NCBI GenBank assembly: GCA_018058245.1
Contig: JAGPCC010000002.1
Location: forward strand, 2,643 to 66,642
DNA length: 64,000 bases
Direction: 5' to 3'
Source: Verrucomicrobiales bacterium
Lineage (GTDB): Bacteria > Verrucomicrobiota > Verrucomicrobiia > Verrucomicrobiales > DEV007
Position numbers and translations under genes: made by a program. This document shows positions 1-64,000 of this stretch, one piece after another. How positions within the stretch are numbered: the first letter of the stretch is position 1; each line of letters starts with the position of its first letter. The notes beneath the pieces were generated by a model. That model had not been told where the DNA came from, made no database searches, and worked only from the letters and a program-made list of their open reading frames with translations.

Positions 1-615
1 CTGCTTGCTGGGACAGCCGACATCGGCATGTCAAGCCGCGATGTGAAAGACTCCGAAAAGAACGAATTTACATCCAAAGGCATGGACTTGAAAGAACACG
101 TCGCTGGCGCCGACATTATCGCGGTGGTGCTCAATGAAGCAAACAAGGTCAGTGAACTAACCCTTGAACAAGTCGAAGGCATCTTTACTGGTGACATCTC
201 TGACTGGAGCGAAGTCGGTGGCTTACCGGGCGCGATTTCGGTTTACACAAGAAACACGGCCTCAGGCACTTACAAGAGCTTCCAAGAAATGGCAATGAAC
301 AATCGGGACTACGGCGCTGATTCCCAAAAAATGGCCGGAAACGAGCAGATCGCTGAAGAAGTCAGCAAAAATGCCAACGGCATCGGTTACGTCGGCTTGG
401 CCTACGCTGGCAAGGATGGAATCAAGTCCGCCAAAATCGATGGGCACGAGGCCGATCCGAAGGAAGTCGACAGCTATCCGATCGCACGCAAGCTCTACTA
501 CTACACGGTCGCGGGCAAAGTCAGCGAAGCTGCTGCCAAGTTCCTCGAATGGGCCATGAGCGACGATGTCGCGAAGAAGGTCGTTGAACGCGTCGGTTTC
601 ATCCCCAACAAATAG
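1..615 (+). CDS. pstS: Phosphate ABC transporter substrate-binding protein, 3' part (5'-truncated by window edge)
   Basis: Frame is open from base 1 (LLAGTADIGMSSR...); has R-x-x-x-SGT and GIGYVGLAY motifs and a YPIARKLYYY end typical of PstS; first gene of the pstCAB-phoU run. Confidence 0.93.
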   Translation: MLAGTADIGMSSRDVKDSEKNEFTSKGMDLKEHVAGADIIAVVLNEANKVSELTLEQVEGIFTGDISDWSEVGGLPGAISVYTRNTASGTYKSFQEMAMNNRDYGADSQKMAGNEQIAEEVSKNANGIGYVGLAYAGKDGIKSAKIDGHEADPKEVDSYPIARKLYYYTVAGKVSEAAAKFLEWAMSDDVAKKVVERVGFIPNK

Positions 616-656
616 ACCTCGCTAGTCCGACAGATCACTATCACCGAGAATTCACG

Positions 657-702
657 AGCCCGGCGGGAAATTGAAATCCGATCTCCCGCCGGGCTTTCTT
701 TT
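657..702 (+). terminator. GC-rich hairpin plus U-tract between pstS and pstC
   Basis: AGCCCGGCGGGA (657-668) pairs with TCCCGCCGGGCT (684-695), followed by TTCTTTT. Confidence 0.75.
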
Positions 703-713
703 AGAGGAATTGA

Positions 714-731
714 CTGTGTCGAAATAGTCAC
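714..731 (+). promoter_or_regulatory. Candidate Pho box upstream of pstC
   Basis: CTGTGTC-GAAA-TAGTCAC: two 7-mers at an 11-bp period resembling CTGTCAT-N4-CTGTCAC; 16/18 identical to the motif upstream of phoB. Confidence 0.5.
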
Positions 732-824
732 TCACCCTGCTGGAATAGCTCTTGCGAACCGAGCACGCAGTGAGTAAGAAACCATCATTTAACGACTCGC
801 GAGCCCCCTCCCGTTCCTCCTGCC

Positions 825-2900
825 ATGAAGGTATCAACAAACACTCCCAGCAACCCTGCCGAAATGGAATCTCCCCGAGAGAAGGGACAATTCGTCAGAA
901 GAAGACGCACATTTTTGGGCCTCAACGTGCAGGATGCGATTCGGTATTTCTTCGGTGGTAACGCCGCTCTTGCGATCGTCATACTGGTGCTGATTTGCGG
1001 ATTTTTGCTGCACGAAGGATTTGGTTTCTTCCCAGAGCATCATCGTGAATTGAAGCGCTACAGGATGGCTGGCCTGGAATACGTGGCATTCATCGACGAA
1101 GAGGTGAAACAGCACACCCTGGCGATAGGACAGCTGCGTCAGGCATTCTATCAGGAGATCAATGCCGACTCGGTGGATCAGCAGGCGGTAGTGGCCACGT
1201 ATGGCGCAGTCAAACGGCACGTCGAATCTGAGGTCGAATCACTCGCCGGACGAGCAAATTCGTTCGCAGCCCAGCGTGAAAACTTGGAGTTCCAGCTCGA
1301 TTTGAAACGGACTGCGGTCGCAGCAAAAAAGAAGACCGGTGAGCAAATATCGTCGGCAATGGAGAAAGAATTGGAGGGAGGAGACCTTGCCTTGACGGCA
1401 ATCAATGAGAAAATCAGCGAAGCCAAGAATTTGTATATCCACGGCGTTCGTGAAGCGGTTGACCGAATCAAGCCGTCGGATCTCGAGGAAACTACGCTCA
1501 TCTCTGACTCCGCGTGGGGTTCGGTGGTCAGAGGGGTCAGCGACTCCCTCATCAATGGCGAGAAGCCAGTCTTTATCACTGCTCTGGAAGATGTCATCGC
1601 AGAAAGGCAGGATGCGGCTCGGCTCGTACACTCGGATTTTGCAAAAGCGATTGAAAATCTGAACGGTGCGATTGGCCCAGACAAGAAACTTTGGTCTGCA
1701 CTCCGCAAAGTGGCTACTGTGATCAAGGCAGAAGCGGTCGCGGTAGAATCTGCGCCGGCACGCAAAGCAGCACTGATCACTTTTGCTCAAGCCAGCGACG
1801 ACCCCGCCGAAAAGGCCAAACGCACATCAGAGGCTGAAGCCGTGGTGATCGGGAAAGTCGACTTCTCTGAACGAACGAAACCACTGTATGCATCCGTTGA
1901 GGAGCACGCGAAAATCTCCAAGCAATTGCAAATCGATGTCGCCGCAGCTCTCGACGCCCTTCCGGTAACCACGACAGAAGAACAAGCAGCCAAGAGCCTA
2001 CGAGCCGCTCGGCAGCAATTGGAGGACTACGTTCCCTTTCTCAAGACCCAGCAGCAACGCATCGCCGCCTGGCGTCACGACAAACCCTATTCAGTGGGAC
2101 GTTCGGTGATGGCCTTCATCGTCGGTACTGAGTGGATTACCAACAGTTCCTGGCAGGATTTCTACGGCTTGCTGCCTCTGTTTATCGGCTCACTGATGAT
2201 CGCGATCGTCGCGATCGTCGTCAGCGTTCCGCTCGCGGTCGGTGCGGCCATTTACGTCAATCAATTGGCACGTCGTAGCGAGCAGAATGCAATCAAACCG
2301 ATCATCGAGTTCATCGGTGCGATTCCCTCCGTGGTGCTGGGATTTTTCGGAATTCTTGTGCTGGGAACGACACTGCGGACAATCAGTCAAGTCGAGTGGT
2401 TGTCCGATATCCCTGGGTTCCCGATGGCCGAACGCCTAAACATACTAACAGCAGGACTGCTGCTCGCCTTCATGGCGATCCCGACGATCTTCACGCTGGC
2501 GGAAGATGCCATTAGTAATGTGCCCTCCGCATTTTCTGAAGGGTCGATGGCACTCGGAGCTAGCAAGCTACAAACCGTCCTGGGAGTGGTCGTTCCGACC
2601 GCTCTGTCCGGTATCGTCGCGGCCATTCTTCTCGGTTTCGGTCGGATCATCGGAGAAACGATGGTGGTATTATTAGTCGCTGGCAACAAGATCGCCATCC
2701 CTGACTTTTCTCAAGGCCTAGGCGCATTCACCCAACCAGTTCACACCATGACAGGTATCATCGCACAGGAATTGGGCGAGGTAGATGCCGGGTCGCTTCA
2801 CTGGCGAGCACTCTTCATGGTCGGCCTCGTGCTCTTCCTGATCTCCCTGGTGATCAACTTCTTTGCGCAGCGACTTATCAAACGTTTTCAAGCCATCTAA
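825..2900 (+). CDS. pstC: Phosphate ABC transporter permease PstC with a very large extracytoplasmic insertion
   Basis: C-terminal YGLLPLFIGSL...GAIPSVVLGFFG...EGSMALGAS...RIIGETMVV PstC core; about 370 aa of helical soluble sequence lies between the first TM and the core. Confidence 0.92.
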   Translation: MKVSTNTPSNPAEMESPREKGQFVRRRRTFLGLNVQDAIRYFFGGNAALAIVILVLICGFLLHEGFGFFPEHHRELKRYRMAGLEYVAFIDEEVKQHTLAIGQLRQAFYQEINADSVDQQAVVATYGAVKRHVESEVESLAGRANSFAAQRENLEFQLDLKRTAVAAKKKTGEQISSAMEKELEGGDLALTAINEKISEAKNLYIHGVREAVDRIKPSDLEETTLISDSAWGSVVRGVSDSLINGEKPVFITALEDVIAERQDAARLVHSDFAKAIENLNGAIGPDKKLWSALRKVATVIKAEAVAVESAPARKAALITFAQASDDPAEKAKRTSEAEAVVIGKVDFSERTKPLYASVEEHAKISKQLQIDVAAALDALPVTTTEEQAAKSLRAARQQLEDYVPFLKTQQQRIAAWRHDKPYSVGRSVMAFIVGTEWITNSSWQDFYGLLPLFIGSLMIAIVAIVVSVPLAVGAAIYVNQLARRSEQNAIKPIIEFIGAIPSVVLGFFGILVLGTTLRTISQVEWLSDIPGFPMAERLNILTAGLLLAFMAIPTIFTLAEDAISNVPSAFSEGSMALGASKLQTVLGVVVPTALSGIVAAILLGFGRIIGETMVVLLVAGNKIAIPDFSQGLGAFTQPVHTMTGIIAQELGEVDAGSLHWRALFMVGLVLFLISLVINFFAQRLIKRFQAI

Positions 2901-2921
2901 ATCTCAATCACTCTGCAACTC

Positions 2922-4088
2922 GTGAATCAAGAACAACCAAACAACCCGTTCGCCGCATCGACCTCGCGGCGAGCGAAGACCGACACCGCAATACGAATCG
3001 GGTTTTGTGCGATCACCTACTTTATCGTCGTGTTAGCCATTGCAGTGTTTGCGGACATTACCATTAAAGGAGCCCCAGTGGTGTTTCCAAAAATATTCGG
3101 TCAAGACGGCCCTTTTGTGAACACCGATCTATTCACAAAAGACCCGGAAACGTTGGTCGTTTTCGAAGATGTGGAGGCCGATAAAATCACGATGGGATTC
3201 GGCGAGTTCTCCAACTACAAAACCGAAAACCCCAAAGCCGTCATCAACAACGAAAAGACCTTTGCATTCTCGGCTGGCGGTGTTCGCGGCCCGATTCTGG
3301 GAACTATCTTTTTGGTGACGATATGCATCGTTGTCGCATTGTTCATCGGCATCGCTACCGCCATCTATCTAAATGAATACAGTGGTAAGGGAAAAACGGT
3401 AGATGGTATCCGACTCGCCATCCTTAATCTGGCGGGAGTTCCATCGATCGTTTTCGGACTGTTCGGCTTGATGTTCTTTTGCTTTTTCGTGCCTGTCATC
3501 ACACAAACACCGATTGATCGACCAGGCTTCGAGATCTCCCCGATCCCCCTGCCATTTGGGTATTATATCAGCTTCCAAGGCTGGGGAACCTGTATGTTGG
3601 CGGGAGGTTTCACCCTCGCCGCGATGATTCTACCAGTCATCATCACCGCCACCGAAGAATCACTGAAGGCTGTACCCATGGGTTTCCGAGAAGCGTCATT
3701 GGCGTTGGGGGCAACCAAGTGGCAAACGATTCAAAAATCAGTTTTGCCATACGCCTATCCTGGCATACTAACCGCATCAGTGCTCGGCATCACGCGAGCG
3801 GCTGGCGAGACTGCACCGATCATGTTTACCGCCGCCGTGGCACTACGTGACGAGCTACCTTGGGAGGGACTCGATAATACAAGTCTTGGTGCCGTATTCG
3901 ATTTCTTCGGCCAGTCCGTTCAGGCGCTGCCCTATCATATCTACACTGTTGCATCCAAGATACCTCAAACCAAGTACACTGAACCGATGCAGTACGCTGC
4001 AGTATTCATTTTCATGATACTGGTCATGGCCCTCGCCGGACTTTCGGTCTGGTTGCGGGTTCGTGCCCGTGCCAAGTTGAAATGGTAA
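2922..4088 (+). CDS. pstA: Phosphate ABC transporter permease PstA
   Basis: NLAGVPSIVFGLFG, EASLALGATKWQTI (EAA loop) and RAAGETAPI motifs; operon position. Confidence 0.95.
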   Translation: MNQEQPNNPFAASTSRRAKTDTAIRIGFCAITYFIVVLAIAVFADITIKGAPVVFPKIFGQDGPFVNTDLFTKDPETLVVFEDVEADKITMGFGEFSNYKTENPKAVINNEKTFAFSAGGVRGPILGTIFLVTICIVVALFIGIATAIYLNEYSGKGKTVDGIRLAILNLAGVPSIVFGLFGLMFFCFFVPVITQTPIDRPGFEISPIPLPFGYYISFQGWGTCMLAGGFTLAAMILPVIITATEESLKAVPMGFREASLALGATKWQTIQKSVLPYAYPGILTASVLGITRAAGETAPIMFTAAVALRDELPWEGLDNTSLGAVFDFFGQSVQALPYHIYTVASKIPQTKYTEPMQYAAVFIFMILVMALAGLSVWLRVRARAKLKW

Positions 4089-4124
4089 TACGCTGAAAAC
4101 CGAAAATAGAGCATCTGGCTGTAT

Positions 4125-4976
4125 ATGATGACGACAACTCAACCCAAATTCTATATGGAAAACGCAACACCAGCGACTACCTTAGGACCCACTCCAAGCA
4201 CCCATAGCCCAACGCCGACCACGATCATTGAGGTCGATGACGTCAATTTCAGCTACGACAGCAAGGTCGATGTGCTGCGCGACATTTCGCTCCCCATTTA
4301 CGAGCAGCAGGTAACAGCCTTCATCGGACCATCCGGTTGCGGAAAGTCGACCCTGCTACGTTGCTTTAACCGGATGAACGACCTCATCCCCGGCGCGGGC
4401 CTACGAAAGGGCCGGATCAGCATTCTCAACACCGACATTCACTCCAGCGGAGTCGACGTCATCGAACTGCGCAAGCATGTTGGAATGGTGTTTCAGAAAT
4501 CCAATCCATTTCCAAAAAGCATCTACGAAAATCTCGCCTACGGACTCCGCATTGCAGGGGAAAAACGCCCTGAGGTTCTCGATCAGATCATCGAGGAAAG
4601 TCTCCGCAGTTCCGCCTTATGGGATGAGGTAAAAGACCGCCTTCATAGCAGCGCTCTTGGCCTCTCTGGTGGCCAGCAACAAAGGTTATGTATCGCTCGT
4701 GCGATCGCGGTGAAGCCCCGCATCCTATTGATGGATGAACCATGTTCCGCACTCGATCCGATCGCCACCGCAAAGGTTGAAGAACTAATCATTCAACTTA
4801 AGAAAGACTACACGATTGTAATCGTTACCCATAATATGCAACAAGCTACCCGAGTGTCTGACCGCACCGCATTCTTCTACCTCGGCGAACTGATCGAAAT
4901 TGATGCAACTCCAGTCTTGTTCAGCAATCCTTCCCGAACTGAAACGGAGGACTATATTAGTGGTCGGTTCGGCTGA
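4125..4976 (+). CDS. pstB: Phosphate ABC transporter ATP-binding protein
   Basis: GPSGCGKST Walker [15 protein letters not shown] signature, [22 protein letters not shown] end. Confidence 0.97.
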
Positions 4977-5025
4977 TCGGTCGTAAAACTTTCGGAATAT
5001 TACTAAGCAAAACTACACTCTTTCA

Positions 5026-5736
5026 ATGAAGGACACTCCACACATATTCAGTGAATACGACCTCGCCCTTGAGCACGCCAGGGCGTCAATACTTACAATG
5101 GCAAGCATCGCTTCGGAGAACCTCCGCAATGCGGTTCGCGGACTGCTGGATCGCAACGAAGATCTGTGCAATGACGCAATAGCTGAAGATGAGGAAGTCA
5201 ACGCGTTTGAGCGCACCGTCGATCGCGACAACATGGCGATACTTACCCGATTCAACCCGATTGCCACCGATCTTCGTTCGGTGATCGCGACGATGAAGGT
5301 GTCAAATAACCTGGAACGAATCGCCGATCAGGCCGGGAATATCGCCCGCCGTGCGAGAAAGATTATCAACAAACCAGAGGTCCCTCAAATTCATCTAGTC
5401 GAACCTGTCTATGCGCTTGCCACCGATCTTCTCGCCGACGCAATTCGGTCTTTCGCTGAACCCAATGTCGCGCTGGCGCTAAGCCTCTACGAGCGGGATC
5501 AAGAGCTCGACAAGCTGCATCGAAAAACAATGAAGACGCTCACCAAGGCGATGGAGAGTGACGTCACCAATCTGCGCACTTATCTCAATCTGATCTTCAT
5601 TATTCGCTGCCTGGAACGGGTTGGAGATCACGCTGTAAACATCGGTGAAGACGCCGTCTACGTAGCTCGCGGGGAAGACATCCGTCACGTTGGCCCGTCT
5701 GCAAAGAGCAACATCAGCGACAACGACAACGCCTGA
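5026..5736 (+). CDS. phoU: Phosphate signalling complex protein PhoU
   Basis: Two PhoU repeats (LERIADQAGNIA; LERVGDHAVNIGE); follows pstB. Confidence 0.95.
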   Translation: MKDTPHIFSEYDLALEHARASILTMASIASENLRNAVRGLLDRNEDLCNDAIAEDEEVNAFERTVDRDNMAILTRFNPIATDLRSVIATMKVSNNLERIADQAGNIARRARKIINKPEVPQIHLVEPVYALATDLLADAIRSFAEPNVALALSLYERDQELDKLHRKTMKTLTKAMESDVTNLRTYLNLIFIIRCLERVGDHAVNIGEDAVYVARGEDIRHVGPSAKSNISDNDNA

Positions 5737-5749
5737 CAGATCGTCAATT

Positions 5750-7111
5750 TCAGATCTCCGTCTCCGAAGCCGTCATAGCCTCCGTGGGCGGTGCGGGCAA
5801 TGATATAGAGAAGCAAGTAGATCGTCCCGGTTGACTCGTCACAGAGATCGAACCCCGATGAGCCTCGACCGCTCGCTTTACAATCGAAAGCCCAAGCCCG
5901 GTACCCGATGTCGCGTTATGGGAGTGGTGCTTTTCGACTCTGTAAAAGCGCTCAAAAACGGAGTGTAAATCGGCAGATGGAATCCCGATACCGTTATCGG
6001 TGACTTCCAAAAAGCGACAACCGCTCAGTGGCTCACACCAAAACTTGATCGTGATTTTCAGTCTTGGTCGCTGGTTCTGCTTCAGTGCGTTTTCAATTAA
6101 GTTAAACAAAATCTGATCGAAATAGAAACGATCTCCATACAATATTCGCTGCTCGATTTCAGGTAGCGAAATTTTGATCTTTGTCGCGTGCCGGTCGATC
6201 AAAGGGCGAAGCTGATCGATGACACCAATCACGCACTCACCGATGTCGAAGGTCTCATTTTTCAAAAGTATTTCAGTGACGCTCCCTCCCTCAACGTGCC
6301 CCTCAAGACGGGAGATCGTCAGCATGTCATCCACTAAACGGGTGATGCGGTCAGTGTGTTTTACGAGAACCGCAATCGCAGGGCTCGAAATTTCATCACC
6401 AAGCATCTCTAGATGGCCCTTGATGATCGATAGCGGCGTGCGCAACTCATGGGAAGCATTGGCAACAAAGTCTTTTCGCATCTGTTCCGTCTGCAGTTCC
6501 ACCGTGATGTCGCGAAGCAAAAGCCACGCACCCTTCCCGATCTTCAACGATACATCGAGCGGTTCGGCCATTACCAACATCGTCCGCTTCGTATTCGCAA
6601 GCTGTATGCGTTCCTGCATTCTTCCGCCAGTCTCCATCGCCACCGTCACCGTTTCTATGATATTGTGGTCCAGACATGCTTCGATCAACTGGCGACCGAA
6701 AATTCTACCACCACTACCAAACAATTGCTCTGCTGCGCCATTGGCGTAGGAAATGGCCAAACGTTCATCGACGATCACTATTGCATCCTCGATCTGATTG
6801 ACTACGTAATCGAGCGTTTTGCGCTGACCATCCGCGAGAGCTATTTGCAGTTTCGCCTCCCTCATAGCGTCGAAAGCGGCAGTCCTTAGCCGAGCCAGAG
6901 CAGGCACCTTGTGAATTGCTGAAACCTGTAAATCTTGATCAGGCAAAAGATCCGATCTTAGGGCATCCCCCAAGGACGCCACTCCTCGACTCAATCGCCA
7001 CAGCCTCCACCCAAGGAGGAGGCAAAACACCGACAAACTCACTATAATTATGACGTTCAAAACTCCATTCAGATTACTTCCACGAAACGCTCGCTTAGAG
7101 ACTCGTATCAA
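5750..7111 (-). CDS. phoR: PAS-containing sensor histidine kinase, PhoR-like
   Basis: DFVANASHELRTPL H-box, NLIENALK N-box, DNGIGIP and GTGLGLSIV G-boxes; adjacent to the pst operon. Confidence 0.88.
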   Translation of the reverse strand: MIRVSKRAFRGSNLNGVLNVIIIVSLSVFCLLLGWRLWRLSRGVASLGDALRSDLLPDQDLQVSAIHKVPALARLRTAAFDAMREAKLQIALADGQRKTLDYVVNQIEDAIVIVDERLAISYANGAAEQLFGSGGRIFGRQLIEACLDHNIIETVTVAMETGGRMQERIQLANTKRTMLVMAEPLDVSLKIGKGAWLLLRDITVELQTEQMRKDFVANASHELRTPLSIIKGHLEMLGDEISSPAIAVLVKHTDRITRLVDDMLTISRLEGHVEGGSVTEILLKNETFDIGECVIGVIDQLRPLIDRHATKIKISLPEIEQRILYGDRFYFDQILFNLIENALKQNQRPRLKITIKFWCEPLSGCRFLEVTDNGIGIPSADLHSVFERFYRVEKHHSHNATSGTGLGLSIVKRAVEAHRGSISVTSQPGRSTCFSISLPAPPTEAMTASETEI

Positions 7112-7125
7112 AGACTCGCATAAAA

Positions 7126-7812
7126 TCAGATTTCCTTCGCATCATTGAACTGGTAGCCGACGGAGCGAACAGTTTCAACGCGAACCGCCTCCATTCCCAA
7201 CTTCGCGCGAAGCCGCTTAATGTGGGTATCGAGCGTCCGTGTTTGCGCCTGCTCGCTGTAGCCCCATATCTTTCGTAACAATTCATCCCGCTCGCGTGTC
7301 ACATTGGGAAGCTCGGTGAGCGCGAGCAACAACTTATATTCGGTCGATGTCAGTTCGACGGATTCGTCACCGACGTAGACAGTGAGCTTACTCCGATCTA
7401 TCCTCAACTGACCGAACTCCATCACCGCATCTGCGCTCCCCCCCGCCGCGCGCCTGAGAAGATTGCGGACCCGTAGCACCAACTCGCGAGGACTGAAGGG
7501 TTTCGTCATGTAATCATCAGCGCCTGTTTCCAGACCGTTGATTTTGTCATCAAGGCTCGCTCTAGCCGTGAGCATCAGGATCGGTATTTCGCTGCCACGA
7601 GGATCGCGCCGCAAGTTTCGACAAATCGACAGTCCATTTCGCCCCGGAAGCATCAGATCCAGAATTATCAAATCAGGACGCTCCTGACAGGCGAGTTGCT
7701 CCGCAGTTAGTCCGTCCTCGGCTTCGATCACAGTAAACCCCTCTCTCCGCAGCTTCAGCGCGATCATTTCGCGCATATCCTGCTCGTCCTCGACTAAAAG
7801 AATGGTAGACAT
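7126..7812 (-). CDS. phoB: OmpR-family response regulator, PhoB-like
   Basis: LLVEDE, LDLMLP, GADDYMTKPFS and RTLDTHIKRLRAKL motifs; paired with PhoR. Confidence 0.85.
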   Translation of the reverse strand: MSTILLVEDEQDMREMIALKLRREGFTVIEAEDGLTAEQLACQERPDLIILDLMLPGRNGLSICRNLRRDPRGSEIPILMLTARASLDDKINGLETGADDYMTKPFSPRELVLRVRNLLRRAAGGSADAVMEFGQLRIDRSKLTVYVGDESVELTSTEYKLLLALTELPNVTRERDELLRKIWGYSEQAQTRTLDTHIKRLRAKLGMEAVRVETVRSVGYQFNDAKEI

Positions 7813-7889
7813 GACAATGGTTCTAACGGTTTTGCGTGGATTGTAGAGCGAACACTCTCACTAAACCAGCACTTCGATGTTCGCAATCG

Positions 7890-7907
7890 GTGACTGTTTC
7901 GTCACAG
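7890..7907 (-). promoter_or_regulatory. Candidate Pho box upstream of phoB
   Basis: Minus strand reads CTGTGAC-GAAA-CAGTCAC, about 78 bp upstream of the phoB start; near-identical copy at 714-731. Confidence 0.5.
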
Positions 7908-8276
7908 AGTTTTGCTCGCTTCGCTCAAAGAGTGCGATCGGCCAGGATTCCCAGTAGTAGCGTCATCCCTGGATTACCCGTCCGATTGAGCACGCAGCTC
8001 GCTGCTCTCCCTCGCTCGCGCCTTGCCTACCGAAATTTTGACTCGATCTTTTCGGCACTTCTTTTTGGCACTTCTTTTTGGCAAAGGGCCTATGGTGGAG
8101 CGTTGGTGACGACAGGAGGTTTGATTTTCGTCGGCCCACAGGCAAATGAACAGCTGTCCGCTGGAGGCTGCGCCCGTGCGAGTCGGAACTTTTGTCGTTC
8201 TCGCTCATTACGATGCGGGATAGGTTTCCTCAAAACTCTCCTTTTCAGAGTATCGCTCACCGCGACCAAGCCTTCC

Positions 8277-10004
8277 TCAATTAAAAATCGTATCGATTCC
8301 CATGGCACTTTTACGGGCAAACTTGGGGAAGAGCTTCGGCCGCGTTCGCTTCAGAATCAGGTATGTCCAGGAAAGAAGCCGTAGTCCGATGATTCGATCA
8401 ATGAATCGATAGGCAGGTTGGTCGCGCAGCAAATACTTGATGAACCAAGAAATGTGGCGAGCCCTCATCCGAAACGGTGAAAAGCTAAGACGGATGGCAT
8501 AACGATAGCGGGTGCCGCGCGGATACTTCTTTTTGTAGGCCTTTTTGGCGTCAAAAAGGCGTTGTTCGATTGATTCGTCAAAGGGACGGAAGAAGTATTC
8601 GCGGGCCAGCGCGAGAATGGAAAAAGTCGCTTCCATGAATTCGATGTCATGGACTGGTAGGCCACATTTCTCTGCGAGGCCTTTCATACGGCGGATTTTT
8701 TCCATGGCGACCTGACCGGATCGAATGCAACATTCTCCATCGTCTACGAAATGATTCATCATTCGTTTGATCGCATCGGCGATGAAGATGTTGTGCCAGT
8801 AGACGCCGATCAACGGTGGGACGCGTACTCGGCGAAAGTACATTTTCTGGCGGGCAAACTCGGGGAGGTAGAGCAACTCTTTGACAACCTCTTCGGATAG
8901 TCTCAACAGTTCGATCCACGAGGCAGAATCTTTGGCACAGCTAGGAAACTTCAGAGCGGCCTCTTCCCAGAGTTCATCGTGTTTAAAGAGGCGCAGAGTG
9001 ACGAAGGTATTGATCTCGGTCCAGATCGCTTCGTCCTCTAGAAAGGCGAGTCGGCGGAACGGTGTCCAGCCGCCCGTCTGACACCAAAGATTGATCCCTG
9101 CGAAGTTTGGTGCGTGACGCAGATGAAGCGCGAATTTTTCGTAGTCGTGGCCGATGAAACTGGGATACTCGCCGCAGCCCTCGTACTCGCGCCGAGTCTG
9201 CAATTCGATTACCGTCGGAATGTCGGTAATAAAGAAGTTTCGGTTTAGCGAGAGATAGCGAAAGAAATCAGACTCCCCGTACTTCATAGACAACACCAGA
9301 GATGGGCTGTCGATGCCGTAAACCGTTCGGTGTAAGGTTGCATCGTGCCAGATGAGGTCGCCAACTTGGTGCGCACCAACAGTCCAGGTTCGAAACAGGC
9401 AAATTCGCTCGTACTTTTCAAAGATCGGTAGCACGGCCTTGAGGAAACGATTGACCATTTCTGGATCTTTTAACACCAGCTGACTACGGAAGGATTCCGT
9501 CACATCGTGCCCGTCGGACTCCCCGATACGCATGATGACCCCGGTCAGTTCAGGGAATGAAGAGAAAAGCTCGTCGAGTAGTTCGCACACAAAGCGGTGA
9601 ATCTTTTCTAGATTGCAACCAAGCTGTAAAGTCGAAGCGCGCGTGAAAGTCATCACGTCCATGGTCAGATAAATCTGCAGCCCGGAGTCCTGAATGATTC
9701 TGAACAGCTCACGAAATTCGGAAGAGTTTTGTGCGATCTGATCGCGAACCTCGGTTTCGTAGAATGGATGATCGGCAAGATGCGCTAGGTCGTCCAAAGA
9801 CACCGCGTTGAAGCCAGTTTCCGCGACGCGACGACAGAAGGTCCTCAAGTCATGCTGAACACGATCAAAATACGCCCGCCGTCTATCTCCCTCAAGTTTC
9901 TGAATTCTCCGCCACGGAATCTTCGACCAATTAACGCAGACCTTTTTGTAGTCCCGGAAAAAAGGGCCGATGGCGTCGATCAAGAATATCTTTCTCTCGA
10001 GCAT
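8277..10004 (-). CDS. Uncharacterised TIM-barrel glycoside-hydrolase-like protein (GH67-like motifs)
   Basis: Probable start MLERKIF at 10004. GFNAVSLDD, RIGESDG, FRTWTVG and ELQTRREYEG resemble alpha-glucuronidase-like barrels; weak recognition only. Confidence 0.5.
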   Translation of the reverse strand: MLERKIFLIDAIGPFFRDYKKVCVNWSKIPWRRIQKLEGDRRRAYFDRVQHDLRTFCRRVAETGFNAVSLDDLAHLADHPFYETEVRDQIAQNSSEFRELFRIIQDSGLQIYLTMDVMTFTRASTLQLGCNLEKIHRFVCELLDELFSSFPELTGVIMRIGESDGHDVTESFRSQLVLKDPEMVNRFLKAVLPIFEKYERICLFRTWTVGAHQVGDLIWHDATLHRTVYGIDSPSLVLSMKYGESDFFRYLSLNRNFFITDIPTVIELQTRREYEGCGEYPSFIGHDYEKFALHLRHAPNFAGINLWCQTGGWTPFRRLAFLEDEAIWTEINTFVTLRLFKHDELWEEAALKFPSCAKDSASWIELLRLSEEVVKELLYLPEFARQKMYFRRVRVPPLIGVYWHNIFIADAIKRMMNHFVDDGECCIRSGQVAMEKIRRMKGLAEKCGLPVHDIEFMEATFSILALAREYFFRPFDESIEQRLFDAKKAYKKKYPRGTRYRYAIRLSFSPFRMRARHISWFIKYLLRDQPAYRFIDRIIGLRLLSWTYLILKRTRPKLFPKFARKSAMGIDTIFN

Positions 10005-10018
10005 CAGCCTGTTTGAAT

Positions 10019-10876
10019 TCACGCAACGGCAAAAGCAGCGGCGGCGATCAGCTCCTGCTCCGATTCGCAGGATTCGCCCCATTCTACATCAGTAGCGAGA
10101 TCCGCTTCGTTGAGGCCGATGCGATTCATGAACTCTCGGTATTCCACCAATTCAAATTTGCCGGACTCGTGCTCGACAATGGCGGTCAATGACTCGACCC
10201 AGTCCCCGGAATTGAGATAATGAACACCACCCTTGAGCATCTTGTCTGCGGGCGTGTGGATGTGCCCACAGACGATGCCGGAGCAATTGCGCAGCTTAGC
10301 CAGCTCGGTCAACTGCTCCTCATAGCGGCCTACAAAATTAACGGCTGATTTGACGCGGGCTTTGATTTCTTTACTGAGCGAAAAGTAAGGTTTTCCACGC
10401 CACGAGCGCCATTGGTTGTAGAGCCGATTGACCTTCAAAAGGGCATGATATCCGACTGCTCCGAGCATGGCGATCCACCTCGAGTGGGTCGTCACTGAAT
10501 CGAAGCCGTCCCCGTGAACCATGAGGTAGTCCCCCCGAGGGGTGGAGTGGATATATTCACTTTCGATCTTCAATCCACCGAAATTGATCGGTAAAAACCG
10601 GTCAAGAATGTCATCGTGATTGCCGCGCAAATAGATTACTTCCGTTCCCTGCCTCTCCATTTTCTTGAGAATGACGCGGATGAACCGAGTATGCTCAGGA
10701 AGCCACTTTCCGCCGCTGCGAAGGGCCCAGCCGTCGATAATGTCGCCGTTGAGGATCAGTCTCTTGCAGCGTGTGGCGCGTAAGAATTGGATCACCTCGT
10801 TCGCTTTGGAATCCTTCGTTCCGAGATGCACGTCGGAAATAATGATGCTGTGAAACATCGGCTTTTTCGTTTTCAT
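10019..10876 (-). CDS. plcP: PlcP-like metallophosphoesterase (usually annotated UDP-2,3-diacylglucosamine diphosphatase)
   Basis: ISDVHLG, GDIIDGW, GNHD, HGD, CGHIH, YLNSGDWVES motifs; coupled to a GT4 gene and next to pho genes. Confidence 0.7.
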   Translation of the reverse strand: MKTKKPMFHSIIISDVHLGTKDSKANEVIQFLRATRCKRLILNGDIIDGWALRSGGKWLPEHTRFIRVILKKMERQGTEVIYLRGNHDDILDRFLPINFGGLKIESEYIHSTPRGDYLMVHGDGFDSVTTHSRWIAMLGAVGYHALLKVNRLYNQWRSWRGKPYFSLSKEIKARVKSAVNFVGRYEEQLTELAKLRNCSGIVCGHIHTPADKMLKGGVHYLNSGDWVESLTAIVEHESGKFELVEYREFMNRIGLNEADLATDVEWGESCESEQELIAAAAFAVA

Positions 10877-12060
10877 GGCAAAGAATCGGATGGCTGGTCG
10901 CGCAATCGTGGCGTTACATCGGTCGGCAGTTCGAAACCTGTGATGTCGTGGCCGTCACGTTCGATCATTTCGACCAATTGTTTCTGAAATCGCTTCACCA
11001 CCTTCTTCCAGCGCACTTTGCGAGCGCTGCTGCGAGCGGCTTCACGGACGTTCGCTAGGTTAGGATCGCGAGTCATTTCGATCGCTTTTTCCAGATAGGC
11101 CCGAGAATCGTCGAAGGGCGCGACGTAACCGTTCTGGCCATCACGAATGTGTTGCTTGGCAGCAGCGTAGTCGTAGGCAAGAACCGCAAGTCCACTGGCC
11201 ATCGCTTCCAGAGTGACGTTGCCGAAGGTTTCGGTGATACTGGGAAACACGAACAAGTCAGCCGAGGCGTAGTGCGTGGCCAACTCTTCTCCGTGCAAAA
11301 CTCCGGGGTAGATGAACTCGGGGTGTTGGACCTTGAGTTCGTTTAACTTCGGACCGTCGCCGACAAACACCCCTTTGAAATCGGGAAAACGCGCGGCGAT
11401 CTCTGAAAAAGTCCGAACAATAAGGTCGAGGTTCTTTTCTGCAGCGATTCTGCCAACATAGAGTCCGACTATACTATTGTTGCCAGCACCCCATTGGGTG
11501 CGAAGCAAAACGCTGCGCTTCTTTGGGTTAAACTGACGAGTGTCGACACCTTTCGGCAACAGGTAAAGATTTTCGAAACCTTTACCTTTCAAGTCGTCGA
11601 TCGTGTCGCGCGACGGAACAAAAGTGGAGCTCGATCGATTGTGAAGTCGGCGTAGATAGGAGATCGCGGCACTCTCGAGCAGAGGCATTTGGTAGTGCGC
11701 GAGGTATTGCTGAAAATTCGTGTGAAAGCCGGAGGCGACTGGAATGCCAATCGCTCGAGCGGCAGTGATCGCCGATGCACCAAGTGGCGTCTCGGTGGCG
11801 ACATAGATGACGTCCGGGCGGCTTCGATACCAACGTGCTTGCAGTCGAAGGCGCATCGGCAACCCAACGCGGACACCGTAGTAACCGGGCAGGGATACCG
11901 ACGGGACACCAATGCCTTCCTCGTTGCATTCCAGGACAGCGGGTCTTATGACATCAACGGAGTGACCTAGTTGGCGCAGTCCAGTGACCAATCGATACAT
12001 GGTCGTAGCGACTCCGTTCGGTTGGGGAATATAGGTGTCGGTGACGAAGGTGATTTTCAT
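10873..12060 (-). CDS. GT4-family glycosyltransferase, Agt/MgtA-like diacylglycerol glycosyltransferase
   Basis: MKITFVTDTYIPQPNGV, YVATETPLG, FHTNFQQY, ETFGNVTLEAMASG; overlaps the phosphoesterase start by 4 bp. Confidence 0.85.
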   Translation of the reverse strand: MKITFVTDTYIPQPNGVATTMYRLVTGLRQLGHSVDVIRPAVLECNEEGIGVPSVSLPGYYGVRVGLPMRLRLQARWYRSRPDVIYVATETPLGASAITAARAIGIPVASGFHTNFQQYLAHYQMPLLESAAISYLRRLHNRSSSTFVPSRDTIDDLKGKGFENLYLLPKGVDTRQFNPKKRSVLLRTQWGAGNNSIVGLYVGRIAAEKNLDLIVRTFSEIAARFPDFKGVFVGDGPKLNELKVQHPEFIYPGVLHGEELATHYASADLFVFPSITETFGNVTLEAMASGLAVLAYDYAAAKQHIRDGQNGYVAPFDDSRAYLEKAIEMTRDPNLANVREAARSSARKVRWKKVVKRFQKQLVEMIERDGHDITGFELPTDVTPRLRDQPSDSLP

Positions 12061-12110
12061 TGTTGAATGGAACGCTCTGCGGTTGTCAGCAAGTTCGCAA
12101 ACGAGGCCAT

Positions 12111-12128
12111 GTTCCGTTTTCGTCACAC
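12111..12128 (-). promoter_or_regulatory. Degenerate copy of the 18-bp Pho-box-like motif upstream of the GT4 gene
   Basis: Minus strand GTGTGACGAAAACGGAAC, 13/18 match to the phoB copy, about 50 bp upstream of the ATG at 12060. Confidence 0.35.
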
Positions 12129-12237
12129 GCCGACCATGGTTTTGTAGCGGCACTACAGAAGGGCCGAGTCACTCAACTCAGACCTTTTAGTAAAGATTCT
12201 GCAAACATGAAACGGATCTGACTATTTTATAACCGGC

Positions 12238-13638
12238 TCAAAAATCGCGATGATCACAGAACGCCGACAGAAAACACGTAATAAACCCGGTCGCAAAATC
12301 CTGCGGACGCGTTTCGATCCACTGTTCGATGAAGTCCGGCGCGAACCATCTTCCGCTATCGACTTCTTTTCCGTGCACTCGAATCTTCCCTTTGGCTTCG
12401 GCGAGAAACACTTCGATAAATTCCTGGTCAGTCGCTTCCGAGGCATCGAGACGGGCGATCCGAATGAGTTCACCTTTGGGTTGAACCCAAACCTCCTCCC
12501 ACAATTCCCGTTCCGCGCAGGCAGGATAACTCTCCCCGGGATCAACGTGCCCCGAGGCACTGCTGTCCCACTTGCAAGGATGAGTGTCCTTGAGGTGAGA
12601 CCGCAGTTGTAGATAGATCTCTCCGAGTTTGTTTTGGAGAAAAACATGCACGGCGCGATGCAGCAGTTTGCGATCATGAATTTCCCGACGCGGAAGAGAT
12701 TCGATGACCTCATCGTTCTCGTTGACAACATCCATCAATTCCATCGCCGAGGGTGGGAGTCCACTACAGGGATGTGGCTCGACGAGGTTGGAGAGATTGA
12801 TCCAATCTTTTAACGACAATTCCTCGGCTCGAACGCTCGACTTGAAACCGAGAGGGCCAAAAACTTCCGCCTGCCTCGCCGCATCGAGCTGGAGATTATT
12901 GTGAAGTTGTTTTCTCCGCTGGGAGAACCCTTGCTTTACAACACTTCGAAAAATCTCGGGGGAATGCAAGGGAAGTTCCTCAACGGGCCGGGGATCAAAA
13001 CGCAGGATAGTGGAGTCCACTGCGGGACGGGGATGAAAGGGTTCGGGGCCGACCGTGCGCAGAGCCGTGGTCCGCCAGCGCTCCTGGAGCATGAGGCTGA
13101 GAATGCCGTAGTTTTTGGTTTTTGGAACGGCGATAAACCGGTCCCCAACTTCCTTTTGCACCATAATGATGGCACTGCTGACGGGGCTAGGCGCATCAAG
13201 AAACCGACTCAAAATCGTGTTACCGACGGAATACGGGAGATTGCCGATGAATTTTACACTGCCTTCCAGGAAGAGGGGGCGAACGTCATACTCGGTCGCA
13301 TCTCCATGGATCACTTCGGCACCCTGTGGACCGTATTTTTCTTCGAGAAATCGAGCCAGCCTCCCGTCCGCTTCGATCAAGATCAGTCTCCGGCATTTCC
13401 CGACGAGGTGCTGCGTAAGTGCTCCAAATCCAGGACCCACCTCGACAACGCAATCGTCCGATTTCACCTGAAGTTGCGCTGCGATCCAACCGGAAATCGA
13501 ATCATCCACCAGAAAGCTCTGCCCCAGCTTGCGACTGGGAGTAATATCGAGACGTTTGAGCCAAGTTTGAAGATCGGAAAGGTTCACTCGTGGAACATGG
13601 CGGTTTTCCCGACGGAATCCAGCCAGAGTTTCCGTCAC
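12238..13638 (-). CDS. rsmA: 16S rRNA m6,2A dimethyltransferase RsmA/KsgA fused to a C-terminal NUDIX domain
   Basis: LGQSFL, VEVGPGFGALT, GNLPYSV and F-x-QRRKQLHNNL for RsmA; then LLHRAVHVF and the intact Nudix box GHVDPGE-SYPACAE-RELWEEV. Confidence 0.9.
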   Translation of the reverse strand: MTETLAGFRRENRHVPRVNLSDLQTWLKRLDITPSRKLGQSFLVDDSISGWIAAQLQVKSDDCVVEVGPGFGALTQHLVGKCRRLILIEADGRLARFLEEKYGPQGAEVIHGDATEYDVRPLFLEGSVKFIGNLPYSVGNTILSRFLDAPSPVSSAIIMVQKEVGDRFIAVPKTKNYGILSLMLQERWRTTALRTVGPEPFHPRPAVDSTILRFDPRPVEELPLHSPEIFRSVVKQGFSQRRKQLHNNLQLDAARQAEVFGPLGFKSSVRAEELSLKDWINLSNLVEPHPCSGLPPSAMELMDVVNENDEVIESLPRREIHDRKLLHRAVHVFLQNKLGEIYLQLRSHLKDTHPCKWDSSASGHVDPGESYPACAERELWEEVWVQPKGELIRIARLDASEATDQEFIEVFLAEAKGKIRVHGKEVDSGRWFAPDFIEQWIETRPQDFATGFITCFLSAFCDHRDF

Positions 13639-13655
13639 CCCGTCACCCCGTCAAC
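13632..13655. repeat. 8-bp tandem repeat (CCGTCACC)x3 spanning the bcp stop codon
   Basis: CCGTCACC CCGTCACC CCGTCAAC read directly. Confidence 0.7.
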
Positions 13656-14122
13656 CCCTCCAAAATGAGATCGACGTGGTCGGCAGGCTTCACTTTGGTG
13701 AAAACTGCGGTGACGACGCCTTTTTCGTCGATGACAAAGGTGGTTCGCTCGGTTCCCATGTAGGTCTTCCCATACATCTGCTTCTCGACCCAGACTCCGT
13801 AGGCTTCCACCAGGGCCTTCTCTTCATCACTGATCAGAGGAAAGGGCAGTTCGTATTTCGAGATGAATTTCCCGTGTTTTTTGACTGAATCAATGCTCAC
13901 ACCGAAAACTTTTGCCTTCGCAGAGAGCTCCCCCCAGGTGTCTCGAATCCCACAGGCCTGAGTCGTGCAACCGGGGGTGTCGTCTTTGGGATAAAAATAC
14001 AGTACCACTTTCGATCCGCGCAGGGAGGAAAGACTCACGGTGGCGTTGTCGCCGTATTCCCCGCCGACTACCGGAAGGTCGAATTCGGGAGCTTTCTCTC
14101 CCGGTTGAGGTTGCGCTGGCAT
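13643..14122 (-). CDS. bcp: Thioredoxin-dependent thiol peroxidase (BCP peroxiredoxin)
   Basis: YFYPKDDTPGCTTQAC motif and ERTTFVID; probable start MPAQPQ at 14122. Confidence 0.93.
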   Translation of the reverse strand: MPAQPQPGEKAPEFDLPVVGGEYGDNATVSLSSLRGSKVVLYFYPKDDTPGCTTQACGIRDTWGELSAKAKVFGVSIDSVKKHGKFISKYELPFPLISDEEKALVEAYGVWVEKQMYGKTYMGTERTTFVIDEKGVVTAVFTKVKPADHVDLILEGLTG

Positions 14123-14129
14123 AAATAAA

Positions 14130-14981
14130 TCAGATATCGTATCCACACATTTTACAAAAACCTGCCTTGGGATCATGTCCTTGATGTCCACATTCGGGAC
14201 AGGTGCGGCTGTCGAGTCTCACGTTTGCAAGACTCAGATTGAGCTCGGCTGTGACGATTCCGGTCGGCACGGCGAGCGTCCCGTAGCCGATCAGCATGAT
14301 CAAAGTCGCGATAAATTTTCCCGCCACCGTGACCGGAGTGATGTCACCATAACCCACCGTCGAGATCGTCACGATCGCCCAGTAGATCGACTGAGGGACG
14401 CTGTTGAAGCCCGGATTATCGGCGATGATTCCCTCGACGATGTACATTGCAGTCCCCAAAATGGTCGTGATCGCCACGACCACAAAGAGGAATACCGTGA
14501 TCTTTGCGAAGCTCGCCTTGAAGGCGTTCATGATCAAATTTGCCTCGCCAAGATGACGCGCCATTTTGAGTATCCGGAAGATGCGGAGCAACCGAAGAAT
14601 GCGGATGACAAGGAGCAATTGGGATCCAGCAATCAGAAGCGTCAGGTAGGTCGGAATGATCGAGAGGATATCGATGATCCCAAAAAAGCTAAAAATGTAG
14701 TCCTTCTTCTTTCGGACAGTCCAGACGCGAACGGCATATTCGATCGTAAATAGGATCGTGAAGAACCACTCGAGCTTTTGGAAAATCCATTTGTTCTTTG
14801 CTGCGAGATCAGGGACGCTCTCCAGCATCACCACAAGCACGCTGATGGCGATGAGCCAGAGCAGAACGATATCAAAAGCCCGGCCCGCTTTCGTGTCTGA
14901 CAGGAAAATGACACGCCAAAGTCGATCTCGAAAGGAACTCCCGAGATGGTTCTGCGCGTGTCTACTGTGATCGTCGAACAT
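14130..14981 (-). CDS. Potassium-channel-type ion transporter with C-terminal zinc ribbon
   Basis: S4-like RILRLLRIFRILK, TVGYGD selectivity filter, CPECG...FCKMCG tail. Confidence 0.9.
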   Translation of the reverse strand: MFDDHSRHAQNHLGSSFRDRLWRVIFLSDTKAGRAFDIVLLWLIAISVLVVMLESVPDLAAKNKWIFQKLEWFFTILFTIEYAVRVWTVRKKKDYIFSFFGIIDILSIIPTYLTLLIAGSQLLLVIRILRLLRIFRILKMARHLGEANLIMNAFKASFAKITVFLFVVVAITTILGTAMYIVEGIIADNPGFNSVPQSIYWAIVTISTVGYGDITPVTVAGKFIATLIMLIGYGTLAVPTGIVTAELNLSLANVRLDSRTCPECGHQGHDPKAGFCKMCGYDI

Positions 14982-15146
14982 GACTTTCCGATAAAAGCAC
15001 TGCGAAGAGGCGTGTTGTCAAGGCGGGAAAACGGTCATCGAGAGGGAAGGAAAAAGCTTTTGCAGACCCCTCACAGGGGCAATTTTCACCTTTCCTCGAC
15101 CGCTCCCCGCCCCTATCATTCCTCACTTCAACTGCCCTCGACTGAT

Positions 15147-16169
15147 ATGCCCGATCCCACTGCCACCTCTCCGGAACTGCAAGAAGATGACGTAGCCGCC
15201 ATCGACCATCTCCGGCGAACCTATGAAGAACTGAAAAGCGAACTGGCAAAAGTCATTGTCGGGCAGGACGCCGTCATCGAGCAACTTGCAATCTGCCTCT
15301 TCGCGCGCGGCCATGCGCTCCTTATGGGTGTTCCCGGTCTCGCCAAGACGCTCCTCGTCTCCCGCCTGGCCGAAACGATGTCGCTCAGTTTCAGTCGCAT
15401 CCAATTTACCCCGGATCTGATGCCGATGGATATCACTGGAACGGAGATCCTGCAAGACGACGGCAGCGGGCGGAGGGAATTCGAATTTGCGAGAGGGCCG
15501 GTCTTTGCGAACATCGTGCTCGCCGACGAGATCAACCGGGCGCCATCGAAAACGCAGGCCGCAATGCTCGAGGCGATGCAAGAACACAAAGTCACCGTGG
15601 CCGGAGAGAGCATGGAACTGCACCCGCCCTTTTTTGTCCTCGCAACGCAGAACCCGATCGAACAGGAAGGCACCTACCCACTCCCGGAGGCACAACTCGA
15701 CCGGTTCATGTTCATGATTGGCGTTGATTACCCTTCTCGGGACGAGGAGATCTCCATTGCGCGCACCACGACCGGCGAAGCCTTTCCTCGACTCACCGCT
15801 CTGCTCGACGCGGAAAAAGTGATCCGTTTTCAGCAACTTGTTCGGCGTATGCCCGTGCCCGATCATATTTACCATTTTGCGGTCGATCTCGTGCGGCGGA
15901 CACGACCAGAGTCCAGCGAGTCTCCCGAATGGCTAAAGCCGCTCGTCGGCTGGGGAGCCGGTCCCCGTGCGGTGCAGTATCTCATCCTCGGAGCTCGCGC
16001 ACGCGCGGCACTTCGTGGGAGCTATATGGTCCGTCAGGAAGATCTCGTGGCGGTGGCGGAACCGGTCCTGCGGCACCGCATCATCAAGACATTCACGGCG
16101 GAATCCGAGGGAGTCACCTCTCGTTCGATCATTGCCCGGCTCATTGAGGAGTTAAACCGCGAAGCGTAA
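15147..16169 (+). CDS. MoxR-family AAA+ ATPase
   Basis: GVPGLAKT, RIQFTPDLMP, DEINRA, ATQNPIEQEGTYPLPEAQLDRF; probable start MPDPTAT at 15147. Confidence 0.95.
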   Translation: MPDPTATSPELQEDDVAAIDHLRRTYEELKSELAKVIVGQDAVIEQLAICLFARGHALLMGVPGLAKTLLVSRLAETMSLSFSRIQFTPDLMPMDITGTEILQDDGSGRREFEFARGPVFANIVLADEINRAPSKTQAAMLEAMQEHKVTVAGESMELHPPFFVLATQNPIEQEGTYPLPEAQLDRFMFMIGVDYPSRDEEISIARTTTGEAFPRLTALLDAEKVIRFQQLVRRMPVPDHIYHFAVDLVRRTRPESSESPEWLKPLVGWGAGPRAVQYLILGARARAALRGSYMVRQEDLVAVAEPVLRHRIIKTFTAESEGVTSRSIIARLIEELNREA

Positions 16170-16181
16170 CCAGGAATCCTC

Positions 16182-17096
16182 GTGCCAGAACCCCACCAGC
16201 GCGATTTCCTTGATCCGGCAGTCCTCGGGAAGCTCCTCGGGCTCTCGCTCAATGCCCGTACCCCGATGTTGGGGAATGTGTCAGGGCGTCACCGCAGCCC
16301 CATCCGGGGTTCGGCGATCGAATTTGCGCAGTACCGGAAATATGTGCCCGGCGACGACACTCGCCGCCTCGACTGGCGCACCTGGGGCAGAACCGATCGC
16401 TATTATATCAAGGAGTTCGAAGCCGACACCAACCTGCGGCTCTGCCTCATCATCGACACGAGCGGCTCGATGGGATACGGAGATCCCGGATCGACTCGTC
16501 TCGACTACGCCCGCCGCCTCGGTGGTACTCTCGCTTACCTCGCCGGGCAGCAGGGCGACGCCGTCGGTCTCTACAGCGCCTCCGTTGGGTTCCAGAGAGA
16601 GACCCCTCCTCGCCGTGGCCCGCACCATCTTGGCCTCGTTCTTGATCAGATCGGTGGCCTCAAGGCCGAGGGTGAGACGGGTCTCGTCCGTGCGATACAC
16701 GAAGCAGCGGAAAAAATCTCGCAACGCGCCCTCGTGGTGATTCTCTCAGACTTTCTCTTTCCCCCGGAACCCCTTCGCGAAGCGTTCCAACATCTCCGAT
16801 TCCGCAAACACGATGTCTCGGTCTATCACCTCCTCGACCGGCAGGAAATTGATTTTCATTTTGATCGCCCCACCCGATTTCTCGATCTCGAGGGCGGTGA
16901 CTCCATCCTCGCCGATCCCACACTAATCCAGCGTCGCTACCGAGAAGCCGTAGGTCAGTACCTCGCGACGATGGACGATATCGTGAACCACTCGGCGGTC
17001 GACTACCATCGAACCTTTTTGGACGAGCCCTACGATCAAGTCCTCGCCCGCTTTCTCATGGGGCGGAATCCCAAAACGGCCCGCACCGCAAGATGA
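16182..17096 (+). CDS. DUF58 domain protein
   Basis: EFAQYRKYVPGDDTRRLDW, IDTSGSM, VILSDF; follows MoxR. Confidence 0.92.
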   Translation: MPEPHQRDFLDPAVLGKLLGLSLNARTPMLGNVSGRHRSPIRGSAIEFAQYRKYVPGDDTRRLDWRTWGRTDRYYIKEFEADTNLRLCLIIDTSGSMGYGDPGSTRLDYARRLGGTLAYLAGQQGDAVGLYSASVGFQRETPPRRGPHHLGLVLDQIGGLKAEGETGLVRAIHEAAEKISQRALVVILSDFLFPPEPLREAFQHLRFRKHDVSVYHLLDRQEIDFHFDRPTRFLDLEGGDSILADPTLIQRRYREAVGQYLATMDDIVNHSAVDYHRTFLDEPYDQVLARFLMGRNPKTARTAR

Positions 17097-19141
17097 GTTT
17101 TCTGCAACCCATCCTCCTGATCGGTCTGCCGCTCGCTCTGCTGCCAGTCATCATTCACCTGATCAATCAGCATCGGCACCGCACCGTGCGATGGGCGGCG
17201 ATGATGTTTTTGCTAGACGCCAAAAAGATGACCAAGGGGCTCGCGCGTTTGCGCCAGATCCTCATCCTCGCGATGCGGGTGCTCGCCGTGGCAGCCCTTG
17301 TTTTTGCGGCGAGCCGACCTCTCGCCGGTGGCTGGGCGGGATTCGGCGGAGGCAAAGCCGACACCATCCTAGTACTCCTCGATCGCTCCTCCAGCATGGA
17401 GCAGCGGAATCTGGAGACCGGCGATTCCAAACGATCCACCGCGCTCAGCCGCATTGCCGAGCTAATCGGAAAGACTGGAAGTGGGAGCGAGATCATCCTC
17501 ATCGACAGTGCGACCCTGACACCGACCCCTCTAGGCAATGCGGCAGCACTCCTCGATCTCCCTGCGACTGCAGCGACCGCAACCGCGTCGGACATTCCCA
17601 CCATGTTGCAAATCGCAGTTGATTTCCTCGCGACGAGTGAAAGCGGACGCACCGATATTTGGTTGGCTTCCGATCTCCGCCAGGGAAGCTGGAATCCCGG
17701 CTCGGGGCAATGGGAAACACTCCGCTCTGATCTCGCCGCGAGGGAGACCGTGAGACTCTTTCTTTTAAATTTTCCCGCTGCCGAATCTTCCAATACTTCT
17801 GTCTCGGTAAGCGGTGTAAAACGACAAAAAGGCCCCGATGGGATGCGGCTCCTCATGGACTTGAAATTCCGGAGGCAAGGTCCGCGAGTCGAGACGGACC
17901 GACAGATGATCCCGGTGGAGTTCACCCTCAACGGAACCCGTACGGTGGAGACTTTCGAAATCAACGGACCGGAAATGTCGAGGCTAGGTCATTCGCTACC
18001 ACTCGGCTCGGGAAACGAACGGGGTTGGGGCCGCATAGATCTCCCTGCGGATGAAAATCCCTCCGACAATCATGCCTTTTTTGTCTTTGATGAACCGGCT
18101 GTCCGGAAAACTGTCATCGTCAGCGACGACGCCGCCACGGCTGGCGCGATCCGCACCGCCGCTCAATCTGGACCGGATTCGGGAGTGAAATACGAAACTG
18201 AAATTTTTGCTCCGGCAAACACCGCCGGCATCCCCTGGGAAGAGACCGCGCTTCTTTTTTGGCAGGCCGCACTCCCGGCTCCTGACACGACACTCTATAC
18301 ACTCCTCAGACAGCACGTGCAGTCCGGGAGAGAACTGATTCTCCTGCCTCCGCCGGGCGACGGCGGTTCCGAGTTTTTTGGAGTGAAATGGGGCGACTGG
18401 AGCGCTGGAGGAGACGCCCCCCTACCGGTCAAATGGTGGAGAACCGAGTCCGGACTCCTCGGCAACATCCGCAGCGGAGACCCTTTGCCCGTTTCAGATC
18501 TCGCGATTTTCCGAACGAGGATATTCACCGGAGAAACGCAATCTCTCCTGAAATTGGAGAACGAAGTATCCGTCATCGCTCGAATCCTCACCGATCCCGT
18601 AGAGAATGAGTCAGATGCAACATCTTCGTTTTATACCTGGGGAACACTCCCCAAGAGCGATCATTCCAACCTCGCGACCGAGGGAATTGTCTTTTTTGTG
18701 ATGATCCATCGAGCACTCGAGGAGGGAGCGAATGCGGTCTCGAGCGCACGGTTTCTCGACGCGGGACGAAATGCGCTCTCCGGCTTCCCCGAAATCAAGC
18801 CACTCTCCCTGGCCGAAGAAAGAGACGACCTGCTCGAGCCCGGACTCGCGGCTGGTGCCTATGAATCCACGGATCCCGGAGGGAGAAAACGACTCGTCGC
18901 GCTGAACCGACCAAACCTCGAAGACGATACCCGCCTCCTCGATCCGCAAGCCGTCGAAACGCTCCTCGCCGGGATCGACTTTCGCCAGATCAACGACGAA
19001 GTGGGCAGCGGGGCCTCTCTCGCTGCCGAAGCCTGGCGGACCTTCCTCATCGTCATGGCCTTGGCGCTCATCATCGAAGCCGCTTTGTGTCTCCCGCCGA
19101 AACCGGACGGGCAACGGAACCCTATCAGGTCGACGACCTAA
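17093..19141 (+). CDS. BatA N-terminal double-TM / VWA-like domain membrane protein
   Basis: LPVIIHLIN...W-x-AMMFL BatA motif, LLDRSSSM MIDAS-like motif, C-terminal TM. Confidence 0.82.
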   Translation: MSFLQPILLIGLPLALLPVIIHLINQHRHRTVRWAAMMFLLDAKKMTKGLARLRQILILAMRVLAVAALVFAASRPLAGGWAGFGGGKADTILVLLDRSSSMEQRNLETGDSKRSTALSRIAELIGKTGSGSEIILIDSATLTPTPLGNAAALLDLPATAATATASDIPTMLQIAVDFLATSESGRTDIWLASDLRQGSWNPGSGQWETLRSDLAARETVRLFLLNFPAAESSNTSVSVSGVKRQKGPDGMRLLMDLKFRRQGPRVETDRQMIPVEFTLNGTRTVETFEINGPEMSRLGHSLPLGSGNERGWGRIDLPADENPSDNHAFFVFDEPAVRKTVIVSDDAATAGAIRTAAQSGPDSGVKYETEIFAPANTAGIPWEETALLFWQAALPAPDTTLYTLLRQHVQSGRELILLPPPGDGGSEFFGVKWGDWSAGGDAPLPVKWWRTESGLLGNIRSGDPLPVSDLAIFRTRIFTGETQSLLKLENEVSVIARILTDPVENESDATSSFYTWGTLPKSDHSNLATEGIVFFVMIHRALEEGANAVSSARFLDAGRNALSGFPEIKPLSLAEERDDLLEPGLAAGAYESTDPGGRKRLVALNRPNLEDDTRLLDPQAVETLLAGIDFRQINDEVGSGASLAAEAWRTFLIVMALALIIEAALCLPPKPDGQRNPIRSTT

Positions 19142-19156
19142 CCCTGTTTCTTTCCA

Positions 19157-21361
19157 TTGAGTCCGACCCACAGCGAGCTGACCTTTTCCTGGACCCCGAC
19201 AACGGTGGTCTTCGGGGTCATTCTCTTATCGGTGACGATCTTTCTCGGCTTCCTCATCTGGAAGCGCAGCCTCTACTCGACCTCGAGCGGACTCTTGGAA
19301 TCGCTGCGAATCCTCATCGTCACCTGTGTTGTTCTGACGCTGAACCAGCCGGAATGGCGCGAGACTTTCGAACCGGATCGGAAGCCGGTCATCGCGGTGC
19401 TTCGGGACGATTCCGCCAGTATGGATACCGAGGACATTTCTCGGGACGAGTCTCCTGCCACCCTCCGGGAATCCCGGAAAACCGTCGCGACGCGCTTGAC
19501 CACGGCCGAGTCCTGGAACGCCCTCAACGAAACCTTCGAAGTCGTCATCGCGGGTTTCTCCGCACCGATCGACGGCGGAGATACGGGAACAGATTTCAGC
19601 ACCGAGCTTGACGATATTCTCGAGCGGTATCCGACCCTTGCCGGGGCGGTCCTCGTCTCTGACGGCGATTGGAATAGTGGAGAACCCCCGGTGAGGGCTG
19701 CCACGAAGTTCCGCATGAGGGGAGTTCCGATCTTTACCGTCCCCGTCGGGAGCGAGACCCGCCTTCCCGATCTCGCGGTGACGGCCTTTGATGTACCCAC
19801 TTTTGGTATTGCAGGGAAACCGGTCAGGCTCCCCTTCACACTCACGAACTCTCTGGCTCGTGATTACACCACCACTCTCGAAATCAAGACCAACGAGGGC
19901 GAAACGATCACAAGCGAAGTCACCATTCCCGCGATGGGACGAATCCAGGACACGATCCTCTGGACACCCAAAACCGTCGGTGATTTTCAACTAACCCTCA
20001 CTCTTCCCGTGAATGACGAGGAACATGATGCAACGAACAATTCCATCACCGCCCCCATCGCAATCCGAAAGGAGGAACTCAAAGTCCTCATCATCGAGAG
20101 CTTTCCGCGATGGGAATATCGCTACCTCCGGAATGCGCTCGTCCGGGACCCGGGCGTCGAGGTTCGATGCCTCCTCTTCCATCCTGACATTACCGCAAGA
20201 GGAGGTGGCCCCGACTACCTGGACGAATTCCCCGATGCCGAGCTACTCTCCACCTTCGATGTCATCGTCCTAGGCGATGTCGGAATCGATCCAGGACAGC
20301 TCTCCCTCGAACAGGCTGGTGCGATCAAACGGCAAGTCGCAACTCAGGCCGCCGGTCTCGTCCTCTTGCCGGGATTTCGGGGAAATCAGATGAGCCTCCT
20401 TGAGACCGACCTGGAAGCTCTTTTCCCCGTGTATCTCGATCCTGCGCAACCACGCGGTTGGGGAGCGGCCACCCCGGGCCAGTTCGAACTGACGGAAATC
20501 GGGGCGAGCAGTCTTCTTACCCGTCTTGAGGACACGGAAAGCGCCAATTCCAATATCTGGGCGTCGCTCCCGGGGTTTCAGTGGTATGCCGGAGTGACTC
20601 GCGCCAAAGCTGGTTCGGAAGTCCTCGCAACCCACAGTTCGGAGACCAATCGTTACGGACGCATCCCACTCATTGTCACCAAAACCTACGGCACCGGGAA
20701 AATCCTTTTTATGGGGACCGACGGTGCCTGGCGGTGGCGGAAAGGGGTCGAGGATCGCTATCACTACCGCTTCTGGGGACAAGTCGCACGTTGGATGGCC
20801 TACCAGAGAAATATGGCCAGCGACGAGCGGATGCGCCTCTTTTTCGCCCCAGACCGCCCCCGAACCGGTGACACCCTGACATTAAACGCAAATGTCATGA
20901 GCGTCGGTGGCGAACCGCTTCAGGTCGCCACCGTGAACGTACAGATTACGACTCCTTCGGGAAAAGTGGAAACGGTTCGGTTGCAACCGGGTGGGGATGA
21001 ACAATGGGGACTTTTCACCGCGAGCTACGTGCCCTCCGCCCCCGGAGAACACAAGCTAACGATGACTTGTCTCGAAAATGGTGGCACGCTCGATACTAGC
21101 ATTACGGTGCAGGGAACAGCTCGCGAACTCGTCGGACAACCCGCTCGCTACGATGCGATGGAGGAGATCGCCCGAATCAGTCGCGGCGAGATGCTCCTCA
21201 CTCCGGATCTCAGTGTCATACAGCAACATATTCTCTCCCTCCCGGAACCAGCGCCCATCGAAAGACGTCTGCGACTCTGGGCGCATCCGCTATGGATCGG
21301 TGGGATCATCCTACTCCTCACTGTTTTCTGGATCGGACGAAAGGTGGCCGGAGTCGTCTGA
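19157..21361 (+). CDS. VWA plus glutamine-amidotransferase-like domain membrane protein
   Basis: DDSASM, VLVSDGDWNSG, PRWEYRYLRNAL, YRFWGQVARW; typical partner in the PVC MoxR cluster. Confidence 0.78.
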   Translation: MSPTHSELTFSWTPTTVVFGVILLSVTIFLGFLIWKRSLYSTSSGLLESLRILIVTCVVLTLNQPEWRETFEPDRKPVIAVLRDDSASMDTEDISRDESPATLRESRKTVATRLTTAESWNALNETFEVVIAGFSAPIDGGDTGTDFSTELDDILERYPTLAGAVLVSDGDWNSGEPPVRAATKFRMRGVPIFTVPVGSETRLPDLAVTAFDVPTFGIAGKPVRLPFTLTNSLARDYTTTLEIKTNEGETITSEVTIPAMGRIQDTILWTPKTVGDFQLTLTLPVNDEEHDATNNSITAPIAIRKEELKVLIIESFPRWEYRYLRNALVRDPGVEVRCLLFHPDITARGGGPDYLDEFPDAELLSTFDVIVLGDVGIDPGQLSLEQAGAIKRQVATQAAGLVLLPGFRGNQMSLLETDLEALFPVYLDPAQPRGWGAATPGQFELTEIGASSLLTRLEDTESANSNIWASLPGFQWYAGVTRAKAGSEVLATHSSETNRYGRIPLIVTKTYGTGKILFMGTDGAWRWRKGVEDRYHYRFWGQVARWMAYQRNMASDERMRLFFAPDRPRTGDTLTLNANVMSVGGEPLQVATVNVQITTPSGKVETVRLQPGGDEQWGLFTASYVPSAPGEHKLTMTCLENGGTLDTSITVQGTARELVGQPARYDAMEEIARISRGEMLLTPDLSVIQQHILSLPEPAPIERRLRLWAHPLWIGGIILLLTVFWIGRKVAGVV

Positions 21362-21386
21362 CCGAGTCGTCTGACCGAGTCGTCTG
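21351..21386. repeat. 13-bp tandem repeat (GAGTCGTCTGACC)x2.8 spanning a stop codon
   Basis: Read directly; the TGA of the upstream gene lies in the first unit. Confidence 0.85.
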
Positions 21387-21477
21387 CGCGACGATTTCCC
21401 GTTTCCCTGCGGTCAGAAAGCCCCTACCGTATCAAGCGGGTTGATAATCCTCCCGGAACAGCAACATTCCCCGCTTT

Positions 21478-22758
21478 TTGATGAACTTCAGCGACCTCCG
21501 ATCAATTCTACAATACGTGCCACAATTCCGCGGGCGCACCTTCGTGGTTGCGCTCGACGGTTCCGTGATCGATTCGCGGGATTTCTCGAACATACTCCTC
21601 GATATCGCGGTCCTGCGCTCTCTGAACATCAAAGTCGTCCTCGTCCACGGTGCCGCCGCTCAGATCGAAGCGCTCGGGAGCAAGCGGAATGTCCCGCTCT
21701 CCAATCTCGACGGCACCGGCACGACCGACGAAGCCACTCTCGAGGTCAGCATGGACGCCATCACCCGCCTCAGCAATTCGGTGATGCAGAGCCTCACCAC
21801 GGTGAAACTAAAGGCGGCTACCGCCAACGCGATCCACGCCCACCCGGCCGGCATCATCAAAGGCATCGACACGGGATTCACCGGGACGATCGAAAAAATC
21901 GACAGCAGTGTTCTCCAAAGTTTTCTCGATCAGGACATCCTCCCCGTCGTGCCGCCGCTCGGCTTCGACGCCGACGGTCAGACCCTCCGTGTGAACTCCG
22001 ATGCAGTCGCTCGTGAGGTCGCGACAGCTCTGGCCGCAGCAAAAATCCTCTTTGTCTCGACGGCCGATCCTCGGGATGTCACGCACGAAGGCCAGCGACA
22101 GTGGAGTGCCGAAGCCGCCCTGACCTTCATCGAGGAAAATCCATCGCTCCCGACCGGCATGGTCTCCAAGTTAAAACATGCTGCTCGGGCCTCTCGCGAT
22201 GGAGTTCCTCGAGTCCATCTCATCAGTAGTCGCACCGAAGACGCGATCCTGTCCGAGCTTTTCAGCAACGAAGGGGTCGGCGTCATGATCTATTCGGATG
22301 CGTATCAAAAAGTTCGGAAGGCTACCCGGAACGACATCGACGAACTCTATCTCCTCATCCACCGGGCGATTGAGGACGAGCAACTCATCGAGAGAAGTCG
22401 CGCGGACATTCAAAGCGTCATCGACGACTACATCGTCGTCGAGATCGACGGAAACGTGGTCGGTTGCGTCGCAGTTCACCCTTATCGGGATGACAACAAG
22501 GCCGAGCTCGCCTGTCTCTATGTGAAAAAGGGACACACCGGGCAAGGTTATGGGAACATCCTCGTGGACGCCGCCGCAGCGCGTGGGAAGGAACTGGGAT
22601 GCGCCCACCTCTTCGCCCTCTCCACCCAGGCCGCGGGATACCTCGAACGGGCCGGATTCAACAAGAGCGACGATCTCACTTACCTCCCGGTCCAGAGACG
22701 ACGCAAATGGGAGGAAAATGGTCGCAATGCCGTCCTACTCCTCCGTAGTCTTTCCTGA
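21478..22758 (+). CDS. argA: Amino-acid N-acetyltransferase (AAK plus GNAT domains)
   Basis: YVPQFRGRTFVV, LVHGA, ELFSNEGVG, ELACLYV...GQGYG. Confidence 0.92.
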   Translation: MMNFSDLRSILQYVPQFRGRTFVVALDGSVIDSRDFSNILLDIAVLRSLNIKVVLVHGAAAQIEALGSKRNVPLSNLDGTGTTDEATLEVSMDAITRLSNSVMQSLTTVKLKAATANAIHAHPAGIIKGIDTGFTGTIEKIDSSVLQSFLDQDILPVVPPLGFDADGQTLRVNSDAVAREVATALAAAKILFVSTADPRDVTHEGQRQWSAEAALTFIEENPSLPTGMVSKLKHAARASRDGVPRVHLISSRTEDAILSELFSNEGVGVMIYSDAYQKVRKATRNDIDELYLLIHRAIEDEQLIERSRADIQSVIDDYIVVEIDGNVVGCVAVHPYRDDNKAELACLYVKKGHTGQGYGNILVDAAAARGKELGCAHLFALSTQAAGYLERAGFNKSDDLTYLPVQRRRKWEENGRNAVLLLRSLS

Positions 22759-23988
22759 GTTTTCCTCCGCATTGACCGAGTGGATCACAAAGAGAGTCGT
22801 ATCATCGCTCCCGGCCTCGGCGAGAGACCACTCAAGGATGCGCTTGGCGACCGTTTCCGCATCACTTCCGTCGGCATCGGCATCGGCAAAACACTGGGCA
22901 ATATTCTTGTTCCACATCCCGTCAGTTACTCCGTCAGAACAGATCAAAAACCAATCCCCTCGCTCAATCGTGCTCGAGGACACCTGCGGGGAGACAAATT
23001 GACATCCCGCCCCGATTGCCTGTCTCAAGATGTTTTTCCGAGGATGACTGCGAGCCTCGCGCTCACTGAGCTTTCCGGCACGAAATTCCGCTCCTACGTA
23101 GGTATGATCAAAGGTTAGTTGTTTTAACTCGCCTTTCCGAAACTGATACAAACGACTGTCGCCGACATGGGCGAAGTAGACCCGAGTGCGATGGAAAAGC
23201 CCACATACCACCGTGGCCCCCATCCCCATCAGCCTCGGATCGCGATCTCCGACGCGGGTGACATAGTCATGCAGCGATCTGACCGCAGACTCCAGGAGTG
23301 CTTCTGGATCCGCCGCACCGTGGAAGTCCCCCAGCATGGCGGGAAGAAAACGACGCAATTCTCTCACGACCAGCTCGCTGGCCACCTCGCCCGAGGCAGG
23401 CCCGCCCATTCCATCACTAACCGCAAAGATGAGTCCACTGTCATCAATCGAATTTTCCCCGCTCAAATCAGCACTGTTGGCCCATCCCTTTTCCGAATAA
23501 AACACCGAGAGAGCATCCTGATTGACCGACTTCCGCCTCCCGTCATGACTGAGACCGCACCATTGCAGAATCCGGTGCGCTTCCTCCTCCTGGCAGAGAT
23601 GTCCGGGATGTTCCTTCACCTCGGCGAGTTCAAAATCGATGATGCAAAACTGCCCCTGTCGTGCGTTGTAGGTGATGTTTCTAGGAAAAGGATCATCATG
23701 AACCACCCCGTATTCCTGCTCCAACATCTCAAAAAGCTCCGCTGCTTTTGCTTCGCTGATGGTTTTCTCGGCGGGCGCACCGCAATTCGTCGTGATGATC
23801 GTGAGGGTCTCGGGATCGCTCTCGAGGAGGCGCGGCACATAGTCACAGCCGCGTGCTTCCAGCACTTTCAAAACTCGGACTTCGTTCTGAAACCTCAGAT
23901 CATTGTCCGTGCCGCGGAAAGTCTTATGCACCCGACCATCGTAGCCGACTTTCACGATGGATCGGATTCCGTCCTTGGCGATTTTCAT
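22735..23988 (-). CDS. Fusion of a minimal protein-kinase-like domain and a PP2C/PPM phosphatase
   Basis: N-terminus: VHK...F-x-NE, HDDPFPRNI catalytic-loop-like, IIDFE. C-terminus: NQD, AVSDGMGG, HVGDSRLY, CSDGVTDG, GSDDTT. Probable start MKIAKDG at 23988. Confidence 0.8.
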   Translation of the reverse strand: MKIAKDGIRSIVKVGYDGRVHKTFRGTDNDLRFQNEVRVLKVLEARGCDYVPRLLESDPETLTIITTNCGAPAEKTISEAKAAELFEMLEQEYGVVHDDPFPRNITYNARQGQFCIIDFELAEVKEHPGHLCQEEEAHRILQWCGLSHDGRRKSVNQDALSVFYSEKGWANSADLSGENSIDDSGLIFAVSDGMGGPASGEVASELVVRELRRFLPAMLGDFHGAADPEALLESAVRSLHDYVTRVGDRDPRLMGMGATVVCGLFHRTRVYFAHVGDSRLYQFRKGELKQLTFDHTYVGAEFRAGKLSEREARSHPRKNILRQAIGAGCQFVSPQVSSSTIERGDWFLICSDGVTDGMWNKNIAQCFADADADGSDAETVAKRILEWSLAEAGSDDTTLFVIHSVNAEENSGKTTEE

Positions 23989-24124
23989 AAAAACATGATT
24001 CTGGGACGAAATCACAGGAAAAGCAAAAGCGAATCTCAAAGAAATGAGAAAACCCTGCCCCGTCATCAGCCATACCCGGTTGCCTCCCCTCCCGGACCGT
24101 GCTAATCGTGCCTTTCCCAGAGAA

Positions 24125-24424
24125 ATGACCGGCATAAAAGAAATACAACTCATCGGCGACGAAGTAGCGATCCGATGGACGGATGACAGCGAAGGCTACA
24201 TCGCGATGTCCCGGCTCCGAGCCCTCTCTCCCAGTGCCGAAACCGCCGGGGAACGCGATCTTCTGGGAAAACAAATCGGCGGCAATGAAATCGGGCGCGA
24301 TTTCAGCAAAATCACCGTGAAAGGGTGGAACATCGTCGGAAACTACGCGATTCAGTTTCGCTTTTCGGACGGACACAATACCGGCATCTACTCGTTCGAC
24401 TATCTCCGGGAAATAGCTGGGTAG
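24125..24424 (+). CDS. DUF971 / gamma-butyrobetaine hydroxylase-like N-terminal domain protein
   Basis: LRALSPSAE, VGNYAIQFRFSDGHNTGIYSFDYL. Confidence 0.88.
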   Translation: MTGIKEIQLIGDEVAIRWTDDSEGYIAMSRLRALSPSAETAGERDLLGKQIGGNEIGRDFSKITVKGWNIVGNYAIQFRFSDGHNTGIYSFDYLREIAG

Positions 24425-24524
24425 CTGGGTAGCTTTTTAGCTCGTAGCTGTTTAGCCCTTTAGCTTCTTTTCGCCTCAACGCCTCAACGCCTCAACGCCT
24501 GAATCCCTGAATCCCTGAATCCCT
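24414..24524. repeat. Compound ~8-bp tandem arrays upstream of purB
   Basis: Seven TAGC-headed units at 7-8 bp period (24414-24468), (CGCCTCAA)x3.6 (24472-24500), (GAATCCCT)x3 (24501-24524). Confidence 0.9.
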
Positions 24525-24534
24525 TCCCCAAAAA

Positions 24535-25953
24535 ATGATCCCAAACGTCCTCGCTGAACGCTACGCCACTGCTGCCATGAAGGCGATTTGGTCCCCGGAA
24601 GGAAAAGTCCGATTGGAGCGAGAGCTCTGGATTGCCGTCATGAAGGCGCAGCGAGACCTTGGTCTCGACATTCCCGCCGAAGCGATTGAAGCCTACGAAC
24701 GAGTCGTCGATCAGGTCGATCTCGCTTCCATCGACGCCCGCGAGCGGGTCACCCGGCACGATGTGAAGGCCCGCATCGAAGAATTTTGTGACCTCGCCGG
24801 TCACGAGCATATCCATAAAGGCATGACGAGCCGCGATCTCACCGAGAACGTGGAGCAACTTCAGGTCTATCGTTCCTTGGAAGTAATCCACTTCCGCACC
24901 GCCGCCGCACTGCATCGCCTTTCGCGCAAAGCCGACGAATTCCGGGATCTCGTCATCACCGCCCGCACCCACAACGTCGCGGCCCAGGTCACCACTTACG
25001 GAAAACGGATCGCCATGTTCGGGGAAGAACTGCTCCTCGCCGCGACCCAATTGCGGGAGACCATCGCTGGCTACCCGGTTCGCGGACTCAAAGGAGCCGT
25101 TGGGACCCAACTCGACCAGCTCAGTCTCTTCGACGGAGATGCCACAAAAGTAATCGATCTCGAAAACCGCATCGCCGGACATCTCGGAATCTCGAAAATT
25201 TTCACCAATGTCGGCCAAGTCTACCCACGCAGCCTCGACTTTCAGGTCGTCTCGACATTGAACCAAATTGCCTCGGCTCCCTCCAGTTTCGCGAAGACTC
25301 TGCGTCTCATGGCCGGACACGAACTCGCCGGAGAAGGTTTTGCCAAAGGTCAGGTCGGTTCCTCTGCCATGCCGCACAAGATGAACAGCCGCAGCTGCGA
25401 ACGAGTGAATGGATTCAAAACCATCCTCGGTGGATACCTCACGATGGCCTCCTCTCTCGCCGGAGATCAGTGGAATGAAGGGGATGTCTCTTGCTCCGTC
25501 GTTCGCCGGGTCATGCTACCCGATGCGTTTTTTGCTACGGACGGTCTCCTCGAAACCTTTATCACGATCCTCGACCAGATGGACGCCAACCCCGCCGTGA
25601 TCGAGCGCGAGAATCGCCACTACCTTCCCTTCCTTCTCAGCACGACCATCATGATGACCGCAGTAAAACGTGGGATCGGTCGTGAGACCGCTCACGAAGT
25701 GATCAAAGAGCACGCCGTCGCCGCCGCCCGCGCCTATCGTGCCGGGGAAAGTACCGGCAACGACCTCATCCAGCGTCTCGCCGCCGACAAACGCCTCGGA
25801 ATGACCGAAAAAGAGCTGCAAACCTGCCTGGAAGACGGACAAGCCAACGCCGGAGCCGTCAGTTTGCAAATCGATCGATTTCTCCGCGAAGCAAAAGTAT
25901 TCTCCGGCAATATCGAAGGATCGGAAACGTATACACCAGGAAGTATTCTTTAG
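24535..25953 (+). CDS. purB: Adenylosuccinate lyase
   Basis: HKGMTSRD, ARTHNVAAQ, GSSAMPHKMN signature. Confidence 0.96.
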   Translation: MIPNVLAERYATAAMKAIWSPEGKVRLERELWIAVMKAQRDLGLDIPAEAIEAYERVVDQVDLASIDARERVTRHDVKARIEEFCDLAGHEHIHKGMTSRDLTENVEQLQVYRSLEVIHFRTAAALHRLSRKADEFRDLVITARTHNVAAQVTTYGKRIAMFGEELLLAATQLRETIAGYPVRGLKGAVGTQLDQLSLFDGDATKVIDLENRIAGHLGISKIFTNVGQVYPRSLDFQVVSTLNQIASAPSSFAKTLRLMAGHELAGEGFAKGQVGSSAMPHKMNSRSCERVNGFKTILGGYLTMASSLAGDQWNEGDVSCSVVRRVMLPDAFFATDGLLETFITILDQMDANPAVIERENRHYLPFLLSTTIMMTAVKRGIGRETAHEVIKEHAVAAARAYRAGESTGNDLIQRLAADKRLGMTEKELQTCLEDGQANAGAVSLQIDRFLREAKVFSGNIEGSETYTPGSIL

Positions 25954-25962
25954 GGGAGGAGG

Positions 25963-26240
25963 GGTTCTTGGTTCTTGGTTCTTGGTTCTTGGTTCTTGGT
26001 TCTTGGTTCTTAATCCTTAATCTTAATCCTTAATCTTAATCCTTAATCTTAATCCTTAATCCTTAATCCTTAATCCTTAATCCTTAATCCTTAATCCTTA
26101 ATCCTTAATCCAACGCTCCTCCGATTAAGATTAAGATTAAGATTAAGATTAAGATTACGAACATTCCCCCTCTTTCACACCACCCCCTCAATCCCTCAAT
26201 CCCTCAATCCCTCAATCCCTCAATCCCTCAATCCCTCAAT
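25963..26240. repeat. Compound short tandem repeat block downstream of purB
   Basis: (GGTTCTT)x7 at 25963-26011; about 14.7 units of AATCCTT/AATCTT at 26012-26111; (GATTAA)x5 plus GATTAC at 26123-26158; (CCCTCAAT)x7 at 26185-26240. Confidence 0.95.
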
Positions 26241-26249
26241 CACCCCTCC

Positions 26250-27578
26250 ATGTCCCCGCATCTCACTGAGTTTTTTGATTTCCTCCGTTTCCCGAGCATC
26301 TCCACCGACCGCCGTCACCGAGAGGATGTCCGGAACTGCGCCGATTTCCTGATGCGGAAATTTACGGACATTGGCCTGAAGCCGGAACTCCATGAAACTC
26401 CCGGGCATCCCATTATCGTTGCCCGCAGCGAGGCAAAACCGGACCGCCCCACTGTCCTCATCTACGGTCATTATGACGTGCAGCCGGTCGATCCGGTCGC
26501 GGAGTGGAAGACTCCTCCCTTCGAACCAACTCTCGTCGGGGACAAGATTTTCTGCCGCGGAGCCACCGACAACAAAGGGCAGCACTTCGCGCACATCCTC
26601 GGTGTCGCCGAGACGCTGAAAGAGAAAGGCGAGCTTCCTGTGAACGTCATTTTTCTCCTCGAAGGGGAAGAGGAAATCGGTTCGCCGAACCTCGCCCCCT
26701 TCCTCGCCGCTCACAAAGACGAGCTCAAATGTGACGTCTGCGCCGTCTCCGACACCGGCATGATCGGTCCCGGCATCCCTACGATGACCTACGGGCTCCG
26801 GGGAATCGCCTGCTTGGAGTTCAAAATCCATGGTCCCACTCTCGATCTGCATTCCGGCGTCTACGGCGGAGCGGTCCCGAATCCGGCTACCATCGTTTCC
26901 CGTCTCGTCGCCTCGCTTCACGATGAAAAGGCCCGCGTGCAGATTGCCGGATTCTATGACTCCGTTGTCGACCTCGAAGCCTGGGAACGGGAAATGTGGG
27001 CTAGCCTGCCCGACGGCAATGCCGCCACCCTCGTCGAAACCGGAGCTCGCGGTCTCCTCGGAGAAACCGGATACACCGCCCTCGAACAACGCTGGGGTCG
27101 CCCTACCGCCGAAGTCAACGGCATCGGCGGCGGTTACCAGGGCGAAGGCTCCAAAACCGTGATCCCCCGCGAAGCGATGGCGAAACTCAGTTTCCGTCTC
27201 GTCCCGGATCAGAATCCGCAGGAGATCCTCGACCTTGCCGCCGCTCACTTGAAGGCCCATTGCCCCGATTCCTGCCGTATTGACGTGGAACTCGGGCACT
27301 ACGGTCCGGCCTACGTCATGGATCCGCATTCCACTCACGGAAAAGCCGCGCAACGGGCTCTCCAGCGGGCCTTTGCGGGAGAACCCCGCCTTATTCGTGA
27401 AGGCGGCAGCATCCCCATCATCCAGCACATCAAAGACATCCTCGGAGTCGATTCGCTGCTGCTTGGGCTGGCGCTCCCCGACTGTCAGATTCACGCCCCC
27501 AACGAGAGTTTCACCGTTACCAATTTCGAAGCAGGAATCCGGCTGAACCGGGCGTTGCTGGAGGAGTTGGGAGGTTGA
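26250..27578 (+). CDS. M20-family dipeptidase (CNDP/ArgE-like)
   Basis: YGHYDVQP, RGATDNKGQ, EGEEEIGS, IHAPNE. Confidence 0.93.
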   Translation: MSPHLTEFFDFLRFPSISTDRRHREDVRNCADFLMRKFTDIGLKPELHETPGHPIIVARSEAKPDRPTVLIYGHYDVQPVDPVAEWKTPPFEPTLVGDKIFCRGATDNKGQHFAHILGVAETLKEKGELPVNVIFLLEGEEEIGSPNLAPFLAAHKDELKCDVCAVSDTGMIGPGIPTMTYGLRGIACLEFKIHGPTLDLHSGVYGGAVPNPATIVSRLVASLHDEKARVQIAGFYDSVVDLEAWEREMWASLPDGNAATLVETGARGLLGETGYTALEQRWGRPTAEVNGIGGGYQGEGSKTVIPREAMAKLSFRLVPDQNPQEILDLAAAHLKAHCPDSCRIDVELGHYGPAYVMDPHSTHGKAAQRALQRAFAGEPRLIREGGSIPIIQHIKDILGVDSLLLGLALPDCQIHAPNESFTVTNFEAGIRLNRALLEELGG

Positions 27579-27702
27579 TGCAAAGTCGATATAATGCTTT
27601 TGAGATACTCGCAACCGAGGATCAAAGGCCGTCATTCGCCATTGCACAAGGTCGCTTCCGCTGGCTTATTCCCCGTCTCGCAAATCGAGTTATTATTTCC
27701 CC

Positions 27703-28674
27703 ATGGCGGTAAAGTATCGTGACTATTATGAAACCCTGGCAGTCGATAAATCGGCTTCTCAGGACGACATCAAAAAGGCCTTCAAAAAGCTGGCGCGGAC
27801 CTATCACCCCGATGTCGCCAAGGATACGCCCGACGCCGAAGAGCGTTTCAAAGCGATCAACGAGGCCTACGAAGTGCTCGGAGACCCCGAAAAACGGACA
27901 AAATACGATACTCTCGGAGCCAACTGGGAAAGCGGCGGAGGGTATCCCGGCGGATATCCAGGCGGGGGCGGCAATGCCCGAGGCGGCGACTACGAATACA
28001 ATTTCGGGGGCAGCACCGGATTCAGTGACTTCTTCGAGAGCTTCTTTGGCGGCAGTACTGGCGGGGACCCCTTTGCCTCCTATGGTGGTCGCGGCGGCCA
28101 GCGTGCCCGAACCACTCGACCGATGGCCGGGCAGGATATCGAAGCGGATCTCCTCGTTCGTATCGAAGAAATCATGAACGGAGCGGTTCGCGAGATCCGC
28201 CTCACTCGCCCCGCCGCAGATGGTAGCCCTTCCAAAGAATCGACAATCCGGGTCAAAATCCCGAAAGGAATCTCCGAAGGTCAAAAAATTCGATGCGCCG
28301 GCCTCGGGTACCCCGGCATGAACGGAGGTCCCGTCGGAGATCTCTACATGAGAGTTCGTCTCGAGCGCCACCCCCTCTACAAACCGTCCGGTCGCGATCT
28401 CGAGAGTGATCTCGTACTTGCACCCTGGGAGCTAGCTCTCGGCACGAGTGCAACCATCCCAACTCCCCACGGAGACGTCAAGATGACCGTCAAACCATCC
28501 ACCCAGGTCGGAACCAAGCTCCGACTGCGCGGGAAAGGTCTGCCGAAGGACAAAGAAACCTTCGGCGATCTCTATCTCACCGTCACCGTTGAATTCCCCG
28601 AGACGATTAGCGACGAAGCAAAAGCGCTCTGGAAGTCACTGGCAGAGGAAAGTGACTTCCTCCCGCGGGGGTAG
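27703..28674 (+). CDS. cbpA: DnaJ-class co-chaperone / curved DNA-binding protein
   Basis: J-domain with HPD, G/F-rich linker, C-terminal domain, no zinc finger. Confidence 0.85.
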   Translation: MAVKYRDYYETLAVDKSASQDDIKKAFKKLARTYHPDVAKDTPDAEERFKAINEAYEVLGDPEKRTKYDTLGANWESGGGYPGGYPGGGGNARGGDYEYNFGGSTGFSDFFESFFGGSTGGDPFASYGGRGGQRARTTRPMAGQDIEADLLVRIEEIMNGAVREIRLTRPAADGSPSKESTIRVKIPKGISEGQKIRCAGLGYPGMNGGPVGDLYMRVRLERHPLYKPSGRDLESDLVLAPWELALGTSATIPTPHGDVKMTVKPSTQVGTKLRLRGKGLPKDKETFGDLYLTVTVEFPETISDEAKALWKSLAEESDFLPRG

Positions 28675-28691
28675 AGTTGAATCGAGTCGGA

Positions 28692-30266
28692 TCAGGCGGT
28701 AGCGCCGTTCTCGCCTAACACTGACTTGAAGATTGATTCCAACTCCCGGATTTCCTCGTCAGTCAGTAGCTCAAATTCCGGAAGTTCTCGTTTTCGCTTG
28801 GAAAGTTCACCGCCATTCTGGTGGCAAAGTTTTATGAAAAGGTCAGCGATGCGGTCAGGAAGCTCGACGACCTCCCGCATCTCCCGGCGTATCTCATCAT
28901 AGGCTGTCAAGAAGCGCAGTTCGGTGGGCAGTTCGGTCTCAATCGTCTCTCGAATGAACTCGATTGTGATTCGCGTCGCCTCGGTCAGGTCAATATAGCG
29001 ATAGAAATCGGCAGTGTCATTGGTGACGGTCATCCTCATCCGTTCATCGAGGGTGTATTCGACCCGCTCCATAAGAGGTTTGGAAAAGCTCTCGAGGGCT
29101 TGGTCGTATTCGCGTGGACGGTTGAGAATCACTGCGGAAATGGGCAGGATGATGCCTTCGGGTCCGAAATGATTGTGAGCAAGGACATGATGGAGAAGGA
29201 AGCGGTGGATGCGACCGTTCCCGTCGCTGAAGGGGTGGAGAAAGTTGAAGGCGAAGGAGATGACTGCGGCGGAGACCAAAGTGGAGACACCAGTGGGAGT
29301 TCGGAAAGTGAGATTCTTTTCAAGCAGCTTCACCTTTAGTATCCGATCTACGAGCAGATTCGCCATCTTCAGGAATTCCTTCATCAATTGATCGAGATCC
29401 TCCGGTTTCGGTCCCGCAAAATGGACTCGTTCGACATCGGGCGCTAGTGTCTCACCAACATAGATTTGTTCCCCGATCTCACTTCTCCACCCATCGTTCG
29501 CGAACCGAGGATCTACGATGGCCTGCTGCAATTCCACGAGTGCTTCCTTGTTTAGAAATCTTCTGTGCCACGCCTGTTCCAGAAGCCCGATGAACACCTC
29601 GGCACGCTTCTGACTCGGGGTTTCTCGTTCGATTTCATAACTGCTCTTGCTCTCCTTCACGTAAAGGTATCGAACTGCGCGTTCGAAGACTTCTGGCGAG
29701 TATTCCCCAATGATCGAAGTGCAACGGTCTTTCATCTCAGACTCGTCCCATTTTGGCAGCCCATTCCACCGCACGACTGGAGAGAAGTGGCCAGTACCGA
29801 GTATATTGGCGTTAATCCTCTGACGTTTCTGTTTCCGGACCGGTCCTGTCACGTAAATTTTTGGATCAAGCAAATCTACGTAATTGCCCTGTTTCAAATC
29901 GGGGAGATCTAACCGCTCTCGAGTGAAGCCTTCATAAAGATTCCAGAGAATTCGCGCATACCGTCCAGTAGGTCTCGTGCGCACGTAGGCAGTCAGTTCT
30001 ACGGGATCGATTTCCCTTACCAAAAGCTTCCGAAGCAGTTCCAGATGAAGACCCTCGCGACGGAGAGCGAACTCCAGCTGCTCAAACACATCTGCGCCGG
30101 GTCCCTGAGCGGCGGGCAAATATTCGATGACCCGCCCATTCCGCTCGATAATGCGGCGCGCTCCTTTTGAAAGCGAATGACTCTCCTTCCAGTGAGGCAT
30201 CGTGACGAGCCCGAATTGCTCAGCGAGCCAAGCGTATCCGAGAGGTTTACTTTCGGGGATGTCCAT
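28692..30266 (-). CDS. Fic-family protein (probable AMP/NMP transferase)
   Basis: Canonical HPFSDGNGRIHR motif; SSYEIE resembles the class II autoinhibitory helix. Confidence 0.92.
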   Translation of the reverse strand: MDIPESKPLGYAWLAEQFGLVTMPHWKESHSLSKGARRIIERNGRVIEYLPAAQGPGADVFEQLEFALRREGLHLELLRKLLVREIDPVELTAYVRTRPTGRYARILWNLYEGFTRERLDLPDLKQGNYVDLLDPKIYVTGPVRKQKRQRINANILGTGHFSPVVRWNGLPKWDESEMKDRCTSIIGEYSPEVFERAVRYLYVKESKSSYEIERETPSQKRAEVFIGLLEQAWHRRFLNKEALVELQQAIVDPRFANDGWRSEIGEQIYVGETLAPDVERVHFAGPKPEDLDQLMKEFLKMANLLVDRILKVKLLEKNLTFRTPTGVSTLVSAAVISFAFNFLHPFSDGNGRIHRFLLHHVLAHNHFGPEGIILPISAVILNRPREYDQALESFSKPLMERVEYTLDERMRMTVTNDTADFYRYIDLTEATRITIEFIRETIETELPTELRFLTAYDEIRREMREVVELPDRIADLFIKLCHQNGGELSKRKRELPEFELLTDEEIRELESIFKSVLGENGATA

Positions 30267-30442
30267 GCGGATTTGATTATATTTCTGCGGAAAGGATTAC
30301 AATCCCGGCTTTTTCTGCGAAATTTATTATTTTCATCCGCTAGGCCTGGTTACACTGCCGATTCTGTTACATTTGTCCGAAAACAATTACAATTCAATGA
30401 TTTCGTACGACTTCGGTTACAAATAACTCAATTCACAATTTA

Positions 30443-30459
30443 TCGTAGCGTCGCTACGA
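30443..30459. promoter_or_regulatory. Perfect 17-bp palindrome, operator-like
   Basis: TCGTAGCG-T-CGCTACGA, 6 bp upstream of a -35 hexamer. Confidence 0.55.
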
Positions 30460-30465
30460 AAAAAG

Positions 30466-30494
30466 TTGACGCCTCCGCTCCTCCTGCTTAGTGT
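30466..30494 (+). promoter_or_regulatory. Sigma70-like promoter for the R-M operon
   Basis: TTGACG (30466-30471), 17 bp spacer, TAGTGT (30489-30494). Confidence 0.55.
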
Positions 30495-30505
30495 CCCTTC
30501 ATCCC

Positions 30506-30588
30506 GAAAACGAACGCACCCGCCAAAAAGGCGGGTGCGGGTGCCGGGTTCCCAATAAAGGCGGTCCAGCAAACCGAGTCGGGCGACT
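30506..30588 (-). ncRNA. Candidate ~83-nt cis-antisense small RNA
   Basis: Bounded by a near-consensus minus-strand promoter and a perfect 10-bp GC hairpin (30515-30539) followed by TTCGTTTT on the minus strand; no ORF. Confidence 0.5.
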
Positions 30589-30594
30589 ACGGCG

Positions 30595-30624
30595 ATTCTA
30601 GGCGCTTTTGGAGGGAACTGTCAA
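30595..30624 (-). promoter_or_regulatory. Near-consensus sigma70 promoter (minus strand)
   Basis: TTGACA (30624-30619), 18 bp spacer, TAGAAT (30600-30595). Confidence 0.65.
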
Positions 30625-30684
30625 GGAGAGCTGCGAGTGTAGCTGTCTTCCGGTACCCGCAGCGTTCGTTGGGCGCTAAAAAAA

Positions 30685-30951
30685 ATGGATAAAATCCGCG
30701 GAACCAAAAGCAGGGGGATCGACGCGAATACGTTCGAAATGAGCGTATTATGGCAAGATCCCATCAATACCCACACCTACAACTCCACCGAGAAGATCCA
30801 ATTCTCGGGTGACACAAAACCCGATCCGAGTCCGGTGGGCGGCGTTTACATCACGAACGCACTCCTTCTTAGTGTCGGAGACCGTGTTCATTGCAACATT
30901 CAGGCCCGTGACGTTTACGGGCGTGTCGTCGCCGATGTTTGGAAGTACTGA
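30685..30951 (+). pseudogene. Thermonuclease (SNase)-like fragment
   Basis: C-terminal half LLLSVGDRVHC...ARDVYGRVVADVW resembles the SNase D-x-YGR motif; the N-terminal catalytic DGD region and the C-terminal helices are absent. Confidence 0.45.
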
Positions 30952-30957
30952 ACAACC

Positions 30958-32022
30958 ATGACTACTCCCCGCCGCCCGCTGCATCGCGTTGCCGAGGTTC
31001 ACTCCGGTCTTCCAGTGAGTGCCTCTGAACCGGAGACATCGGGCGGCGGGGCACTGGTCCTTGCCTTAATGCCGGCGTCGCTGAAATTCGATGCTGAGTT
31101 TTCGCCGGGGTCGGAAACTCTAGTCAAAGTCCTTGCCGCTTCGGCACCGGATTCCCGATTCCAGGTTCAGTCCGGGGATATCCTCGTTACCGCCAAGTCG
31201 ACGGAAGCGAGCCTTCGCTGCGGAATCATTGCAGCGGATTGGGACCAGCGTCCTTCCCCGGTCTTTGCGTCAAGCTTGATTCGGATTCGAGTGGCAACGC
31301 CCGAGACGATTCTTCCGCGCTTTCTCCACGCCTGGCTGAGCAGCTCGAGCGGGAAAATTTCATTAAAGGCCGTATCCCAATCCGCGACCTCGCAAATGAA
31401 CCTCACGACCGCCGCGATCTCCCAACTTCAAGTTCCAGTTCCACCGATGGAGGAGCAACGGAGGATTGTGGAGTTTCTCGACGCGGCAGTCACCGCACAT
31501 GATTCCGCGATTGCCGCTGCTGAGACCCGGCTTGCTCTCGCGCACGAAATTGCATTTAACCCAACGCTTCCGATGCCCTTTCACGATTCCAAATCTCGAT
31601 CACCACGCCTTCTCATACAGACGGCCCGCCCGGAAACCACAATCCTGACAACCGAACGTGGCGATGGCACGTCGATGCCGAACTCGTCACTTTGGCCGGA
31701 AGTCAGAGAACTGGTCGAGGCGCTTCCCGATCGCCCCTTGGCGAGGCTCTTTGATCCGTATGCCAGCGAAACCGCTTACTTGGATCGAACCGAACTCGCC
31801 CGACTTATCGCCAAAGAACTGCGAACGCTGCTTGCCATTTGCGCAGCCCACCCGCACGATCTGATTCGGACCTACGAGAAAGAGGCGATGATCGACGTCG
31901 ATTACACGCTGGCTTCCCGCCTCGGAATCTACATGGGCGAACGCTCCGTTGATTACTTTCTGATGGAACTCGAAACCCTTCCCCCTGAAACCCAGGAACA
32001 AGTCCACGTTCACCTTACCTGA
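30958..32022 (+). CDS. hsdS: Half-size HsdS-like specificity subunit (one TRD) with ~150-aa unknown C-terminal extension
   Basis: GDILV, LIRIR, FLHAWLSS, Q-x-NLT...ISQLQVPVPPMEEQRRIV conserved HsdS helix; only one TRD. Confidence 0.72.
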   Translation: MTTPRRPLHRVAEVHSGLPVSASEPETSGGGALVLALMPASLKFDAEFSPGSETLVKVLAASAPDSRFQVQSGDILVTAKSTEASLRCGIIAADWDQRPSPVFASSLIRIRVATPETILPRFLHAWLSSSSGKISLKAVSQSATSQMNLTTAAISQLQVPVPPMEEQRRIVEFLDAAVTAHDSAIAAAETRLALAHEIAFNPTLPMPFHDSKSRSPRLLIQTARPETTILTTERGDGTSMPNSSLWPEVRELVEALPDRPLARLFDPYASETAYLDRTELARLIAKELRTLLAICAAHPHDLIRTYEKEAMIDVDYTLASRLGIYMGERSVDYFLMELETLPPETQEQVHVHLT

Positions 32023-32039
32023 CCCCTGATCATTCCCCC

Positions 32040-33809
32040 ATGCTCACCCGCGAAGAACTCAACCGCCAGCTCTGGGGCGCCGCCGACATCCTGCGCGGTG
32101 CCGTCGATGCCGCCGATTTCAAGAATCACATCCTCTCCCTGCTTTTCCTGAAGCGGCTTTCCGACGTCTTCTTCGAACGGCGCGAGGAAATCCTGCGGGA
32201 ATGGCGGGAGGCGGGAAAGTCGCCCGCCGAAGCTGAAGCCATTGCCGATGATCCCGACGAATACGACGACGGGGCCTACTTCCTGCCGGTCGAATCGCGC
32301 TGGCCCTCGCTGATGAAGGTCGCCGAAAACCGCGCCGAGGCGATCGACAAGGCCCTCGTCGCCATCGAAGACACGAACTCGGCCTACCTCAGCGGCGTCC
32401 TGGCCGGAGTCCGCTTCAACGACGAGCGCCGCTTCGGCGACGCGGCGACGATGGACGGTCTGATGCAGCGTCTCCTCGCGCACTTCGCGAGGATTCCGCT
32501 CGGGAACCGCGATCTCCTCGAGCCCGACGTGCTCGGGAATGCCTACGAGTTTCTCATCGAGCGATTTGCGGAGACGGCAGGGAAAAAGGGCGGCGAGTTT
32601 TACACCCCGCGCGGAGTTGTACGCCTCCTCGTGGAGCTGCTTGATCCCCGCGAAGGCATGCGGATCAACGATCCCACGAGCGGATCCGGCGGTATGTTGA
32701 TCGAGTGCGGGCATCACATCGAGGAGCGCGGGGGGAATCCGCGCAATCTCACCCTGACCGGTCAGGAAAAAAACATCGGCACCTGGGCGATCTGCCGTCT
32801 GAACATGCTCCTCCACGGCTTCCCCGACGCCGACATCCGCGCCGGCGATACGATCCGATCACCGAAGTTCACCACTCACGGGTCACTCGATGCCTTCGAC
32901 CGCGTCATCGCCAATCCGCCCTTTTCCTTGAAGGACTGGGGTGCCGATTCAGCAAGCTCCGATCCTTACCATCGTTTCGAGCGTGGCATCCCACCGAAGA
33001 CGAAGGGCGACATGGCCTTCCTGCTCCACATGATCGAGTCCGTCCGCGAGCGTCGCGGCATGGCCGGCGTGGTTCTACCCCATGGAGTCCTCTTCCGCGG
33101 TGGGTCGGAGGCGAAGATACGCGAATCATTGCTGAAGGACGACCTGATCGAGGCCATCATCGGTCTCCCCGCCTCCCTCTTCTTCGGCACCGGGATTCCC
33201 GCCGCCCTTGTCATCTGCAATTGGAACAAAGCCCCTGAGCGGAAGGGGCGCGTCCTCATCGTTGATGCCTCGACCGATGGCCTTTACCGCGAGGGAAAAT
33301 CCCGCAACTTCCTCGATCCCGTCGATGTCCTGAGGATCGCCGCGATCTTTCACGGATGGGCCGACCCCGGTCGCACCGTGGAAGCGGTCGAGTCCATCGC
33401 CACGACGTGGAAGGCGGCACTCGCGCGACACCGCGACCGCCAGATCGAGCGCGCAGGTGGACCGGCGTCGGAACTTGCCCCTCGAATTCACGAGGACTTT
33501 GACACGCGCCTCGCCGAAATCGAACGGGGCTCCGCGTCGCTCCGCGACTGGTTCGGCGCGACACACCCCGCTCCGGGGGGAGGCACGCGATCCAGTCTTG
33601 AAAAACACGCCGCCGTTGTCGCGGTGAAGGAGGTGCTCAAGGAACACAAGGGCAACCTTAACATCACCCGCCATGTTGATGCGATGGATCCACCGCCGAG
33701 GTTGGATGTGGTGGCGGAGCTGGCGAAACTGCGGGAGTTGGAGCTGAAGCGCGATGAGGCGGAGAAGAAGATGAATGAATTGTTGAAGGAGTTTGGGTAT
33801 GAAAACTAA
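32040..33809 (+). CDS. hsdM: Type I R-M methyltransferase subunit (m6A)
   Basis: LWGAADILRG, GEFYTPRGV, DPTSGSGGML, ANPPFS, VLPHGVLFRGG, NLNITRHVD. Confidence 0.96.
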   Translation: MLTREELNRQLWGAADILRGAVDAADFKNHILSLLFLKRLSDVFFERREEILREWREAGKSPAEAEAIADDPDEYDDGAYFLPVESRWPSLMKVAENRAEAIDKALVAIEDTNSAYLSGVLAGVRFNDERRFGDAATMDGLMQRLLAHFARIPLGNRDLLEPDVLGNAYEFLIERFAETAGKKGGEFYTPRGVVRLLVELLDPREGMRINDPTSGSGGMLIECGHHIEERGGNPRNLTLTGQEKNIGTWAICRLNMLLHGFPDADIRAGDTIRSPKFTTHGSLDAFDRVIANPPFSLKDWGADSASSDPYHRFERGIPPKTKGDMAFLLHMIESVRERRGMAGVVLPHGVLFRGGSEAKIRESLLKDDLIEAIIGLPASLFFGTGIPAALVICNWNKAPERKGRVLIVDASTDGLYREGKSRNFLDPVDVLRIAAIFHGWADPGRTVEAVESIATTWKAALARHRDRQIERAGGPASELAPRIHEDFDTRLAEIERGSASLRDWFGATHPAPGGGTRSSLEKHAAVVAVKEVLKEHKGNLNITRHVDAMDPPPRLDVVAELAKLRELELKRDEAEKKMNELLKEFGYEN

Positions 33810-34380
33810 AGAAAACCAAGTCCAACGCGTTGGCTGGTCCGAGCACTATCTTGGCGAACTTTTCTCCGAGAGAAGGGAACCCGGTATCTCGGGACTGCCA
33901 ATTCTCTCGGTCACAATGAACTCCGGGGTGGTCGCACGCTCCGACTTGGGTAGACGCATCGAATCCGAATTGGCAGATGAATCGCACGCCTTAGTCCGGA
34001 AAAATGACATCGCGTATAATATGATGCGGATGTGGCAGGGCGTCTCCGGCTTAGCGCCATGCGATGGACTCGTTAGCCCAGCCTACGTCGTTCTCAACCC
34101 GAGTGATAGAATAGACCCACTATTTGCGAGCTATCTCTTCAAGATGCCTGAAACGATTCGTCTCTTTCATCGATTTTCGCAGGGTCTGACAGACGACCGG
34201 CTTCGTCTATATTTCGATCAATTCTCTGCAATACGCGTCAATATTCCGGACTCGGTTGAAACTCAGCGGAACATCGCTTCACTCATTTCGACGTTCGACG
34301 AGCGAATTTCACAATCTGAAGCAACTACAGATTTTCTGCGATTCGCGAAGCATGCGCTTTGCCAAGATCTCCTCTCATGA
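33799..34380 (+). CDS. hsdS: Second half-size HsdS specificity subunit (one TRD)
   Basis: W-x4-LGEL start, NDIAYN, VSPAYVVL, QRNIAS...KHALCQDLL end; overlaps the hsdM stop; 193 aa. Confidence 0.85.
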   Translation: MKTKENQVQRVGWSEHYLGELFSERREPGISGLPILSVTMNSGVVARSDLGRRIESELADESHALVRKNDIAYNMMRMWQGVSGLAPCDGLVSPAYVVLNPSDRIDPLFASYLFKMPETIRLFHRFSQGLTDDRLRLYFDQFSAIRVNIPDSVETQRNIASLISTFDERISQSEATTDFLRFAKHALCQDLLS

Positions 34381-35591
34381 GCGAACCCTCCGGAAACGTT
34401 ATCATCCTTGGTGCGGGCGCAAGCTTCAACGCCGGGATTCCGTTAATGTCGAACTTCATTGACACGATGTGGAATCTCGCACGGACAGGGCGCGGTCCGG
34501 AGGGAGCAATCACGCCCGCCGACCGAAAAATTCTAGAGAATGCCCTTGGCGTTCGTGAGGATTTGGATGGCTATCATGGCCGAGCCTCGTTCGACATGTG
34601 GAACATCGAGGATCTCCTCTCGATTCTATCGTTCAACGCCATGGCGGGTGGAAAGAAGGAAAAGAACCGCCTCGAAGCGATCACTAAGGGAATTGCGAAG
34701 ACGATTGAAATCACATGCAACGTCAAGCACGACGGAAACATTGAAACCGATCCAGAGAAGGGCAGGAACTATCTCTATGAGGAGTTTTGGAATTCGCTTC
34801 TTAAATGGTCCCGGGATACAAAGCTTCCAGTCCCACCTATTGTCACGTTCAATTACGACCTTGTTTTGGAACGCTCTTTGATGCGCGTACTCACGGGGTT
34901 TCGTTACTTCGACGAGCGGAATAAAGGATTTCCATGGAGATCGGTTCTGATCCGGTACGGGGCGTCTGCATTTGATGAGGTCGTATTTGACGCAAAATTC
35001 GTTCGGTGGGAGACAAGGGGCGAGCGATACGAATCAAACTGGGGGCTAAAGCTCAGTGAGTCCACTACGTCACCCGTTGATGATGACGATTACGTGCTTC
35101 GAATCAACCTCTGCAAACTCCATGGCTCTCTAAATTTTCCTCGTTCGGAGAAGGACAAAACTGATAAACCAGCCGGACATCGCCTTGTGACGGCCCTTGA
35201 AGATCCTTTGATTCTTCCTCCGGTCTTCAACAAAGCGACAAATAGTCTCGGGGGATCAACTTGGGCCGAAGCATTGCGCTGCATCCGCGCCTGTAAGAAT
35301 CTGATCATCTGCGGATACAGTCTGCCCGCGACAGACATCTACATGCAGTATTTCCTAAAGTCGGCGCTCGGTCCGAATCAAGATTTGAATCGGATGTTTA
35401 TTTACGACCGCTCGCTCTTCATCCCCGAAGAGTCAGCAGCCGCCGAATCACTTAAGAACCGATATTCCGCAATTTTCTCTCCGGGTATTCAACATCGAAT
35501 CCATTTCGATCCGCCACGACACAACGGAGGAACCTTCGAAGACCTGGTATACATCCTTCAAAAATACCCAGATCAAATTCTCTTCGGCTGA
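34377..35591 (+). CDS. SIR2-like domain protein (putative NADase effector)
   Basis: ILGAGAS, TFNYD, KLHGS, ILPP-x-x-NK and CGYS motifs; ATGA overlap with the hsdS stop. Confidence 0.85.
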   Translation: MSEPSGNVIILGAGASFNAGIPLMSNFIDTMWNLARTGRGPEGAITPADRKILENALGVREDLDGYHGRASFDMWNIEDLLSILSFNAMAGGKKEKNRLEAITKGIAKTIEITCNVKHDGNIETDPEKGRNYLYEEFWNSLLKWSRDTKLPVPPIVTFNYDLVLERSLMRVLTGFRYFDERNKGFPWRSVLIRYGASAFDEVVFDAKFVRWETRGERYESNWGLKLSESTTSPVDDDDYVLRINLCKLHGSLNFPRSEKDKTDKPAGHRLVTALEDPLILPPVFNKATNSLGGSTWAEALRCIRACKNLIICGYSLPATDIYMQYFLKSALGPNQDLNRMFIYDRSLFIPEESAAAESLKNRYSAIFSPGIQHRIHFDPPRHNGGTFEDLVYILQKYPDQILFG

Positions 35592-35608
35592 AATTCAGAA
35601 ATTTCATC

Positions 35609-38599
35609 ATGCCCGAACGCCCCGACAGCCAGACCCCCGCCCTCGCCCTTCTCCGCGACGTGCTGGGCTATTCGGCGACGACGGGCGCGGAACTCACCAA
35701 GGAACGCGGCACCCTTTCCGACCCGTGGCTGGAGTCGCGCCTTCTCGCTGCCGTGAAACGCGTCAATCCGGGTCTCGGGGAAGGCGCGGCGCGCCAGGCG
35801 ATCCTCACCTTGCGCCAAACCGCCGGTCCGGATCTCCTCGAGGCGAACGAACGGCTCCACGTGCTCCTCTCGCGCTGGGTCAGCGTCGAGGAACCCGCCT
35901 CAGTCCCCGGGCAACCGCCGATGCGACGCAGCGTGCGTTTCTTCGATTTCGAGACGGTGTCGAACAACGAGTTCCTCGTCACCGAAGAATTCGTGGTGAA
36001 AGGACCGCAGCGCGAACGGCGCTTCGATCTTGTCATTCACGTCAACGGTCTGCCTCTCGTTGTAATCGAGTGCAAGGATCCCGCCGATCCCCACGCGATC
36101 GAGAAGGGCGTCGGGGATCTACTCGCCTATCAACGCGCCGAAACTGGAGCTCCGCGCCTCTTCGAGACCATCCATTTCTGCCTCGCCCTCAACCGGCACG
36201 ACGCGCGCTACGGCACGGTCGCGACTGAACTACGCCATTACGCCCGCTGGAAGAGCCTGCGCCCCTTCACCGAGGAGAGTCTCACCTCGGCGCTGGGCCG
36301 CACCCCGACACCGCAGGATGAAACCCTCGCCTCGCTCTGCGAACCAGCGCAACTGCTCGACTTTCTCCGGGGATTTGTCGCCTACGAGCGGCGCGGCGGT
36401 CGGCTCGTGAAAAAGCTGGCCCGCTATCAACAATGGGAGGCCGTCATCGATGCCGACGATCGCGTCTCCGACCGCGGACGCGGACCACTGAAACAACGCG
36501 GCGGCGTGATCTGGCACACCCAGGGCAGCGGAAAGAGCCTGACGATGCTGTGGCTGGCCCTACGCCTGCGACGCTCACCTGAACTGGAGAATCCGGGTCT
36601 CGTCATCGTAACGGACCGGAGCGACCTCGACCGCCAGATCGCGACCACCTTCCGGAACTGCGGCTTCGAAAATCCCGTGACCGCCGCGAGCGTGCGCCAT
36701 CTCGGACAGTTGCTCGACAATGCCGAGGGCCAGACCCTGTTGACGACGATCCAGAAATTCGAAGAAGACCTCACGCGCAAGGGCCTGCACCGGATCAAGG
36801 TGCCGATGCACCGTGGCGGCAAGATCATCGTACTGATTGACGAGGCCCACCGCACCGAATACGGGGTCTTCAACGCGCGGCTCCGCGAGGCCATGCCCGA
36901 CGCCTGCTTCATCGCCTTCACCGGTACGCCGATCGCAAAAACCCTCGCAAAGTTCGGCAGCTATATCCACCGCTACACCATGCCCGTCTCGGTGCAGGAC
37001 GGAGCCACCGTCCCGATCCTTTATGAAAATCGCCTTCCCGACCTCGCCGTGTGGGGCAAGCGGCTCGACCCGATCTTCGACGCGGAGCTGGTCCATCTCA
37101 CCGAGGAACAGCGCGAACTGGTGAAGAAGAAGGAAGCGACGATGCGCCGCATCGCCGAGGCCGAGGACCGCATCGAGATGATCGCCCACGACATCGCGAA
37201 ACATTACCGCGAGAACTTTATGGCCGATGGCTTCAAGGGACAGGTCGCGGCCTGCTCGCAAAAGGCGGCGGCCCGCTACTACGAGGCGCTCGACCGGCTC
37301 CTGCCGGGTAAAGTTGCCCTCCTCATCTCCGATCCGCCGAAAGGCGACGACGCGCTCTGGGAGCTGAAACGGAAATTCGCCAACGAATCGGCAATCATCG
37401 AGCAGTTTCTCAACGATCCGCCGGACCGTCTTGCCCTAATCGTCGTCGCCGAAAAATACCTGACAGGGTTCGATGCTCCAGTCGAGAGGGTCCTTTACCT
37501 CGACAAACCCTTGCGGGAACACAATCTGCTCCAGGCGATCGCCCGGGTGAACCGCCCCCTGCCCGAACTCGGCAAAGAGTGGGGGCTGGTGGTGGATTAT
37601 TGGGGTGTCTCCGGCTTTCTGGATCAGGCCCTCGAAGGTCTGCACGAGGATGTCGATCCCGGTGAGATCCTTGTGGAGCGCCTCGGAGAAGAGGCCTACG
37701 CCCGCCTGCGGGCCTGCCATAACGATCTCGCCGACTGTTTCCCGAAAGGCCTTTCGCGGAAGGTGATCGAACCGTGGCTGGAGGCAATCGAAGCCGACGA
37801 TAGACGCGCCATCTTCCTCGCCCGATACCGGGACTTCTACCACTCGATCGAGCAACTGCTCCCCGATCCGCGGGCGCTCGACTTTCTCCCCGACCTCGCC
37901 TGGTACCGGCGGGTGCGGAAAGAGGCCGAAAGCGCCTTTCAGGAACGCGATCTGTCCATCCCCGACTGCTCGGCCCGGATCCGGCAACTGATCGACCGTC
38001 ACGTCCGCGGCGAAGAGATCATCCCACTGCTCAAACCGATCGATATTCTCGGTGAAGACTTTTCGGTGGAGATTGAAAAACTGCGCAGCCCGCGTGCGAA
38101 GGCGATGCGTATGGAGCACGCAATCCGGCATACGATCAGCGTGAAGCTGCATGAAGATCCCGTCTTCTTCGAAAGTCTCTGCGAACGCCTCGCCCGCATC
38201 ATCGGCGAACGGAAGGCCAGCCGTCTTGATGACATCGCCGAATTCCGCCTCCTCGGCGAACTCGCCCGTGAGATGCGGCAACGCGATCAGGAGGCCGGCC
38301 GTCAGGGTGTGAAGACAGAGGAACTTCCCTTCTTCCACGCCATTCAAAAGGCCCTCGAAAAACCGAAGGAGGGTGTCGCCGAAGACACGGAGCCTGACCT
38401 GCCAAAACTGACGCGAGAGATCCTCGCCGATCTCCAGGAAATCGCCGTGATCGACTGGGAGACCAAGGAAGAGGTGATGCGCGACATGCGCCGGGCGATC
38501 AAGCGGCGGCTACGCCTTGATTACACGATTCCCGCCGATGCGATCGAACCACTCGTGGGCTCATTGATGGAGCTCGCCAAGGTACACCTCCGTCGCTGA
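35609..38599 (+). CDS. hsdR: Type I restriction endonuclease subunit R
   Basis: FDLVIHVNGLPLVVIECK nuclease, HTQGSGKS Walker A, DEAHR, FTGTP, LTGFD, LLQAIARVNR. Confidence 0.97.
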   Translation: MPERPDSQTPALALLRDVLGYSATTGAELTKERGTLSDPWLESRLLAAVKRVNPGLGEGAARQAILTLRQTAGPDLLEANERLHVLLSRWVSVEEPASVPGQPPMRRSVRFFDFETVSNNEFLVTEEFVVKGPQRERRFDLVIHVNGLPLVVIECKDPADPHAIEKGVGDLLAYQRAETGAPRLFETIHFCLALNRHDARYGTVATELRHYARWKSLRPFTEESLTSALGRTPTPQDETLASLCEPAQLLDFLRGFVAYERRGGRLVKKLARYQQWEAVIDADDRVSDRGRGPLKQRGGVIWHTQGSGKSLTMLWLALRLRRSPELENPGLVIVTDRSDLDRQIATTFRNCGFENPVTAASVRHLGQLLDNAEGQTLLTTIQKFEEDLTRKGLHRIKVPMHRGGKIIVLIDEAHRTEYGVFNARLREAMPDACFIAFTGTPIAKTLAKFGSYIHRYTMPVSVQDGATVPILYENRLPDLAVWGKRLDPIFDAELVHLTEEQRELVKKKEATMRRIAEAEDRIEMIAHDIAKHYRENFMADGFKGQVAACSQKAAARYYEALDRLLPGKVALLISDPPKGDDALWELKRKFANESAIIEQFLNDPPDRLALIVVAEKYLTGFDAPVERVLYLDKPLREHNLLQAIARVNRPLPELGKEWGLVVDYWGVSGFLDQALEGLHEDVDPGEILVERLGEEAYARLRACHNDLADCFPKGLSRKVIEPWLEAIEADDRRAIFLARYRDFYHSIEQLLPDPRALDFLPDLAWYRRVRKEAESAFQERDLSIPDCSARIRQLIDRHVRGEEIIPLLKPIDILGEDFSVEIEKLRSPRAKAMRMEHAIRHTISVKLHEDPVFFESLCERLARIIGERKASRLDDIAEFRLLGELAREMRQRDQEAGRQGVKTEELPFFHAIQKALEKPKEGVAEDTEPDLPKLTREILADLQEIAVIDWETKEEVMRDMRRAIKRRLRLDYTIPADAIEPLVGSLMELAKVHLRR

Positions 38600-38602
38600 C
38601 TT

Positions 38603-39283
38603 ATGGCAGGAACATTCCATCGGGACGCCGTCCGATTCGGCAACACGGAGATCGCGTATAAGATCCGCCGGTCACGCGAGCGAAAAACACTCGGGATCAC
38701 GGTTTGTGGTCCATGGGTCGAGGTAGCCGCGCCGGCAGGGATGCGTGCTTCGGCGATACGCCCATTGGTCTTGAAAAAGGGTGCCTGGATTCTCCAGAAG
38801 CTCGATCTTGCGAGACGTCACGCTCCGATTTATCCACAGGTGCTCAAGGCAGGTGACAGCATCCGTTTCTTTGGGAGACAGTATTTGCTGAGGATACACA
38901 AGGTGGAGGGAAAACGCTCGTGGCTTGAACAAGCGGGAGGCAGGTTCCATTTATATCTTGCCGAGCCTTCGAACCCTGATGTCGGGCATCAGCTATTTAA
39001 GCGATGGTTCCGCGAGCAGCTTCAACTTGCGCTGCCTCAATGGATCGAAGAGTTCTCGAAGAAGTTGGGTATAGAGCCTCCGCCGTTTGATGTGAGAGAG
39101 CTGGGTAGCCGGTGGGGGAGTTGCAGTGCGTCGCGTAAAATTCGTTTCCACTGGCTTCTCACCACCCAAACACCTGAGTTCGCTCGCCACGTCGTCGCTC
39201 ACGAGCTATGTCACCTTATCGACCCAACACACTCGGCGGCTTTCTTACAGCTGTTGAAGCGAATTAACCCCAGCGGATTTTAG
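38603..39283 (+). CDS. YgjP/SprT-like M48 zinc metallopeptidase domain protein
   Basis: RKTLGI, RWGSCS, HELCH...HSAAF; a common companion of hsdR. Confidence 0.88.
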   Translation: MAGTFHRDAVRFGNTEIAYKIRRSRERKTLGITVCGPWVEVAAPAGMRASAIRPLVLKKGAWILQKLDLARRHAPIYPQVLKAGDSIRFFGRQYLLRIHKVEGKRSWLEQAGGRFHLYLAEPSNPDVGHQLFKRWFREQLQLALPQWIEEFSKKLGIEPPPFDVRELGSRWGSCSASRKIRFHWLLTTQTPEFARHVVAHELCHLIDPTHSAAFLQLLKRINPSGF

Positions 39284-39365
39284 CGCATTCGCTCTATCAA
39301 AGGGATTGGTCGACGTTGCATTATTCTGCAAATAGTCCAAATCGTTTCATCCACCTCTAACCGTC

Positions 39366-40063
39366 TCAAGGAAGAATGTCTCCCGCACGGTATCCGTTAA
39401 TTTCATTGACAGGAATTGAACTATTCCCGACGAACATACCACAAAATACTACTTCACGGTATTCGTTCCACGTTCCCCAACTCCTCCCGAAGCTACACCC
39501 AGAGCTCATGGTCACGTCGGCGACCGCCAATCTTGAGATGGCGCGGCGGGCTACCGAAGTGGCAAGGACCGGAATCCCCTGTTTTTCTCTTGTTTCGCGT
39601 ACGAGGCGCTCCAGGTTCTCCTTGTAAGTTCCGAAAACAGGGCAGTATCCGGGCTTATTTGACTTACTGTCATTGTGTCCAAGCTGAATAATCACGTAGT
39701 CGCCAGGCTGAATTACAGAAGCGATATCGGGCCATCGATTTGCGAGGCAGGATTTTGTCGTGTATCCGCAAACAGCCCGATTTACGATGGAATCATTCGG
39801 CAGAAAATGGAGAGGTAACATCTGCCCCAACCCCGAATCGGTCCGGCTGATTTCAGGTGATAATCCGCCATCGTTGAATCTCCAACCATGAAAACGGTGA
39901 CTGGTAACGGCTCCGGACTTTTTGCAGTCGCCGGTTTATCCGCTGGAAGAAGGGCGACAGAACTGGCAGGGGCCGAGGAGGAAGAGAAGGAGATATCTGA
40001 AAATCCTCTGGAATGCATCCAATTTTGAGATTCTGGCAGGCATAGCAGATTGTGCCGGGGCAC
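39366..40063 (-). pseudogene. Frameshifted and 3'-truncated SGNH/GDSL rhamnogalacturonan acetylesterase-like gene
   Basis: VFMVGDSTMA...RGWG in one frame continues as QMLP...QLGHND in another (1-bp loss in the G run at about 39825-39828); similarity stops after LATSVARR; no D-x-x-H block V. Confidence 0.75.
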
Positions 40064-40125
40064 TCAAACACTCATCATACCGCAATAGCGCTTTCTATCC
40101 GCTGATTTTGTATGCGGAGATTTGA

Positions 40126-41454
40126 CTACGGCGAGGGAGAAGACAGCAGATTCTCTTCTCTGGAAAGTTCTTCTTCGTCTTCAATCTGCTCATCAATGGA
40201 TCGGTCAACAGTGAGATCCTCCTCTGCAGAATCTTTGGGAAGGGAAACCGTTCTCTCGGGTTTCAATACCTTTCTTGAGGTATCACTCTCCGGCGAGAGA
40301 ATATTTTCCCCGCGCAACTGAACTGTATAAATCGGCTCCGGCATTTCGATCCCAGCTTCATCGAAAGCCTCCTTGATCAAACGAATCGATTCGCTTTTTG
40401 CTTTCAGGAAGCTGTGGTGGTTCTGATCAATCCAGGCAAAGAACTGCATCAAAACAGCACTGTCGCCAAGACTGTCAATCACTACCATGGGCGCGGGATC
40501 CTTGAGCACAGCAGGATTCTTCCGCAAGGTGTCCACCGCGATACGCCGTACTTCGCTGAGATCAAAGTCAGTGGAAACTCCAACAAAAAAGTCAAAACGC
40601 CGCAAGGGATTGCGCGAGTAGTTCAAAAGAACGGAGTTCATTACCATCGCGTTCGGGATGCGGAGATGGTTTCCGTCCAGAGTAACGAGAACCGTATCCC
40701 GCGAAGTAAGGCGGGCAACCTTACCCGCCTTGCCATCGATCTCGACAGCGTCACCTATCTCAAAAGGATTGCGAGTGCTGAGAATTACACCGGCAAGGTA
40801 GTTCTCCACAATGTTCTTGAAGGCAAATCCGAGGGCGATACCAGCAAGACCTGCAGCTCCGATAACCGCACCTACAATCGCGGTGGCATCGAGCAACTCC
40901 AGGACAACCAAAAGAGCGACCAGATAGATTACCAGTCTTGAAATGCGCAGAGCTAGATCTCTCCCGAGAGAGGAAAATTGAAAACGGTTCATCCAGCCTC
41001 GCCGCTTTCCGAGAAGTCGGGAAGTCAGCCGGGCGAGCAACAAGATTAGCATCGCAGCCCCGATGAGCGGTAGCTTCACGATGATGGTTCTTCCCATCTG
41101 CTTCAATTTTTCATAGGCCGGGGTAAACTGGCTGGTAATCTCAACCGGCTCGGTCATCCGGTCCAGAGTGATCACAACTCCGTCCGTTCGGTCCGAAAGC
41201 GAGATCGCATCTTTTCTGATCTTCGCGCTGGGAACCTCTCCGCTGAGTGTTATCACCCCCGACTTGACGGTGATGTCGATTTGCTCAAATCCTCCCACGG
41301 CATCAAAAATCCCTCGAATACGCTTTTGTATCGCTTCGTCTGAGGTGACCTTTTCCACCTCGATGGGAGTCGAGTTCGTTGTCACCGGTTCCTGAGCGGA
41401 AAGTGGGGACAAGAGGAGGAAGGTAAAGAAGGTAGCAGAAAGACAATGAATCAT
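40126..41454 (-). CDS. BON-domain mechanosensitive channel (MscS family)
   Basis: Signal peptide, V-x-SGVITLSGEV BON domain, GIALGFAFKNIVENYLAG, LRIPN. Confidence 0.88.
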   Translation of the reverse strand: MIHCLSATFFTFLLLSPLSAQEPVTTNSTPIEVEKVTSDEAIQKRIRGIFDAVGGFEQIDITVKSGVITLSGEVPSAKIRKDAISLSDRTDGVVITLDRMTEPVEITSQFTPAYEKLKQMGRTIIVKLPLIGAAMLILLLARLTSRLLGKRRGWMNRFQFSSLGRDLALRISRLVIYLVALLVVLELLDATAIVGAVIGAAGLAGIALGFAFKNIVENYLAGVILSTRNPFEIGDAVEIDGKAGKVARLTSRDTVLVTLDGNHLRIPNAMVMNSVLLNYSRNPLRRFDFFVGVSTDFDLSEVRRIAVDTLRKNPAVLKDPAPMVVIDSLGDSAVLMQFFAWIDQNHHSFLKAKSESIRLIKEAFDEAGIEMPEPIYTVQLRGENILSPESDTSRKVLKPERTVSLPKDSAEEDLTVDRSIDEQIEDEEELSREENLLSSPSP

Positions 41455-41623
41455 AGGAGCGGCCCCAAGGTGGAGTCGTGAGGAAAGAACCGCAAGTAAG
41501 AGCAATCCGATCTGGAAGTCTCATTCGAACGGCTCCAAACGTCCCTTCTTAGCTCCGAAGAATTCGCAGCTGCAGGATCAAATCCGTTTGAAGACAGAGA
41601 TTCGCAACCTCTCGCTCCTTCCC

Positions 41624-42610
41624 CTATTTACCGAGAAAGTGCAGAATCCATTCCGGTGGACGGGGATCAACACCGGTTCCGAAATAGAATCCGGTGAGAT
41701 GAAAGAATAACGGTGCGGCGAAACAGAGGGAATCAATCCGATCCATCACTCCTCCGTGTCCGGCAATGCCTGTTCCCCAGTCTTTTGCGCCAAGGTCTCG
41801 TTTGATCGCGGACATGACAAGGCCACCAAAGAACCCTGCGGTGCAAATCAACAGCGCCATGAGCGCCGCCTCCCCGGGACTGAAGGGTGTCACCCAACTC
41901 AGAGCCATGCCTGCCAGAGTCGCGGAGAGAATCCCGCCGATGGTGCCTTCAACTGTTTTGTTAGGACTGAAACGGGGTGCAATCTTCCGTTTTCCGATGC
42001 TCTTTCCCCAAAGGTATTGAAAGACGTCGCTCGCCTGAACCGTGAAGACAAAAAAGAAAAGGAGGGCTCCGTTCCCTCGATCCCAGTCCTTGACGGGTAG
42101 AGTCATGATCAGAGGCATGTGACTGACAAAATATACACATGTCAGGACACCCCACTGAATCTTCGCGGTCGTCGCCAGAAAATCCTCCACGTCTCCCGCC
42201 AGCACCTTTCGAATCGGAATAAAAGTGAAAACGTAGACAGGGATAAAAATGCTCGCCATTCCATACCACTGAATTCCGATGAGAAAATACTGAACAGGAA
42301 TGAAGACAAAGAAACTCCAGAACAGCACGTGGTGATCAGAAGGCCTGGTCCGGTTCAGCGTGATGAATTCTCTCAATGCTAGAAACGAGATCAAACCGAA
42401 AAGCACAACCGTAGTCCAATGGCCGAGCCAGAGGGTAAGCCCGAAAACCGCAGCCATGACCCACCAGGATTTTGTCCGCGCATTGAAATTCGCAACCCCC
42501 TTCTTCCGTTCCTCGCTTTGCGCCCTGCGAGCCATGATCCAGCCGGCGATGCTTGCGGCAACGAGTAGGATCAAGACCCCGGCCATCATTAATAACAGAT
42601 CCCGATTCAT
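41624..42610 (-). CDS. Phosphatidate cytidylyltransferase (YnbB-like)
   Basis: SDVFQYLWGK, SPNKTVEG, SAIKRDLGAKDWG, GHGGVMDRIDS. Confidence 0.92.
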   Translation of the reverse strand: MNRDLLLMMAGVLILLVAASIAGWIMARRAQSEERKKGVANFNARTKSWWVMAAVFGLTLWLGHWTTVVLFGLISFLALREFITLNRTRPSDHHVLFWSFFVFIPVQYFLIGIQWYGMASIFIPVYVFTFIPIRKVLAGDVEDFLATTAKIQWGVLTCVYFVSHMPLIMTLPVKDWDRGNGALLFFFVFTVQASDVFQYLWGKSIGKRKIAPRFSPNKTVEGTIGGILSATLAGMALSWVTPFSPGEAALMALLICTAGFFGGLVMSAIKRDLGAKDWGTGIAGHGGVMDRIDSLCFAAPLFFHLTGFYFGTGVDPRPPEWILHFLGK

Positions 42611-43251
42611 TTATTTTCCAATGGGGTGGAATGTTCCGATCTTCCGCATTCCCAAGACAAGCCGGAGAGCACGAGGGAACGGGCACGTGCGAGGAACTCA
42701 CAGCGATTTTCGTCTTCCATGAAGCTCATTCGCGGGTGTACACGAATCCGGCCGATCAGCGGAACCGGCAATCTTTGTCCTTTGGGCAGGATACGATTCA
42801 AATTTTCAAGACTGACCGGTATCATGGGAACCGCCGGAAATTTTTCACGAAGATAGTGCAAACCGGCTCGAAATGAATTCAGCCGTCCATCTTCACTGCG
42901 GGTGCCTTCCGGAAAGACAATAATCGAACGACCCTGGCGAATGGCATCAACGAGAGGCTGCATAGGATGTTCGCGTGATCTCGGACGACCGGATCGTTCC
43001 AGCAATATGGCGTGGAAAACCTTCGTTGAAATCCACCGCCTCACCCTACCCTTTTCCCAGTAGTCCCGTGCCGCAACCGGAGACACCAGATCACGAACTT
43101 CAGCAGGCAGCGCGGCCCAGATCACGAGGGCATCGAGATGACTCGAGTGATTCGCAAAAAAGACGCAGGCTTCTCCCGTCCAATCTTCGAGTTCATGGAT
43201 TCTCACTCCGGTGACAAAACGAACCACTGATGCGAGTAAGTTCCGGGCCAT
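42607..43251 (-). CDS. Lysophospholipid acyltransferase (PlsC-like)
   Basis: NHSSHLD and FPEGTRS motifs. Confidence 0.92.
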   Translation of the reverse strand: MARNLLASVVRFVTGVRIHELEDWTGEACVFFANHSSHLDALVIWAALPAEVRDLVSPVAARDYWEKGRVRRWISTKVFHAILLERSGRPRSREHPMQPLVDAIRQGRSIIVFPEGTRSEDGRLNSFRAGLHYLREKFPAVPMIPVSLENLNRILPKGQRLPVPLIGRIRVHPRMSFMEDENRCEFLARARSLVLSGLSWECGRSEHSTPLENK

Positions 43252-43253
43252 TG

Positions 43254-43916
43254 CTATTTCTTCCTCAGTAGTGAAGCAATTCTTGAAAGTCTCCTCCAGA
43301 GAGTGACGACTTCACCCGTTGCCATCGCGATGAGAATCCACTGCAATGCATTCCACTCGTTCGGGAGAAACGGCAGCAGCAAACAGGCAATCGTAACCAA
43401 TGCCATACGATGAGGTTTTGCCATCGGACCGCAAAACTCGTGACGACCAGTCAGGCTCGCCCCTTGTAGGCGAACATAGGCGGTTGCCACTGCCAGAGTT
43501 CCGACCGCCCATCCGAGATGGATTCCGAGCGGTTGGACGGAGACGTTGAGCCCCAGGGGAACGAGAATCAACAGGTCAGCGAGCCGATCCGGAACTTCAT
43601 TAAAAAGGTCTCCCACCGGACTCTTTTTCCCTCCTTCAATCGCGACCATGCCGTCCATAAGATTGCAAATCAGTCGCAACTGGATCAGGAGAGCTCCCGC
43701 AGGAAACCAGAATTCCGATACTTGATTCAGGGCAATGGCCGTAAAAAGAGCCCCTGCTCCCAGCGAAAACACCACACTCATCACTGAGATAGAATTGGCT
43801 GTGACTCCCGAGCGTATGAGCCACCCGGAAAATGCGACAGCCCAAAAAGAGGCTCGTGATTTCAGCGGTCGCCTCGAACCGGGATTTGTATCGGATTCCA
43901 CAAGGCGGAGTTTCAA
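43254..43916 (-). CDS. CDP-alcohol phosphatidyltransferase (YnbA-like)
   Basis: NLMDGMVA...G...NEVPDRLAD, GPMAKPHR. Confidence 0.9.
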   Translation of the reverse strand: MKLRLVESDTNPGSRRPLKSRASFWAVAFSGWLIRSGVTANSISVMSVVFSLGAGALFTAIALNQVSEFWFPAGALLIQLRLICNLMDGMVAIEGGKKSPVGDLFNEVPDRLADLLILVPLGLNVSVQPLGIHLGWAVGTLAVATAYVRLQGASLTGRHEFCGPMAKPHRMALVTIACLLLPFLPNEWNALQWILIAMATGEVVTLWRRLSRIASLLRKK

Positions 43917-44114
43917 TGATTTCTCCCCGCGCTGTCAATCCTGGAACAGGTCCATTTGATGTATTTCGGTAAAACGGAGAAAACCTCTCGAACACGAAAG
44001 GGAAACGAGTTGACCTTGGTTGGGTTCTCTTTGCGCATGTCCGTTCCCCCCTGTGACGAAAACTTGAACAAATTTTCGGATTTACAAATCCATTGCCGTT
44101 CCCCACTCTCTGGC

Positions 44115-45011
44115 ATGACAAATCCGGAAACCGAATCCCGCCCCATCCCGCAAGTTGCCTTTGATTGGTATGATGAGTATGCCCACGGCATCATTGACCG
44201 ACGGACCTTTCTCAATCGTCTTTCTTCGATCACCACAACCGGCCTGACCATGGGCACGCTGCTGGCGGCGCTGTCACCGGACTATGCAAAAGCGGAACAG
44301 GTTTCGTTCAACGACCCCGAGATTAAGGCGACCTACGAAACCTTCAATTCCCCTGAGGGGCACGGAGAATGCAGAGGCTACCTGGTGGTCCCGTCCGAGC
44401 GTCAGGAAAAAACACCAACGGTCCTTGTCGTGCATGAAAACCGAGGCCTAAACCCTTACATTATGGATGTGGCACGCAGAGTTGCGAAGGCGGGGTACGT
44501 AGCCTTTGCTCCTGACGGTCTTTTTCCGCTCGGAGGATATCCGGGAAACGACGACGAAGGCCGTTCCATGCAGGGATCGATGGACAAAACAAAATTGGAA
44601 AACGATTTCCTCGCAGCGGCGCGATTTCTCAAAGGACACGAACTCTCCAATGGGAAGATCGGAGCGGTCGGGTTTTGTTTCGGCGGGTACATTGTGAACA
44701 TGCTCGCGGCTGTTCTCGGTGATGATCTCAATGCCGGCGTTCCTTTCTATGGAACACCGGCGGCAAAAGAGATCCGAAAAAACATCAAAGCGCCGCTCGT
44801 GATCCAGTTGGCGGAACTCGACAAACGAGTCAATGGAGAATGGCCTGAGTATGAGACCGATCTAAAACAAGCGGGAGTCGACTATGTCATGCACCTCTAT
44901 CCAGGGGCAAATCACGGTTTCCACAACGATTCCACAGATCGCTACGACGAAGCGCAGGCAGAACTTGCCTGGGAACGCACTCTTGCCTGTTTCCAGAAAC
45001 ATTTGCGATGA
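44115..45011 (+). CDS. Dienelactone hydrolase family protein (YghX-like, Tat-like leader)
   Basis: YDEYAHG..DRRTFL, HENRGLNP, GFCFGG nucleophile, HGFHND. Confidence 0.92.
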   Translation: MTNPETESRPIPQVAFDWYDEYAHGIIDRRTFLNRLSSITTTGLTMGTLLAALSPDYAKAEQVSFNDPEIKATYETFNSPEGHGECRGYLVVPSERQEKTPTVLVVHENRGLNPYIMDVARRVAKAGYVAFAPDGLFPLGGYPGNDDEGRSMQGSMDKTKLENDFLAAARFLKGHELSNGKIGAVGFCFGGYIVNMLAAVLGDDLNAGVPFYGTPAAKEIRKNIKAPLVIQLAELDKRVNGEWPEYETDLKQAGVDYVMHLYPGANHGFHNDSTDRYDEAQAELAWERTLACFQKHLR

Positions 45012-45403
45012 ACCTTGTGATGCCCTCATCGGGAAGGCAATACAATCTCCCCCGACCAGTCCGTCGAAAAGATCGCAAAAGAGATTGGAAACAAGCATTT
45101 CCTATATCAGCACCGATCTTCAGCACTCCCGCGTAATCCCCCGTCAGCGGGCGGGGTTCGTCTGGGGCAACTCGCGCCCCCGAGCCGCCGAGCCGCCCGC
45201 CTTGGAACTGAATTTTCGCCACGAGGGTGGAGACGGCCCCGAAATCCGGTCGCTACCACTCCCGCACAGAACCGGGGAAATGGGATGCCACAAAAACGGC
45301 CATCGTCATCTGCGACATATGGGACGATCACCACTGTCGCAACTCAGAGGGGGTCGGCGACATCTCAAATCCCATCGGAAATCCGATGGGATGAATCGTA
45401 TGG

Positions 45404-46237
45404 TCACTCCGCCGACAATTTCAGCACCGAAAAAACCGGACGGTGATCTGAGGCCATCGGTTCGTTAATGACCTTTGTCTCCTCCACCGTGATCTGCTTG
45501 TCAGACCGGTACAAAATATAATCAATACGGGACGTCGGATTCTTCGAGGGCACCGTCGGCGCAGCCTCCTCATCCATCGCATTTGACCACTTCGAAAAAA
45601 GAACCTTCATCGGCTCAGATTCCGGAACGGAATTCATGTCTCCTGCGAGGATGCTCGGGATCGAGTCGCCGTCTGCGGCGAAAAGCTCATTGAGAGCGTG
45701 TGCCTCTTCGATCCTGTCTTCTTCGACATTGTGTTGGAGATGAGTGCTGATGAAGCGGAGCGGTTTTCCATTCGGCCCCTGCACGGTCACGGCAATCGCC
45801 GCTCGCGGGTAGGTTGTCAGCTCCGGGGTCGCTTCCGTATAGGGGAGCGGATGAATGAGTACCTGGAGAATCGGTAAGTTCGTGAGCACCGCGTTTCCGA
45901 AAAGCCCGCCCTCGAAATGCTGCGTGGGACCATATTGCACTTTCAGACCCGTCAGTTCGCCAAGCTTTTGCGCCTGATGTACCTTTCCTGATCGGCGCAC
46001 CACAACATCAACTTCCTGCAGCGCCACGAGGTCGGGTTTAACCGCCTTGATCACTTCGGCGAGCCGCTCCAGATCATAGGCTCCGTCGTTACCCTGCCCA
46101 TAGTGGATGTTGTAACACAGTATTCGCAGGGAGTTGTTTTCTCCAGATTCCTGAGCGGTCGAAAACGAAAGCGGAATCATCGCCGCGAGAACAAACGCGA
46201 GGAAGGGACGGACCAAAGCAAGGAACGGGGATTTCAT
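45404..46237 (-). CDS. Secreted endonuclease/exonuclease/phosphatase-family protein
   Basis: CYNIH, ALQEVD, STHL, AGDMNS, IDYI, SDH. Confidence 0.9.
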   Translation of the reverse strand: MKSPFLALVRPFLAFVLAAMIPLSFSTAQESGENNSLRILCYNIHYGQGNDGAYDLERLAEVIKAVKPDLVALQEVDVVVRRSGKVHQAQKLGELTGLKVQYGPTQHFEGGLFGNAVLTNLPILQVLIHPLPYTEATPELTTYPRAAIAVTVQGPNGKPLRFISTHLQHNVEEDRIEEAHALNELFAADGDSIPSILAGDMNSVPESEPMKVLFSKWSNAMDEEAAPTVPSKNPTSRIDYILYRSDKQITVEETKVINEPMASDHRPVFSVLKLSAE

Positions 46238-46365
46238 TTGTGCTAAATTGTAGAAGAATGTTATTACCTGAAATTTCCTTTTTCAAACCCTTCGTTCCCT
46301 TCTTCCGAAACCAAGGGGCGGTGAGATTTAAGAAGACCGGAGCGTAGAGGGCAAATCGCGCTTAA

Positions 46366-49300
46366 TTACTGTGCGCCTCCGCCGCAATGGGCACGTCGTT
46401 TTACGTAGCGCGGGTGAACCCACCACCAAACTGGAAGACCGAGCACAAGGAGGAAGATTACCGTCGCGGGTTCGGGAACCGCCGTCAGAGTAATGGCCCC
46501 ATTGGTACCATTTCCGTAGTTGATCTGATATCCCGAAATCAGGTCCCCCTCATTCAATCCGGAGAAAAACCCCGTCCGCGAAGAGTAGTTGGCGATCGTA
46601 TAGGTGTTTCCGACGGAAAAATTGCCGGTGGTTACAAGGTTCAATATTGATCCCGAAATCGCAAGAGTTGCTCCGGTACCCTGCACCTGGATGAGATCAC
46701 TCATCATAGTCGTATCCTGCACCAAATTGATCAGCCAGGTCGAACCGCCGGCAGTCGTCAGATCACCCCCAAATGTGAGGGTCCCGACGTCAGTCACGGT
46801 CCCGCCCGTGAGGGTCGCGGTGCCAGCAAGAGAAGTATTTCCCGATATCGTTCCGGTGCCTCCAAGTGTCGCGCCCGCTTCCACCAACACATCTCCGGTT
46901 CCCGTTGCGCTCCCCGTCCCGTTGTTAGCTAACAGTGTTCCTCCCGACACGGTTGTGCCTCCCGTGAAAGTATTTCCGTTCGTCAACAAGGTTGTGCCAC
47001 CCCCCACCTGCAGGACTGAACCGGCACCAGTAATGGCGTTGCCGATCGTCAATGCGTCTGACCGATTGAAGGCGAGGATGGCTCCGTTCGCGACAGTGAT
47101 TGTTCCCGCAGCTGCGATCGATCCCGTTGTTCCTCCTGCACCGATCTGGACCGTTCCTCCGTTGACAATCGTTGGTCCCGTGTAGGTGTTTGTCGCGGAG
47201 AGGATTAACATACCGTCTCCCTCCTTTTTGATTCCATTGTCGAAGCCGGGGGAATTGGAAACCACTCCTCGCAACTCGGCGGAAGTTGCATCAGCGCCTC
47301 CGATTCCGGCCCGTACCGTGAACGTTCTCGTACCGTTAGGAGATCCACTGTTCAGGTTGATCGAGTTGACCAGAACGACCTTGCTGTCCGCAGTGGTCGA
47401 ACCAAAAATGAAGTTGTTCCCGAAGATGGCGAGGGACTGATTTAAGCCAATTTGGGCTCCGGCGCCCCCGAAATTCACGACGAGTTCACCTCCTCTCGCG
47501 GCAAATCCACCGGCCGCGCCCGCAACTTGATTGGCTCCGGGAGTTGTGTTCGAACTGAGGGAGCGGGTGAAACTCCCATTCCCCTGGAGAATTCCGTAGT
47601 TGCCGCTCGATACGACCGAACTTCCCAAAAGCAGGCCGCTATTCGCGCTCAATGCTCCACTGCTGATGGTTCCTACGTCCAGGACACCCGAGTCGATCAC
47701 ATTCGTGAGCCCGGAATACGAATTGTCAGAGGCCGTGAGGAGGAGTGTGCCCGCTCCGGCTTTGGTTAGAGAAAGTCGATTTTCATTGGACCCGCCACCG
47801 CCCAAAGTTCCAGAGAAGGTGCTCGTTCCCGAAGCCAGATTGATCGTGAGTATCGAGTTGCTCGCATTTCCGCCCACGACGCTTCCCCCAGAGCCCGATG
47901 TGGTGAGACTGGTAAGTGTTTGATGTGATACCGTCGCTCCGCCGAGAATGAGTTTTCCGCTAGTCGATGCATCGCCCAGAACGACTCCGCTCGTTCCGTT
48001 GAGCCGATTGTTGCCGCCATCCAGAGTGAGCGAACCGGTTTGAATCCTCGTCTCGCCGGTGTAGCTGGAAACGCCGGTCAAGGTTTGATTACCAGTCCCG
48101 ATCTTCGTGAGATTCATATTTGCCGCTCCATCGGAAATGATTCCGCCGTAGCTTTGACTTACGCCCGCCCCGGGATTCAAGGTCAAGTTAGTGATTCCTC
48201 CGTAGCCGCTGGAAATCGAGGTAGCCAAATTCGTTGATCCTTTCAGCCCCCCAAAGGTGGGAGTCGCGACGCCGAGACTGAGGAATCCGGCCCCGGAGGT
48301 ATCAAATGCACTATTTTGAAGTGCAAGTGCATTGGTCAGAGTCAGGATTCCTCCGTCAATGCGCGAGTCACCCGTGAAAGTATTGCTCCCCGATAAGGTC
48401 CACGTGCCCGTGCCACTTTTCACGAGCGCGATGGCTCCGGAAGACGGATTGCCGATAACACCCGAAATTTCTCCGGTTCCCGCAGTCGATCCCTGAAGGG
48501 TCAGAGTCTTATTACCCGCTCCCGTCGCGGTAAGATTTGAGGTAAACAGAAGCAGTCCCGAGCCTGACTGGTCCAGAGAGGCACCTCCCGTGGTTCCTCC
48601 CATGTCGATGATTCGGTCCGTGGTATTGCCAGCTCCGGTGTAGAGCAGCCGCGCGGAAGTGCCTCCGCTTCCAATTCGGACCGTTCCGTTGGCCGCAGTT
48701 GTCGCAGATCCGAGGGAACTGGTTCCCTCTCCGACATTTCGAATGGTCGAAATGGAGACAGTTCCCCCGTTGATCTGAACCTGTCCGTCGAACGAATTCG
48801 ATGCATTGGAAAGAATGAGCATTCCGTTTCCATTTTTCCGAATTTGAACCGCAGATACGCCGCCTCGAACAACTCCGGTAAATTCTGCGGATGTCGCCGC
48901 TTCCCCCCCGATCCCGGCCACGACGGTTATGGTGCGGCCTCCGGTCGAATTGATGTTCACCCCGTTCTGGAGGATTACTTTGCTGTCTGCTGTTGTGGAT
49001 CCAAAAATAAAATTGTTTCCGAAGACAAAACCACTCGTATTTAGCGCGATTTCCGCCCCAGCACCGCCGAAGTTCACTGTGAGATTTCCGCCTCGGGCGG
49101 CGAATCCCCCCTCCTGCCCCGACACCTGCCCGGCACCGGGAGTCGCATTGGCGCTGAGGGATCGAGTGAAGAGTCCGTTGCCCTGGAGCACTCCACTGCT
49201 ACCGGATGATCCGAGGAAAATTCCACTGCTGTTGCTGATCGCGAGATTGCTGATTGTTCCCACATCGATGACGCCACCCCCGTTAATCGTTGTGAGTCCC

Positions 49301-49656
49301 GTATAGGTGTTCGCGTTGAGAAGAGTCAAAAGCCCCGATCCGCTTTTTGTCAGAGTGCTTCCCGTGCCGGAGATTCCCGTCCCGGTAAACGTGTAGGAAG
49401 CAGAACTGTTTACCACCACAGAACCGGGGGTGATCGCGCTGCTCAGTGTGACCGTCCCGGCACCCGCTCCGAGAAACTGCGCCAGATCCCCGCTCATATA
49501 GGTCGAGCCAGACCAGCTCGTCGCATCCGATTGAGTCCAGATCATATCAGTCGATCCATCCCAGGTTACCGTGGCAGCAAAAACTGCCACAGTCTGGCTG
49601 AGTACAACATAGGACGAGAGGAGGACCGCCAGAACGGATGGGAATCTGCGTTTCAT
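46366..49656 (-). CDS. PEP-CTERM surface protein with autotransporter-associated beta-strand repeats
   Basis: Repeated L-x-K-x-G-x-G-x-L-x-L-x3-NTY/F-T-G-x-T units; C-terminal VPEP plus TM plus basic tail. Confidence 0.9.
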   Translation of the reverse strand: MKRRFPSVLAVLLSSYVVLSQTVAVFAATVTWDGSTDMIWTQSDATSWSGSTYMSGDLAQFLGAGAGTVTLSSAITPGSVVVNSSASYTFTGTGISGTGSTLTKSGSGLLTLLNANTYTGLTTINGGGVIDVGTISNLAISNSSGIFLGSSGSSGVLQGNGLFTRSLSANATPGAGQVSGQEGGFAARGGNLTVNFGGAGAEIALNTSGFVFGNNFIFGSTTADSKVILQNGVNINSTGGRTITVVAGIGGEAATSAEFTGVVRGGVSAVQIRKNGNGMLILSNASNSFDGQVQINGGTVSISTIRNVGEGTSSLGSATTAANGTVRIGSGGTSARLLYTGAGNTTDRIIDMGGTTGGASLDQSGSGLLLFTSNLTATGAGNKTLTLQGSTAGTGEISGVIGNPSSGAIALVKSGTGTWTLSGSNTFTGDSRIDGGILTLTNALALQNSAFDTSGAGFLSLGVATPTFGGLKGSTNLATSISSGYGGITNLTLNPGAGVSQSYGGIISDGAANMNLTKIGTGNQTLTGVSSYTGETRIQTGSLTLDGGNNRLNGTSGVVLGDASTSGKLILGGATVSHQTLTSLTTSGSGGSVVGGNASNSILTINLASGTSTFSGTLGGGGSNENRLSLTKAGAGTLLLTASDNSYSGLTNVIDSGVLDVGTISSGALSANSGLLLGSSVVSSGNYGILQGNGSFTRSLSSNTTPGANQVAGAAGGFAARGGELVVNFGGAGAQIGLNQSLAIFGNNFIFGSTTADSKVVLVNSINLNSGSPNGTRTFTVRAGIGGADATSAELRGVVSNSPGFDNGIKKEGDGMLILSATNTYTGPTIVNGGTVQIGAGGTTGSIAAAGTITVANGAILAFNRSDALTIGNAITGAGSVLQVGGGTTLLTNGNTFTGGTTVSGGTLLANNGTGSATGTGDVLVEAGATLGGTGTISGNTSLAGTATLTGGTVTDVGTLTFGGDLTTAGGSTWLINLVQDTTMMSDLIQVQGTGATLAISGSILNLVTTGNFSVGNTYTIANYSSRTGFFSGLNEGDLISGYQINYGNGTNGAITLTAVPEPATVIFLLVLGLPVWWWVHPRYVKRRAHCGGGAQ

Positions 49657-49945
49657 GGTCCCTCCCACTACGTCTCTAGAACCCGATTTGTCAATGACCC
49701 GAACCTGTACTGGCGATTTGGCCCCTCACGAGCGAATGCCCCGGAAAATAGCGCGGATTCGGTCAAAATTGCATGGTCCCCCGCTCACCCTATCGAAAAA
49801 CAGATTTTTGTCTGGATGGTTTTCTGCCACGGGTTCTCACATACTATTTTTCTCATAGAGTCGGCATTAAGACCTAGTTCGGAAGCCCAATCGGGTAAGT
49901 ACGAAAACTGATCCCACTCCCCCGCGAAGCCCTTTCCCCTTGTCC

Positions 49946-51424
49946 CTACCCCAGAATCCCCGTCACGACATTTGCATTCTCCACGCCGGTCAGTCTTTGT
50001 TCGAGGCCTTGGAACGGATAGGTAAAACGACGGTCATTGACTCCCATGCAGTGGAGAATGGTAGCGTTGAGATCATTGAGATGAACGGGATTTTCGACGG
50101 CATTATAGCTGAACTCATCGGTCTCCCCATAGGTGATGCCGCCTTTCACGCCACCTCCGGCCATCCACATGCAGAAGTTCTTGGGGTGATGATCCCGCCC
50201 ATAGTTCTCTTTCGTGAGAGTGCCCTGGGAATACACGGTCCGGCCGAACTCGCCTCCGAAAACGACGAGGGTATCTTCCAGTAGCCCACGCAGTTTCAGA
50301 TCTTTGATCAGGGCGGCGGTCGGTTGATCAACGTCCCGACACTGACCGGCGATGAGCTTTGGCAGGCTCCCGTGCTGATCCCATCCCCGATGCAGAATCT
50401 GCACGGTGCGGACACCCCGCTCGGCGAGCCTACGGGCCATGATCGCACTGTGGGCATAACTCCCCGGAGTCTTCACGTCGGGCCCATACATTTCGAGAGT
50501 GGCCGCACTCTCGCCGCTGAGATCGGTGAGTTCGGGGACACTGGATTGCATGCGGAAGGCCATTTCATATTGAGAAATGCGGGTCTGGGTTTCGGGATCA
50601 CCGAGCCGTTCGTAATTCCGCTGATTCAAGCGTCCGAGGGCGTCGAGCATCGTGCGTCTGTCATCCCGGTTCACTCCCGGAGGATTTTTCACGTACAGGA
50701 CCGGGTCCCCGGAGCCCCGCAGGGCGACTCCGTCGTATTTGGTAGGGAGGAATCCACTGCTCCACATGCGAGTGAAGAGGGCCTGCGCCTGACTCTCTTT
50801 CGGAAAAGTCGGAGTAAAAACGACAAAGGCGGGCAGGTCATTGCTCTCGCTCCCGAGCCCGTAACTGATCCAGGAACCGAGACTCGGTTTTCCGGGAATT
50901 TCACTGCCAGTCATGACAAAAGTACAGGCCGGATCGTGATTGATCGCGTCGGTATGCACGGTTTTGATCATCGCGATGTCGTCGGCGATCCCCTGCATGT
51001 GCGGCACGAGATCACTCATCCACATCCCGCTTTTGCCACACTGTTTGAATCCGAAAATGCTCGGTGCGACAGGCAGTCTCGCCTGGCCGCTAGTCATCGT
51101 GGTGATTCGCTGCCCTTTCCGGATGGACTCGGGGAGGTCAGTGTCGAATAACTTCTGCAGCCCGGGTTTGTAGTCAAAGAGGTCGAGCTGCGACGGTGCC
51201 CCGTTCATGTGCAGATAGATGAGCCGTTTTGCTTTCGGGGCAAAGTTCGGGAAATTCGGCAGGGCGGGATGCACCTGATCCGAAATCTGAACCCCTCCGA
51301 CCGAAGAGCCAAAAGCCTTGCGACCCATGAGGGAGGCAAGGGCAACTCCTCCGACTTTGAGACCGGCTCCTTCAAAAAAGCGACGACGTGTGAGGGCTTC
51401 GTGAAATTCGATGGCGGGATTCAT
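49946..51424 (-). CDS. DUF1501 domain protein (Tat-exported, sulfatase-like)
   Basis: [42 protein letters not shown]. Confidence 0.93.
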
Positions 51425-51427
51425 GAC

Positions 51428-54400
51428 TTAATTCTTCGCCACCACCTCATCCAGGTTCAGCAGGAGGTTGGCGACGAGAGTGTAAGCGGCCAGTTCCGCC
51501 GATTCGACCGAGGTGTCTGCGACCGTTTCCCCGTATTGGATCAGCTCTTTTGCTGCGACCGGGTCGGAATCGTAGCGATTTTGATGCTGAGTCAGGGCAT
51601 TCATCACGGTCTCGATTTCCTCCGCTTCGGGAAAACGAGCCGTCACGACCCTCCATCCCCAGCGGATGCGTTCCTCGGGAGTCGTTCCGCCTTCTTTGAG
51701 GATACGCGCCGCGAACTGTCTTGCTGCTTCAATGTGCTGAATGTCATTCATCAGCTGCAGGGCCTGCAGCGGAGTATTGCTCCGTCCACGAACCGCGCAG
51801 CTCTGCTCCCGATTCGGGGCATCAAAGGAAGACATGAACGGCGGTGGTGCGGTGCGCTTGAGGAACGTGTAGAGGCTCCGCCGATAGAGCGCCTCACCGG
51901 TCTCCTGAACGTATTTCATGGTATTGCTGCCGCCGAATGCGACCGGCTCCCAAATGTTCGGTGGTTGATAGGGTTTCACGCCCTTCCCACCTATCGTGGG
52001 AACCAGCAAGCCGCTCACAAACAAAGCCTGGTCCCGCAGTACTTCGGCATCGAGACGCAGTCGCGGCCCCCGAGCGAGAAGCCGGTTCTCGGGGTCGCGT
52101 TCATTCAAGGCCGGAGAGACGGCGGCGCTCTGGCGGTAGGCGTGAGAGGTCACGATGCGCCGTACGAGATGCTTCATGTCCCAGCCGTCTTCGACAAACT
52201 GGAGAGCGAGCCAGTCGAGCAGTTCCGGATGAACCGGCGGTTCGCCCTGAGAACCGAAATCCATGCTCGATTTCACTATCCCCGTGCCGAAAAACTGCTG
52301 CCAGAATCGATTCACGGTCACCCGAGCGGTGAGAGGGTGATCCCCGCTGACCAACCAGTTCGCGAGATCGAGTCGATTGTACTCCCGGTCCTCCGGTTTT
52401 GCGGGGAGCGGTGGTAAAAAGGAGGGCACTCCGCGCGAGACTTTTTCGCCCGGTTGATCGTACTGCCCGCGCACCATCACGAAACTCTCGCGGGGGGTCG
52501 GCAAATCCGCCATCACCAGGGTGATCGGAGTCGCTTTTTCAATTTTCTCCTTTTCCTGCGTCAGAGGAGATTTCTCCCGATGCAGCGGAGCTACGATTTC
52601 GCTCGCACCCAGGTAGACATTTGCGAGCCAAAACTCGTAGACTGATTTGCGCTCCGCCTCGCTCCATTGCTCAGGTTTTTTCCCTCGCACGAGGTCACGG
52701 AGTTTTTCGGGGAGTTCCTCGTTGCGTTTCCCTTGCTTCTGCTCTTTCCAGACCTTCCAGGACCAGGTGGGATCTTTCGAAGGATTCACTTCAGCACTCA
52801 TCCCGAGCTGATCCCAAGTGACCGTACCCCCAAATTGGGTGAATGCATATCCCCCCACTTTGGTGCCCGCCTTCATTCCAAATTTCTTCACCGGCACCTC
52901 GAGACGTACCCATTCGCCGGTCTTTGGCAAGGGTCCCATGACGAGTTTTTCAGCGGTTCCCGTTCTGCCAAAATTGATTTTTGCTTCGTTCCCCCACAGA
53001 GCACGATGACTCCAGCCTCCGGTGTGAAACTGGATCATGATCGCCTGCGGCGGATTGGCCGGATCGAGGTAGGCATATACAAAGAAGACTCCGTTCGCAG
53101 GCACATCGAAACTTTTCCCTCCGGAAAAGAAGTCCTGCGCGATAGCCTCGCCCGCCGTGCGGATGAGGGCACGTTCCCCGCTGTAGACGGGGCCTTCTCC
53201 CTTTTTCACCCACCGGAGCGGTGCCCCGAGAGTCTGCGGAGACGTCCCGTTCGGGAAATCATCCTCAAACCAAACGGTCTCGGACTGGGTGACGGCGGGA
53301 GGCGGGGTGATCGAAGCCGGATCGGTATATTGCAGCCCGGCCAGAGTCGTTGCAATGCGGGCATCAACGGCTGCGATTTTTTGATCCAACTCCTTCAGTC
53401 GTTTGCCATCAACTTCAGTCGTGAGTTGCAAAATGGGTGGCGTGTCGATCACATTTCCGTCCATCGCCGGATCGGCCGCACTGTGGAAAAAGGCATAGAA
53501 CGAATAATAATCCTTCGCTGAAATAGGGTCGAATTTGTGATCGTGGCAGACCGCGCAGCCGGCAGTGAGTCCCATCCAGACCTCCACGGCCGTCGTGGTC
53601 CGATCGACCGCATACCGGTAGGTCCACTCCTCGGCGATACTGCCACCCTCGCTCGTGGTCACATTGCAGCGGTTGAAGCCAGTGGCGATGAGCTGGTCCC
53701 GCGTCGGGTTCTTGAGCAGATCACCTGCCAGTTGCCAGCGAGTGAATTCATCAAAAGGCACATTTTCATTGAGGGCTTTCACGACCCAGTCGCGATAGGG
53801 CCACATCGACCGCTCATTATCAAGGTGCAACCCGTGCGTGTCGCCGTAACGAGCGAGATCAAGCCAATACCGGGCGAAGTGCTCGCCATAGGTGAGACGG
53901 CTCTGGAGACCTTCGACCAATCTCTCGTAGGCTTCCGAGGAGGAATCCGCGAGGAAGGCATCCACCTCCTCCGGGGTCGGCGGTAGCCCCGTGAGATCGA
54001 GGGTGACTCGACGGATCAGGGTTTCTTTATCCGCTACGGAAGCAGGCTCTAGGCCCTCCGTTTTCAACCGATCCTGTAAAAAACCATCAATGGGATTCCC
54101 AGAGGCAGGAGTGATTCCGGGGCTTGTCTTCACTGGAGGAACAAAGGCCCAGTGCTTCTCATACGCCGCCCCTTCCGCAATCCACTGACGGATGAGTTTT
54201 TTCTCGGGGCCCGTAAGCGCCCGATGAAAATCGGGGGGAGGCATCATTTCGTCCTCGTCGTCGGAGAGGATGCGCACCCATGCTTCACTCGCCTCGGGAT
54301 CTTTTGCGACGATCGCTTGGTAGCCACCGAGATCTGCAGAGGCACCTTCCGGAACATCAAGTCGCAGATCGGCCTTCCGCTTTTTCGCGTCAAACCCGTG

Positions 54401-54529
54401 ACAGGCAAAGCAGGTATCCGAAAGGATCGGGCGAATATCTCGGTTGAATGAAATCTCCCCGCCGCGCCCCGAGGTGGGAATGCCGACAAAGAGGACCGTG
54501 AAAATGAGAACTGTTTTCGAAAAACTCAT
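51428..54529 (-). CDS. Planctomycete cytochrome c / DUF1549 (PSCyt2) / DUF1553 (PSD1) protein
   Basis: FNRDIRPILSDTCFACHG, CAVCHDHKFDP, TARVTVNRFWQQFFG, NTPLQAL. Confidence 0.93.
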   Translation of the reverse strand: MSFSKTVLIFTVLFVGIPTSGRGGEISFNRDIRPILSDTCFACHGFDAKKRKADLRLDVPEGASADLGGYQAIVAKDPEASEAWVRILSDDEDEMMPPPDFHRALTGPEKKLIRQWIAEGAAYEKHWAFVPPVKTSPGITPASGNPIDGFLQDRLKTEGLEPASVADKETLIRRVTLDLTGLPPTPEEVDAFLADSSSEAYERLVEGLQSRLTYGEHFARYWLDLARYGDTHGLHLDNERSMWPYRDWVVKALNENVPFDEFTRWQLAGDLLKNPTRDQLIATGFNRCNVTTSEGGSIAEEWTYRYAVDRTTTAVEVWMGLTAGCAVCHDHKFDPISAKDYYSFYAFFHSAADPAMDGNVIDTPPILQLTTEVDGKRLKELDQKIAAVDARIATTLAGLQYTDPASITPPPAVTQSETVWFEDDFPNGTSPQTLGAPLRWVKKGEGPVYSGERALIRTAGEAIAQDFFSGGKSFDVPANGVFFVYAYLDPANPPQAIMIQFHTGGWSHRALWGNEAKINFGRTGTAEKLVMGPLPKTGEWVRLEVPVKKFGMKAGTKVGGYAFTQFGGTVTWDQLGMSAEVNPSKDPTWSWKVWKEQKQGKRNEELPEKLRDLVRGKKPEQWSEAERKSVYEFWLANVYLGASEIVAPLHREKSPLTQEKEKIEKATPITLVMADLPTPRESFVMVRGQYDQPGEKVSRGVPSFLPPLPAKPEDREYNRLDLANWLVSGDHPLTARVTVNRFWQQFFGTGIVKSSMDFGSQGEPPVHPELLDWLALQFVEDGWDMKHLVRRIVTSHAYRQSAAVSPALNERDPENRLLARGPRLRLDAEVLRDQALFVSGLLVPTIGGKGVKPYQPPNIWEPVAFGGSNTMKYVQETGEALYRRSLYTFLKRTAPPPFMSSFDAPNREQSCAVRGRSNTPLQALQLMNDIQHIEAARQFAARILKEGGTTPEERIRWGWRVVTARFPEAEEIETVMNALTQHQNRYDSDPVAAKELIQYGETVADTSVESAELAAYTLVANLLLNLDEVVAKN

Positions 54530-54725
54530 CGGATCGTTTCTGGATAGAGGCAAAGAGGGTCTGCTGGCAGACTCTACCCTTCTATCTGATGGAACAACGA
54601 TACTCGTTTTTCTATCCCCGGTTCAAGGCGTGATTCCGGTAATTCAAGGATCAAACATCAGGCAATATCCGGCCCACACGTCTTTCCCTGGTCTGATTGG
54701 GGCTTCCGGCCAGCGCCAGAAACAC

Positions 54726-55961
54726 TCAGTTAGGCGCGAGTTCCGTTTTTTCGGGGAAGTCGAGCTTCTCAAGAGTCGCACCCACCGCACTTTCTACCAC
54801 GGCACCAATTCTTCCTCCGTATTCAAAAACCAGAACAAATGTGGAGTACTTTTTCTCTTTTAATTTTCCATCCAACGCAAAGAACACTGGATGCCACTGA
54901 TCATCGGCAATGTTGGGTCTACCCAGATATGTCCCATCTTTCACTTCGGAAGTCGAGGGGCGCTCCCGAGAATCAACCATGCGACCGCTGTCGTCGAAGA
55001 CGTAGAGTTTTACGCTTCCCTCGCCCGGCTTGATCTCTCCTTTGGCACGGACTTCTGCCGTTATGCAGGGGCGCCCTCGATTGTAATCACCGTCAAAGAC
55101 CATGGACAAGTCATTGGTTCCCTGTCGGAGTCTCCGAATCTCCAGTTCCACGTTCAAAGGAGTTTCACTACCGGCCGTGGCGGGAGTATCACTTCCGGTG
55201 TAGCCCGGAAAAACATACTTCTTTTCGTCAAAATCGAGCCCCTCATAGTTCGACCCTGGCATCGTTTTCACCGCGAAATCCTCCCCGGTTCCGAAAGTAA
55301 TCAAAACGGTGGACCATTTACTCTCTTCCAGAAACGGAGTGAGGGGAAAATAGACTTCGAATGTTTCCCCCTTTTTGAAAAATTCGGGCAATTTGACATA
55401 ATTCTGATTCTCGTCCTGCCTGCGAGGAGGTTTGTCGACTTTTTCCAAGAGTTTCCCTTCGCGGTCATAAAAGTAGGCTTTGACGTTTCCAGACGACACC
55501 CCGCTACTCCCTTTGAATTGGACTTTTGCCTCAATGCACTTCCCTCGATACTCCCATCCGGTTTGGGTCGAGACGTATCCCGGGGCGTTTTCCCGACTTA
55601 TGCCTCGTATGACATAGAGATCCGATTCTTTGGGACTGTTCCAATCGATACTGGCATTGGCATTGCTCTTGTTCTGCGGCATCACTCCTCGAGCAAAGGT
55701 TGCATCGGCTGGACTGAGTTTTGCGATCGGATACGGGACGCTTCGACCATCCTCCATTCGCAACAACAATGTATCTGCATCGCTGAAGCCTGCGAGACTC
55801 GCCCGGATTTTTCGTCCCGTCAGATCGGTCCACTCGCGTACCTCACCTTGGGAGGATTTGACTCCGGCACCGGCGGCATCTTGCGACAGTAATGAGGAGG
55901 GCTCTCCACCATTAAAAAGAACTAGTGCACCGACCGCTGCCGTCCAAGAAGTGACTTTCAT
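54726..55961 (-). CDS. Secreted SHD1-domain protein with two tandem copies of an unknown domain
   Basis: REWTDLTGRKIRA...LSPADATF SHD1-like module, followed by two ~150-aa similar units. Confidence 0.65.
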   Translation of the reverse strand: MKVTSWTAAVGALVLFNGGEPSSLLSQDAAGAGVKSSQGEVREWTDLTGRKIRASLAGFSDADTLLLRMEDGRSVPYPIAKLSPADATFARGVMPQNKSNANASIDWNSPKESDLYVIRGISRENAPGYVSTQTGWEYRGKCIEAKVQFKGSSGVSSGNVKAYFYDREGKLLEKVDKPPRRQDENQNYVKLPEFFKKGETFEVYFPLTPFLEESKWSTVLITFGTGEDFAVKTMPGSNYEGLDFDEKKYVFPGYTGSDTPATAGSETPLNVELEIRRLRQGTNDLSMVFDGDYNRGRPCITAEVRAKGEIKPGEGSVKLYVFDDSGRMVDSRERPSTSEVKDGTYLGRPNIADDQWHPVFFALDGKLKEKKYSTFVLVFEYGGRIGAVVESAVGATLEKLDFPEKTELAPN

Positions 55962-56048
55962 GCCCTTCAGTATTCTCAAATGAATTTCGAAGTCAATTCA
56001 AATCAGATTTGCCCCAAAAAACCAGCTGGATCTACAGATGTTTTCAAT

Positions 56049-56083
56049 AAAAAAAGGCGACGCCGTACAACGTCACCTTTTTT
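56049..56083. terminator. Bidirectional-type hairpin downstream of the RidA-family gene
   Basis: A7-GGCGACG...CGTCACC-T6. Confidence 0.6.
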
Positions 56084-56118
56084 GGAAATAGTTCGCGTAA
56101 AACGAGGAAGGAGCCTGC

Positions 56119-56556
56119 TTAGAGAATCTCAAAAATCGCTTCCACTTCAACGGCGGCACCGGTAGGGAGCGCTGCAAATCCCAGCGCACTCCGGGCATGG
56201 AAACCGTCACCCTCTTTGTCGAAGAGTTCGTGAATGAGATCCGAAGCACCATTAATGACGAGATGTTGATCGGTAAAATCCCCTGTAGAATAGACACATC
56301 CGAGCAACTTGATCACACGGAGCCCGTCGAGAGTGCCATGGGTACTGTGAACGGAACGGAGGATCTTTTCGCAGCAATTTTTTGCGGCTGCATATCCTTC
56401 TTCGACTGTGAGATTCTTCCCGAGAACTCCTTTTTGATCGCTGACATGACCGGAAGTGATGAGTTGATTCCCGCTGCGGATACAAAGATTGAGGTATCCG
56501 GGAGTCTGAGGGGACAAATCGATTCCGAGGGCAATGGCTTTTTTCTCTGCTGACAT
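56119..56556 (-). CDS. RidA/YjgF family protein
   Basis: LITSGH, INGASDL, HARSALG..LP.GAAVEVE. Confidence 0.88.
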   Translation of the reverse strand: MSAEKKAIALGIDLSPQTPGYLNLCIRSGNQLITSGHVSDQKGVLGKNLTVEEGYAAAKNCCEKILRSVHSTHGTLDGLRVIKLLGCVYSTGDFTDQHLVINGASDLIHELFDKEGDGFHARSALGFAALPTGAAVEVEAIFEIL

Positions 56557-56637
56557 AGTGAGGTGTTTATAGTCGCTCTCGTGCGATTTTCCAACGGAAG
56601 GTTCCTCGATTTCAGATTTTTCTGAGAACCGGCACGG

Positions 56638-57933
56638 TTAGGATTCTAGCTTCCATGAGAGACCGATTTCTTTTTCATCTGGAAGATCGGGCCTCGGCGG
56701 TTTTTTGACATCGGAGGAAGTCAAACCTGGAACGGGATCCATTCCGATCAGTTCCCCGGAGTATAGATTCTCCCGCCAATGAATGCCAACGGGAGCCCGC
56801 ACCATCCTCACAGCGGGACCGCCCTCACGTGCGAAGATAAAATTTTCTTCCAGCCGACAATCGAGAGGAGCGAGCGTGGCGTCGTTGACATCGTTGTACC
56901 CGATCAGAAGGCTCTCTTTGCAATTTACGATGACATTCCCGACCACTGAGGCGCGCTTTACCTGCAAATATCCATTTTCAGGGCTGTTCGGGATGCCATT
57001 GATCAGTGCGATGGCGCTGCGGAAGTCGTCGCCTTCCAATTCCTCGAAGTAGTTCTTCAGGACCCGGTGGTCCTCACCGATGATGCGCACACCGCCGGTA
57101 CCTCGCCGCCCTGCCCCGAGGAAAAAATTCCCTTCGACGAGGCAGTTGTTTCCGTGGCGCAAGGTAAGCGTGCCCTGGACTTCCCTGAAAAGATTGCCCC
57201 GGTAGGTATTGCCGCAGGATTTATTGGAAATGCATTCCGCCTCGCCATCACAATGAAAAAAGCGGTTCCCCTCGATAAGGCACTGTGCGTTCCTCATCGA
57301 ACTTCCACTGTCTCCAACCCGGATCGTTTCCCCTCCATTGCTTCCGAGGCGAGGTCGCTCGCCGAAATCGTTTTGCAAGATCCGATGGTTCCCGAGGTCT
57401 TCATCACCGAGCCAAACGACAAGCGTCGCCCCTTTGTTCTTTTTCCCCACGATTCGACAATGGTCGACTTGGTTGTCACTCCCAAAGAGTCCAATCCAAC
57501 GATTTTCTTTCTCCACCACCTCAAACTCGGGTGCTTCAGAAAAAAGGCACTCCGTGACCCGGCAGTGCCTCGCGCGTCGCTTCGAATCAATCCGGAACTC
57601 CAACCAATCGGAATTTTTCCCCGAGAGATTCTCCATCTGGATTCCACTCAAGATGAGATGCACCCCACCCAAGCGTACTCGGGAAGCACCGGTGATCACC
57701 GTCTTACCGGGGACTGCAGCCCGGATCGTGATAGGATTCTCGGCCGTTCCCTCACCGTCCAGGCGGAGATCGACGTCTTTCCACGTCCCCTCTCGGAGTA
57801 CGATAACATCGCCCGGTTTTGCGTCCCGCACTGCCTTCCTCGCGCTCTCGGCATCACCGACAGGGTATTCCACTGCGGAAGCAGTCGTCACCAAAAATGT
57901 GGAAAGGAAAAAACAGTAGAACAGCGTTCGCAT
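56638..57933 (-). CDS. Polysaccharide lyase family 6 (chondroitinase-B / alginate lyase fold), secreted
   Basis: PGDVIVL..G.W, SNGGETIRVG, EAECISNKS, GTLTLRHGN, GGVRIIGEDH. Confidence 0.88.
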   Translation of the reverse strand: MRTLFYCFFLSTFLVTTASAVEYPVGDAESARKAVRDAKPGDVIVLREGTWKDVDLRLDGEGTAENPITIRAAVPGKTVITGASRVRLGGVHLILSGIQMENLSGKNSDWLEFRIDSKRRARHCRVTECLFSEAPEFEVVEKENRWIGLFGSDNQVDHCRIVGKKNKGATLVVWLGDEDLGNHRILQNDFGERPRLGSNGGETIRVGDSGSSMRNAQCLIEGNRFFHCDGEAECISNKSCGNTYRGNLFREVQGTLTLRHGNNCLVEGNFFLGAGRRGTGGVRIIGEDHRVLKNYFEELEGDDFRSAIALINGIPNSPENGYLQVKRASVVGNVIVNCKESLLIGYNDVNDATLAPLDCRLEENFIFAREGGPAVRMVRAPVGIHWRENLYSGELIGMDPVPGLTSSDVKKPPRPDLPDEKEIGLSWKLES

Positions 57934-58101
57934 CGTCGATTTCAGGGTTTCCTTCTTACAAGGACACGAAGGGGGCGGTTTCGAAGGTTTTTGCATTCAA
58001 GACAAAAGTCCAGTCCATAAGGCAAAACTACGTTCGAATCGGGGTACTGGAGGGAAGAAGTGACGAGCGCTTTCCCGCGACATCAAAAGGGAGAGGCCCA
58101 C

Positions 58102-58140
58102 AAAAAACCCGGTTTTCCACTAGGGAACACCGGGCTTCTT
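58102..58140 (-). terminator. Intrinsic terminator for the 58159-58440 gene
   Basis: Minus strand CCCGGTGTTCC-CTAGT-GGAAAACCGGG followed by TTTTTT. Confidence 0.65.
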
Positions 58141-58158
58141 TCAGTCAATCAGTGGAAA

Positions 58159-58440
58159 TTACGCTTTTGCAGCTTTCACTTCTTCAGCCTTTTTGGTGTG
58201 TTTGTCGGTCGAAACTTCAATGTTCTTTCCGACAAGGTCTTCGATTTTGGCATCTTTGCCATCGGCATCCTTGATCGTGGCGGAAGCAGCAAGGGTGACC
58301 TTTTCTTCGCCGATTGTGAGAACTTTCTTTTCTGCGTCATACGCAGAGAGTTTTCCGTTTACGGCTACTTTCACACCGCATCCGGCGTAGAGGGAACCGG
58401 ACATTGCGATGACAGCGAGGATTGAGAATAGTTTTTTCAT
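58159..58440 (-). CDS. Small secreted beta-rich hypothetical protein (OB-fold / DUF5666-like)
   Basis: MKKLFSILAV signal peptide, followed by V.GKLSAYDAEKKVLTI. Confidence 0.6.
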   Translation of the reverse strand: MKKLFSILAVIAMSGSLYAGCGVKVAVNGKLSAYDAEKKVLTIGEEKVTLAASATIKDADGKDAKIEDLVGKNIEVSTDKHTKKAEEVKAAKA

Positions 58441-58543
58441 AGTATTTTGTCTTTTCAATTGGTAAGTATGCACCTGAATATTGCTCAGAAAACTTCGAAG
58501 ACCGCAAGGTAAAATTGATTTCTTTTTTCCGACTCCCTTTGTC

Positions 58544-59740
58544 ATGTCCATCCCCCGCCGCACCGCGTTTCCTCTGCTTCTTCTTTCCCTCGTATTCTCA
58601 ACAGGCATCCTCCAGGCCCATCCCGTTCCGGATCTGCCTGTGCGTTCCCATTTCCATCGGGACGGCAATGTGGAGGTCCGCGTCGAGGTGGACCCGCGGT
58701 CATTTACCCGGAACCCCGCCGAGCATGACTACATGGTGAAATCCGCCGTGGACGCCCTGCCGCCGGAGGAATTGCCCAAGCTGAGCGAAAAAGCAAATCG
58801 CTTTGTGGCCTCCCGTCTGAAGTTCCACTTCGAACCGCTCGGCGAAGTGATACCGGTTTTTACCTGGGAGTTTCAAAAGCTGGGCGATGAAGGTCCACTC
58901 GAAAAGGCCGACGACTCATCCGTCCTCGTGGGGTCCTGGAAGACCACCCTCCCTGGCGGACTCTCTGGATACCGCTTGCAATCACTGAAGTTGAGCGATC
59001 CCGACGCCATTCCGATGAATGTCGTTTTTCTCAATTTTTTCAACGACGAACAGGTCGAGCGCTATGCCGTATTGTTCCCGGGAGAGACAAGTTTTCTTCT
59101 CGACCTCACCGGACTCGCCGCCCCGACTCCGGCACTCACGACGAGCCACGATGCGGTTCAGGTCCACGCCGCTTCGGCAGACTGGTGGGCGGTATTCCGC
59201 TCCGAGATCAAACGCGGATTTCTCCACGTCATTCCGCTCGGGTGGGATCACGTTCTTTTTGTCCTCGGGCTCTTTCTCATGAGCCGAAAATGGAAGCCCC
59301 TCCTTTTTCAAGTTAGCACGTTCACGCTCGCCCACACCCTCACGCTCTGGATCGCATCGGCCGGCTGGGTCTCGATCAGCCCCAAAGTGATCGAACCGGT
59401 CATCGCTTTCAGCATCGTCGCGGTCGCGCTGGAAAATTTGATCCGGCGAGAATACAGCCATTGGCGTCTCCTCATCGTCTTTGTTTTCGGGCTCATCCAT
59501 GGTCTCGGATTCGCTGGAGTGATGTCTACCCGCCTCGATTCGACCACCTCTCTCGTGGTGGGACTACTCGGTATCAATATCGGAGTGGAACTCGGCCAGC
59601 TCGCGATCATCACGATCGCATTTGTCGCAACCTTCTGGATCACCAGCGCCGAAAACTACCGGAAATTTGTGGTCGTACCCGGATCTATCCTCATTGCCCT
59701 CGCCGGAATCTTCTGGGTCGTGGAGCGAACCCTCCTCTGA
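58544..59740 (+). CDS. HupE/UreJ-family membrane protein with periplasmic N-terminal domain
   Basis: GFLHVIPLGWDHVLF, FTLAHTLT, GLIHGLGFA, GVELGQ. Confidence 0.88.
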   Translation: MSIPRRTAFPLLLLSLVFSTGILQAHPVPDLPVRSHFHRDGNVEVRVEVDPRSFTRNPAEHDYMVKSAVDALPPEELPKLSEKANRFVASRLKFHFEPLGEVIPVFTWEFQKLGDEGPLEKADDSSVLVGSWKTTLPGGLSGYRLQSLKLSDPDAIPMNVVFLNFFNDEQVERYAVLFPGETSFLLDLTGLAAPTPALTTSHDAVQVHAASADWWAVFRSEIKRGFLHVIPLGWDHVLFVLGLFLMSRKWKPLLFQVSTFTLAHTLTLWIASAGWVSISPKVIEPVIAFSIVAVALENLIRREYSHWRLLIVFVFGLIHGLGFAGVMSTRLDSTTSLVVGLLGINIGVELGQLAIITIAFVATFWITSAENYRKFVVVPGSILIALAGIFWVVERTLL

Positions 59741-59881
59741 GGCAGCCGGAGTCCGATTCTTCGAGGGAGTAATCTCACCTGATCAACCCCGCAGGACTCT
59801 TTTCCTGCCAACTGCCCCGGCCGTGACAAATTCCCCTTCCCTGGTCTTGATTTATGCTACTTTTCCAGATCCTCCGATATC

Positions 59882-60145
59882 ATGGAAATCTCCAATAAAA
59901 CCAAAAAACCTCTCAGCGTTCCCCTCCCTGCCGGAAAAAAGCTTTTCCTGAGTCCGGGCAAGTCCGGGCAAATCACCGCGAAGGCAGCGGCAAGCCCCGC
60001 CGTAGTTGCGCTGGTGGAGGCAGGAGAGGTTGAAATTTCGGAGGAAGGAGCCAAACGCCAGAGCGGTGCTGGTTCCGGCAGCAGCGTTTCGAGTGCCCCT
60101 CGCCACGGCGGATCGGGAGCGATGCGACAGTCCGGGGACAAATAG
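59882..60145 (+). CDS. Small hypothetical protein
   Basis: 87-aa ORF with plausible coding composition (MEISNKTKKPLSVPLPAGKKLFL...), isolated between divergently and convergently oriented genes. Confidence 0.6.
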   Translation: MEISNKTKKPLSVPLPAGKKLFLSPGKSGQITAKAAASPAVVALVEAGEVEISEEGAKRQSGAGSGSSVSSAPRHGGSGAMRQSGDK

Positions 60146-60239
60146 ATCCCCGTTTCTACGCAGAGAGGGTGGGAAACGGGCCTTCGATTTCAGGGGAACA
60201 AACCGACCCAAGACAGCAACGAAGGCGACCGGTGCAGTT

Positions 60240-61136
60240 CTACTCGCTTTCGTGGGAAATCCGGGACTCCATTTCCCGGAACAAGCCTGTGGAATCGAAT
60301 TCCCTCGCCGCAATCGCTTGGTCGATATGGGCTGTCGTCCGCGCCCCGATCAGCACCGTTTGAATCCCCGGCTGATGCATGGCCCACGATAAGGCAAGGT
60401 GAGACGGTGAATGGCCACTCTCTCGGGCCAACGACTCCAGTCGAGCGAGCCTGTCCTGAGACACCTTCTGAAAATAGACATCCTGATGGCCGGGGATGAG
60501 ATCGAATCTCGAACCCGGTGCGACGCCATTCCGATGTTTCCCGGTGAGAAAACCGGCTCCGAGAGGACTGTAAGTGACCACATCGATCTCCTGACTTTCA
60601 CAAAAGGTGCGGTATTCGAAATCCACATCGCTAACCGCGTAGTTGAAATTATTTTGCAGCACGCTGAATCGTCTCAGACCGAATCGGTCCTGAACCGAGA
60701 GAGCTTGCTCCAACTCGTTTCGATGAAAATTGCTCACCCCGATGGCTTTCACCCGTCCCCCCGTGACCTCGCGATCCAGCGCAGTGAGGAAGTCCACGCT
60801 GGCAGCCGTCTCATCCCACTGGTGAAGATAGAGCAGATCGAGCGCCGCTACGCCCAGCCGCGACAAACTTCCCGCAACCACCTCCGAAACCCGGGCCGGA
60901 GTGAACGGTGGTTGAAACTTGGTAGCAATCCTCAGACTCTCCAAGTCCGGTCGGCGGGAAACGAGCCAGTTTCCGATAATCGTTTCCGAGGCACCATGAG
61001 CATACGCCGCAGCCGTATCAAAGAAAGTGATCCCGCCTGCAACCGCATAGTCGAGCAACTCAAAGGACGCCTCCTCGGTGATCTCCCGGCCAAAAGTGAC
61101 GCACCCAAGCCCTATGTTACTCGTATCCATTTTCAT
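60240..61136 (-). CDS. Aldo/keto reductase
   Basis: IGLGCVTFG, FDTAAAY, SETIIG, DLLYLH, IGVSNF, YSPLGAGFLTGK. Confidence 0.92.
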   Translation of the reverse strand: MKMDTSNIGLGCVTFGREITEEASFELLDYAVAGGITFFDTAAAYAHGASETIIGNWLVSRRPDLESLRIATKFQPPFTPARVSEVVAGSLSRLGVAALDLLYLHQWDETAASVDFLTALDREVTGGRVKAIGVSNFHRNELEQALSVQDRFGLRRFSVLQNNFNYAVSDVDFEYRTFCESQEIDVVTYSPLGAGFLTGKHRNGVAPGSRFDLIPGHQDVYFQKVSQDRLARLESLARESGHSPSHLALSWAMHQPGIQTVLIGARTTAHIDQAIAAREFDSTGLFREMESRISHESE

Positions 61137-61205
61137 CCTTAGAAACACAGTTCTCGATCAGAGGCAACCCGAAAACGGGGGTCAGTCCTAGAATTTAGAA
61201 TTTTG

Positions 61206-61952
61206 TCCATCGCCTTTCCCATGACTGTTCCTTCTTCGGTTTGGTCTTTACATCCTTTTCTCGATACTGCCTTACTCGCGCTCTTGAGGTGAAGTCGATC
61301 AGCGATCCAGTCCTGACGCGCCGTCGTGCGCTCGCAGATCGCCCAGGCAATCGCCACCTTGCGCCAGTCGCCTTTGGGCGTCCTCCGTAGAGATATATCA
61401 TCAATATGGAAGTGTTTGAGTCCCTCGGTGAGATAGTCCCGTTGCCAGCGCAGACGGTGGCCGATGCCACTCAGATTGCCTTCAATGAGGTTGGCCTTAT
61501 AACGACCACCAAAGAGGTGACCCCAGAGTCGGTTTCGTGCGTTGATCCGCCGGGTGATGGAAAGCCACGCCGCGCCAGTGGCATGGGTATGGCAATCGGC
61601 GGAGGAGCCGATTGGAAAAGGCTTGGACGGAGCGGAGCGAGTCAATTCTGGAACCAGGTCATCCCCTCAACCAAGTTCGCCTTCGGCGTTTCAAGTACCC
61701 AGTGGTAGTGGTTACCCATCAGCACCCACGCGTACGTCTTGAACTTCGAAAGGTCGCACGCCTCGGCAAGGGTCTCAGCGGAAACTTCACGGTCGGAGTC
61801 GGAATGGACGATCTCCTGACGGCAACGCCGAGCCGCGATCAGCGGCACAGAAAATGCGAAGCGGAACCGTGTAGGCGGCTTCGCAGCCAATTGCCACGCG
61901 CCATGACGTGGTAGACCGCACCCTCATATTCGATCCGTGGCTCTCAGGGCAT
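61206..61952 (-). pseudogene. REP-associated tyrosine transposase (Y1/HUH) pseudogene
   Basis: MP*EPRIEYEGAVYHVMARGN, then after an insertion RQEIVH...AWVLMGNHYH (HUH), then in another frame GHLFGGRYKA and KGDWRKVAIAW; has a nonsense codon, frameshifts and an internal deletion. Confidence 0.85.
61871..61888 (+). repeat. GTAG-type REP-like palindrome
   Basis: GTAG followed by GCGGCTTCGCAGCC; imperfect hairpin GGCGGC/GCAGCC. Confidence 0.55.
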
Positions 61953-62134
61953 ACAGCGATAGCAGTTATGCTGCCGGAGGGAGTCAAATTCTAAATTCAG
62001 GGCTGACCCCAATTACACATTCGTAGATAGAGGATTTGCGGTAGGCGGTGAGGGTGGTGTTTGGGCGAAAAACCTTCCCGTAAGTCTCTCAACTTACCAA
62101 GAAATCCTCTAACGTTTCCACAATCCCTCTTTGT

Positions 62135-62170
62135 TCAGGGATCCAACTCAGGGATCCAACTCAGGGATCC
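62135..62170. repeat. 13-bp tandem repeat (TCAGGGATCCAAC)x2.8 spanning a stop codon
   Basis: Read directly; the stop of the 62148-63647 gene lies in the second unit. Confidence 0.85.
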
Positions 62171-63647
62171 GATTGAGGGTGTAGTAGGCGTTCGGAAACG
62201 CAAGCGCCTCGCCGCCAGTGGATCGAATCCCGGAAGTGCGCAGTTCATGAACGAAGAGTGGTCGCAGTCCCTCGACAAACAAACGGACGGTCCGGCCCTC
62301 CTTTCCCTGCTCGATTTTCGTGATTTTGAGAGTCTCGGTTTCGATCTCCTCTCCGCCGTAGGCAGAGGAGTAAAAGTAGGTGTAGCTACTCATTTCAAAG
62401 GCATCCTTCAGCGTCGCCAGATCTACCGCTTCCGTGAACTGCAGCTCGAACCCGTCAGGTTTTGCTCGCATCTCCTGAATCGCAAACGGAGTCACCCCGT
62501 TGTAATTCACGCGGGATAGCCCGTAGGCCCGGTTCCCGAGGGACGACCAGCCGCGGTTGGTCATCCCGACAAAAAGCGACCCATCGGGAGAAAATGCCAA
62601 TCGGACAACCGCCGCAGGGAAACCCTCCAGAAAAGGAAAACAAGCCCCCTGATACTCCCCACCGACTTTTTCCAAAAAGACCCGGTTGATCGCCGAGTTC
62701 GTGAACTCCCCTACGAGGAGTTGGCCGTCAAAAGGACCGAACTTGCCATTTTGATCGATCAGTTGAATGTCCGTCGCGCTTCGCCCCATCTTGTTGTAGG
62801 GCAACCATACCGCCGGTGGGACAAACTCGCTCGAACTGGCGAGGGCGTCTGGATACCGGATCGATGCTTTCGGAATGTCCTTCATTTCAAAGGGCGATCC
62901 CGGCTCCTGGAGTGAGGCAAGGGACTCCTGATTTCCATAAAAAACTCCGGGCCGGAGGTGGTAAATCGGCGTCGCGGGAATCCAGGTTCCCTGTTGGTCA
63001 GAGAAAAACATGTCCCCCTCCCGATTGGCACCGAGTCCACAGGGCGAGCGCATTCCGAGCGATTTCGGCAAAAATTTTCCATCGCGGCCTATGATGCCAC
63101 CCCAACCTCGCCACCCTTTTCCATTGTCTGACAATTCCCCCATCCCCAGATTCAGCGTCACCCAGAGGTTCCCGGCACCATCCCGTTCCGGCCCATAGGT
63201 GTAGGCATGGTAGTTCCCCGTGACCTGCCATCCATCCGCCTCGGTCAGATACGCGTCAGCGACTCCGTCTTTATCCCGGTCCTGTAGTCGGGTGATTTCC
63301 GAACGCTGCGCGACGAGGAGATCGTCCCCATCCTGCATCAATCCCAGCGGTTCGTGCAAGCCGGATGCAAAAAGCGAATATTGGATCTTCGCCGGATCGG
63401 TGGAGAGAACATTGTCCAGAATCCAAACCTCCCCCTTCCGGATGGAAACGGCGAGTTTCCCCGTAGTGAGCCAAGCCATCCCGCTCACTTCGAGGTTCAG
63501 GCCGTCGGACGGTTTCCAATCCTTGGACCGGGAGTCGGTTGCAGAACTTGCCGCGAGCAACTCCAGTACTTTGTAGGAAGGTTTTTCACCAGCGACGAGG
63601 CTCGTGCCTAGCAGAACCACCATTATCGATGCAAAAAGTGGTTTCAT
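62148..63647 (-). CDS. Secreted beta-propeller protein (PQQ/sorbosone-dehydrogenase-like, DUF7133-type)
   Basis: Signal peptide, FASGLHEPLGL, GNYHAYTYG, GMRSPCGLG, YYTLNRIP; ATG overlaps the upstream stop (ATGA). Confidence 0.75.
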   Translation of the reverse strand: MKPLFASIMVVLLGTSLVAGEKPSYKVLELLAASSATDSRSKDWKPSDGLNLEVSGMAWLTTGKLAVSIRKGEVWILDNVLSTDPAKIQYSLFASGLHEPLGLMQDGDDLLVAQRSEITRLQDRDKDGVADAYLTEADGWQVTGNYHAYTYGPERDGAGNLWVTLNLGMGELSDNGKGWRGWGGIIGRDGKFLPKSLGMRSPCGLGANREGDMFFSDQQGTWIPATPIYHLRPGVFYGNQESLASLQEPGSPFEMKDIPKASIRYPDALASSSEFVPPAVWLPYNKMGRSATDIQLIDQNGKFGPFDGQLLVGEFTNSAINRVFLEKVGGEYQGACFPFLEGFPAAVVRLAFSPDGSLFVGMTNRGWSSLGNRAYGLSRVNYNGVTPFAIQEMRAKPDGFELQFTEAVDLATLKDAFEMSSYTYFYSSAYGGEEIETETLKITKIEQGKEGRTVRLFVEGLRPLFVHELRTSGIRSTGGEALAFPNAYYTLNRIPELDP

Positions 63648-64000
63648 TTCCATGAGTAGACAATTGTCAGAATTCCTTCTCCGCTTTTCTCTTCCTTTTG
63701 AACGCCAGCCGGATGAGCGATCTCCGGCTTCGCGCCGCCGCTCCAAGTGACCGTTCGCACCAGTGTCTCCCCGATGACTGCGTAGTGTTCCTTCACCTCG
63801 CGTTCCCCCTCCTTCAGGAGGAAAGTCGGATTCCCCGACGCATCGAGTTCATATCCACGAAAGGTGCCGCGAGGCCCGGACTCCGGAAACGCGTAGACCT
63901 CGTCACTGAGTGGCTTTTCAAACGGAGCAAAACGGGAGAACCAGGTATTGTAGGCATCAAAAAAGGCACCGCGCCAGACTAGAGCCGGGTATCCGCTACT
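63644..64000 (-). CDS. 3' end of an upstream gene (not in the ORF track; start lies outside the window)
   Basis: Open frame from the window end: SSGYPALVWRGAFFDAYNTW...FRGYELDASGNPTF...ILTIVYSWK*. Confidence 0.7.
   Translation of the reverse strand, partial: SSGYPALVWRGAFFDAYNTWFSRFAPFEKPLSDEVYAFPESGPRGTFRGYELDASGNPTFLLKEGEREVKEHYAVIGETLVRTVTWSGGAKPEIAHPAGVQKEEKSGEGILTIVYSWK

Follow-up and report, generated by a model that had tools for sequence, protein, structure and literature searches.

A truncated kinase-like domain paired with a PP2C phosphatase, and its linkage to glnII, in Verrucomicrobiota and Planctomycetota

What can a kinase-like (PKL) domain of about 127 residues do when it shares a chain with a complete PP2C phosphatase? 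The question is raised by a stretch of 64,000 nucleotides of a Verrucomicrobiales contig (the window), in which a single minus-strand coding sequence at 22735-23988, taken from the list of open reading frames and with its translation checked, specifies 417 amino acids and a stop codon: a mini kinase-like domain, a linker and a PP2C domain. The minus-strand ORF from the first ATG spans 22735..24153 and would give 472 residues. We rejected this longer model, since homologues are about 405-415 residues long (n>120) and, where aligned, start MKIAKDG, and since the extension 5' of the ATG at 23988 overlaps a divergent plus-strand DUF971-like ORF. The homologue lengths and the common N-terminus place the true start at the ATG at 23988, so that the protein begins MKIAKDG. 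The original prediction had itself considered that the chain might be an artefactual fusion of two genes. This is refuted, as is an assembly or frameshift artefact, by four independent metagenome contigs that cover 22600-24200 with zero differences, by the recovery of the fusion sequence in 19 metagenome runs with 100% of sampled words, the sources being wastewater and freshwater, and by the presence of the two domains in one gene at 45 of 82 related loci. A promoter and terminator scan of 22500-24600 gave nothing above shuffled expectation, and an Rfam scan of the window gave zero matches.

We show that residues 1-127 (23608..23988, minus strand) form a genuine PKL fold that is drastically truncated and in which the residues for nucleotide binding and phosphotransfer are all conserved. 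The AF2 model of residues 1-140 (pLDDT 91.2, pTM 0.83) runs through β1-β3, αC, β4-β5, a C-lobe helix at 79-93, the catalytic loop, β7-β8 and a DFE motif. Foldseek returned 400 PDB matches to it at E<=1e-3; all 50 of the 50 listed are kinases or kinase-like, with a probability of 1.00, and the top matches include ArkI, CK2, PRPK/Bud32 and Rio2. Structure prediction was needed here because the sequence and profile searches of the PDB gave only marginal matches, to Cdc7 and CK2, with E 0.0015-0.009 and confined to the region from the catalytic loop to DFG, which are too weak on their own. Among profile libraries, the phrog_3297 'kinase' profile matches the domain with E 5e-8, and Pfam APH, a family of the PKL clan, exceeds its gathering score of 23.2 with 28.1-30.7 bits. 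All 77 aligned family members match APH, with 53/77 matching Kdo, 51/77 choline kinase and 15/77 Pkinase, and Bud32 is the sole NCBIfam kinase match (E 9.5e-5).

The motifs VHK, FQNE, HDDPFPRN and DFE are all where the original prediction had placed them, and their key residues were followed through alignments of 15 sequences, of the 77 stand-alone-type sequences and of 86 fused sequences. Invariant in all three are the β3 lysine K22 of VHK (23923..23925, minus strand), which is also at least 90% conserved among divergent representatives, and the helix-C glutamate E36 of FQNE (23881..23883, minus strand), which lies inside a predicted helix at 29-45. The catalytic loop HDDPFPRN (residues 97-104; 23677..23700, minus strand) aligns with HRDVKPSN of Cdc7 and CK2; its H97, D99 and N104 are invariant, and R103 is invariant or nearly so. 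The metal-binding DFE motif, D118-F119-E120 (23629..23637, minus strand), is the equivalent of DFG and is likewise invariant in these alignments, D118 being the sole fully invariant column across the divergent representatives, from which P0327, P0330, P0376 and P0382 were left out of the judgement as apparent frameshifted translations. The catalytic set as a whole is retained among these divergent sequences. With its bilobal core fold, Lys, Glu, HxD...N loop and DFG-type Asp, the domain belongs to the PKL superfamily, and the possibility that it does not have a PKL fold, raised in the original prediction, is discarded on the strength of the model and the Foldseek matches. The accompanying statement that the N-terminal ~125 residues stop after DFE, with no C-lobe helices to follow, also holds: the chain of the domain ends about 7 residues past DFE, the activation segment and helices αF-αI are absent from residues 1-127, and the full-length model has zero helices between DFE and the PP2C domain.

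Within the superfamily, the domain does not fall into the families that we compared with it. It is not a Hanks-type Ser/Thr kinase (PF00069), since the PP2C domain is entered about 20 residues past DFE with no intervening helix; Hanks subdomains VIII-XI, comprising the activation segment with APE, the αF Asp and αG-αI, are absent, and the Pkinase matches noted above are weak. Bud32 and RIO kinases resemble it in being minimal, atypical PKL folds that lack an activation loop, and they are among its top structural matches, but they retain C-lobe helices after their DFG equivalent. Bud32, of the KEOPS complex, works in association with its partner enzyme Kae1, with which it forms a single chain in some archaea (PDB 2vwb and 3en9 are among the matches), whereas the partner here is a PP2C phosphatase, and Kae1-like genes were not found as conserved neighbours at the 82 loci. 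Assignment to Bud32 (TIGR03724) is rejected because the score of 22 bits falls far short of the cut-off of 125, with only profile positions 38-136 of 193 covered and no conserved Kae1-like neighbour, and assignment to RIO (PF01163) is rejected because a single member out of 77 matches, with E 0.033.

The best structural match is ArkI (COG2112/AQ578; TkArkI; PDB 8yv4 and 8yv5), with E 3e-8, a query-normalised TM of 0.67 and 25% identity over 137 aligned columns. ArkI is also a very small PKL enzyme, and it too carries DFE in place of DFG (PMC9095486). This likeness raises the possibility that the domain phosphorylates something other than protein, either RNA, as ArkI does at the 2'-OH of tRNA U47, or a small molecule, in the manner of the APH, choline and Kdo kinases, the phosphatase then having a separate or regulatory part to play; the fact that the above-threshold Pfam models are only those of small-molecule kinases, APH and Kdo, points the same way. 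However, ArkI proteins are 173-216 residues long; their C-lobe contains the helices α6/α7, which are specific to the family, and the YKR motif, their catalytic loop reads HGQ, and they carry a basic patch for tRNA binding. The mini-PKL domain ends after DFE without the α6/α7 and YKR region, has HDD instead of HGQ, and is acidic, with a median pI of 5.8 (5.2 for the window protein). DFE is thus the only hallmark in common, and the missing helices and motifs together with the acidic pI lead us to reject membership in the ArkI family and make an RNA kinase unlikely. The APH match, moreover, is confined to profile positions 154-198 of 239, a generic catalytic loop/DFG region of 45 positions, and the obligate partner is a Stp1/PstP-type phosphatase, an enzyme that acts on protein Ser/Thr. 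We consider a non-protein substrate quite improbable.

The rest of the chain is, as had been proposed, a complete PPM phosphatase. Residues 140-405 (22774..23571, minus strand) match Pfam PP2C_2 (E 1e-13; 51.7 bits, cut-off 24), PP2C and SpoIIE, as well as NCBIfam Stp1 (E 3e-50), and the fold is that of PstP, Stp1 and tPphA: target-normalised TM values are 0.84-0.90 across PstP, STP, tPphA and Stp1, and 0.87-0.90 for PstP and S. agalactiae STP. The domain is related to the Stp1/IreP equivalog (NF033484) and falls outside it, as its score of 171 bits does not reach the cut-off of 230. None of the metal ligands (D158, D192-G193, D277, D352-G353 and D395-D396) varies in the alignments, and the phosphatase looks active and Mn/Mg-dependent. 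Between motifs 1 and 2 lies an insertion of about 18 residues, in which G168 is invariant and W169 nearly so. The two domains are joined by a poorly conserved, gapped linker (residues 128-139; 23572..23607, minus strand), which coincides with the stop/start junction of split homologues; in the model residues 125-139 are coil, and the first PP2C strand begins at residue 140.

The full-length AF2 model (pLDDT 89.6, pTM 0.88) predicts that the fused chain is a rigid two-domain body, an arrangement of the interface that we infer from the pTM alone. In such a body the PP2C domain may buttress the kinase core, perhaps at the site where the usual C-lobe helices would stand. The same rigid packing, and the fused or adjacent pairing, would fit an allosteric regulator equally well, and a strong competing reading, to us less likely than an antagonistic kinase and phosphatase, is that the mini-PKL domain is a nucleotide-sensing or ATPase switch for the phosphatase, similar to Bud32 or to a pseudokinase. 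It would bind ATP or a different nucleotide, perhaps with hydrolysis, phosphorylate no third protein and leave the marking of the PP2C substrate to another kinase. The original prediction had offered both a bifunctional switch and a nucleotide-sensing regulator. The domain keeps the nucleotide pocket and the catalytic core and has lost every element by which normal protein kinases dock peptide substrates, which counts against a kinase role; Bud32/PRPK is among the best matches in structure and is the only kinase named by NCBIfam; and fusing a kinase to a phosphatase with the same target site would invite futile cycling. Such a sensor is harder to reconcile with the invariance of D99, N104 and D118, since in pure sensors and pseudokinases one or more of these is usually lost. 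The conservation of D99 and of both metal ligands favours catalysis, yet Bud32-type ATPase regulators keep them too, and Bud32 itself works mainly as an ATPase despite its intact catalytic residues.

A second argument against a mere switch for the phosphatase comes from the survey of homologues, which had been suggested in the original prediction and strengthened the case for a real, conserved fusion. In addition to the fused loci, 31 of the 82 encode a protein of about 133 residues followed immediately downstream, on the same strand, by a PP2C ORF, and in the two gene-called loci among them (Rubritalea and Roseimicrobium) the two genes overlap by 4 bp. The stand-alone proteins have a median length of 133 residues and end near the linker. 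Fused forms occur in at least four clades of the tree and are interleaved with split forms, which implies repeated fusion or fission. We read the mini-PKL domain and PP2C as one functional unit, fused or encoded by adjacent genes in relatives. Nevertheless, some stand-alone copies are orphans that lack a PP2C (L068, L039, L058, L071, L075, L083 and, on a phage-like contig, L084), which indicates that the fold does not strictly depend on a fused or adjacent phosphatase and does not sit well with a domain whose role is to sense nucleotides for one. The family is a distinct one: a search of 1.84 billion proteins gave matches at E<=1e-3 to only 523 representatives clustered at 50% identity, and at least 592 species genomes of Verrucomicrobiota and Planctomycetota carry it.

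The gene neighbourhood offers a candidate process. A glnII gene adjoins the mini-PKL/PP2C module in 47 of the 82 loci, with Pirellulaceae loci among them, where it lies downstream on the same strand (21 loci), upstream on the same strand (6) or upstream and divergent (20). The neighbouring glutamine synthetase has 338 residues and is of the GlnII type (NF041605, E 4e-110). The next most common neighbour families occur at no more than nine loci each, and PII genes were not found as conserved neighbours at the 82 loci. This linkage suggests an undescribed phospho-switch, possibly in nitrogen assimilation; like the stand-alone form and the wide spread through the two phyla, it goes beyond the original prediction. 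For the window gene, the link to GlnII is a phylogenetic extension: tblastn found no glutamine synthetase gene in the 64 kb, most loci of the closest clade are flanked by argA and a DUF971/purB block and not by glnII, and in the wider clade glnII adjacency is kept only in four loci (L018, L019, L023 and L025).

A portion of the common synteny could be inherited and not selected. Taken to its end, this idea gives a reading in which glnII is inherited synteny throughout, the mini-kinase acts only on the PP2C domain or on itself, and the targets of the phosphatase are phosphorylated by Hanks-type kinases. The tight arrangement in cis or in a complex would suit autoregulation of this kind, as would the clade of the window gene, which lost glnII adjacency and kept the gene. 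However, the adjacency spans three arrangements and two phyla, which inertia alone hardly explains, and the variable linker has no conserved Ser/Thr acceptor that we could see in the alignment, so that we regard autoregulation as very improbable.

The explanation that we prefer, at roughly even confidence, is that these proteins are two-domain cytoplasmic signalling enzymes in which a kinase and a phosphatase act antagonistically, most likely in nitrogen assimilation and possibly on GlnII. The PKL domain, reduced to an ATP-binding N-lobe and a C-lobe catalytic core of one helix, the HxD...N loop, β7-β8 and DFE, would move phosphate from ATP onto a protein Ser/Thr, and the attached PP2C would strip the same phosphate, making a pair of writer and eraser. 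A metabolic signal would set the balance between the two, much as isocitrate dehydrogenase is controlled by AceK, or GSI by GlnE, and the putative target would be a GlnII-type glutamine synthetase or its regulator. A bolder version, which we think unlikely, holds that the ~127-residue domain is the smallest self-sufficient protein-kinase core, with PP2C as its structural C-lobe, in a bifunctional GlnII kinase/phosphatase by which Verrucomicrobia and Planctomycetes would control ammonium assimilation, as the phosphorylation counterpart of GlnE adenylylation. To our knowledge, no smaller self-sufficient catalytic protein-kinase core has been seen so far.

Several known systems bear some parallels with this proposal. 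AceK, HprK/P and GlnE each add and remove a regulatory group on a metabolic enzyme with a single polypeptide, and GlnE acts on the glutamine synthetase GSI. AceK catalyses both reactions at a single PKL active site, whereas the mini-PKL/PP2C proteins contain two distinct catalytic domains, and the glutamine synthetase involved would be of type II; GlnE and HprK/P have no relationship in sequence or fold to the mini-PKL/PP2C proteins. The Stk/Stp operons (PrkC/PrpC and PknB/PstP) encode a phosphatase of the same PP2C structural subfamily beside its cognate Ser/Thr kinase and follow the same antagonistic logic, but with a full Hanks domain of about 270 residues, usually as part of a membrane receptor whose sensor domains are PASTA or of another kind, in contrast to the soluble 127-residue core, the order from kinase to phosphatase and the frequent fusion observed here. 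The cyanobacterial PII phosphatase tPphA/PphA, a close match to the PP2C domain (target-normalised TM 0.88), is a PPM enzyme of nitrogen signalling without a kinase-like domain or such a partner gene. Stripped-down kinase cores are also found in OspG, NleH and HopBF1, and NleH1 is among the PDB matches of the profile search. All of these are bigger (169 residues in the NleH1 PDB chain) and, as secreted virulence effectors, work inside eukaryotic hosts, while the mini-PKL/PP2C proteins are cytoplasmic and have a housekeeping context in free-living bacteria of the PVC (Planctomycetota-Verrucomicrobiota) superphylum. In the minimal kinase OspG, a bound partner protein stabilizes the active conformation (PMC9950578), which is the mechanism that we propose here for PP2C.

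The PKL and PPM superfamilies are both well known, and the mini-PKL/PP2C family is undescribed in the literature that we searched, which likewise held nothing relevant on GlnII phosphorylation in bacteria. Should the domain prove active, a functional PKL core needs far fewer residues than has been supposed and can dispense with the αF hydrophobic anchor and the activation segment, and a different enzyme could take the place of the C-lobe, with consequences for how kinases evolve and how proteins are designed. Repeated fusion to PP2C, and fission from it, amounts to a natural experiment in which split and fused versions of a writer/eraser pair can be compared. Additionally, the glnII linkage suggests a post-translational route for regulating type II glutamine synthetase in PVC bacteria; we know of no covalent regulation of this enzyme in bacteria. 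Recognition of the family would also correct hundreds of genome annotations, as the stand-alone protein carries the conflicting database names 'Bud32', 'serine/threonine protein phosphatase' and 'RdoA'.

Regarding size, the original prediction had called RIO and Bud32 kinases the smallest PKL folds. They are indeed minimal PKL folds, but 'smallest' is too strong, given ArkI at 173 residues in the PDB, the 160-position phrog_3297 profile, and kinases of 142-183 residues predicted in giant viruses and phages (A0A481YYQ8, A0A5B8IDU2 and A0A0S0MVI9), all of which equal RIO and Bud32 in smallness or fall below them. The latter have the same core fold, with query-normalised TM values of up to 0.75 for the small viral kinases of BFVD. 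Together with phrog_3297, they are uncharacterised, have no link to PP2C, and are 15-55 residues longer than the mini-PKL domain. A divergent member of the mini-PKL family itself is carried on the phage-like contig mentioned above.

We find that the minus-strand gene at 22735-23988 of the window joins an N-terminal mini-kinase-like domain (residues 1-127) to a PP2C phosphatase in one chain of 417 aa. The ORF list begins this gene at the first ATG (22735..24153, 472 aa), a start that we reject, since over 120 full-length homologues have lengths of about 405-415 aa, the aligned homologues start with MKIAKDG, and the 55-codon 5' extension overlaps a divergent plus-strand DUF971-like ORF (24044-24424, probable start near 24125). 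We therefore place the true start at the ATG at 23988. At its other end the gene converges with an argA-type N-acetylglutamate synthase gene (21478-22758, plus strand; NCBIfam TIGR01890, above its cut-off). The 3' ends overlap by 24 bp (22735-22758), and a scan at that overlap found no terminator-like site.

The kinase motifs of the original prediction are all in place: K22 (VHK), E36 (FQNE), HDDPFPRN (97-104) and DFE (118-120). The catalytic set K22, E36, H97, D99, N104 and D118-F-E120 is invariant in alignments of 15, 77 and 86 sequences, and is also kept in divergent representatives with 30-45% identity. R103, the residue preceding N104, shows little or no variation and occupies the position of the Arg in the HRDLAARN motif of tyrosine kinases, a likeness from which we draw no specificity. 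Sequence evidence alone for a kinase fold is modest but consistent. The Pfam APH match exceeds its gathering score yet spans just the catalytic loop to DFG, the NCBIfam Bud32 match (E 9.5e-5) lies far under its cut-off, and PDB sequence searches return only catalytic-loop matches to Cdc7 and CK2. All 77 aligned members match APH, with Kdo matched by 53, choline kinase by 51 and Pkinase by 15.

Structural modeling is firmer. Modelled with AlphaFold2 from the 77-member alignment, residues 1-140 (pLDDT 91.2, pTM 0.83) show the canonical order β1-β2-β3, αC, β4-β5, one helix (79-93), catalytic loop, β7-β8 and DFE. A Foldseek search of the PDB yields 400 hits at E<=1e-3; the 50 listed are without exception kinases or kinase-like proteins. 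Among predicted viral structures, the best matches are giant-virus kinases of 160-183 aa (query-normalised TM up to 0.75), and the phage family phrog_3297, annotated 'kinase', matches the N-domain at E 5e-8. Together, the model and these matches confirm the predicted protein-kinase-like (PKL) fold. The best PDB match is the archaeal RNA kinase ArkI (173 aa; E 3e-8, 25% identity, query-normalised TM 0.67). A kinase of RNA or of a small molecule is nonetheless an improbable, lesser rival to a protein kinase, because the hallmarks of ArkI are absent from the mini-kinase and the domain is acidic. CK2α, PRPK/Bud32, Rio2 and Fyn follow ArkI among the matches, and the main rival reading, which we hold to be somewhat unlikely, is that the domain controls the phosphatase as a Bud32-like ATPase or nucleotide sensor.

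The early stop after DFE is borne out by the full-length model, in which the chain runs from DFE (118-120) to the opening PP2C strand (140-148) with no helix on the way, residues 125-139 being coil. Ordinary kinases continue past DFG with an activation segment and the helices αF-αI, and all of this is absent here; stand-alone relatives are similarly short (median 133 aa, range 124-151). The nucleotide pocket and phosphotransfer residues are complete and invariant in the alignments. The phosphatase proved as complete as predicted. It carries the motifs NQD, SDGMGG, GDSR, DG and DD, and its metal-binding Asp/Gly motifs are all invariant in alignments. The Pfam models PP2C_2, PP2C and SpoIIE all hit residues 140-405, as does NCBIfam Stp1 (E 3e-50; 171 bits, under the equivalog cut-off of 230), and in superposition with the model PstP, S. 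agalactiae STP, tPphA, Stp1 and PppA reach target-normalised TM of 0.82-0.90. Between PP2C motifs 1 and 2 the family has an insertion of its own, roughly 18 residues long, in which G168 is invariant and W169 nearly so. Both the ATP site with its catalytic core and the PPM site are shown to be complete. The full-length model (pTM 0.88) suggests a rigid two-domain body; a structure search of the PDB found no entry spanning both domains.

The possibility of an artefactual fusion is dispelled by contigs of four runs, each from a separate study, that span 22600-24200 with zero differences, and by the fused form of 45 of the 82 related loci. Nineteen metagenome runs (at least 11 studies; samples of wastewater, sludge, bioreactors and freshwater) contain the sequence without change. 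The N-domain alone retrieved 4,989 proteins, the best being stand-alone Verrucomicrobiota proteins of about 130 aa, and cultured carriers of this form include Roseimicrobium gellanilyticum, Rubritalea spongiae and Persicirhabdus sediminis. Database names of the stand-alone protein conflict (Bud32, serine/threonine protein kinase, serine/threonine protein phosphatase, RdoA), and 'phosphatase' has probably spread from a fused or adjacent PP2C. Just 523 of 1.84 billion representatives match the profile at E<=1e-3; the mini-kinase is thus a compact, distinct family, encoded in at least 592 species genomes. The best 80 loci fall in Verrucomicrobiota (Verrucomicrobiales, Akkermansiaceae, Opitutales, Prosthecobacter, Haloferula and others) and Planctomycetota (Pirellulaceae, Planctomycetia). 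One representative, P0341 (256 aa), holds two tandem mini-kinase copies.

Beside the 45 fused loci, 31 of 82 are split, with the PP2C ORF directly downstream on the same strand (4-bp overlap in both gene-called loci), and 6 have no PP2C in the locus, one of them (L029) on a short contig. In a neighbour-joining tree of N-domains, fused forms occupy at least four clades (the window's, an Akkermansiaceae-type, Planctomycetota and scattered single lineages), interleaved with split ones. This reads as a classic Rosetta-stone pattern of two proteins that work together, with fusion or fission apparently repeated. Locus L020 (179-1457), in the window's wider clade, seems split, its two ORFs overlapping in different frames; its PP2C scores as in the fused clade, and it is probably a fused gene with a frameshift or sequencing error.

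Orphan copies, one on a phage-like contig, show that the fold also occurs where no PP2C adjoins it. In three (L058, L071 and L075, about 4001-4390), the start coincides with the end, at 4001, of a preceding mgtE-like magnesium transporter gene, a distinct, recurring context. Verrucomicrobiales MAG_58 carries both a fused copy (L004, 87% identical to the window N-domain) and an orphan stand-alone paralogue (L068, 143 aa, 61%) that adjoins a converging gene. A divergent 117-aa member (L084, 4001-4354; JGI 3300017747, 37.8-kb contig), also matched by phrog_3297, is one of a series of small ORFs that point the same way and include one for a tail-fibre-assembly-like protein, hence the phage-like label.

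Clustering all flanking ORFs of the related loci revealed a single outstanding conserved neighbour, a 338-aa glutamine synthetase (GS) of GlnII type (NF041605, E 4e-110; 368 bits, under the equivalog cut-off of 500); no other family was common to more than 9 loci. It directly adjoins the module in 47 of 82 loci, downstream of PP2C on the same strand (21), upstream on the same strand (6) or upstream and divergent (20), in Verrucomicrobiota and Planctomycetota and with fused and split forms alike. The 64 kb searched here contain no GS gene; the window's immediate clade has argA, DUF971 and purB synteny in its place, and in the wider clade the four basal loci L018, L019, L023 and L025 retain GS adjacency. 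The results show a kinase/PP2C pairing that we call obligate, orphans notwithstanding, and a frequent glnII linkage. Both superfamilies, and kinase plus PP2C pairs, are already known; the degree of truncation (to about 127 aa, every catalytic residue being kept), the obligate, repeatedly fused partnership and the glnII linkage appear to be new, and the literature searched held no description of the family.

Our best reading, held with about even confidence, is that the mini-kinase would phosphorylate Ser/Thr of a protein and the PP2C would take the same phosphate off, AceK and GlnE being parallels for such control. Its most likely role would be to control GlnII or a nitrogen regulator. A lesser rival, which we consider highly improbable, is that the module regulates only itself and that its adjacency to glnII is inherited synteny. 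Under reversible protein phosphorylation, the PP2C may also support the kinase core at the exposed surface that αF normally occupies, in the way that a binding partner stabilises the active state of OspG (PMC9950578).

Elsewhere in the window, the intergenic stretch between the DUF971-like and purB-like genes (24414-24524) consists almost entirely of perfect 8-bp tandem repeats of three kinds (TAGCTGGG x2.6, CGCCTCAA x3.6 and CCTGAATC x3.4), plus a 23-bp repeat. G+C reaches 0.62-0.63 in the 2-kb blocks 32001-34000 and 36001-38000, against about 0.52-0.58 in the rest of the window, and long ORFs occupy the same places (32040-33809 and 35609-38599).

What the first reader, a model, noticed from the sequence alone, without database searches (positions are those of the whole stretch)
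30443..30624. Convergent promoters define a cis-antisense small RNA over the leader of the defence operon
Seen: a plus-strand promoter TTGACG-17-TAGTGT (30466-30494), preceded by a perfect palindrome TCGTAGCG-T-CGCTACGA, faces a minus-strand promoter TTGACA-18-TAGAAT (30624-30595). The minus transcript would run about 83 nt through small hairpins into a perfect 10-bp GC stem (30515-30539) with a U-rich tail. That tail exists only on the minus strand, so the plus mRNA should read through. Established: SymE/SymR and phage C4/CI RNAs use short antisense RNAs to silence toxic genes. Inference: the RNA tunes or delays expression of the nuclease/R-M/SIR2 operon, or is the orphan antitoxin of a lost toxin. 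It could instead be an attenuated leader for the fic gene.
Basis: partly seen in the sequence, partly recalled or inferred. Interest (0 to 1): 0.75.

Follow-up and report, generated by a model that had tools for sequence, protein, structure and literature searches.

The report
Structured leader RNA of a defence operon
The hairpin and facing promoters are real, but they lie in a previously undescribed, conserved, about 184-base folded RNA that heads the messenger of a restriction-modification defence operon; the proposed short antisense RNA stays possible but unproven.

Summary
It runs from the plus promoter to the ATG of an 88-aa ORF that opens a type I R-M/SIR2 operon.

Eight homologous loci, all Verrucomicrobiales-like where the taxon is known, carry the same leader.
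- Fold: 91.7% of cells pair, and 26 of 61 pairs show double (compensatory) changes. No shuffle of 500 reaches these values.
- Strand: G.U cells outnumber A.C cells 39 to 12, which points to the plus strand.
- Plus promoter: its -35 hexamer sits at the same place in 8/8 loci.
- RNA evidence: twelve metatranscriptome contigs never extend left of 30501 (the best-covered one starts there). All cross the minus promoter, and they end between 30700 and 30956.

The minus promoter (TTGACA-18-TAGAAT) is nevertheless conserved as TTGAC(A/G)-17/18-TAnnnT in 7/8 loci. An antisense RNA therefore remains plausible. It is untested, because only unstranded contigs were available.

There is no Rfam match. How the leader acts is inferred, not shown; cis control of operon expression is the most likely role.

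The parts
30443..30459 (.). Palindrome TCGTAGCG-T-CGCTACGA, 6 nt upstream of the -35 of the plus promoter. It is a candidate operator.
   Evidence: I5. The half-sites GTAGC/GCTAC are kept in L030, L037, L004, L005 and L055, with variants in L056 and L038. They are also kept upstream of fic in L002 and L003, which lack the RNA. No binding protein was identified.
30466..30494 (+). Plus promoter P+ (TTGACG-17-TAGTGT).
   Evidence: A -35 of T[TG]GAC[AG] sits at the same place in 8/8 loci. The -10 elements are TAGAAT, TAGGGT, TAAGCT, TAAGCA, TATTCC, CAATCC and TAGAAT. Its predicted +1 is the start of the X25 RNA contig.
30501..30684 (+). Structured 5' leader RNA (about 184 nt) of the small-ORF/type I R-M/SIR2 operon. 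Helices: P1a 30503-06/30670-73; P1b 30510-17/30662-69; P2 30518-24/30530-36; P3 30537-47/30650-60; P4a 30548-53/30613-18; P4b 30557-65/30601-09; P4c 30574-80/30585-92; P5 30625-34/30639-48.
   Evidence: Covariance model R1 finds homologues in 7 other loci at 22-220 bits. Across them, 91.7% of cells pair, 26/61 pairs have double changes, and 0/500 shuffles reach this. G.U cells outnumber A.C cells 39 to 12. Twelve RNA contigs cover it.
30515..30539 (+). It is helix P2 of the leader; in isolation it can extend to 10 bp.
   Evidence: L040 shows a compensatory C-G to G-C change. The loop sequence is free (AAAAA, GGAAA, ACGAA, AAGG).
30620..30625 (+). Unpaired junction GUCAAG between P4 and P5, invariant in 8/8 leaders. 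On the minus strand it supplies the -35 TTGAC.
   Evidence: (alignment A10).
30595..30624 (-). Minus promoter P- (TTGACA-18-TAGAAT), nested inside the leader.
   Evidence: scores it 11/12. TTGAC(A/G)-17/18-TAnnnT is present in 7/8 loci and absent at the homologous place in L040.
30505..30588 (-). Predicted antisense RNA of about 83 nt from P- to the P2 complement plus U-run. This is hypothetical.
   Evidence: It rests on motifs only. A GUUUU run follows the hairpin in 6/8 loci and is weak in L038 and L055. There is no strand-specific RNA evidence.
30685..30951 (+). 88-aa ORF, the first gene of the operon. It is an orphan, all-beta protein.
   Evidence: The third-codon-position substitution pattern starts at the ATG. 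Seven homologues exist, all directly after the leader. It has no Pfam, PADLOC or PDB match.

Best explanation
SHOWN.
- The interval holds the promoter and the first two thirds of a conserved, highly structured plus-strand leader RNA (30501-30684).
- The leader is transcribed from TTGACG-17-TAGTGT, with +1 at A30501. It continues into an 88-aa ORF followed by hsdS, hsdM, a half hsdS, a SIR2-like gene, hsdR and ygjP.
- The fold is a multi-helix junction. P1 closes the 5' end against the bases just before the start codon. P3 and the P4 domain are long-range helices. P5 is a hairpin with a GAGK loop. The junction GUCAAG never varies.
- The plus RNA is made, and its 5' structured part is well represented in wastewater metatranscriptomes.

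INFERRED.
- The leader acts in cis on the defence operon. Only 2 nt are free at its 5' end, and the compact fold should protect the messenger's 5' end.
- The invariant unpaired bases suggest that it binds a factor: a protein such as the operon's own small protein or the neighbouring Fic, or a small molecule. That factor would set how much operon messenger is made or translated.
- The start codon has no Shine-Dalgarno sequence and is predicted to be open in all eight leaders. Control is therefore probably not simple masking of the ribosome site.
- A conserved antisense promoter sits in unpaired parts of the fold and faces P+. If it fires, it would add a brake by colliding polymerases, or by an 83-nt RNA that pairs with and unfolds the first half of the leader.
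For: Gene content of the operon.

Homologous loci: L030, L037, L038/L039, L040/L041, L055, L056 and L057. In all of them the element sits directly before the small ORF of a type I R-M operon.

Covariance model hits: 220, 219, 95, 60, 54, 43 and 22.5 bits.

Pair counts on 8 sequences:
- 91.7% of cells are paired, against 79.8% in shuffles.
- 26 of 61 pairs have changes on both sides, against 11.8 in shuffles; 0/500 shuffles reach this.
- Slid controls give 36-47% paired and at most 10 such pairs.
- The 5-sequence version agrees.

Strand: 39 G.U cells against 12 A.C cells. Plus-strand MFE is -97.1 kcal/mol (z = -5.3) against -83.4 (z = -3.6) for the minus strand.

Examples read directly from alignments A3 and A4:
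- AGCUGC/GUAGCU becomes CGCUGC/GCAGCG and ACCGC/GCGGU.
- The P3 3' strand varies as CCGGUACCCGC, CCGGCGCCCGC and CCGGCAUCCGC against a constant 5' strand.

Promoter: the -35 is conserved in position in 8/8 loci.

RNA:
- Twelve contigs come from 12 runs, but two pairs of runs look like duplicate deposits. Left ends lie at 30501-30551 and never further left. Right ends lie at 30700-30956.
- In three runs this is the only real contig in 20 kb.
- A DNA run from the same sample as X25 covers most of 29900-31232 at a fairly even depth of about 3-4, with short gaps.

The distance from the transcript start to the AUG is 177-185 nt in all loci, and the AUG region is predicted to be open.
Against: - There are only 8 distinct sequences, three of them close relatives. 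The alignment used for counting was fitted to the model, which favours the structure.
- The RNA evidence consists of unstranded assembled contigs at low depth (2-8x). Direction is inferred from promoter position and the covariation strand, not observed.
- No expression platform was found: no plus-strand terminator and no masking of the start codon. The mode of control is a guess.
- In the deepest run (X31) the leader contig is no deeper than neighbouring mRNA contigs.
- The two most conserved unpaired motifs coincide with the -35 and -10 of the minus promoter. Part of the conservation may therefore serve the antisense promoter rather than the sense fold.
Confidence: 0.72

Rival explanations
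1. P- drives an approximately 83-nt cis-antisense RNA (30588 to about 30505) that ends at the hairpin. This RNA, or convergent transcription itself, silences or delays the R-M/SIR2 operon. It can coexist with the structured sense leader.
For: - P- matches 11/12. I estimate, without a tool, that a match this good arises on one strand of 184 nt only about once in a thousand by chance.
- TTGAC(A/G)-17/18-TAnnnT is kept in 7/8 loci, although the spacer sequence differs between lineages. The conserved positions are exactly T1, A2 and T6 of a -10 element.
- The hairpin plus a GUUUU run is present on the minus strand in 6/8 loci.
- Among close relatives, the 100 nt at 30502-30601 are 95-100% identical while the flanks are about 70% identical.
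Against: - No strand-specific transcript evidence exists, and no RNA contig is limited to 30505-30588.
- The hairpin, the TTGAC motif and the TA..T motif are all accounted for as parts of a covarying sense fold.
- The U-tail is poor in L038 and L055, and the scan calls no terminator in L038.
- L040 has no -10 at the homologous place.
- The RNA would not touch the start codon, which lies 97 nt away.
- Over all 8 sequences the 5' strands are only slightly more conserved than the 3' strands (51 against 62 non-majority cells).
Confidence: 0.35
2. The 30501 to about 30711 RNA is chiefly a stand-alone, abundant non-coding RNA (a 5'UTR-derived small RNA). It works in trans, or as a partner of the neighbouring Fic protein or the small beta protein, rather than as a cis regulator.
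For: - Six of twelve contigs end at 30700-30711.
- In three runs it is the only transcript assembled in 20 kb.
- A fic gene lies divergently next to the module in every locus long enough to show it. One of these (L040) is an unrelated Fic type.
Against: - The other six contigs run on into the ORF, as far as 30956.
- There is no plus-strand terminator.
- The element is always a fixed 177-185 nt ahead of the same small ORF. That is the signature of a leader.
- The same fic family occurs widely without the RNA.
Confidence: 0.2
3. The hairpin is only a terminator or insulator. It would protect fic from transcription coming from the right, or be part of an attenuated leader for fic. The conservation of the block would then reflect recent transfer.
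For: - fic lies downstream of the hairpin on the minus strand.
- In L004 an operon on the fic strand ends before the block.
Against: - L004 is a copy broken by an IS630-family insertion at CTAG, with an unrelated right flank.
- Long-range covariation links the hairpin's flanks to 30601-30673.
- fic loci without the RNA keep their own upstream repeats and palindrome.
- Divergent leaders (L038, L040) show that the element is old, not recently transferred.
Confidence: 0.05
4. It is a DNA-level element: an attachment site or island boundary at CTAG (30598-30601), or a miniature inverted-repeat element. The inverted symmetry of 30509-30563 against 30603-30670 would suggest this.
For: - Homology with L004 stops exactly at CTAG.
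- Several imperfect inverted repeats are present.
Against: - The L004 break is an IS630-family element with terminal inverted repeats and TA flanks. L030, L037, L055, L056, L057 and L038 continue through it.
- There is no second copy in the window. There are no copies elsewhere in the genome, metagenome or viral collections beyond this locus type.
- G.U asymmetry is an RNA signature, not a DNA one.
Confidence: 0.03

Closest known systems
SymE/SymR of E. coli (type I toxin-antitoxin; PMC1891008)
   Same: A short antisense RNA promoter is nested inside the sense transcript of a gene that sits beside restriction-modification genes. SymE-family genes are reported next to R-M systems in that paper.
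   Different: SymR's promoter lies inside the symE ORF, and the RNA covers the 5' end of symE. Here the predicted antisense RNA lies wholly in the 5' UTR, 97 nt before the ATG. There is no Rfam SymR match. The small ORF has no SymE or any other Pfam match. The antisense RNA itself is unproven.
hok/sok-type messengers (from my own knowledge)
   Same: The messenger is highly folded, with its 5' end paired to a distant downstream segment. An antisense promoter in the leader points backwards.
   Different: There is no small hydrophobic toxin. What follows is a soluble 88-aa beta protein and a full type I R-M operon. No sequence or Rfam relation exists. The fold-back here closes just before the start codon without covering it.
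EcoRI antisense RNAs Rna0/Rna1 (PMC3141266) and other R-M regulation reviewed in PMC3874152
   Same: Reverse promoters inside an R-M transcription unit are proposed to tune restriction gene expression (titles and abstracts only).
   Different: Those are in a type II system and lie inside the restriction gene. No conserved structured sense leader is involved. The papers my searches listed did not include a type I R-M operon with an RNA leader.
Orphan riboswitch-like or structured 5'-leader motifs found by comparative genomics (for example PMC8632094, PMC11109978)
   Same: It lies between promoter and start codon, forms a multi-helix junction supported by covariation, has invariant unpaired nucleotides, and its ligand is unknown.
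   Different: It matches none of the 4227 Rfam 15 families. It has no recognisable expression platform. It heads a defence operon and carries a nested antisense promoter. It is known from only 8 sequences of one bacterial order.
RptR-controlled type I R-M defence island of EPEC (PMC12255303)
   Same: A small first gene and a palindromic site by the promoter of a type I R-M island with an embedded extra defence gene.
   Different: RptR is a 79-aa helical repressor that binds TAGCTA. Here the first gene is an 88-aa all-beta protein, and the palindrome is TAGCG-T-CGCTA. No homology was shown. This is a lead only.

Membership tests
Known RNA families (Rfam 15, including C4 antisense RNA, SymR, 6S, riboswitches, ribozymes) | A covariance-model match at or near the family's gathering score | tested here: not met
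   There are no hits at gathering score in the 64 kb. At E<=10 on 30100-31000 there are only four weak hits well below gathering score. Two of them (abiF 18.7 of 37 bits, P9 15.8 of 43) fall on the GC hairpin.
Structured cis-regulatory 5' leader (riboswitch-like) | Lies between the transcription start and the start codon on the same strand, at a conserved distance | tested here: met
   P+ is conserved in 8/8 loci. The RNA contig starts at 30501. The leader is 177-185 nt in all eight loci.
Structured cis-regulatory 5' leader (riboswitch-like) | Conserved secondary structure supported by compensatory changes | tested here: met
   91.7% of cells pair, 26/61 pairs have double changes, and 0/500 shuffles reach this; the slid controls are far lower. 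Caveats: only 8 sequences, and a model-fitted alignment.
Structured cis-regulatory 5' leader (riboswitch-like) | An expression platform (terminator or anti-terminator, or masking of the ribosome site) | tested here: not met
   No plus-strand terminator-like site lies in the leader. The start region is predicted to be open in 8/8 leaders.
Structured cis-regulatory 5' leader (riboswitch-like) | A specific ligand or binding protein | not testable with these tools
   This needs in-line probing or pull-downs.
Cis-antisense small RNA / type I toxin-antitoxin (SymE-SymR type) | A promoter on the opposite strand inside the sense transcript | tested here: met
   This is motif evidence only. P- scores 11/12 in the window. 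TTGAC(A/G)-17/18-TAnnnT is present in 7/8 loci.
Cis-antisense small RNA / type I toxin-antitoxin (SymE-SymR type) | The antisense RNA is detectably made | not testable with these tools
   Only unstranded assembled contigs were on hand. None is confined to 30505-30588.
Cis-antisense small RNA / type I toxin-antitoxin (SymE-SymR type) | The antisense RNA overlaps the translation start of a toxin gene | tested here: not met
   The predicted RNA spans 30588-30505 and the ATG is at 30685. The small ORF has no SymE or other family match.
Intrinsic (rho-independent) terminator, minus strand | A GC-rich stem-loop followed at once by a U-run, conserved among homologues | tested here: inconclusive
   The window, L037 and L040 pass the scan. 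L038 does not. The tails are UUCGUUUU, UCGUUUU, UAUCCGUUUU, GCUGUUUC and GUGUUGGGUU. The stem itself is explained by the sense fold.
Sigma-70-type promoter (P+) | -35 and -10 hexamers 16-18 nt apart, with a transcript starting about 7 nt downstream | tested here: met
   The window matches 8/12, below the scan's cut-off. Homologues match up to 11/12 (L040; L030 and L005 TTGACA-17-TAGAAT, read). The X25 contig starts at A30501, 7 nt after TAGTGT. The contig is unstranded.

The most novel reading that the evidence does not exclude
The leader is a new class of sensor RNA for a defence operon. Its multi-helix junction would bind a signal: a metabolite, the operon's small beta protein, or the neighbouring Fic enzyme. 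Together with a conserved nested antisense promoter, it would form a sense/antisense switch that decides when a Fic-linked type I R-M/SIR2 system is expressed, for example on arrival in a new host or during phage attack.
Probability: 0.25. Interest if true: 0.75.

Novelty: new variant of a known kind. Interest (0 to 1): 0.55.

Why it matters
How type I restriction-modification operons and their embedded extra defence genes are kept in check at the RNA level is poorly known. The known controls are mostly proteins (C proteins, RptR, proteolysis of HsdR).

A conserved, folded leader RNA with a built-in antisense promoter ahead of such an operon would be a new regulatory device for a defence island. 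It is also a new candidate RNA family for covariance-model libraries.

For annotation, it shows that a "terminator-like" hairpin facing a strong promoter can instead be one helix of a larger sense-strand fold. The family is narrow (one bacterial order, eight sequences) and its mode of action is open, which limits its reach for now.

Tried and rejected
- **Known families.** Rfam at gathering score and at E<=10, and a tRNA/tmRNA scan, gave nothing relevant.
- **6S RNA.** I considered it because the RNA is about 200 nt, abundant and closed by its ends. I rejected it because there is no Rfam hit and the fold is a branched junction, not a rod with a central bubble.
- **Boundary at CTAG.** Homology with L004 stops there, which suggested an attachment site, or a 100-nt small RNA gene used as an integration target. 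I rejected this because L004 carries an IS630-family insertion (DDE_3 transposase, inverted ends, TA flanks) with an unrelated right flank, while other loci continue through CTAG.
- **Type III toxin-antitoxin layout** (repeats before a toxin gene). I considered it because of the repeat array before fic and rejected it for the finding. The repeats also occur in fic loci that lack the RNA, and they lie after the hairpin, not before it.
- **Exact-word scans.** Scans of the genome, metagenome and viral collections with 20-mers and a gapped hairpin pattern returned only the same locus type or chance hits.
- **The 88-aa protein.**
  - There is no Pfam hit even at E<=10, no PADLOC hit and no PDB sequence hit.
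  - The AlphaFold model (pLDDT 75, six strands) has no Foldseek PDB match with E<=0.001 (best 0.18).
- **Extra constraint on the 5' half.** I tested whether the 5' half carries extra constraint, as dual coding would predict. The effect is clear among close relatives but small over all eight sequences.

Full report
**What is there.** The finding lies in the 418-bp gap between a 524-aa Fic-domain gene on the minus strand (28692-30266) and a plus-strand operon.
- The operon consists of an 88-aa ORF (30685-30951), an HsdS-like gene, HsdM, a half HsdS, a SIR2-like gene, HsdR and a YgjP-type metallopeptidase.
- Fic matches the PADLOC defence candidate PDC-S24 over its full length (E = 1e-158).
- Fic homologues place the window in Verrucomicrobiales from wastewater and sludge.
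  - the palindrome at 30443-30459;
  - TTGACG-17-TAGTGT at 30466-30494;
  - TTGACA-18-TAGAAT at 30624..30595, which scores 11/12;
  - a perfect 10-bp GC hairpin at 30515-30539, with a U-rich tail on the minus strand only.

**RNA evidence.** Thirteen runs, twelve of them labelled metatranscriptomes, hold most of the 31-mers of 30440-30700.
- I laid their assembled contigs on the window. Twelve contigs came from 12 runs, but two pairs of runs look like duplicate deposits.
- Left ends lie at 30501, 30512, 30512, 30517, 30519, 30519, 30520, 30525, 30525, 30526, 30544 and 30551. None lies further left.
- Right ends lie at 30700, 30700, 30702, 30710, 30711, 30711, 30772, 30772, 30786, 30790, 30822 and 30956.
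- The deepest contig (X25, 7.9x) begins exactly at A30501, seven bases after TAGTGT.
- In three runs this is the only real contig in 20 kb. A DNA run from the same sample as X25 covers most of the region at a fairly even depth of about 3-4, with short gaps.
- Every contig crosses the minus promoter, and none is confined to 30505-30588.
- The contigs carry no strand information. The pattern, a sharp left edge at the predicted plus start and a ragged right edge running into the ORF, is what a plus-strand messenger with a stable 5' part would give.

**Comparative evidence.**
- At first only L004 and L005 shared the region. A block at 30502-30601 was 95-100% identical while the flanks were about 70% identical, and homology with L004 stopped at CTAG. 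That break is an IS630-family insertion (DDE_3 transposase, inverted ends, TA flanks) with an unrelated right flank. L004 is therefore a disrupted copy.
- Looking up contigs that encode Fic homologues and homologues of the 88-aa ORF gave seven further loci with the same layout. In each, the element sits directly before the small ORF of a type I R-M operon. A fic gene lies divergently beside it wherever the contig is long enough.
- In L040 the fic gene is a different Fic type; only the HPFxDGNGR motif region aligns.

**Structure.**
- All eight leaders fold alone into the same architecture.
- A covariance model built from the three closest sequences finds the others end to end, at 95, 60, 54, 43 and 22.5 bits.
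- On the 8-sequence alignment, 91.7% of cells pair, against 79.8 +/- 1.0% in shuffles. Twenty-six of 61 pairs have changes on both sides, against 11.8 +/- 2.2. No shuffle of 500 reaches any of the five measures. Sliding the 3' partners by 1-3 columns drops pairing to 36-47% and such pairs to 10 or fewer (the 5-sequence version is).
- The alignment was fitted to the model, which favours the structure. Several changes can nevertheless be read straight from plain MAFFT alignments:
  - P5 varies as AGCUGC/GUAGCU, CGCUGC/GCAGCG and ACCGC/GCGGU;
  - P1b shows A-U, A-U changing to G-C, C-G in L038;
  - P2 shows C-G changing to G-C in L040.
- Window helices: P1a 30503-06/30670-73, P1b 30510-17/30662-69, P2 30518-24/30530-36, P3 30537-47/30650-60, P4a 30548-53/30613-18, P4b 30557-65/30601-09, P4c 30574-80/30585-92 and P5 30625-34/30639-48. 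The junction GUCAAG (30620-25) is invariant in 8/8, and the P5 loop is GAGK.

**Which strand.**
- Paired cells contain 39 G.U pairs and only 12 A.C pairs; an A.C pair would read as G.U on the other strand.
- The plus strand folds better than the minus (-97.1 against -83.4 kcal/mol; z = -5.3 against -3.6).
- Most helices join 30503-30565 to 30601-30673, so they cannot belong to an 83-nt minus RNA.
- A -35 of T[TG]GAC[AG] sits at the same place upstream in 8/8 loci, with a -10 about 7 nt before the conserved 5' end.
- Together with the contig that starts at 30501, the element is a plus-strand leader.

**The antisense promoter.** It cannot be dismissed.
- TTGAC(A/G)-17/18-TAnnnT occurs on the minus strand in 7/8 leaders, although the spacer (the 3' strands of P4) differs in sequence between lineages. 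What is conserved in the -10 is T1, A2 and T6 (scans).
- L040 lacks it at the homologous place. A weak site exists elsewhere in that leader.
- On the minus strand the P2 complement is followed by a GUUUU run in 6/8 leaders. The run is poor in L038 and L055.
- Both promoter hexamers fall in unpaired, conserved parts of the sense fold. I cannot separate "conserved as RNA" from "conserved as promoter".
- An antisense RNA would pair with the first 88 nt of the leader, but it would end 97 nt before the start codon.

**How it may work (inferred).**
- The leader leaves 2 nt free at the 5' end and closes on itself just before an A-rich start region that lacks a Shine-Dalgarno sequence. That region is predicted to be open in all eight leaders.
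- There is no plus-strand terminator. Simple attenuation or masking of the ribosome site is therefore unlikely.
- I favour a cis-acting leader that stabilises the 5' end and binds a factor through its invariant junction and loop bases. The nested antisense promoter would be a possible brake.
- A stand-alone RNA role is a weaker rival. Half of the contigs end at 30700-30711, but the rest continue.

**Comparison with what is known.**
- There is no Rfam family match, including C4 and SymR.
- SymE/SymR shares the idea of a nested antisense promoter next to R-M genes. It differs in position, in sequence and in the downstream protein.
- EcoRI antisense RNAs are intragenic and belong to a type II system.
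- RptR is a helical repressor that binds TAGCTA. The palindrome here, TAGCG-T-CGCTA, is only a lead.
- The papers my literature searches listed did not include a structured leader for a type I R-M operon.

**Verdict.** The real element is a new, narrowly distributed structured leader RNA of a defence operon, with a conserved but untested antisense promoter inside it.

Noticed in passing
window 30266-30430: An array of five to seven degenerate repeats of about 20-30 nt, each with (G/A)TTA(C/T)A followed by TCTGCGRAAA-like bases. It runs right up to the fic start codon. It is conserved upstream of the 520-aa fic family in all loci, with or without the leader RNA. These look like binding sites or stacked promoter-like elements for fic.
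   Followed up: partly
window 25963-26241: Four back-to-back perfect or near-perfect microsatellite arrays lie in one intergenic gap: (GGTTCTT)x7, (CTTAATC)x15, (GATTAA)x6 and (CCCTCAAT)x7. Short, high-depth metatranscriptome contigs map here, but they fit more than one place.
   Followed up: partly
window 28692-30266 (and L040:564-1700): The 524-aa Fic protein matches the PADLOC candidate defence gene PDC-S24 end to end (E = 1e-158). A fic gene lies divergently next to the leader/R-M module in every long enough locus, and in L040 it is an unrelated Fic type (Fic_N + Fic + HTH). This hints at a functional link between Fic and the R-M module.
   Followed up: partly
window 34359-35591 and 38603-39283: A SIR2-like gene is embedded between the half hsdS and hsdR, in the position that PrrC-type genes hold in other type I systems. 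A YgjP-type metallopeptidase follows hsdR.
   Followed up: no
L004 about 3192-4356: An IS630-family element is inserted at the CTAG inside the leader (window equivalent 30598-30601). The DNA beyond it is unrelated, which suggests an IS-mediated rearrangement that destroyed this copy. Its plus promoter has also decayed (CCGACG...TAGTGC).
   Followed up: yes
window 30727-30749: An inverted repeat, AATACGTTC/GAGCGTATT, lies inside the 88-aa ORF and brackets the second in-frame ATG (30739). Its core ACGTTC-N5-GAACGT is kept in all homologues, with one compensatory change in L030. It could be RNA structure or simply codon conservation (NTFxMxV).
   Followed up: partly
window 30685-30951: The 88-aa first gene belongs to a tiny orphan family: seven clusters, all in this operon position. 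It is predicted to be all-beta and has no match in Pfam, PADLOC or the PDB.
   Followed up: yes
window 30958-32022 and 33793-34380: Specificity is split. A 354-aa HsdS-like gene with one clear target-recognition-domain hit lies before hsdM, and a 195-aa half HsdS lies after it. Homologous loci carry different sets of small genes at these positions.
   Followed up: no

What the first reader, a model, noticed from the sequence alone, without database searches (positions are those of the whole stretch)
30958..39283. Type I R-M operon with an embedded, translationally coupled SIR2-like effector: candidate undescribed defence system
Seen: the order is half-hsdS, hsdM, half-hsdS, SIR2-like, hsdR, M48. 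The SIR2 ATG (34377) overlaps the hsdS stop (ATGA) and hsdR begins 17 bp after it, so SIR2 sits inside the operon. It keeps the GAGAS, TFNYD, KLHGS and GYS motifs. By eye it is more AT-rich than hsdM/hsdR, like a swapped-in cassette. Established: SIR2 domains are NAD+-depleting effectors in Thoeris ThsA, DSR, Sir2-HerA and SPARSA, and the hsdS-hsdR slot hosts the backup toxin PrrC in EcoprrI. Inference: this SIR2 is an abortive-infection NADase held inactive by the R-M complex and triggered when a phage anti-restriction protein disturbs it.
Basis: partly seen in the sequence, partly recalled or inferred. Interest (0 to 1): 0.88.

Follow-up and report, generated by a model that had tools for sequence, protein, structure and literature searches.

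The report
SIR2-like gene inside Type I restriction operon
A small SIR2-type (probably NAD+-destroying) gene really does sit inside a Type I restriction-modification operon of a wastewater Verrucomicrobiales bacterium, but comparison with about 130 related loci suggests a self-contained defence gene riding in a known cargo slot rather than a toxin controlled by the restriction enzyme.

Summary
The gene order is half-hsdS, hsdM, half-hsdS, SIR2-like, hsdR, YgjP-like peptidase. The ATGA overlap, the 17-nt gap, the four motifs and the lower GC (0.50 vs 0.63) are all present.

The SIR2-like protein (404 aa) belongs to an uncharacterised single-domain family of about 300 clusters at 50% identity. 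The Asn/His dyad is invariant in 30 aligned members. Its fold is closest to the SIR2 of SIR2-HerA (15-17% identity), but no HerA or any other conserved partner is present.

Embedding in an hsd operon is confined to one clade (at least 47% identity), with seven distinct operons. There SIR2 and HsdR identities co-vary (r=0.94). The hsdS-hsdR slot also carries changing candidate defence genes (PDC-M04, PDC-S29).

Six clade members lie outside any hsd operon, including the 77% relative beside PD-Lambda-1 and a Type IV enzyme. So do about 75 more distant homologues, with one exception.

Best reading: an autonomous SIR2 abortive-infection effector co-transcribed with Type I R-M in a known cargo hotspot (PrrC, DarTG2, TgvAB). 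A PrrC-like guard of the restriction enzyme is possible for this clade but has no support. It is a new variant of a known kind, of moderate interest.

The parts
28692..30266 (-). Fic-domain protein (524 aa), divergently oriented, at the left edge of the island. It matches the PADLOC candidate defence family PDC-S24.
   Evidence: Pfam Fic E 8e-11. PADLOC PDC-S24 E 1e-158 over the full length. A syntenic copy with 68% identity lies in L039.
30685..30951 (+). Small ORF (88 aa) just upstream of the operon. Its function is unknown.
   Evidence: No family match. Conserved at 69% identity in the same position in L039.
30958..32022 (+). ORF of 354 aa. The N-terminal ~200 aa form a half HsdS (one target-recognition domain plus the conserved helix). 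The C-terminal ~154 aa are unassigned.
   Evidence: PADLOC Specificity_I E 8e-18 and Pfam Methylase_S 34.5 bits. The N-half is conserved upstream of hsdM in L039 (60%), L001 (43%) and L128 (41%). The C-part has no match anywhere.
32040..33809 (+). HsdM, the Type I methyltransferase subunit (589 aa).
   Evidence: HsdM_N + N6_Mtase E 5e-83. PADLOC MTase_I E 1e-135.
33793..34380 (+). Half-size HsdS (195 aa). It corresponds to the C-terminal half of the 391-402 aa HsdS of related operons.
   Evidence: PADLOC Specificity_I E 8e-27. It aligns to the 3' half of hsdS in L001, L039 and L128 at 64-68% identity. An independent metagenome contig, L044, is identical.
34377..35591 (+). SIR2-like protein (404 aa, single domain), a putative NAD+ hydrolase effector. 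Its start overlaps the hsdS stop (ATGA).
   Evidence: The catalytic dyad candidates N159 and H249 are invariant. There is no CxxC zinc-ribbon motif.
35609..38599 (+). HsdR, the Type I restriction/translocase subunit (996 aa), 17 nt after SIR2.
   Evidence: HSDR_N, SWI2_SNF2, T1R_D3-like and T1RH-like_C. TIGR00348 462 bits. Junction read.
38603..39283 (+). YgjP-like zinc metallopeptidase (226 aa; HELCH motif), 3 nt after hsdR.
   Evidence: PF01863 E 3e-42. Conserved after hsdR in L001, L003, L039 and L130.

Best explanation
The locus is a defence island of about 10.6 kb. It contains a Fic/PDC-S24 gene and a Type I R-M operon whose hsdS-hsdR interval serves as a cargo slot.

The cargo here is one gene. 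It belongs to an uncharacterised family of ~400-aa, single-domain SIR2 proteins that act on their own. I infer that the protein is an autoinhibited NAD+ hydrolase that a phage cue switches on, depleting NAD+ and aborting the infection. That is how the other defence SIR2s work (ThsA, DSR2, SIR2-HerA, SPARSA).

Being embedded gives it co-transcription, translational coupling and co-transfer with the restriction system, so the two act as layered defences. It does not need the R-M complex for control.

Shown:
- gene content and junctions;
- fold and conserved dyad;
- absence of a conserved partner;
- variable cargo in the slot;
- co-inheritance with the operon in one clade;
- intact, full-length close relatives encoded outside hsd operons.

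Inferred: NADase activity, a defence role, abortive infection, and autonomy from R-M.
For: SIR2 identity:
- Invariant GAGxS, FNYD, KLHGS and GYS motifs.
- HMM alignment of FNYDL and KLHGS to the same motifs of the SIR2 of SIR2-HerA.
- AlphaFold model with pLDDT 86.7. The top 21 Foldseek PDB hits are SIR2 of SIR2-HerA (E 4e-9 to 4.5e-6, TM ~0.5), followed by SPARSA, ThsA, KomC and DSR2.
- In SaSir2 the Asn/His dyad is catalytic (PMC11514289).

Autonomy:
- Nearly all family members are 380-420 aa with no fusions; 304 clusters reach E<=1e-30.
- No recurrent neighbour in 29 genome loci and 80 metagenome loci.
- In the 20 loci outside the embedded clade that have at least 4 kb on both sides, no R-M family recurs. 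Neighbours are mostly housekeeping genes, integrases or prophage genes.
- Other contexts: behind an IS91 transposase, in a prophage-like region, and beside HipA.
- The 77% relative L038 sits after a Type IV enzyme and PD-Lambda-1, next to isocitrate dehydrogenase, with no hsd genes.

Cargo slot:
- L001: SIR2 + 350 aa + 157 aa + PDC-M04A/B.
- L039: SIR2 + PDC-S29 + 163 aa.
- L128: 349 + 175 + 75 aa, then SIR2.
- L130: SIR2 + 103 aa + DUF3800 + 144 aa.
- L003: SIR2 + 294 aa.

Published precedent for independent systems in the same slot: TgvAB (PMC11411939), DarTG2 (PMC12255303), and 3,231 embedded families (Payne 2024).
Against: - No member of this family has been tested. NADase activity and defence are inferred from homology at 15-17% identity.
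- Known defence SIR2s need an activating partner or a sensor domain, and Sir2 alone is inactive in SIR2-HerA. This family has no evident sensor domain, so what switches it on is unexplained.
- Within its clade, SIR2 has stayed in this operon lineage while HsdR diverged to 58% identity (r=0.94 between SIR2 and HsdR identities). That retention could reflect functional coupling rather than mere linkage.
- Other relatives sit directly after an unrelated hsdS (L052), a Type ISP enzyme (L004, 11-nt gap), GmrSD (L008) and Mrr (L067). This hints at a preference for restriction enzymes.
- Many lone copies lie among housekeeping genes, so a non-defence role is not excluded.
Confidence: 0.55

Rival explanations
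1. PrrC-like guard. In this Verrucomicrobial clade the SIR2 binds the HsdM/S/R complex, which keeps it inactive. It is released as an NADase when a phage anti-restriction protein disables the enzyme.
For: - Same slot as PrrC, between hsdS and hsdR.
- ATGA translational coupling to hsdS. In L001, L039 and L130 it also directly follows hsdS, at an 8-9 nt gap or overlapping.
- Long co-inheritance with HsdR (r=0.94) across seven operons.
- Independent juxtaposition with another hsdS (L052) and a Type ISP enzyme (L004).
- Defence SIR2s generally need a partner to be regulated, and no other partner is visible.
Against: - The family is not restricted to R-M. About 8 of roughly 100 loci are embedded, and these stem from at most two or three events. 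PrrC is almost exclusively embedded.
- The nearest non-identical full-length relative outside the operon (77%) has the same length and motifs.
- In L128 three other genes separate hsdS from SIR2.
- No docking domain is present.
- Nothing here tests binding.
Confidence: 0.17
2. The SIR2-like protein is not an NAD+-depleting effector. It uses NAD+ for something else (ADP-ribosylation or deacylation of a protein or nucleic acid), for example tuning restriction or modification, or a housekeeping role.
For: - Many homologues are single genes among housekeeping genes: upstream of uvrB in L015 and L127, and beside ribonucleotide reductase in L124.
- Identity to any proven NADase is only 15-17%.
Against: - It lacks the CxxC zinc-ribbon motifs I recall from canonical sirtuin deacylases (five Cys, no CxxC).
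- Canonical sirtuins are far weaker structural matches (E > 1e-2) than the defence NADases.
- Patchy, mobile distribution: IS91, a prophage-like region, and defence genes such as PD-Lambda-1, Type IV, Type ISP and GmrSD enzymes.
Confidence: 0.15
3. A decaying or silent passenger: the gene is carried along with the operon without a current function.
For: - Its GC content differs from hsdM/hsdR.
- One relative (L026) is frameshifted.
- Metatranscriptome contigs cover hsdS and hsdR fragments but not the SIR2 body (very sparse data).
Against: - Intact ORF with all invariant residues.
- Identical in an independent contig (L044), and the stretch is held near-identically in about 20 metagenome runs from several studies.
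- Retained across seven diverged operons.
Confidence: 0.05

Closest known systems
SIR2 subunit of SIR2-HerA (Nezha / Gao19), e.g. PDB 8SUB, 8J4U, 8YHX
   Same: - It is the best sequence-profile and fold match.
- Similar size (~390-425 aa).
- The FNYDL and KLHGS motifs align, giving the same Asn/His dyad.
- The closest PADLOC HMMs are named SIR2.
   Different: - Only 15-17% identity and TM ~0.5.
- No HerA or other ATPase is encoded next to it here or recurrently in the family.
- In SIR2-HerA the Sir2 is inactive without HerA.
PrrC anticodon nuclease embedded in EcoprrI (hsdM-hsdS-prrC-hsdR)
   Same: - Same position between hsdS and hsdR in a Type I operon.
- Plausible role as a second-line, abortive effector.
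   Different: - Unrelated protein: PrrC is an ABC ATPase plus HEPN RNase, whereas this is a SIR2 Rossmann fold.
- PrrC is almost exclusively embedded in Type I R-M. This family is mostly outside R-M.
- Masking by the R-M complex is demonstrated for PrrC and untested here.
Independent systems embedded in Type I R-M: DarTG2 in the EPEC RRDM island; TgvAB in V. cholerae VPI-2; 'guilt-by-embedding' cargo (Payne et al. 2024)
   Same: - Defence genes sit between hsdS and hsdR and are co-transcribed.
- The slot is described as a recombination hotspot.
- In related loci here the slot also holds PADLOC candidates PDC-M04A/B and PDC-S29.
   Different: - The cargo is a SIR2. SIR2 or sirtuin is not mentioned for Type I R-M in that preprint's SIR2 search of text or supplements, nor in the other papers found.
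DSR2 / DSR1 (single-gene defence-associated sirtuins)
   Same: Single-gene SIR2 NADase logic. For DSR2, a phage protein activates it directly (abstract of PMC11263360, listed). That is the kind of trigger a partner-less SIR2 would need.
   Different: - DSR proteins are much larger: the solved DSR2 chains are 930-970 residues, and from my own knowledge they carry a large C-terminal sensor region.
- This protein is 404 aa with no extra domain.
- The fold match to DSR2 is weak (E ~6e-3).

Membership tests
Type I restriction-modification system | HsdM with N6-adenine methyltransferase domain | tested here: met
   HsdM_N + N6_Mtase E 5e-83; PADLOC MTase_I E 1e-135. TIGR00497 scores 190 bits, below its equivalog cut-off of 243.
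Type I restriction-modification system | HsdR with N-terminal nuclease, SF2 motor and C-terminal domains | tested here: met
   HSDR_N, SWI2_SNF2, T1R_D3-like and T1RH-like_C; TIGR00348 462 bits, above its cut-off of 285.
Type I restriction-modification system | HsdS with two target-recognition domains | tested here: not met
   Both S-like ORFs carry one TRD each (195 aa; and ~200 aa of the 354-aa ORF). Related operons have a 391-402 aa HsdS. Half-S subunits can work as dimers (my own knowledge); whether they do here is untested.
SIR2 superfamily, defence (SIR2_2-like) clade | Rossmann GxGxS NAD-binding loop plus catalytic Asn and His | tested here: met
   G12-A-G-A-S16, N159 (FNYD) and H249 (KLHGS) are invariant in 30 homologues. 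They align to the same motifs in solved SIR2-HerA Sir2 chains.
SIR2 superfamily, defence (SIR2_2-like) clade | Pfam SIR2_2 (PF13289) above gathering score | tested here: not met
   17.6 bits against a cut-off of 24.5 for the window protein. Many homologues carry a precomputed PF13289 hit.
SIR2 superfamily, defence (SIR2_2-like) clade | SIR2 fold | tested here: met
   Model pLDDT 86.7, pTM 0.89. Foldseek probability is 1.00 to SIR2-HerA, SPARSA and ThsA structures.
SIR2 superfamily, defence (SIR2_2-like) clade | NAD+ hydrolase activity | not testable with these tools
   Needs a biochemical assay.
SIR2-HerA (Nezha) | Adjacent HerA ATPase partner | tested here: not met
   All operon genes are accounted for. 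No recurrent ATPase appears among 141 immediate neighbours.
Thoeris ThsA | C-terminal SLOG domain and a TIR (ThsB) neighbour | tested here: not met
   Single-domain protein of 404 aa. No SLOG or TIR hit in the protein or its neighbours. The match to ThsA is weak (E 7e-4).
SPARSA | SIR2-APAZ fusion with a short pAgo partner | tested here: not met
   No Argonaute or APAZ in the operon. PADLOC Aga_SIR2 matches only residues 8-38.
DSR1/DSR2 | Large single protein with a C-terminal sensor region | tested here: not met
   404 aa. Family members are 380-420 aa. The solved DSR2 chains are 930-970 aa.
PrrC-type guard of Type I R-M | Located between hsdS and hsdR | tested here: met
PrrC-type guard of Type I R-M | Family found (almost) only inside Type I R-M operons | tested here: not met
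   Seven operons of one clade plus L052 are embedded. Six clade members and about 75 other loci are not.
PrrC-type guard of Type I R-M | Held inactive by the R-M complex and activated by anti-restriction proteins | not testable with these tools
   Needs genetics and biochemistry.
Embedded defence cargo ('guilt-by-embedding') | The slot carries different, unrelated genes in related host operons | tested here: met
   Cargo differs among L001, L039, L128, L130, L003 and the window. PDC-M04A/B and PDC-S29 are present.

The most novel reading that the evidence does not exclude
In this Verrucomicrobiota/Kiritimatiellia operon lineage, the SIR2 has become a guard of the Type I enzyme. It would be an NADase kept silent by HsdM/S/R and released when a phage anti-restriction protein (a DNA mimic or Stp-like peptide) hits the complex. 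That would be the first SIR2 analogue of PrrC, and it would explain how a sensor-less SIR2 is triggered.
Probability: 0.15. Interest if true: 0.8.

Novelty: new variant of a known kind. Interest (0 to 1): 0.45.

Why it matters
Defence SIR2 NADases studied so far rely on a partner or a fused sensor: HerA, pAgo, a SLOG domain binding a cyclic nucleotide, KomB, or the DSR2 C-terminal region. This family of about 300 clusters has neither, so how it is switched on is an open and testable question.

The locus provides a natural pair for that test. Close relatives exist both inside a Type I R-M operon and outside one. This allows a clean comparison between 'independent layered defence' and 'effector guarding the restriction enzyme'.

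If only the ordinary reading holds, the result adds one more candidate single-gene defence family and one more documented cargo type for the hsdS-hsdR hotspot.

Tried and rejected
1. Conserved partner gene. All-against-all BLAST of neighbours in 29 and then about 85 loci found none. Same-strand downstream genes of 290-380 aa looked recurrent by size but are unrelated to each other.
2. tblastn and iterated HMMs built from the window's HsdM/S/R, used to find R-M neighbours. They missed a Type ISP enzyme and nearly missed a foreign hsdS, so I used Pfam and PADLOC scans of the neighbours instead.
3. Pfam reported Type_ISP_C in 4 of 141 immediate neighbours. I could locate only one (L004). Two further scans and pairwise searches did not find the other three, so this remains unresolved.
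4. Co-transcription from public metatranscriptomes. Only seven short contigs (151-304 nt) fall on the operon and none spans a SIR2 junction, so this is not informative.
5. Flanking repeats or mobile-element scars around SIR2: none beyond chance. Promoter-like sites are no more frequent than in shuffled sequence.
6. Phage-encoded homologues: none. On plasmids there are only two distant hits at 23-24% identity.
7. 'Recent cassette swap' as the explanation of the low GC: rejected. The GC offset is present in all embedded loci measured, and SIR2 co-diverges with HsdR.
8. Literature search for a described SIR2 inside Type I R-M: nothing found.


Full report
**1. What is in the sequence**

The stretch 30958-39283 holds six co-directional ORFs with tight junctions.
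- A 354-aa ORF whose first ~200 residues are a half HsdS.
- HsdM.
- A 195-aa half HsdS.
- A 404-aa SIR2-like protein.
- HsdR.
- A YgjP-like zinc metallopeptidase.

The SIR2 ATG overlaps the hsdS stop as ATGA at 34377-34380. hsdR starts 17 nt after the SIR2 stop, and the peptidase starts 3 nt after hsdR.

They are invariant or nearly so in 30 homologues.

GC is 0.504 for SIR2 and 0.502 for the half hsdS. It is 0.627 for both hsdM and hsdR, and the window mean is 0.551.

A divergent Fic gene upstream (28692-30266) matches the PADLOC candidate PDC-S24 at E 1e-158. The defence island thus runs from about 28.7 to 39.3 kb, between a DnaJ-like gene and ordinary membrane and lipid genes.

The organism is a Verrucomicrobiales MAG. 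Near-identical sequence occurs in about 20 wastewater, sludge and freshwater metagenome runs.

**2. What the SIR2-like protein is**

Pfam SIR2_2 scores below its cut-off (17.6 against 24.5 bits) and NCBIfam has nothing. PADLOC SIR2 models match at E 5e-13.

A profile of 30 homologues finds the Sir2 subunits of SIR2-HerA among PDB sequences. The FNYDL and KLHGS motifs align to TNYDL and KLHGS.

An AlphaFold model (pLDDT 86.7, pTM 0.89) has SIR2 of SIR2-HerA as its top 21 Foldseek hits (E 4e-9 to 4.5e-6, TM ~0.5, 15-17% identity). SPARSA, ThsA, KomC and DSR2 follow. Canonical sirtuin deacylases come only at E > 1e-2.

The protein has no CxxC motif, so it lacks the zinc ribbon I recall from canonical sirtuin deacylases. 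In S. aureus Sir2-HerA the corresponding Asn/His pair is the catalytic dyad. Sir2 alone is autoinhibited there (PMC11514289).

The family is real and compact. It has 304 clusters at 50% identity with E <= 1e-30, almost all 380-420 aa, with no domain fusions. No homologue is found in phage genomes.

**3. Where its relatives live**

I collected 37 loci from species-representative genomes, 80 from metagenomes and 14 by exact look-ups.

No neighbouring gene recurs across the family.

Embedding in an hsd operon is confined to one clade, with at least 47% identity to the window protein (NJ tree). It comprises seven distinct operons from Verrucomicrobiota and Kiritimatiellia:
- the window (with the identical contig L044);
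- L043;
- L001;
- L039 (with L040 and L041);
- L128;
- L130;
- L003.

HsdR in these operons is 58-81% identical to the window's.

In the loci sampled from that clade, SIR2 and HsdR pairwise identities correlate at r = 0.94 over 15 pairs. SIR2 is 6-14 GC points below hsdM/hsdR in every locus measured. So SIR2 is an old resident of this operon lineage, not a recent swap.

The slot itself is fluid:
- L001 has four more genes after SIR2, including the two-gene PADLOC candidate PDC-M04A/B.
- L039 has PDC-S29 plus one more gene.
- L130 has three more genes.
- L003 has one more gene.
- L128 has three genes between hsdS and SIR2, so that SIR2 abuts hsdR.

Six members of the same clade are not in an hsd operon.
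- L038 is 77% identical and nested among the embedded ones in the tree. It follows a Type IV restriction enzyme and PD-Lambda-1, beside isocitrate dehydrogenase.
- L042 follows a NYN nuclease and RtcB.
- L129 lies beside a HipA toxin-antitoxin pair.
- L131 and L002 lie among ordinary genes.
- L026 is frameshifted.

Outside the clade there are about 75 loci at 34-46% identity. Only L052 follows an hsdS, an unrelated one, and is itself followed by RhuM and Fic genes. Other single cases are:
- directly after a Type ISP enzyme (L004, 11-nt gap), GmrSD (L008) and Mrr (L067);
- after DinG-like and UvrD-like helicases and a KaiC-like ATPase;
- directly upstream of uvrB, twice;
- 7 nt behind an IS91 transposase;
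- in a prophage-like region.

In the 20 loci outside the clade with at least 4 kb on both sides, no R-M family recurs. Most neighbours are housekeeping genes.

**4. Interpretation**

The hsdS-hsdR interval is a documented hotspot for other defence genes.
- PrrC in EcoprrI.
- DarTG2 in the EPEC RRDM island (PMC12255303).
- TgvAB in V. cholerae VPI-2, where the embedded system works without HsdR (PMC11411939).
- A systematic 'guilt-by-embedding' survey that found 3,231 embedded protein families (Payne et al. 2024).

Against that background, the best-supported reading is this. The SIR2 is an autonomous single-gene effector, most likely an autoinhibited NADase acting by abortive infection. It is carried as cargo and co-expressed with the Type I system (confidence 0.55).

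The comparative data argue against an obligate link, however:
- the family is mostly outside R-M, unlike PrrC;
- embedded and free members have the same architecture;
- SIR2's position within the slot varies.

I give the guard model 0.17. I give 0.15 to a different NAD+-dependent chemistry or role, and 0.05 to a silent passenger.

**5. Known or new**

I found no paper that describes a SIR2 inside a Type I R-M operon or that characterises this family. The PADLOC copy available dates from 2023, so the family may since have been given a candidate name.

The concept of embedding is established, and SIR2 NADase effectors are a well-known kind. What is new is a partner-less, sensor-less ~400-aa SIR2 family and its stable residence in one Type I operon lineage. 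I rate it a new variant of a known kind, with interest 0.45.

**6. Limits**

- Activity, defence and regulation are all inferred.
- Many metagenome contigs are short.
- The tree is a simple neighbour-joining tree.
- Embedding events were not counted on a robust phylogeny.
- Protein-protein contacts could not be modelled.
- Metatranscriptome coverage was too thin to show co-transcription.

Noticed in passing
window 33793-34380 (compare L001 8813-9988, L039 8748-9953, L128 3042-4250): The hsdS between hsdM and SIR2 is only 195 aa. It equals the C-terminal half of the 391-402 aa HsdS of sister operons, so the N-terminal target-recognition domain has been lost. An independent metagenome contig (L044) has the identical arrangement. 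Whether the enzyme works with a half-S dimer is unknown.
   Followed up: partly
window 30958-32022; L039 5632-6273; L001 6411-7031; L128 ~661-1263: A second, half-size HsdS-like ORF is conserved upstream of hsdM in this operon lineage (41-60% identity). In the window it is fused to a 154-aa C-terminal part that has no homologue or family match anywhere.
   Followed up: partly
window 28692-30266 (- strand); L039 3374-4966: A 524-aa Fic-domain protein matches the PADLOC candidate PDC-S24 at E 1e-158. It is syntenic (68% identity) with the Fic next to the sister operon in L039. Another relative's locus (L052) also has a Fic (SoFic-like) and a RhuM gene right after hsdS-SIR2.
   Followed up: partly
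window 30685-30951; L039 5382-5648: An 88-aa ORF immediately upstream of the operon is conserved (69% identity) in L039 and has no family match. By position it could be a small regulator, like RptR of the E. coli RRDM island, but no HTH was detected.
   Followed up: no
L015 5633-8931; L127 7001-10319: In two unrelated genomes the SIR2 homologue sits 18-38 nt upstream of, and co-directional with, a full-length uvrB. The two SIR2s are sister sequences in the tree, so this may be one event. The meaning is unknown.
   Followed up: no
L125 5746-8194; L126 233-2681: In Candidatus Sedimenticola MAGs a SIR2 homologue starts 7 nt after an IS91-family (Y2) transposase gene. The same protein is on 8 contigs, which suggests it travels as a passenger of the element.
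   Followed up: no
L004 1567-7768: A 1,663-aa Type ISP restriction-modification enzyme (Mrr nuclease, helicase, coupler, methyltransferase, Type_ISP_C) is followed after 11 nt by a SIR2 homologue. Pfam also reported Type_ISP_C in three other immediate neighbours that I could not locate.
   Followed up: partly
L001 12837-13978; L130 1946-3087: The two-gene PADLOC candidate PDC-M04A/B (a DUF3800 protein plus a ~145-aa protein) occupies the same hsdS-hsdR slot next to SIR2 in L001, where both genes match. L130 has the same-looking pair, but only its DUF3800 protein was identified.
   Followed up: partly
L026 9962-11205: A SIR2 homologue (47% identity) is split by a frameshift into two ORFs and is probably a pseudogene.
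   Followed up: no

Follow-up and report, generated by a model that had tools for sequence, protein, structure and literature searches.

A Verrucomicrobiales Type I operon with single-TRD HsdS-like genes on either side of hsdM

Gene content of the locus

The window analysed here, 64,000 nucleotides of a Verrucomicrobiales genome (contig JAGPCC010000002.1 of assembly GCA_018058245.1), contains a Type I operon in which hsdM is placed between two HsdS-like ORFs on the same strand, S1 on its 5' side and S2 on its 3' side (Table 1). Each carries one Methylase_S/Specificity_I match in Pfam and PADLOC, and the AF2 models agree with the first-pass annotation that each has one TRD and one conserved helix. 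HsdM combines HsdM_N (PF12161, E 6e-23) with an N6-adenine methyltransferase domain (N6_Mtase, PF02384, E 5e-83; TIGR00497, E 5e-56) and is 96-97% identical in amino acids to its counterparts in the related loci L002, L006 and L014. HsdR has an N-terminal nuclease and an SF2 translocase (HSDR_N, E 6e-29; SWI2_SNF2, E 3e-67; ResIII, T1R_D3-like and T1RH-like_C; TIGR00348, E 4e-138). Both subunits are as expected of a Type I system. The usual HsdS chain, in which two TRDs and two conserved helices are combined, is not present in this operon.

Table 1. Features of the hsd operon and its 5' flank (positions in the window)
Feature	Position	Strand	Basis or description
Fic-domain gene	28692..30266	-	Pfam Fic E 8e-11; PADLOC PDC-S24 E 1e-158
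88-aa ORF directly 5' of S1	30685..30951	+	conserved in relatives
S1 core (short-S, half-HsdS module; aa 1-200 of 354-aa ORF)	30958..31557	+	one TRD + one conserved helix
X (C-terminal extension of S1, ~150 aa, in frame)	31558..32022	+	not TRD
hsdM (Type I m6A methyltransferase subunit, 589 aa)	32040..33809	+	N6_Mtase, HsdM_N, TIGR00497
S2 (single-TRD allele of variable hsdS slot, 193 aa)	33799..34380	+	TRD2 + C-terminal conserved helix, by comparison with relatives
SIR2-like cargo gene, between hsdS and hsdR	34359..35591	+	PADLOC SIR2 E 5e-13
hsdR (restriction/translocase subunit, 996 aa)	35609..38599	+	Pfam domains, TIGR00348
YgjP-like metallopeptidase gene, last of operon	38603..39283	+	PF01863 E 3e-42

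The Fic-domain gene is divergent from the operon and also adjoins the island in L001-L004, L006-L009, L014 and L018. The 88-aa ORF, which has no match in Pfam or PADLOC, is kept at this length in L002, L006, L009, L010 and L014, with 82-84% identity to the copies of L002, L014 and L006 and dN/dS of 0.09-0.13. The SIR2-like gene has a weak Pfam match (SIR2_2, E 5e-3) and likely starts at the ATG at 34377, forming an ATGA overlap with the S2 stop; different genes occupy this slot in relatives. A gene for YgjP follows hsdR in most of 80 related loci. A promoter and terminator scan of the region returned a promoter count at chance level.

Origins of S1 and S2

As the first-pass annotation had stated, S2 is 193 aa long; this length counts from the ATG at 33799, and a start at the TTG at 33793 would give 195 aa. 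Its first 11 nt overlap the end of hsdM. AF2 models S2 (pLDDT 90.7) as a single globular TRD at aa 13-150, followed by a helix of 40 residues at aa 153-192. A search with its sequence against PDB chains gave nothing significant (best E 0.05, to a urease), and it was by fold search only that structural relatives were identified, Foldseek matching S2 to halves of solved HsdS structures and to the half-S dimer Esub1. The PADLOC match PDLC03087 (E 8e-27) aligns to model positions 221-410 of 418. The helix of S2 is of the C-terminal type, with 17/42 residues identical to the C-terminal helix of L006 (z = 16.5). In the close relatives L002, L006-9 and L010, a two-TRD hsdS occupies the position of S2, and the window is collinear with L002 apart from 576 bp missing from the window. 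This segment encodes TRD1 and the central helix, which are present in L002, L006 and L010 and absent from S2; the deletion is exactly in frame and the start codon coupled to hsdM is kept. Judged from these alignments, S2 is the distal half (TRD2 and C-terminal helix) of the downstream two-TRD hsdS, retained as a one-domain allele. AF2, Foldseek and the comparison with L002, L006 and L010 agree in describing a half-HsdS, in which a single TRD and a single conserved helix are left from a gene that had two TRDs. The earlier proposal of a specificity subunit split around hsdM had named a truncation of the full-length hsdS of close relatives as an observation that would refute it, and this is what the comparison with L002, L006-9 and L010 shows for S2.

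The S1 ORF (30958-32022) is stop-free over 354 aa, with no stop codon at the junction between S1 and X, and ends 17 nt before hsdM. The length of about 200 aa given for it in the first-pass annotation applies to its core alone, as the half-HsdS is restricted to aa 1-200 and residues 200-354 are unrelated. Within the core, Pfam Methylase_S matches aa 68-176 (E 3e-8), the best PADLOC Specificity_I match has E 8e-18 and the longest covers aa 7-188 (E 8e-16); AF2 models a TRD and a helix at 164-200 (37 residues) with pLDDT of about 70-90, and X as helical with low confidence (pLDDT below 40). S1 relatives of 202-213 aa stop just past 'EIAF'. X is a separate 140-aa gene in L009 (49% identical, ATGA overlap with S1) and is fused to S1 in L002 and L018 (79% and 42% identity over the whole ORF). 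Neither X nor the genes filling the same slot in relatives have a Pfam match, and a homologue search with X returned one protein, hence almost no homologues. The tail of S1 is not TRD-like and S2 overlaps the next gene, leaving no remnant of a second TRD, which bears out the earlier remark that neither half-gene has a frameshifted second half.

Proteins that align with the S1 core over its full length all have about 190-212 aa, and HsdS proteins of ~400 aa match S1 at aa 60-195 only, with ~30% identity. On these sequence relationships, S1 is a member of a distinct short-S family that does not occur within long HsdS proteins. Amino-acid identity between S1 alleles is 59-82% where that of HsdM is 96-97%, and dS is saturated; such divergence, far above that of hsdM, would also fit a specificity determinant.

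From representative genomes, 80 related loci were retrieved via the S2-type TRD, of which 65 could be assessed for the layout of their S genes. In ~58 of the 65 (~89%) an HsdS-like ORF of ~190-250 aa abuts the start of hsdM and a two-TRD hsdS of ~380-430 aa lies 3' of hsdM, the gap between short S and hsdM (start-to-stop) being mostly -25 to +26 nt. Gene order across these loci points to a canonical arrangement of short-S, hsdM, (RhuM), long two-TRD hsdS, (cargo), hsdR and ygjP, found in Proteobacteria, Planctomycetes, Verrucomicrobia, Acidobacteria, Desulfobacterota and even Methanolobus. A two-TRD hsdS_long overlaps the 3' end of hsdM in L006, L010 and L017-L020, where the window has the 193-aa allele instead. 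Short-S identity follows hsdM identity closely (Spearman 0.79, vs 0.12 for long S). The window does not show the pattern of a split HsdS, namely both halves from one ancestral hsdS and relatives without a separate complete hsdS. The first-pass reading of S1 and S2 as one divided subunit is not supported, S1 belonging to a family that stands beside a complete two-TRD hsdS in most related loci.

Few loci carry a single-TRD allele of the main hsdS: with the window not counted, no more than 3 of the 80 from representative genomes do. The layout of short S plus half S recurs independently in L014, whose half-size allele shares 80% identity with S2, and in L101 (L101-103). A 16.6-kb stretch examined in Symmachiella macrocystis contains hsdM, an S2-type half S of 200 aa, hsdR and ygjP but neither a short S nor any further hsdS gene, a gene set suggesting that a half S can stand alone. 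The plasmid hsdM relatives inspected (Klebsiella, Rhizobium) are M-S(-R-YgjP) without short S. The hsdS slot is damaged in several relatives, by a 1-nt frameshift in L001-L004 and by splitting of hsdS in L069 and L100, and in L005 the entire system is decayed. Several other apparent variants were discarded. A 241-aa hsdS call in L008/L009, considered as a second truncated allele, is a gene-caller artefact because its DNA does not differ from that of the 383-aa gene in L006. Among the many '195-aa' homologue matches, several are probably fragments or internal starts of full-length genes rather than true half genes because they begin with MQxLLLP, the end of the central helix. The 853- and 876-aa HsdM ORFs of L071 and L092, considered as fusions of S_short and HsdM, contain HsdM domains only.

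Values of dN/dS are 0.05 for S2 (window vs L014) and 0.08-0.09 for S1, indicating purifying selection on both genes. The same stretch was found unchanged in 20 metagenome runs from 11 studies sampled in 2017-2025, with independent contigs crossing every junction without indels, and the arrangement is not an assembly artefact. In metatranscriptomes, a few low-depth contigs fall on S2 and hsdM, and RNA contigs at 100% identity cover S2 positions 33983-34341; there was no RNA contig for S1 among the metatranscriptome contigs, where absence is uninformative.

Comparison with characterised systems

The only studied analogue is the hsdRSMS operon of Staphylococcus xylosus TMW 2.1023/2.1324, which has hsdS_short and hsdS_long (Front Microbiol 2023, PMC10030836). 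There, too, a single-TRD S gene of ~190-200 aa lies directly 5' of hsdM, the main hsdS overlaps the hsdM 3' end (by 8 bp in S. xylosus and 11 nt in the window), long HsdS proteins never contain the short S, and the genes form one operon, which in S. xylosus is co-transcribed (PMC10030836). The short S of this analogue sets no motif of its own: hsdSMS gave clean methylation of the asymmetric hsdS_long motif and no extra motif, whereas hsdMS alone methylated poorly (PMC10030836). The two loci differ in gene order (R-S-M-S there, S-M-S-cargo-R-YgjP here), in the high conservation of the staphylococcal short S between strains as against the divergent S1 alleles, and in that the window's long S is cut to one TRD and its S1 carries X. 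Proteins for comparison were taken from S. nepalensis pSNJS101, as the hsd operon is absent from the first 50 kb of the S. xylosus plasmid. S1 and hsdS_short are 24% identical over 102 aa (E 1e-4) and the HsdM pair is 34% identical, which falls short of orthology; at such low identity, an accessory role of S1 is drawn from analogy, not orthology.

As the first-pass annotation had stated, dimerisation of half-size HsdS proteins is established from earlier work (Loenen et al., 2014, PMC3874165 sec. 26; Bower et al., 2018, PMC6158711). Such proteins include, from Type IC systems, the truncated EcoR124I HsdS(delta50) and EcoDXXI deltaN/deltaC and the natural NgoAV, and also an engineered S. aureus CC398-1 half-S. 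S2 resembles them in having one TRD and one conserved helix and in deriving from a two-TRD gene, and a palindromic bipartite site would likewise be expected for it; a resemblance between the parental helices is suggestive only. They are mostly laboratory truncations or products of a fragmented gene, NgoAV keeping an inactive remnant, whereas S2 keeps the C-terminal half as a clean in-frame allele, maintained by purifying selection in two lineages or more, and has a short-S gene alongside. Esub1 of Streptococcus pyogenes (PDB 8VSQ/8VSR; PMC11754733), a half-HsdS-like protein of ~200 aa, homodimerises via its single helix, and the S2 model superposes on it with a TM of about 0.6. Unlike S1 and S2, which lie within an intact hsd operon, Esub1 is an orphan far from hsd genes; it had no clear HsdM binding and was proposed to be a transcription-factor-like DNA binder (PMC11754733).

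Phase-variable multi-hsdS loci (such as SpnD39III and the tvr locus) share with the window the presence of more than one hsdS-like gene per Type I locus. Those loci have silent partial hsdS copies, inverted repeats and a recombinase, whereas both genes in the window are intact and in direct orientation. The longest inverted repeat is 27 nt with 74% complementarity and does not lie between the S genes, and a Pfam scan found no recombinase domain among the operon genes. An invertible or phase-variable hsdS locus is rejected on these two counts.

Proposed subunit composition and specificity of the enzyme

The best explanation overall, which we consider probable by a modest degree, is that an S2 homodimer sets the recognition site and S1-X is an accessory short-S subunit. 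The locus is a Type I operon of the large, phylum-spanning subfamily; in this genome the short-S gene S1 has X at its C-terminus and the in-frame single-TRD allele S2 has taken the place of the long hsdS. S2 may homodimerise via its single helix, as the truncated HsdS of EcoR124I, EcoDXXI and NgoAV do, and the dimer with two HsdM and two HsdR would give an enzyme for one symmetric (palindromic) bipartite m6A site. S1-X would then be no missing half but a separate short-S subunit co-evolving with HsdM, which may support correct assembly or specificity, as reported for staphylococcal hsdS_short.

Homodimerisation seems the most plausible way for S2 to work. Similarity between the helices of HsdS has been invoked to explain Type IC homodimers (Loenen et al., 2014, PMC3874165 sec. 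26), and the two-TRD relatives L006, L010 and L033 have a central helix that shares 28-41% identity with the C-terminal one (z = 3.4-10.3), which is no more than suggestive of their being interchangeable. In S. xylosus, no methylation was obtained when the N-terminal half of hsdS_long was expressed and hsdS_short was left out (PMC10030836), so half-S homodimers are not functional in every family.

A wider proposal, which we offer tentatively and would not call probable, is that throughout a very large subfamily of Type I systems the short S serves as a fourth, obligatory subunit, which co-evolves with HsdM and acts neither as a spare half nor as a source of second specificity. In that case the window would be its natural minimal example, with an active enzyme formed only from single-TRD proteins, (S2)2 + S1-X, and since such an enzyme has single-TRD proteins alone, the role of the short S would be directly testable here. 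In a variant of this proposal, S1 pairs with S2 and adds an asymmetric specificity.

The standard description of Type I enzymes is R2M2S, where S is a single subunit with two TRDs. In the window and the 80 loci, which represent a large subfamily of wide taxonomic range, an additional, short S gene 5' of hsdM is the rule, although such a gene has been described once so far, in staphylococci; clean single-TRD alleles of the main hsdS persist in nature under selection. If S2 does form a homodimer, the window would hold a natural symmetric-site enzyme outside Type IC, of a kind known mainly from laboratory truncations; if the short S is essential, a fourth component would have to be added to the subunit model of a large share of Type I systems. 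REBASE-style TRD matching would predict the wrong motif for such loci where the short S is read as half the specificity.

The first-pass annotation had suggested that S1 and S2 are complementary halves pairing via their helices, so that S1/S2 heterodimers would recognise an asymmetric site and S1/S1 and S2/S2 homodimers might bring the number of specificities to as many as three. This is possible but not the best-supported reading, and we think it unlikely. Co-expressed N- and C-terminal halves of EcoDXXI HsdS do restore wild-type specificity (PMC3874165 sec. 26), and the helices of S1 and S2 are of comparable length (37 and 40 residues); both TRD-plus-helix proteins are under purifying selection, S1 alleles diverge as specificity genes do, and the recurrence of short S with half S in L014 and L101-103 could mean that the two single-TRD proteins cooperate. 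However, in ~89% of family loci the short S accompanies a complete two-TRD hsdS, so there is no missing half for it to supply. No similarity is detectable between the helix of S1 and that of S2 (7/22 identical, z = 0.9, not significant), that of S1 being only weakly similar to either long-S helix (z = 5-6), and the S1 helix is followed by the 150-aa extension. The S2-type half S of Symmachiella without any short S, and the staphylococcal short S that yields no motif of its own, also argue against this model.

Alternatively, a short-S homodimer with HsdM could act family-wide as its own symmetric-site enzyme, so that the window would specify two palindromic motifs. Like Esub1, which forms a half-S homodimer, S1 has a complete TRD with a helix; it is translationally coupled to hsdM across the family (the short gaps given above), and its alleles are much more diverged than hsdM. 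Against this, S. xylosus hsdSMS produced the hsdS_long motif only, the short S shifts gradually with hsdM rather than being swapped like a TRD, and Esub1 itself lacks clear HsdM binding; we regard two independent specificities as quite unlikely.

That S2 is a crippled remnant of a system inactive or decaying in this lineage is very unlikely: although the hsdS slot is often damaged in relatives (L001-L004, L005, L069, L100) and single-TRD alleles are rare, the deletion is exactly in frame with the coupled start kept, the remaining operon genes are all intact, the allele is close to that of L014 with a low dN/dS and was unchanged in the 20 metagenomes, and the S2 sequence is present in the metatranscriptome.

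S2 and the hsdS slot

The window carries a Type I R-M operon on the forward strand with tightly packed genes (ORF, Pfam/TIGR and PADLOC annotation; see table), and no further hsdS or hsdM was found elsewhere within the 64 kb. In each of 20 metagenome runs from 11 studies, 84-100% of sampled words of the stretch were recovered, and every junction was covered by independent contigs with SNPs only; the arrangement is therefore no assembly artefact. Aligned with staphylococcal HsdM, the HsdM encoded here shows a ~75-aa insertion (aa ~442-515, seen as an alignment gap) between the catalytic domain and the C-terminal helix.

Features of the operon and its surroundings in the window
Feature	Position	Strand	Remarks
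Fic-domain gene	28692-30266	-	divergent from operon; PADLOC candidate defence family PDC-S24, E 1e-158
88-aa ORF	30685-30951	+	
S1	30958-32022	+	
hsdM	32040-33809	+	
S2	33799-34380	+	ATG start; overlaps hsdM stop by 11 nt
SIR2-like gene	34359 or 34377 to 35591	+	ATG at 34377 likelier; ATGA overlap with S2 stop; PADLOC SIR2, E 5e-13
hsdR	35609-38599	+	
YgjP-like metallopeptidase gene	38603-39283	+	
Weakly YgjP-like ORF	61139-61645	-	phmmer E 7e-5 to the operon's YgjP; far from operon

The first-pass annotation had taken S1 and S2, the HsdS-like ORFs upstream and downstream of hsdM, as halves of a split HsdS that could form hetero- and homodimers with up to three specificities. Its description of S2 as a 193-aa protein with a single TRD and a single helix holds. 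S2 matches Type I specificity models in their second half (PADLOC PDLC03087 at E 8e-27, covering positions 221-410 of its 418), and its AF2 model (pLDDT 90.7) has a globular TRD (aa 13-150) followed by a 40-residue helix (aa 153-192). A fold search superposed this model on the half-S homodimer Esub1 and on halves of HsdS from M. jannaschii and T. tengcongensis and of PacII S.

The split itself did not survive comparison with close relatives, which carry a full-length two-TRD hsdS in the S2 slot, the very finding that the annotation had set against its own proposal. Between the window and L002, its closest relative (86% nucleotide identity), collinearity is broken at one place only: the window lacks 576 bp immediately 3′ of the hsdS start codon that the two share. 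In L002, L006-L009 and L010 the segment missing here codes for TRD1 plus the central helix in a two-TRD HsdS of 354-383 aa. S2 is ~64% identical to TRD2 of two-TRD relatives (measured against L006), and its helix belongs to the C-terminal kind (z = 16.5 in comparison with the C-terminal helix of L006). Taken together, the missing segment after a shared start, the TRD2 identity and the helix type indicate that S2 fills the normal hsdS slot as a single-TRD allele, clean and in frame.

Comparable alleles recur. Locus L014 has a half-size allele with the same N-terminal leader, 80% identical to S2 (dN/dS 0.05). In L101-L103 (20 contigs), a lineage unrelated to that of the window, hsdM is preceded by a short S of 183 aa and followed by a half S of 197 aa, after which come Fic, hsdR and YgjP. 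The operon of Symmachiella macrocystis (GCA_007860075.1) consists of hsdM, a 200-aa half S, hsdR and YgjP; the 16.6-kb stretch examined contains neither a short S nor a second hsdS gene. Given these three occurrences, S2 is no fresh accident. The single-TRD form is rare, with at most three loci among 80 species-representative genomes (the best 80 of 485 loci). Many of the "195-aa" database matches are probably pieces of full-length genes and were rejected as true half genes. In the closest relative (L001-L004) a single nucleotide is missing from the two-TRD hsdS close to where TRD2 ends (~13800), a deletion that puts the C-terminal helix out of frame; as the deletion is present in four independent assemblies, this hsdS is probably inactive or cut down to TRD1 and the central helix.

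S1 and the short-S family

S1 had been described as a protein of ~200 aa, but the stop-free ORF encodes 354 aa. Residues 1-200 correspond to a half-HsdS (Pfam Methylase_S at aa 68-176; TRD plus helix at 164-200 by AF2). The C-terminal extension (X, residues 200-354) is unrelated to HsdS, had no Pfam family match and is helical in a low-confidence AF2 prediction. L009 encodes X on its own, as a gene of 140 aa with an ATGA overlap. X is fused to S1 in L002 and also, at 42% identity across the full ORF, in L018, a more distant locus; the fusion is thus both old and real. A dN/dS of 0.08-0.09 indicates purifying selection on S1. The 88-aa ORF that adjoins S1 upstream is exactly 88 aa long in five relatives and 82-84% identical to copies in three of them (dN/dS ~0.1), with no Pfam or PADLOC match.

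The S2-type TRD was searched for in 185,579 species genomes, which gave 485 loci; the best 80 of these were retained and annotated by ORF finding and phmmer. Of 65 assessable loci, ~58 have an HsdS-like ORF (median 201 aa) abutting the start of hsdM and, 3′ of hsdM, a two-TRD hsdS (median 400 aa), after which come optional cargo, hsdR and YgjP. Hosts include Proteobacteria, Planctomycetes, Verrucomicrobia, Acidobacteria, Desulfobacterota, Binatia, Latescibacterota, a Spirochaeta MAG and Methanolobus. Between hsdM and the long hsdS, roughly half of the family loci have a ~1-kb gene (range L023-L090; e.g. L033 6967-7995 and L100 3464-4288), which is annotated Virulence_RhuM in L100 and absent from the window.

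Identity of the short S tracks that of hsdM (Spearman 0.79, versus 0.12 for the long S). Among 1.84 billion representative proteins, all end-to-end relatives of the S1 core were ~190-212 aa, while ~400-aa HsdS proteins matched only over aa 60-195 at ~30% identity. Among the PADLOC Specificity_I models are short ones, of 190 and 208 positions, and the L101 short S scored best on the latter. These three lines of evidence mark out the short S as a separate family.

Proposed mode of action and alternatives

Beyond the architecture, homologies, selection and recurrence, which are direct observations, we infer a mode of action in which S2 would homodimerise through its single helix and (S2)2 with HsdM and HsdR would recognize one symmetric bipartite site. 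Homodimerisation is suggested by precedents, by the likeness of the two helices within two-TRD relatives (28-41% identical to each other) and by the lone half S in the Symmachiella operon. Half-S homodimers with a symmetric site are known from truncated EcoR124I and EcoDXXI HsdS, natural NgoAV and engineered S. aureus half-S (PMC3874165 sec. 26, PMC6158711). On the simplest reading S1-X would be the family's short-S subunit. The only experimental precedent for a short S is the staphylococcal hsdRSMS system of S. xylosus, where hsdS_long sets an asymmetric motif whose clean methylation requires hsdS_short (PMC10030836). That system is analogous but non-orthologous (S1 versus hsdS_short 24% identity, HsdM versus HsdM 34%).

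The S1/S2 heterodimers first proposed are possible: both proteins are under selection with helices of comparable length, L014 and L101 likewise pair a short S with a half S, and co-expression of EcoDXXI halves restores the wild-type enzyme. However, short S is found alongside complete hsdS genes, the S1 and S2 helices are dissimilar (z = 0.9), and S1 has a 150-aa tail. It is also possible that the short S sets an independent symmetric specificity, although hsdS_short gives no motif of its own in S. xylosus (PMC10030836). The dN/dS of S2, the intactness of the operon and metatranscriptome contigs on both S2 and hsdM make decay of S2 unlikely, and a phase-variable, invertible locus is excluded because no repeat exceeds 27 nt.

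Dimerisation of half-size HsdS has been published, as has the short-S/M/long-S layout, so the system is of a known kind, and the locus contradicts no known principle. New are the pairing of a short S, which here carries X as a fusion, with a single-TRD allele of the main hsdS that is maintained in nature, and the finding that the short S is standard across a very broad Type I subfamily. The locus would allow a clean test of short-S function.

Mosaic divergence and the surrounding island

Compared with L002, L006 and L014 (30600-39300), hsdM and hsdR retain 96-97% amino acid identity (dS ~0.3), whereas S1 alleles are 59-82% identical (dS >1); dS for S1, S2, the cargo gene and YgjP runs from 1.2 to saturation. 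The S1 alleles are thus much older than hsdM and hsdR, a mosaic, allele-like divergence that is new. The operon is a mosaic in which hsdM and hsdR are conserved and the cassettes S1-X, S2-cargo and YgjP are divergent. Its break points coincide exactly with the hsdM start, hsdM end and hsdR start, and the pattern suggests that cassettes were exchanged through recombination inside the conserved genes, or that hsdM/hsdR were homogenised.

The SIR2-like gene lies between hsdS and hsdR and is translationally coupled to both. In relatives the slot is filled by unrelated genes, namely a 349-aa unknown (L006/L014), Fic (L020/L101), DUF6119 (L100) or a 550-aa unknown (L033), and it looks like a cargo site in Type I operons where a second defence effector can sit, much as PrrC does in the prr locus. 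Everything from Fic to ygjP behaves as one movable defence island, since the divergent Fic gene is kept beside the operon (L001-L004, L006-L009, L014, L018) although flanking chromosomal genes differ. In Symmachiella macrocystis a SIR2_2 and HerA pair lies directly 3′ of the hsdM/half-S/hsdR/ygjP operon (L099 12630-15753), with a reverse transcriptase gene and an ArdC-like gene upstream, and this neighbourhood is a dense defence island. L005 (GCA_041395045.1) is a fully decayed island copy, with S1-X truncated, hsdM lost and hsdR in several fragments.
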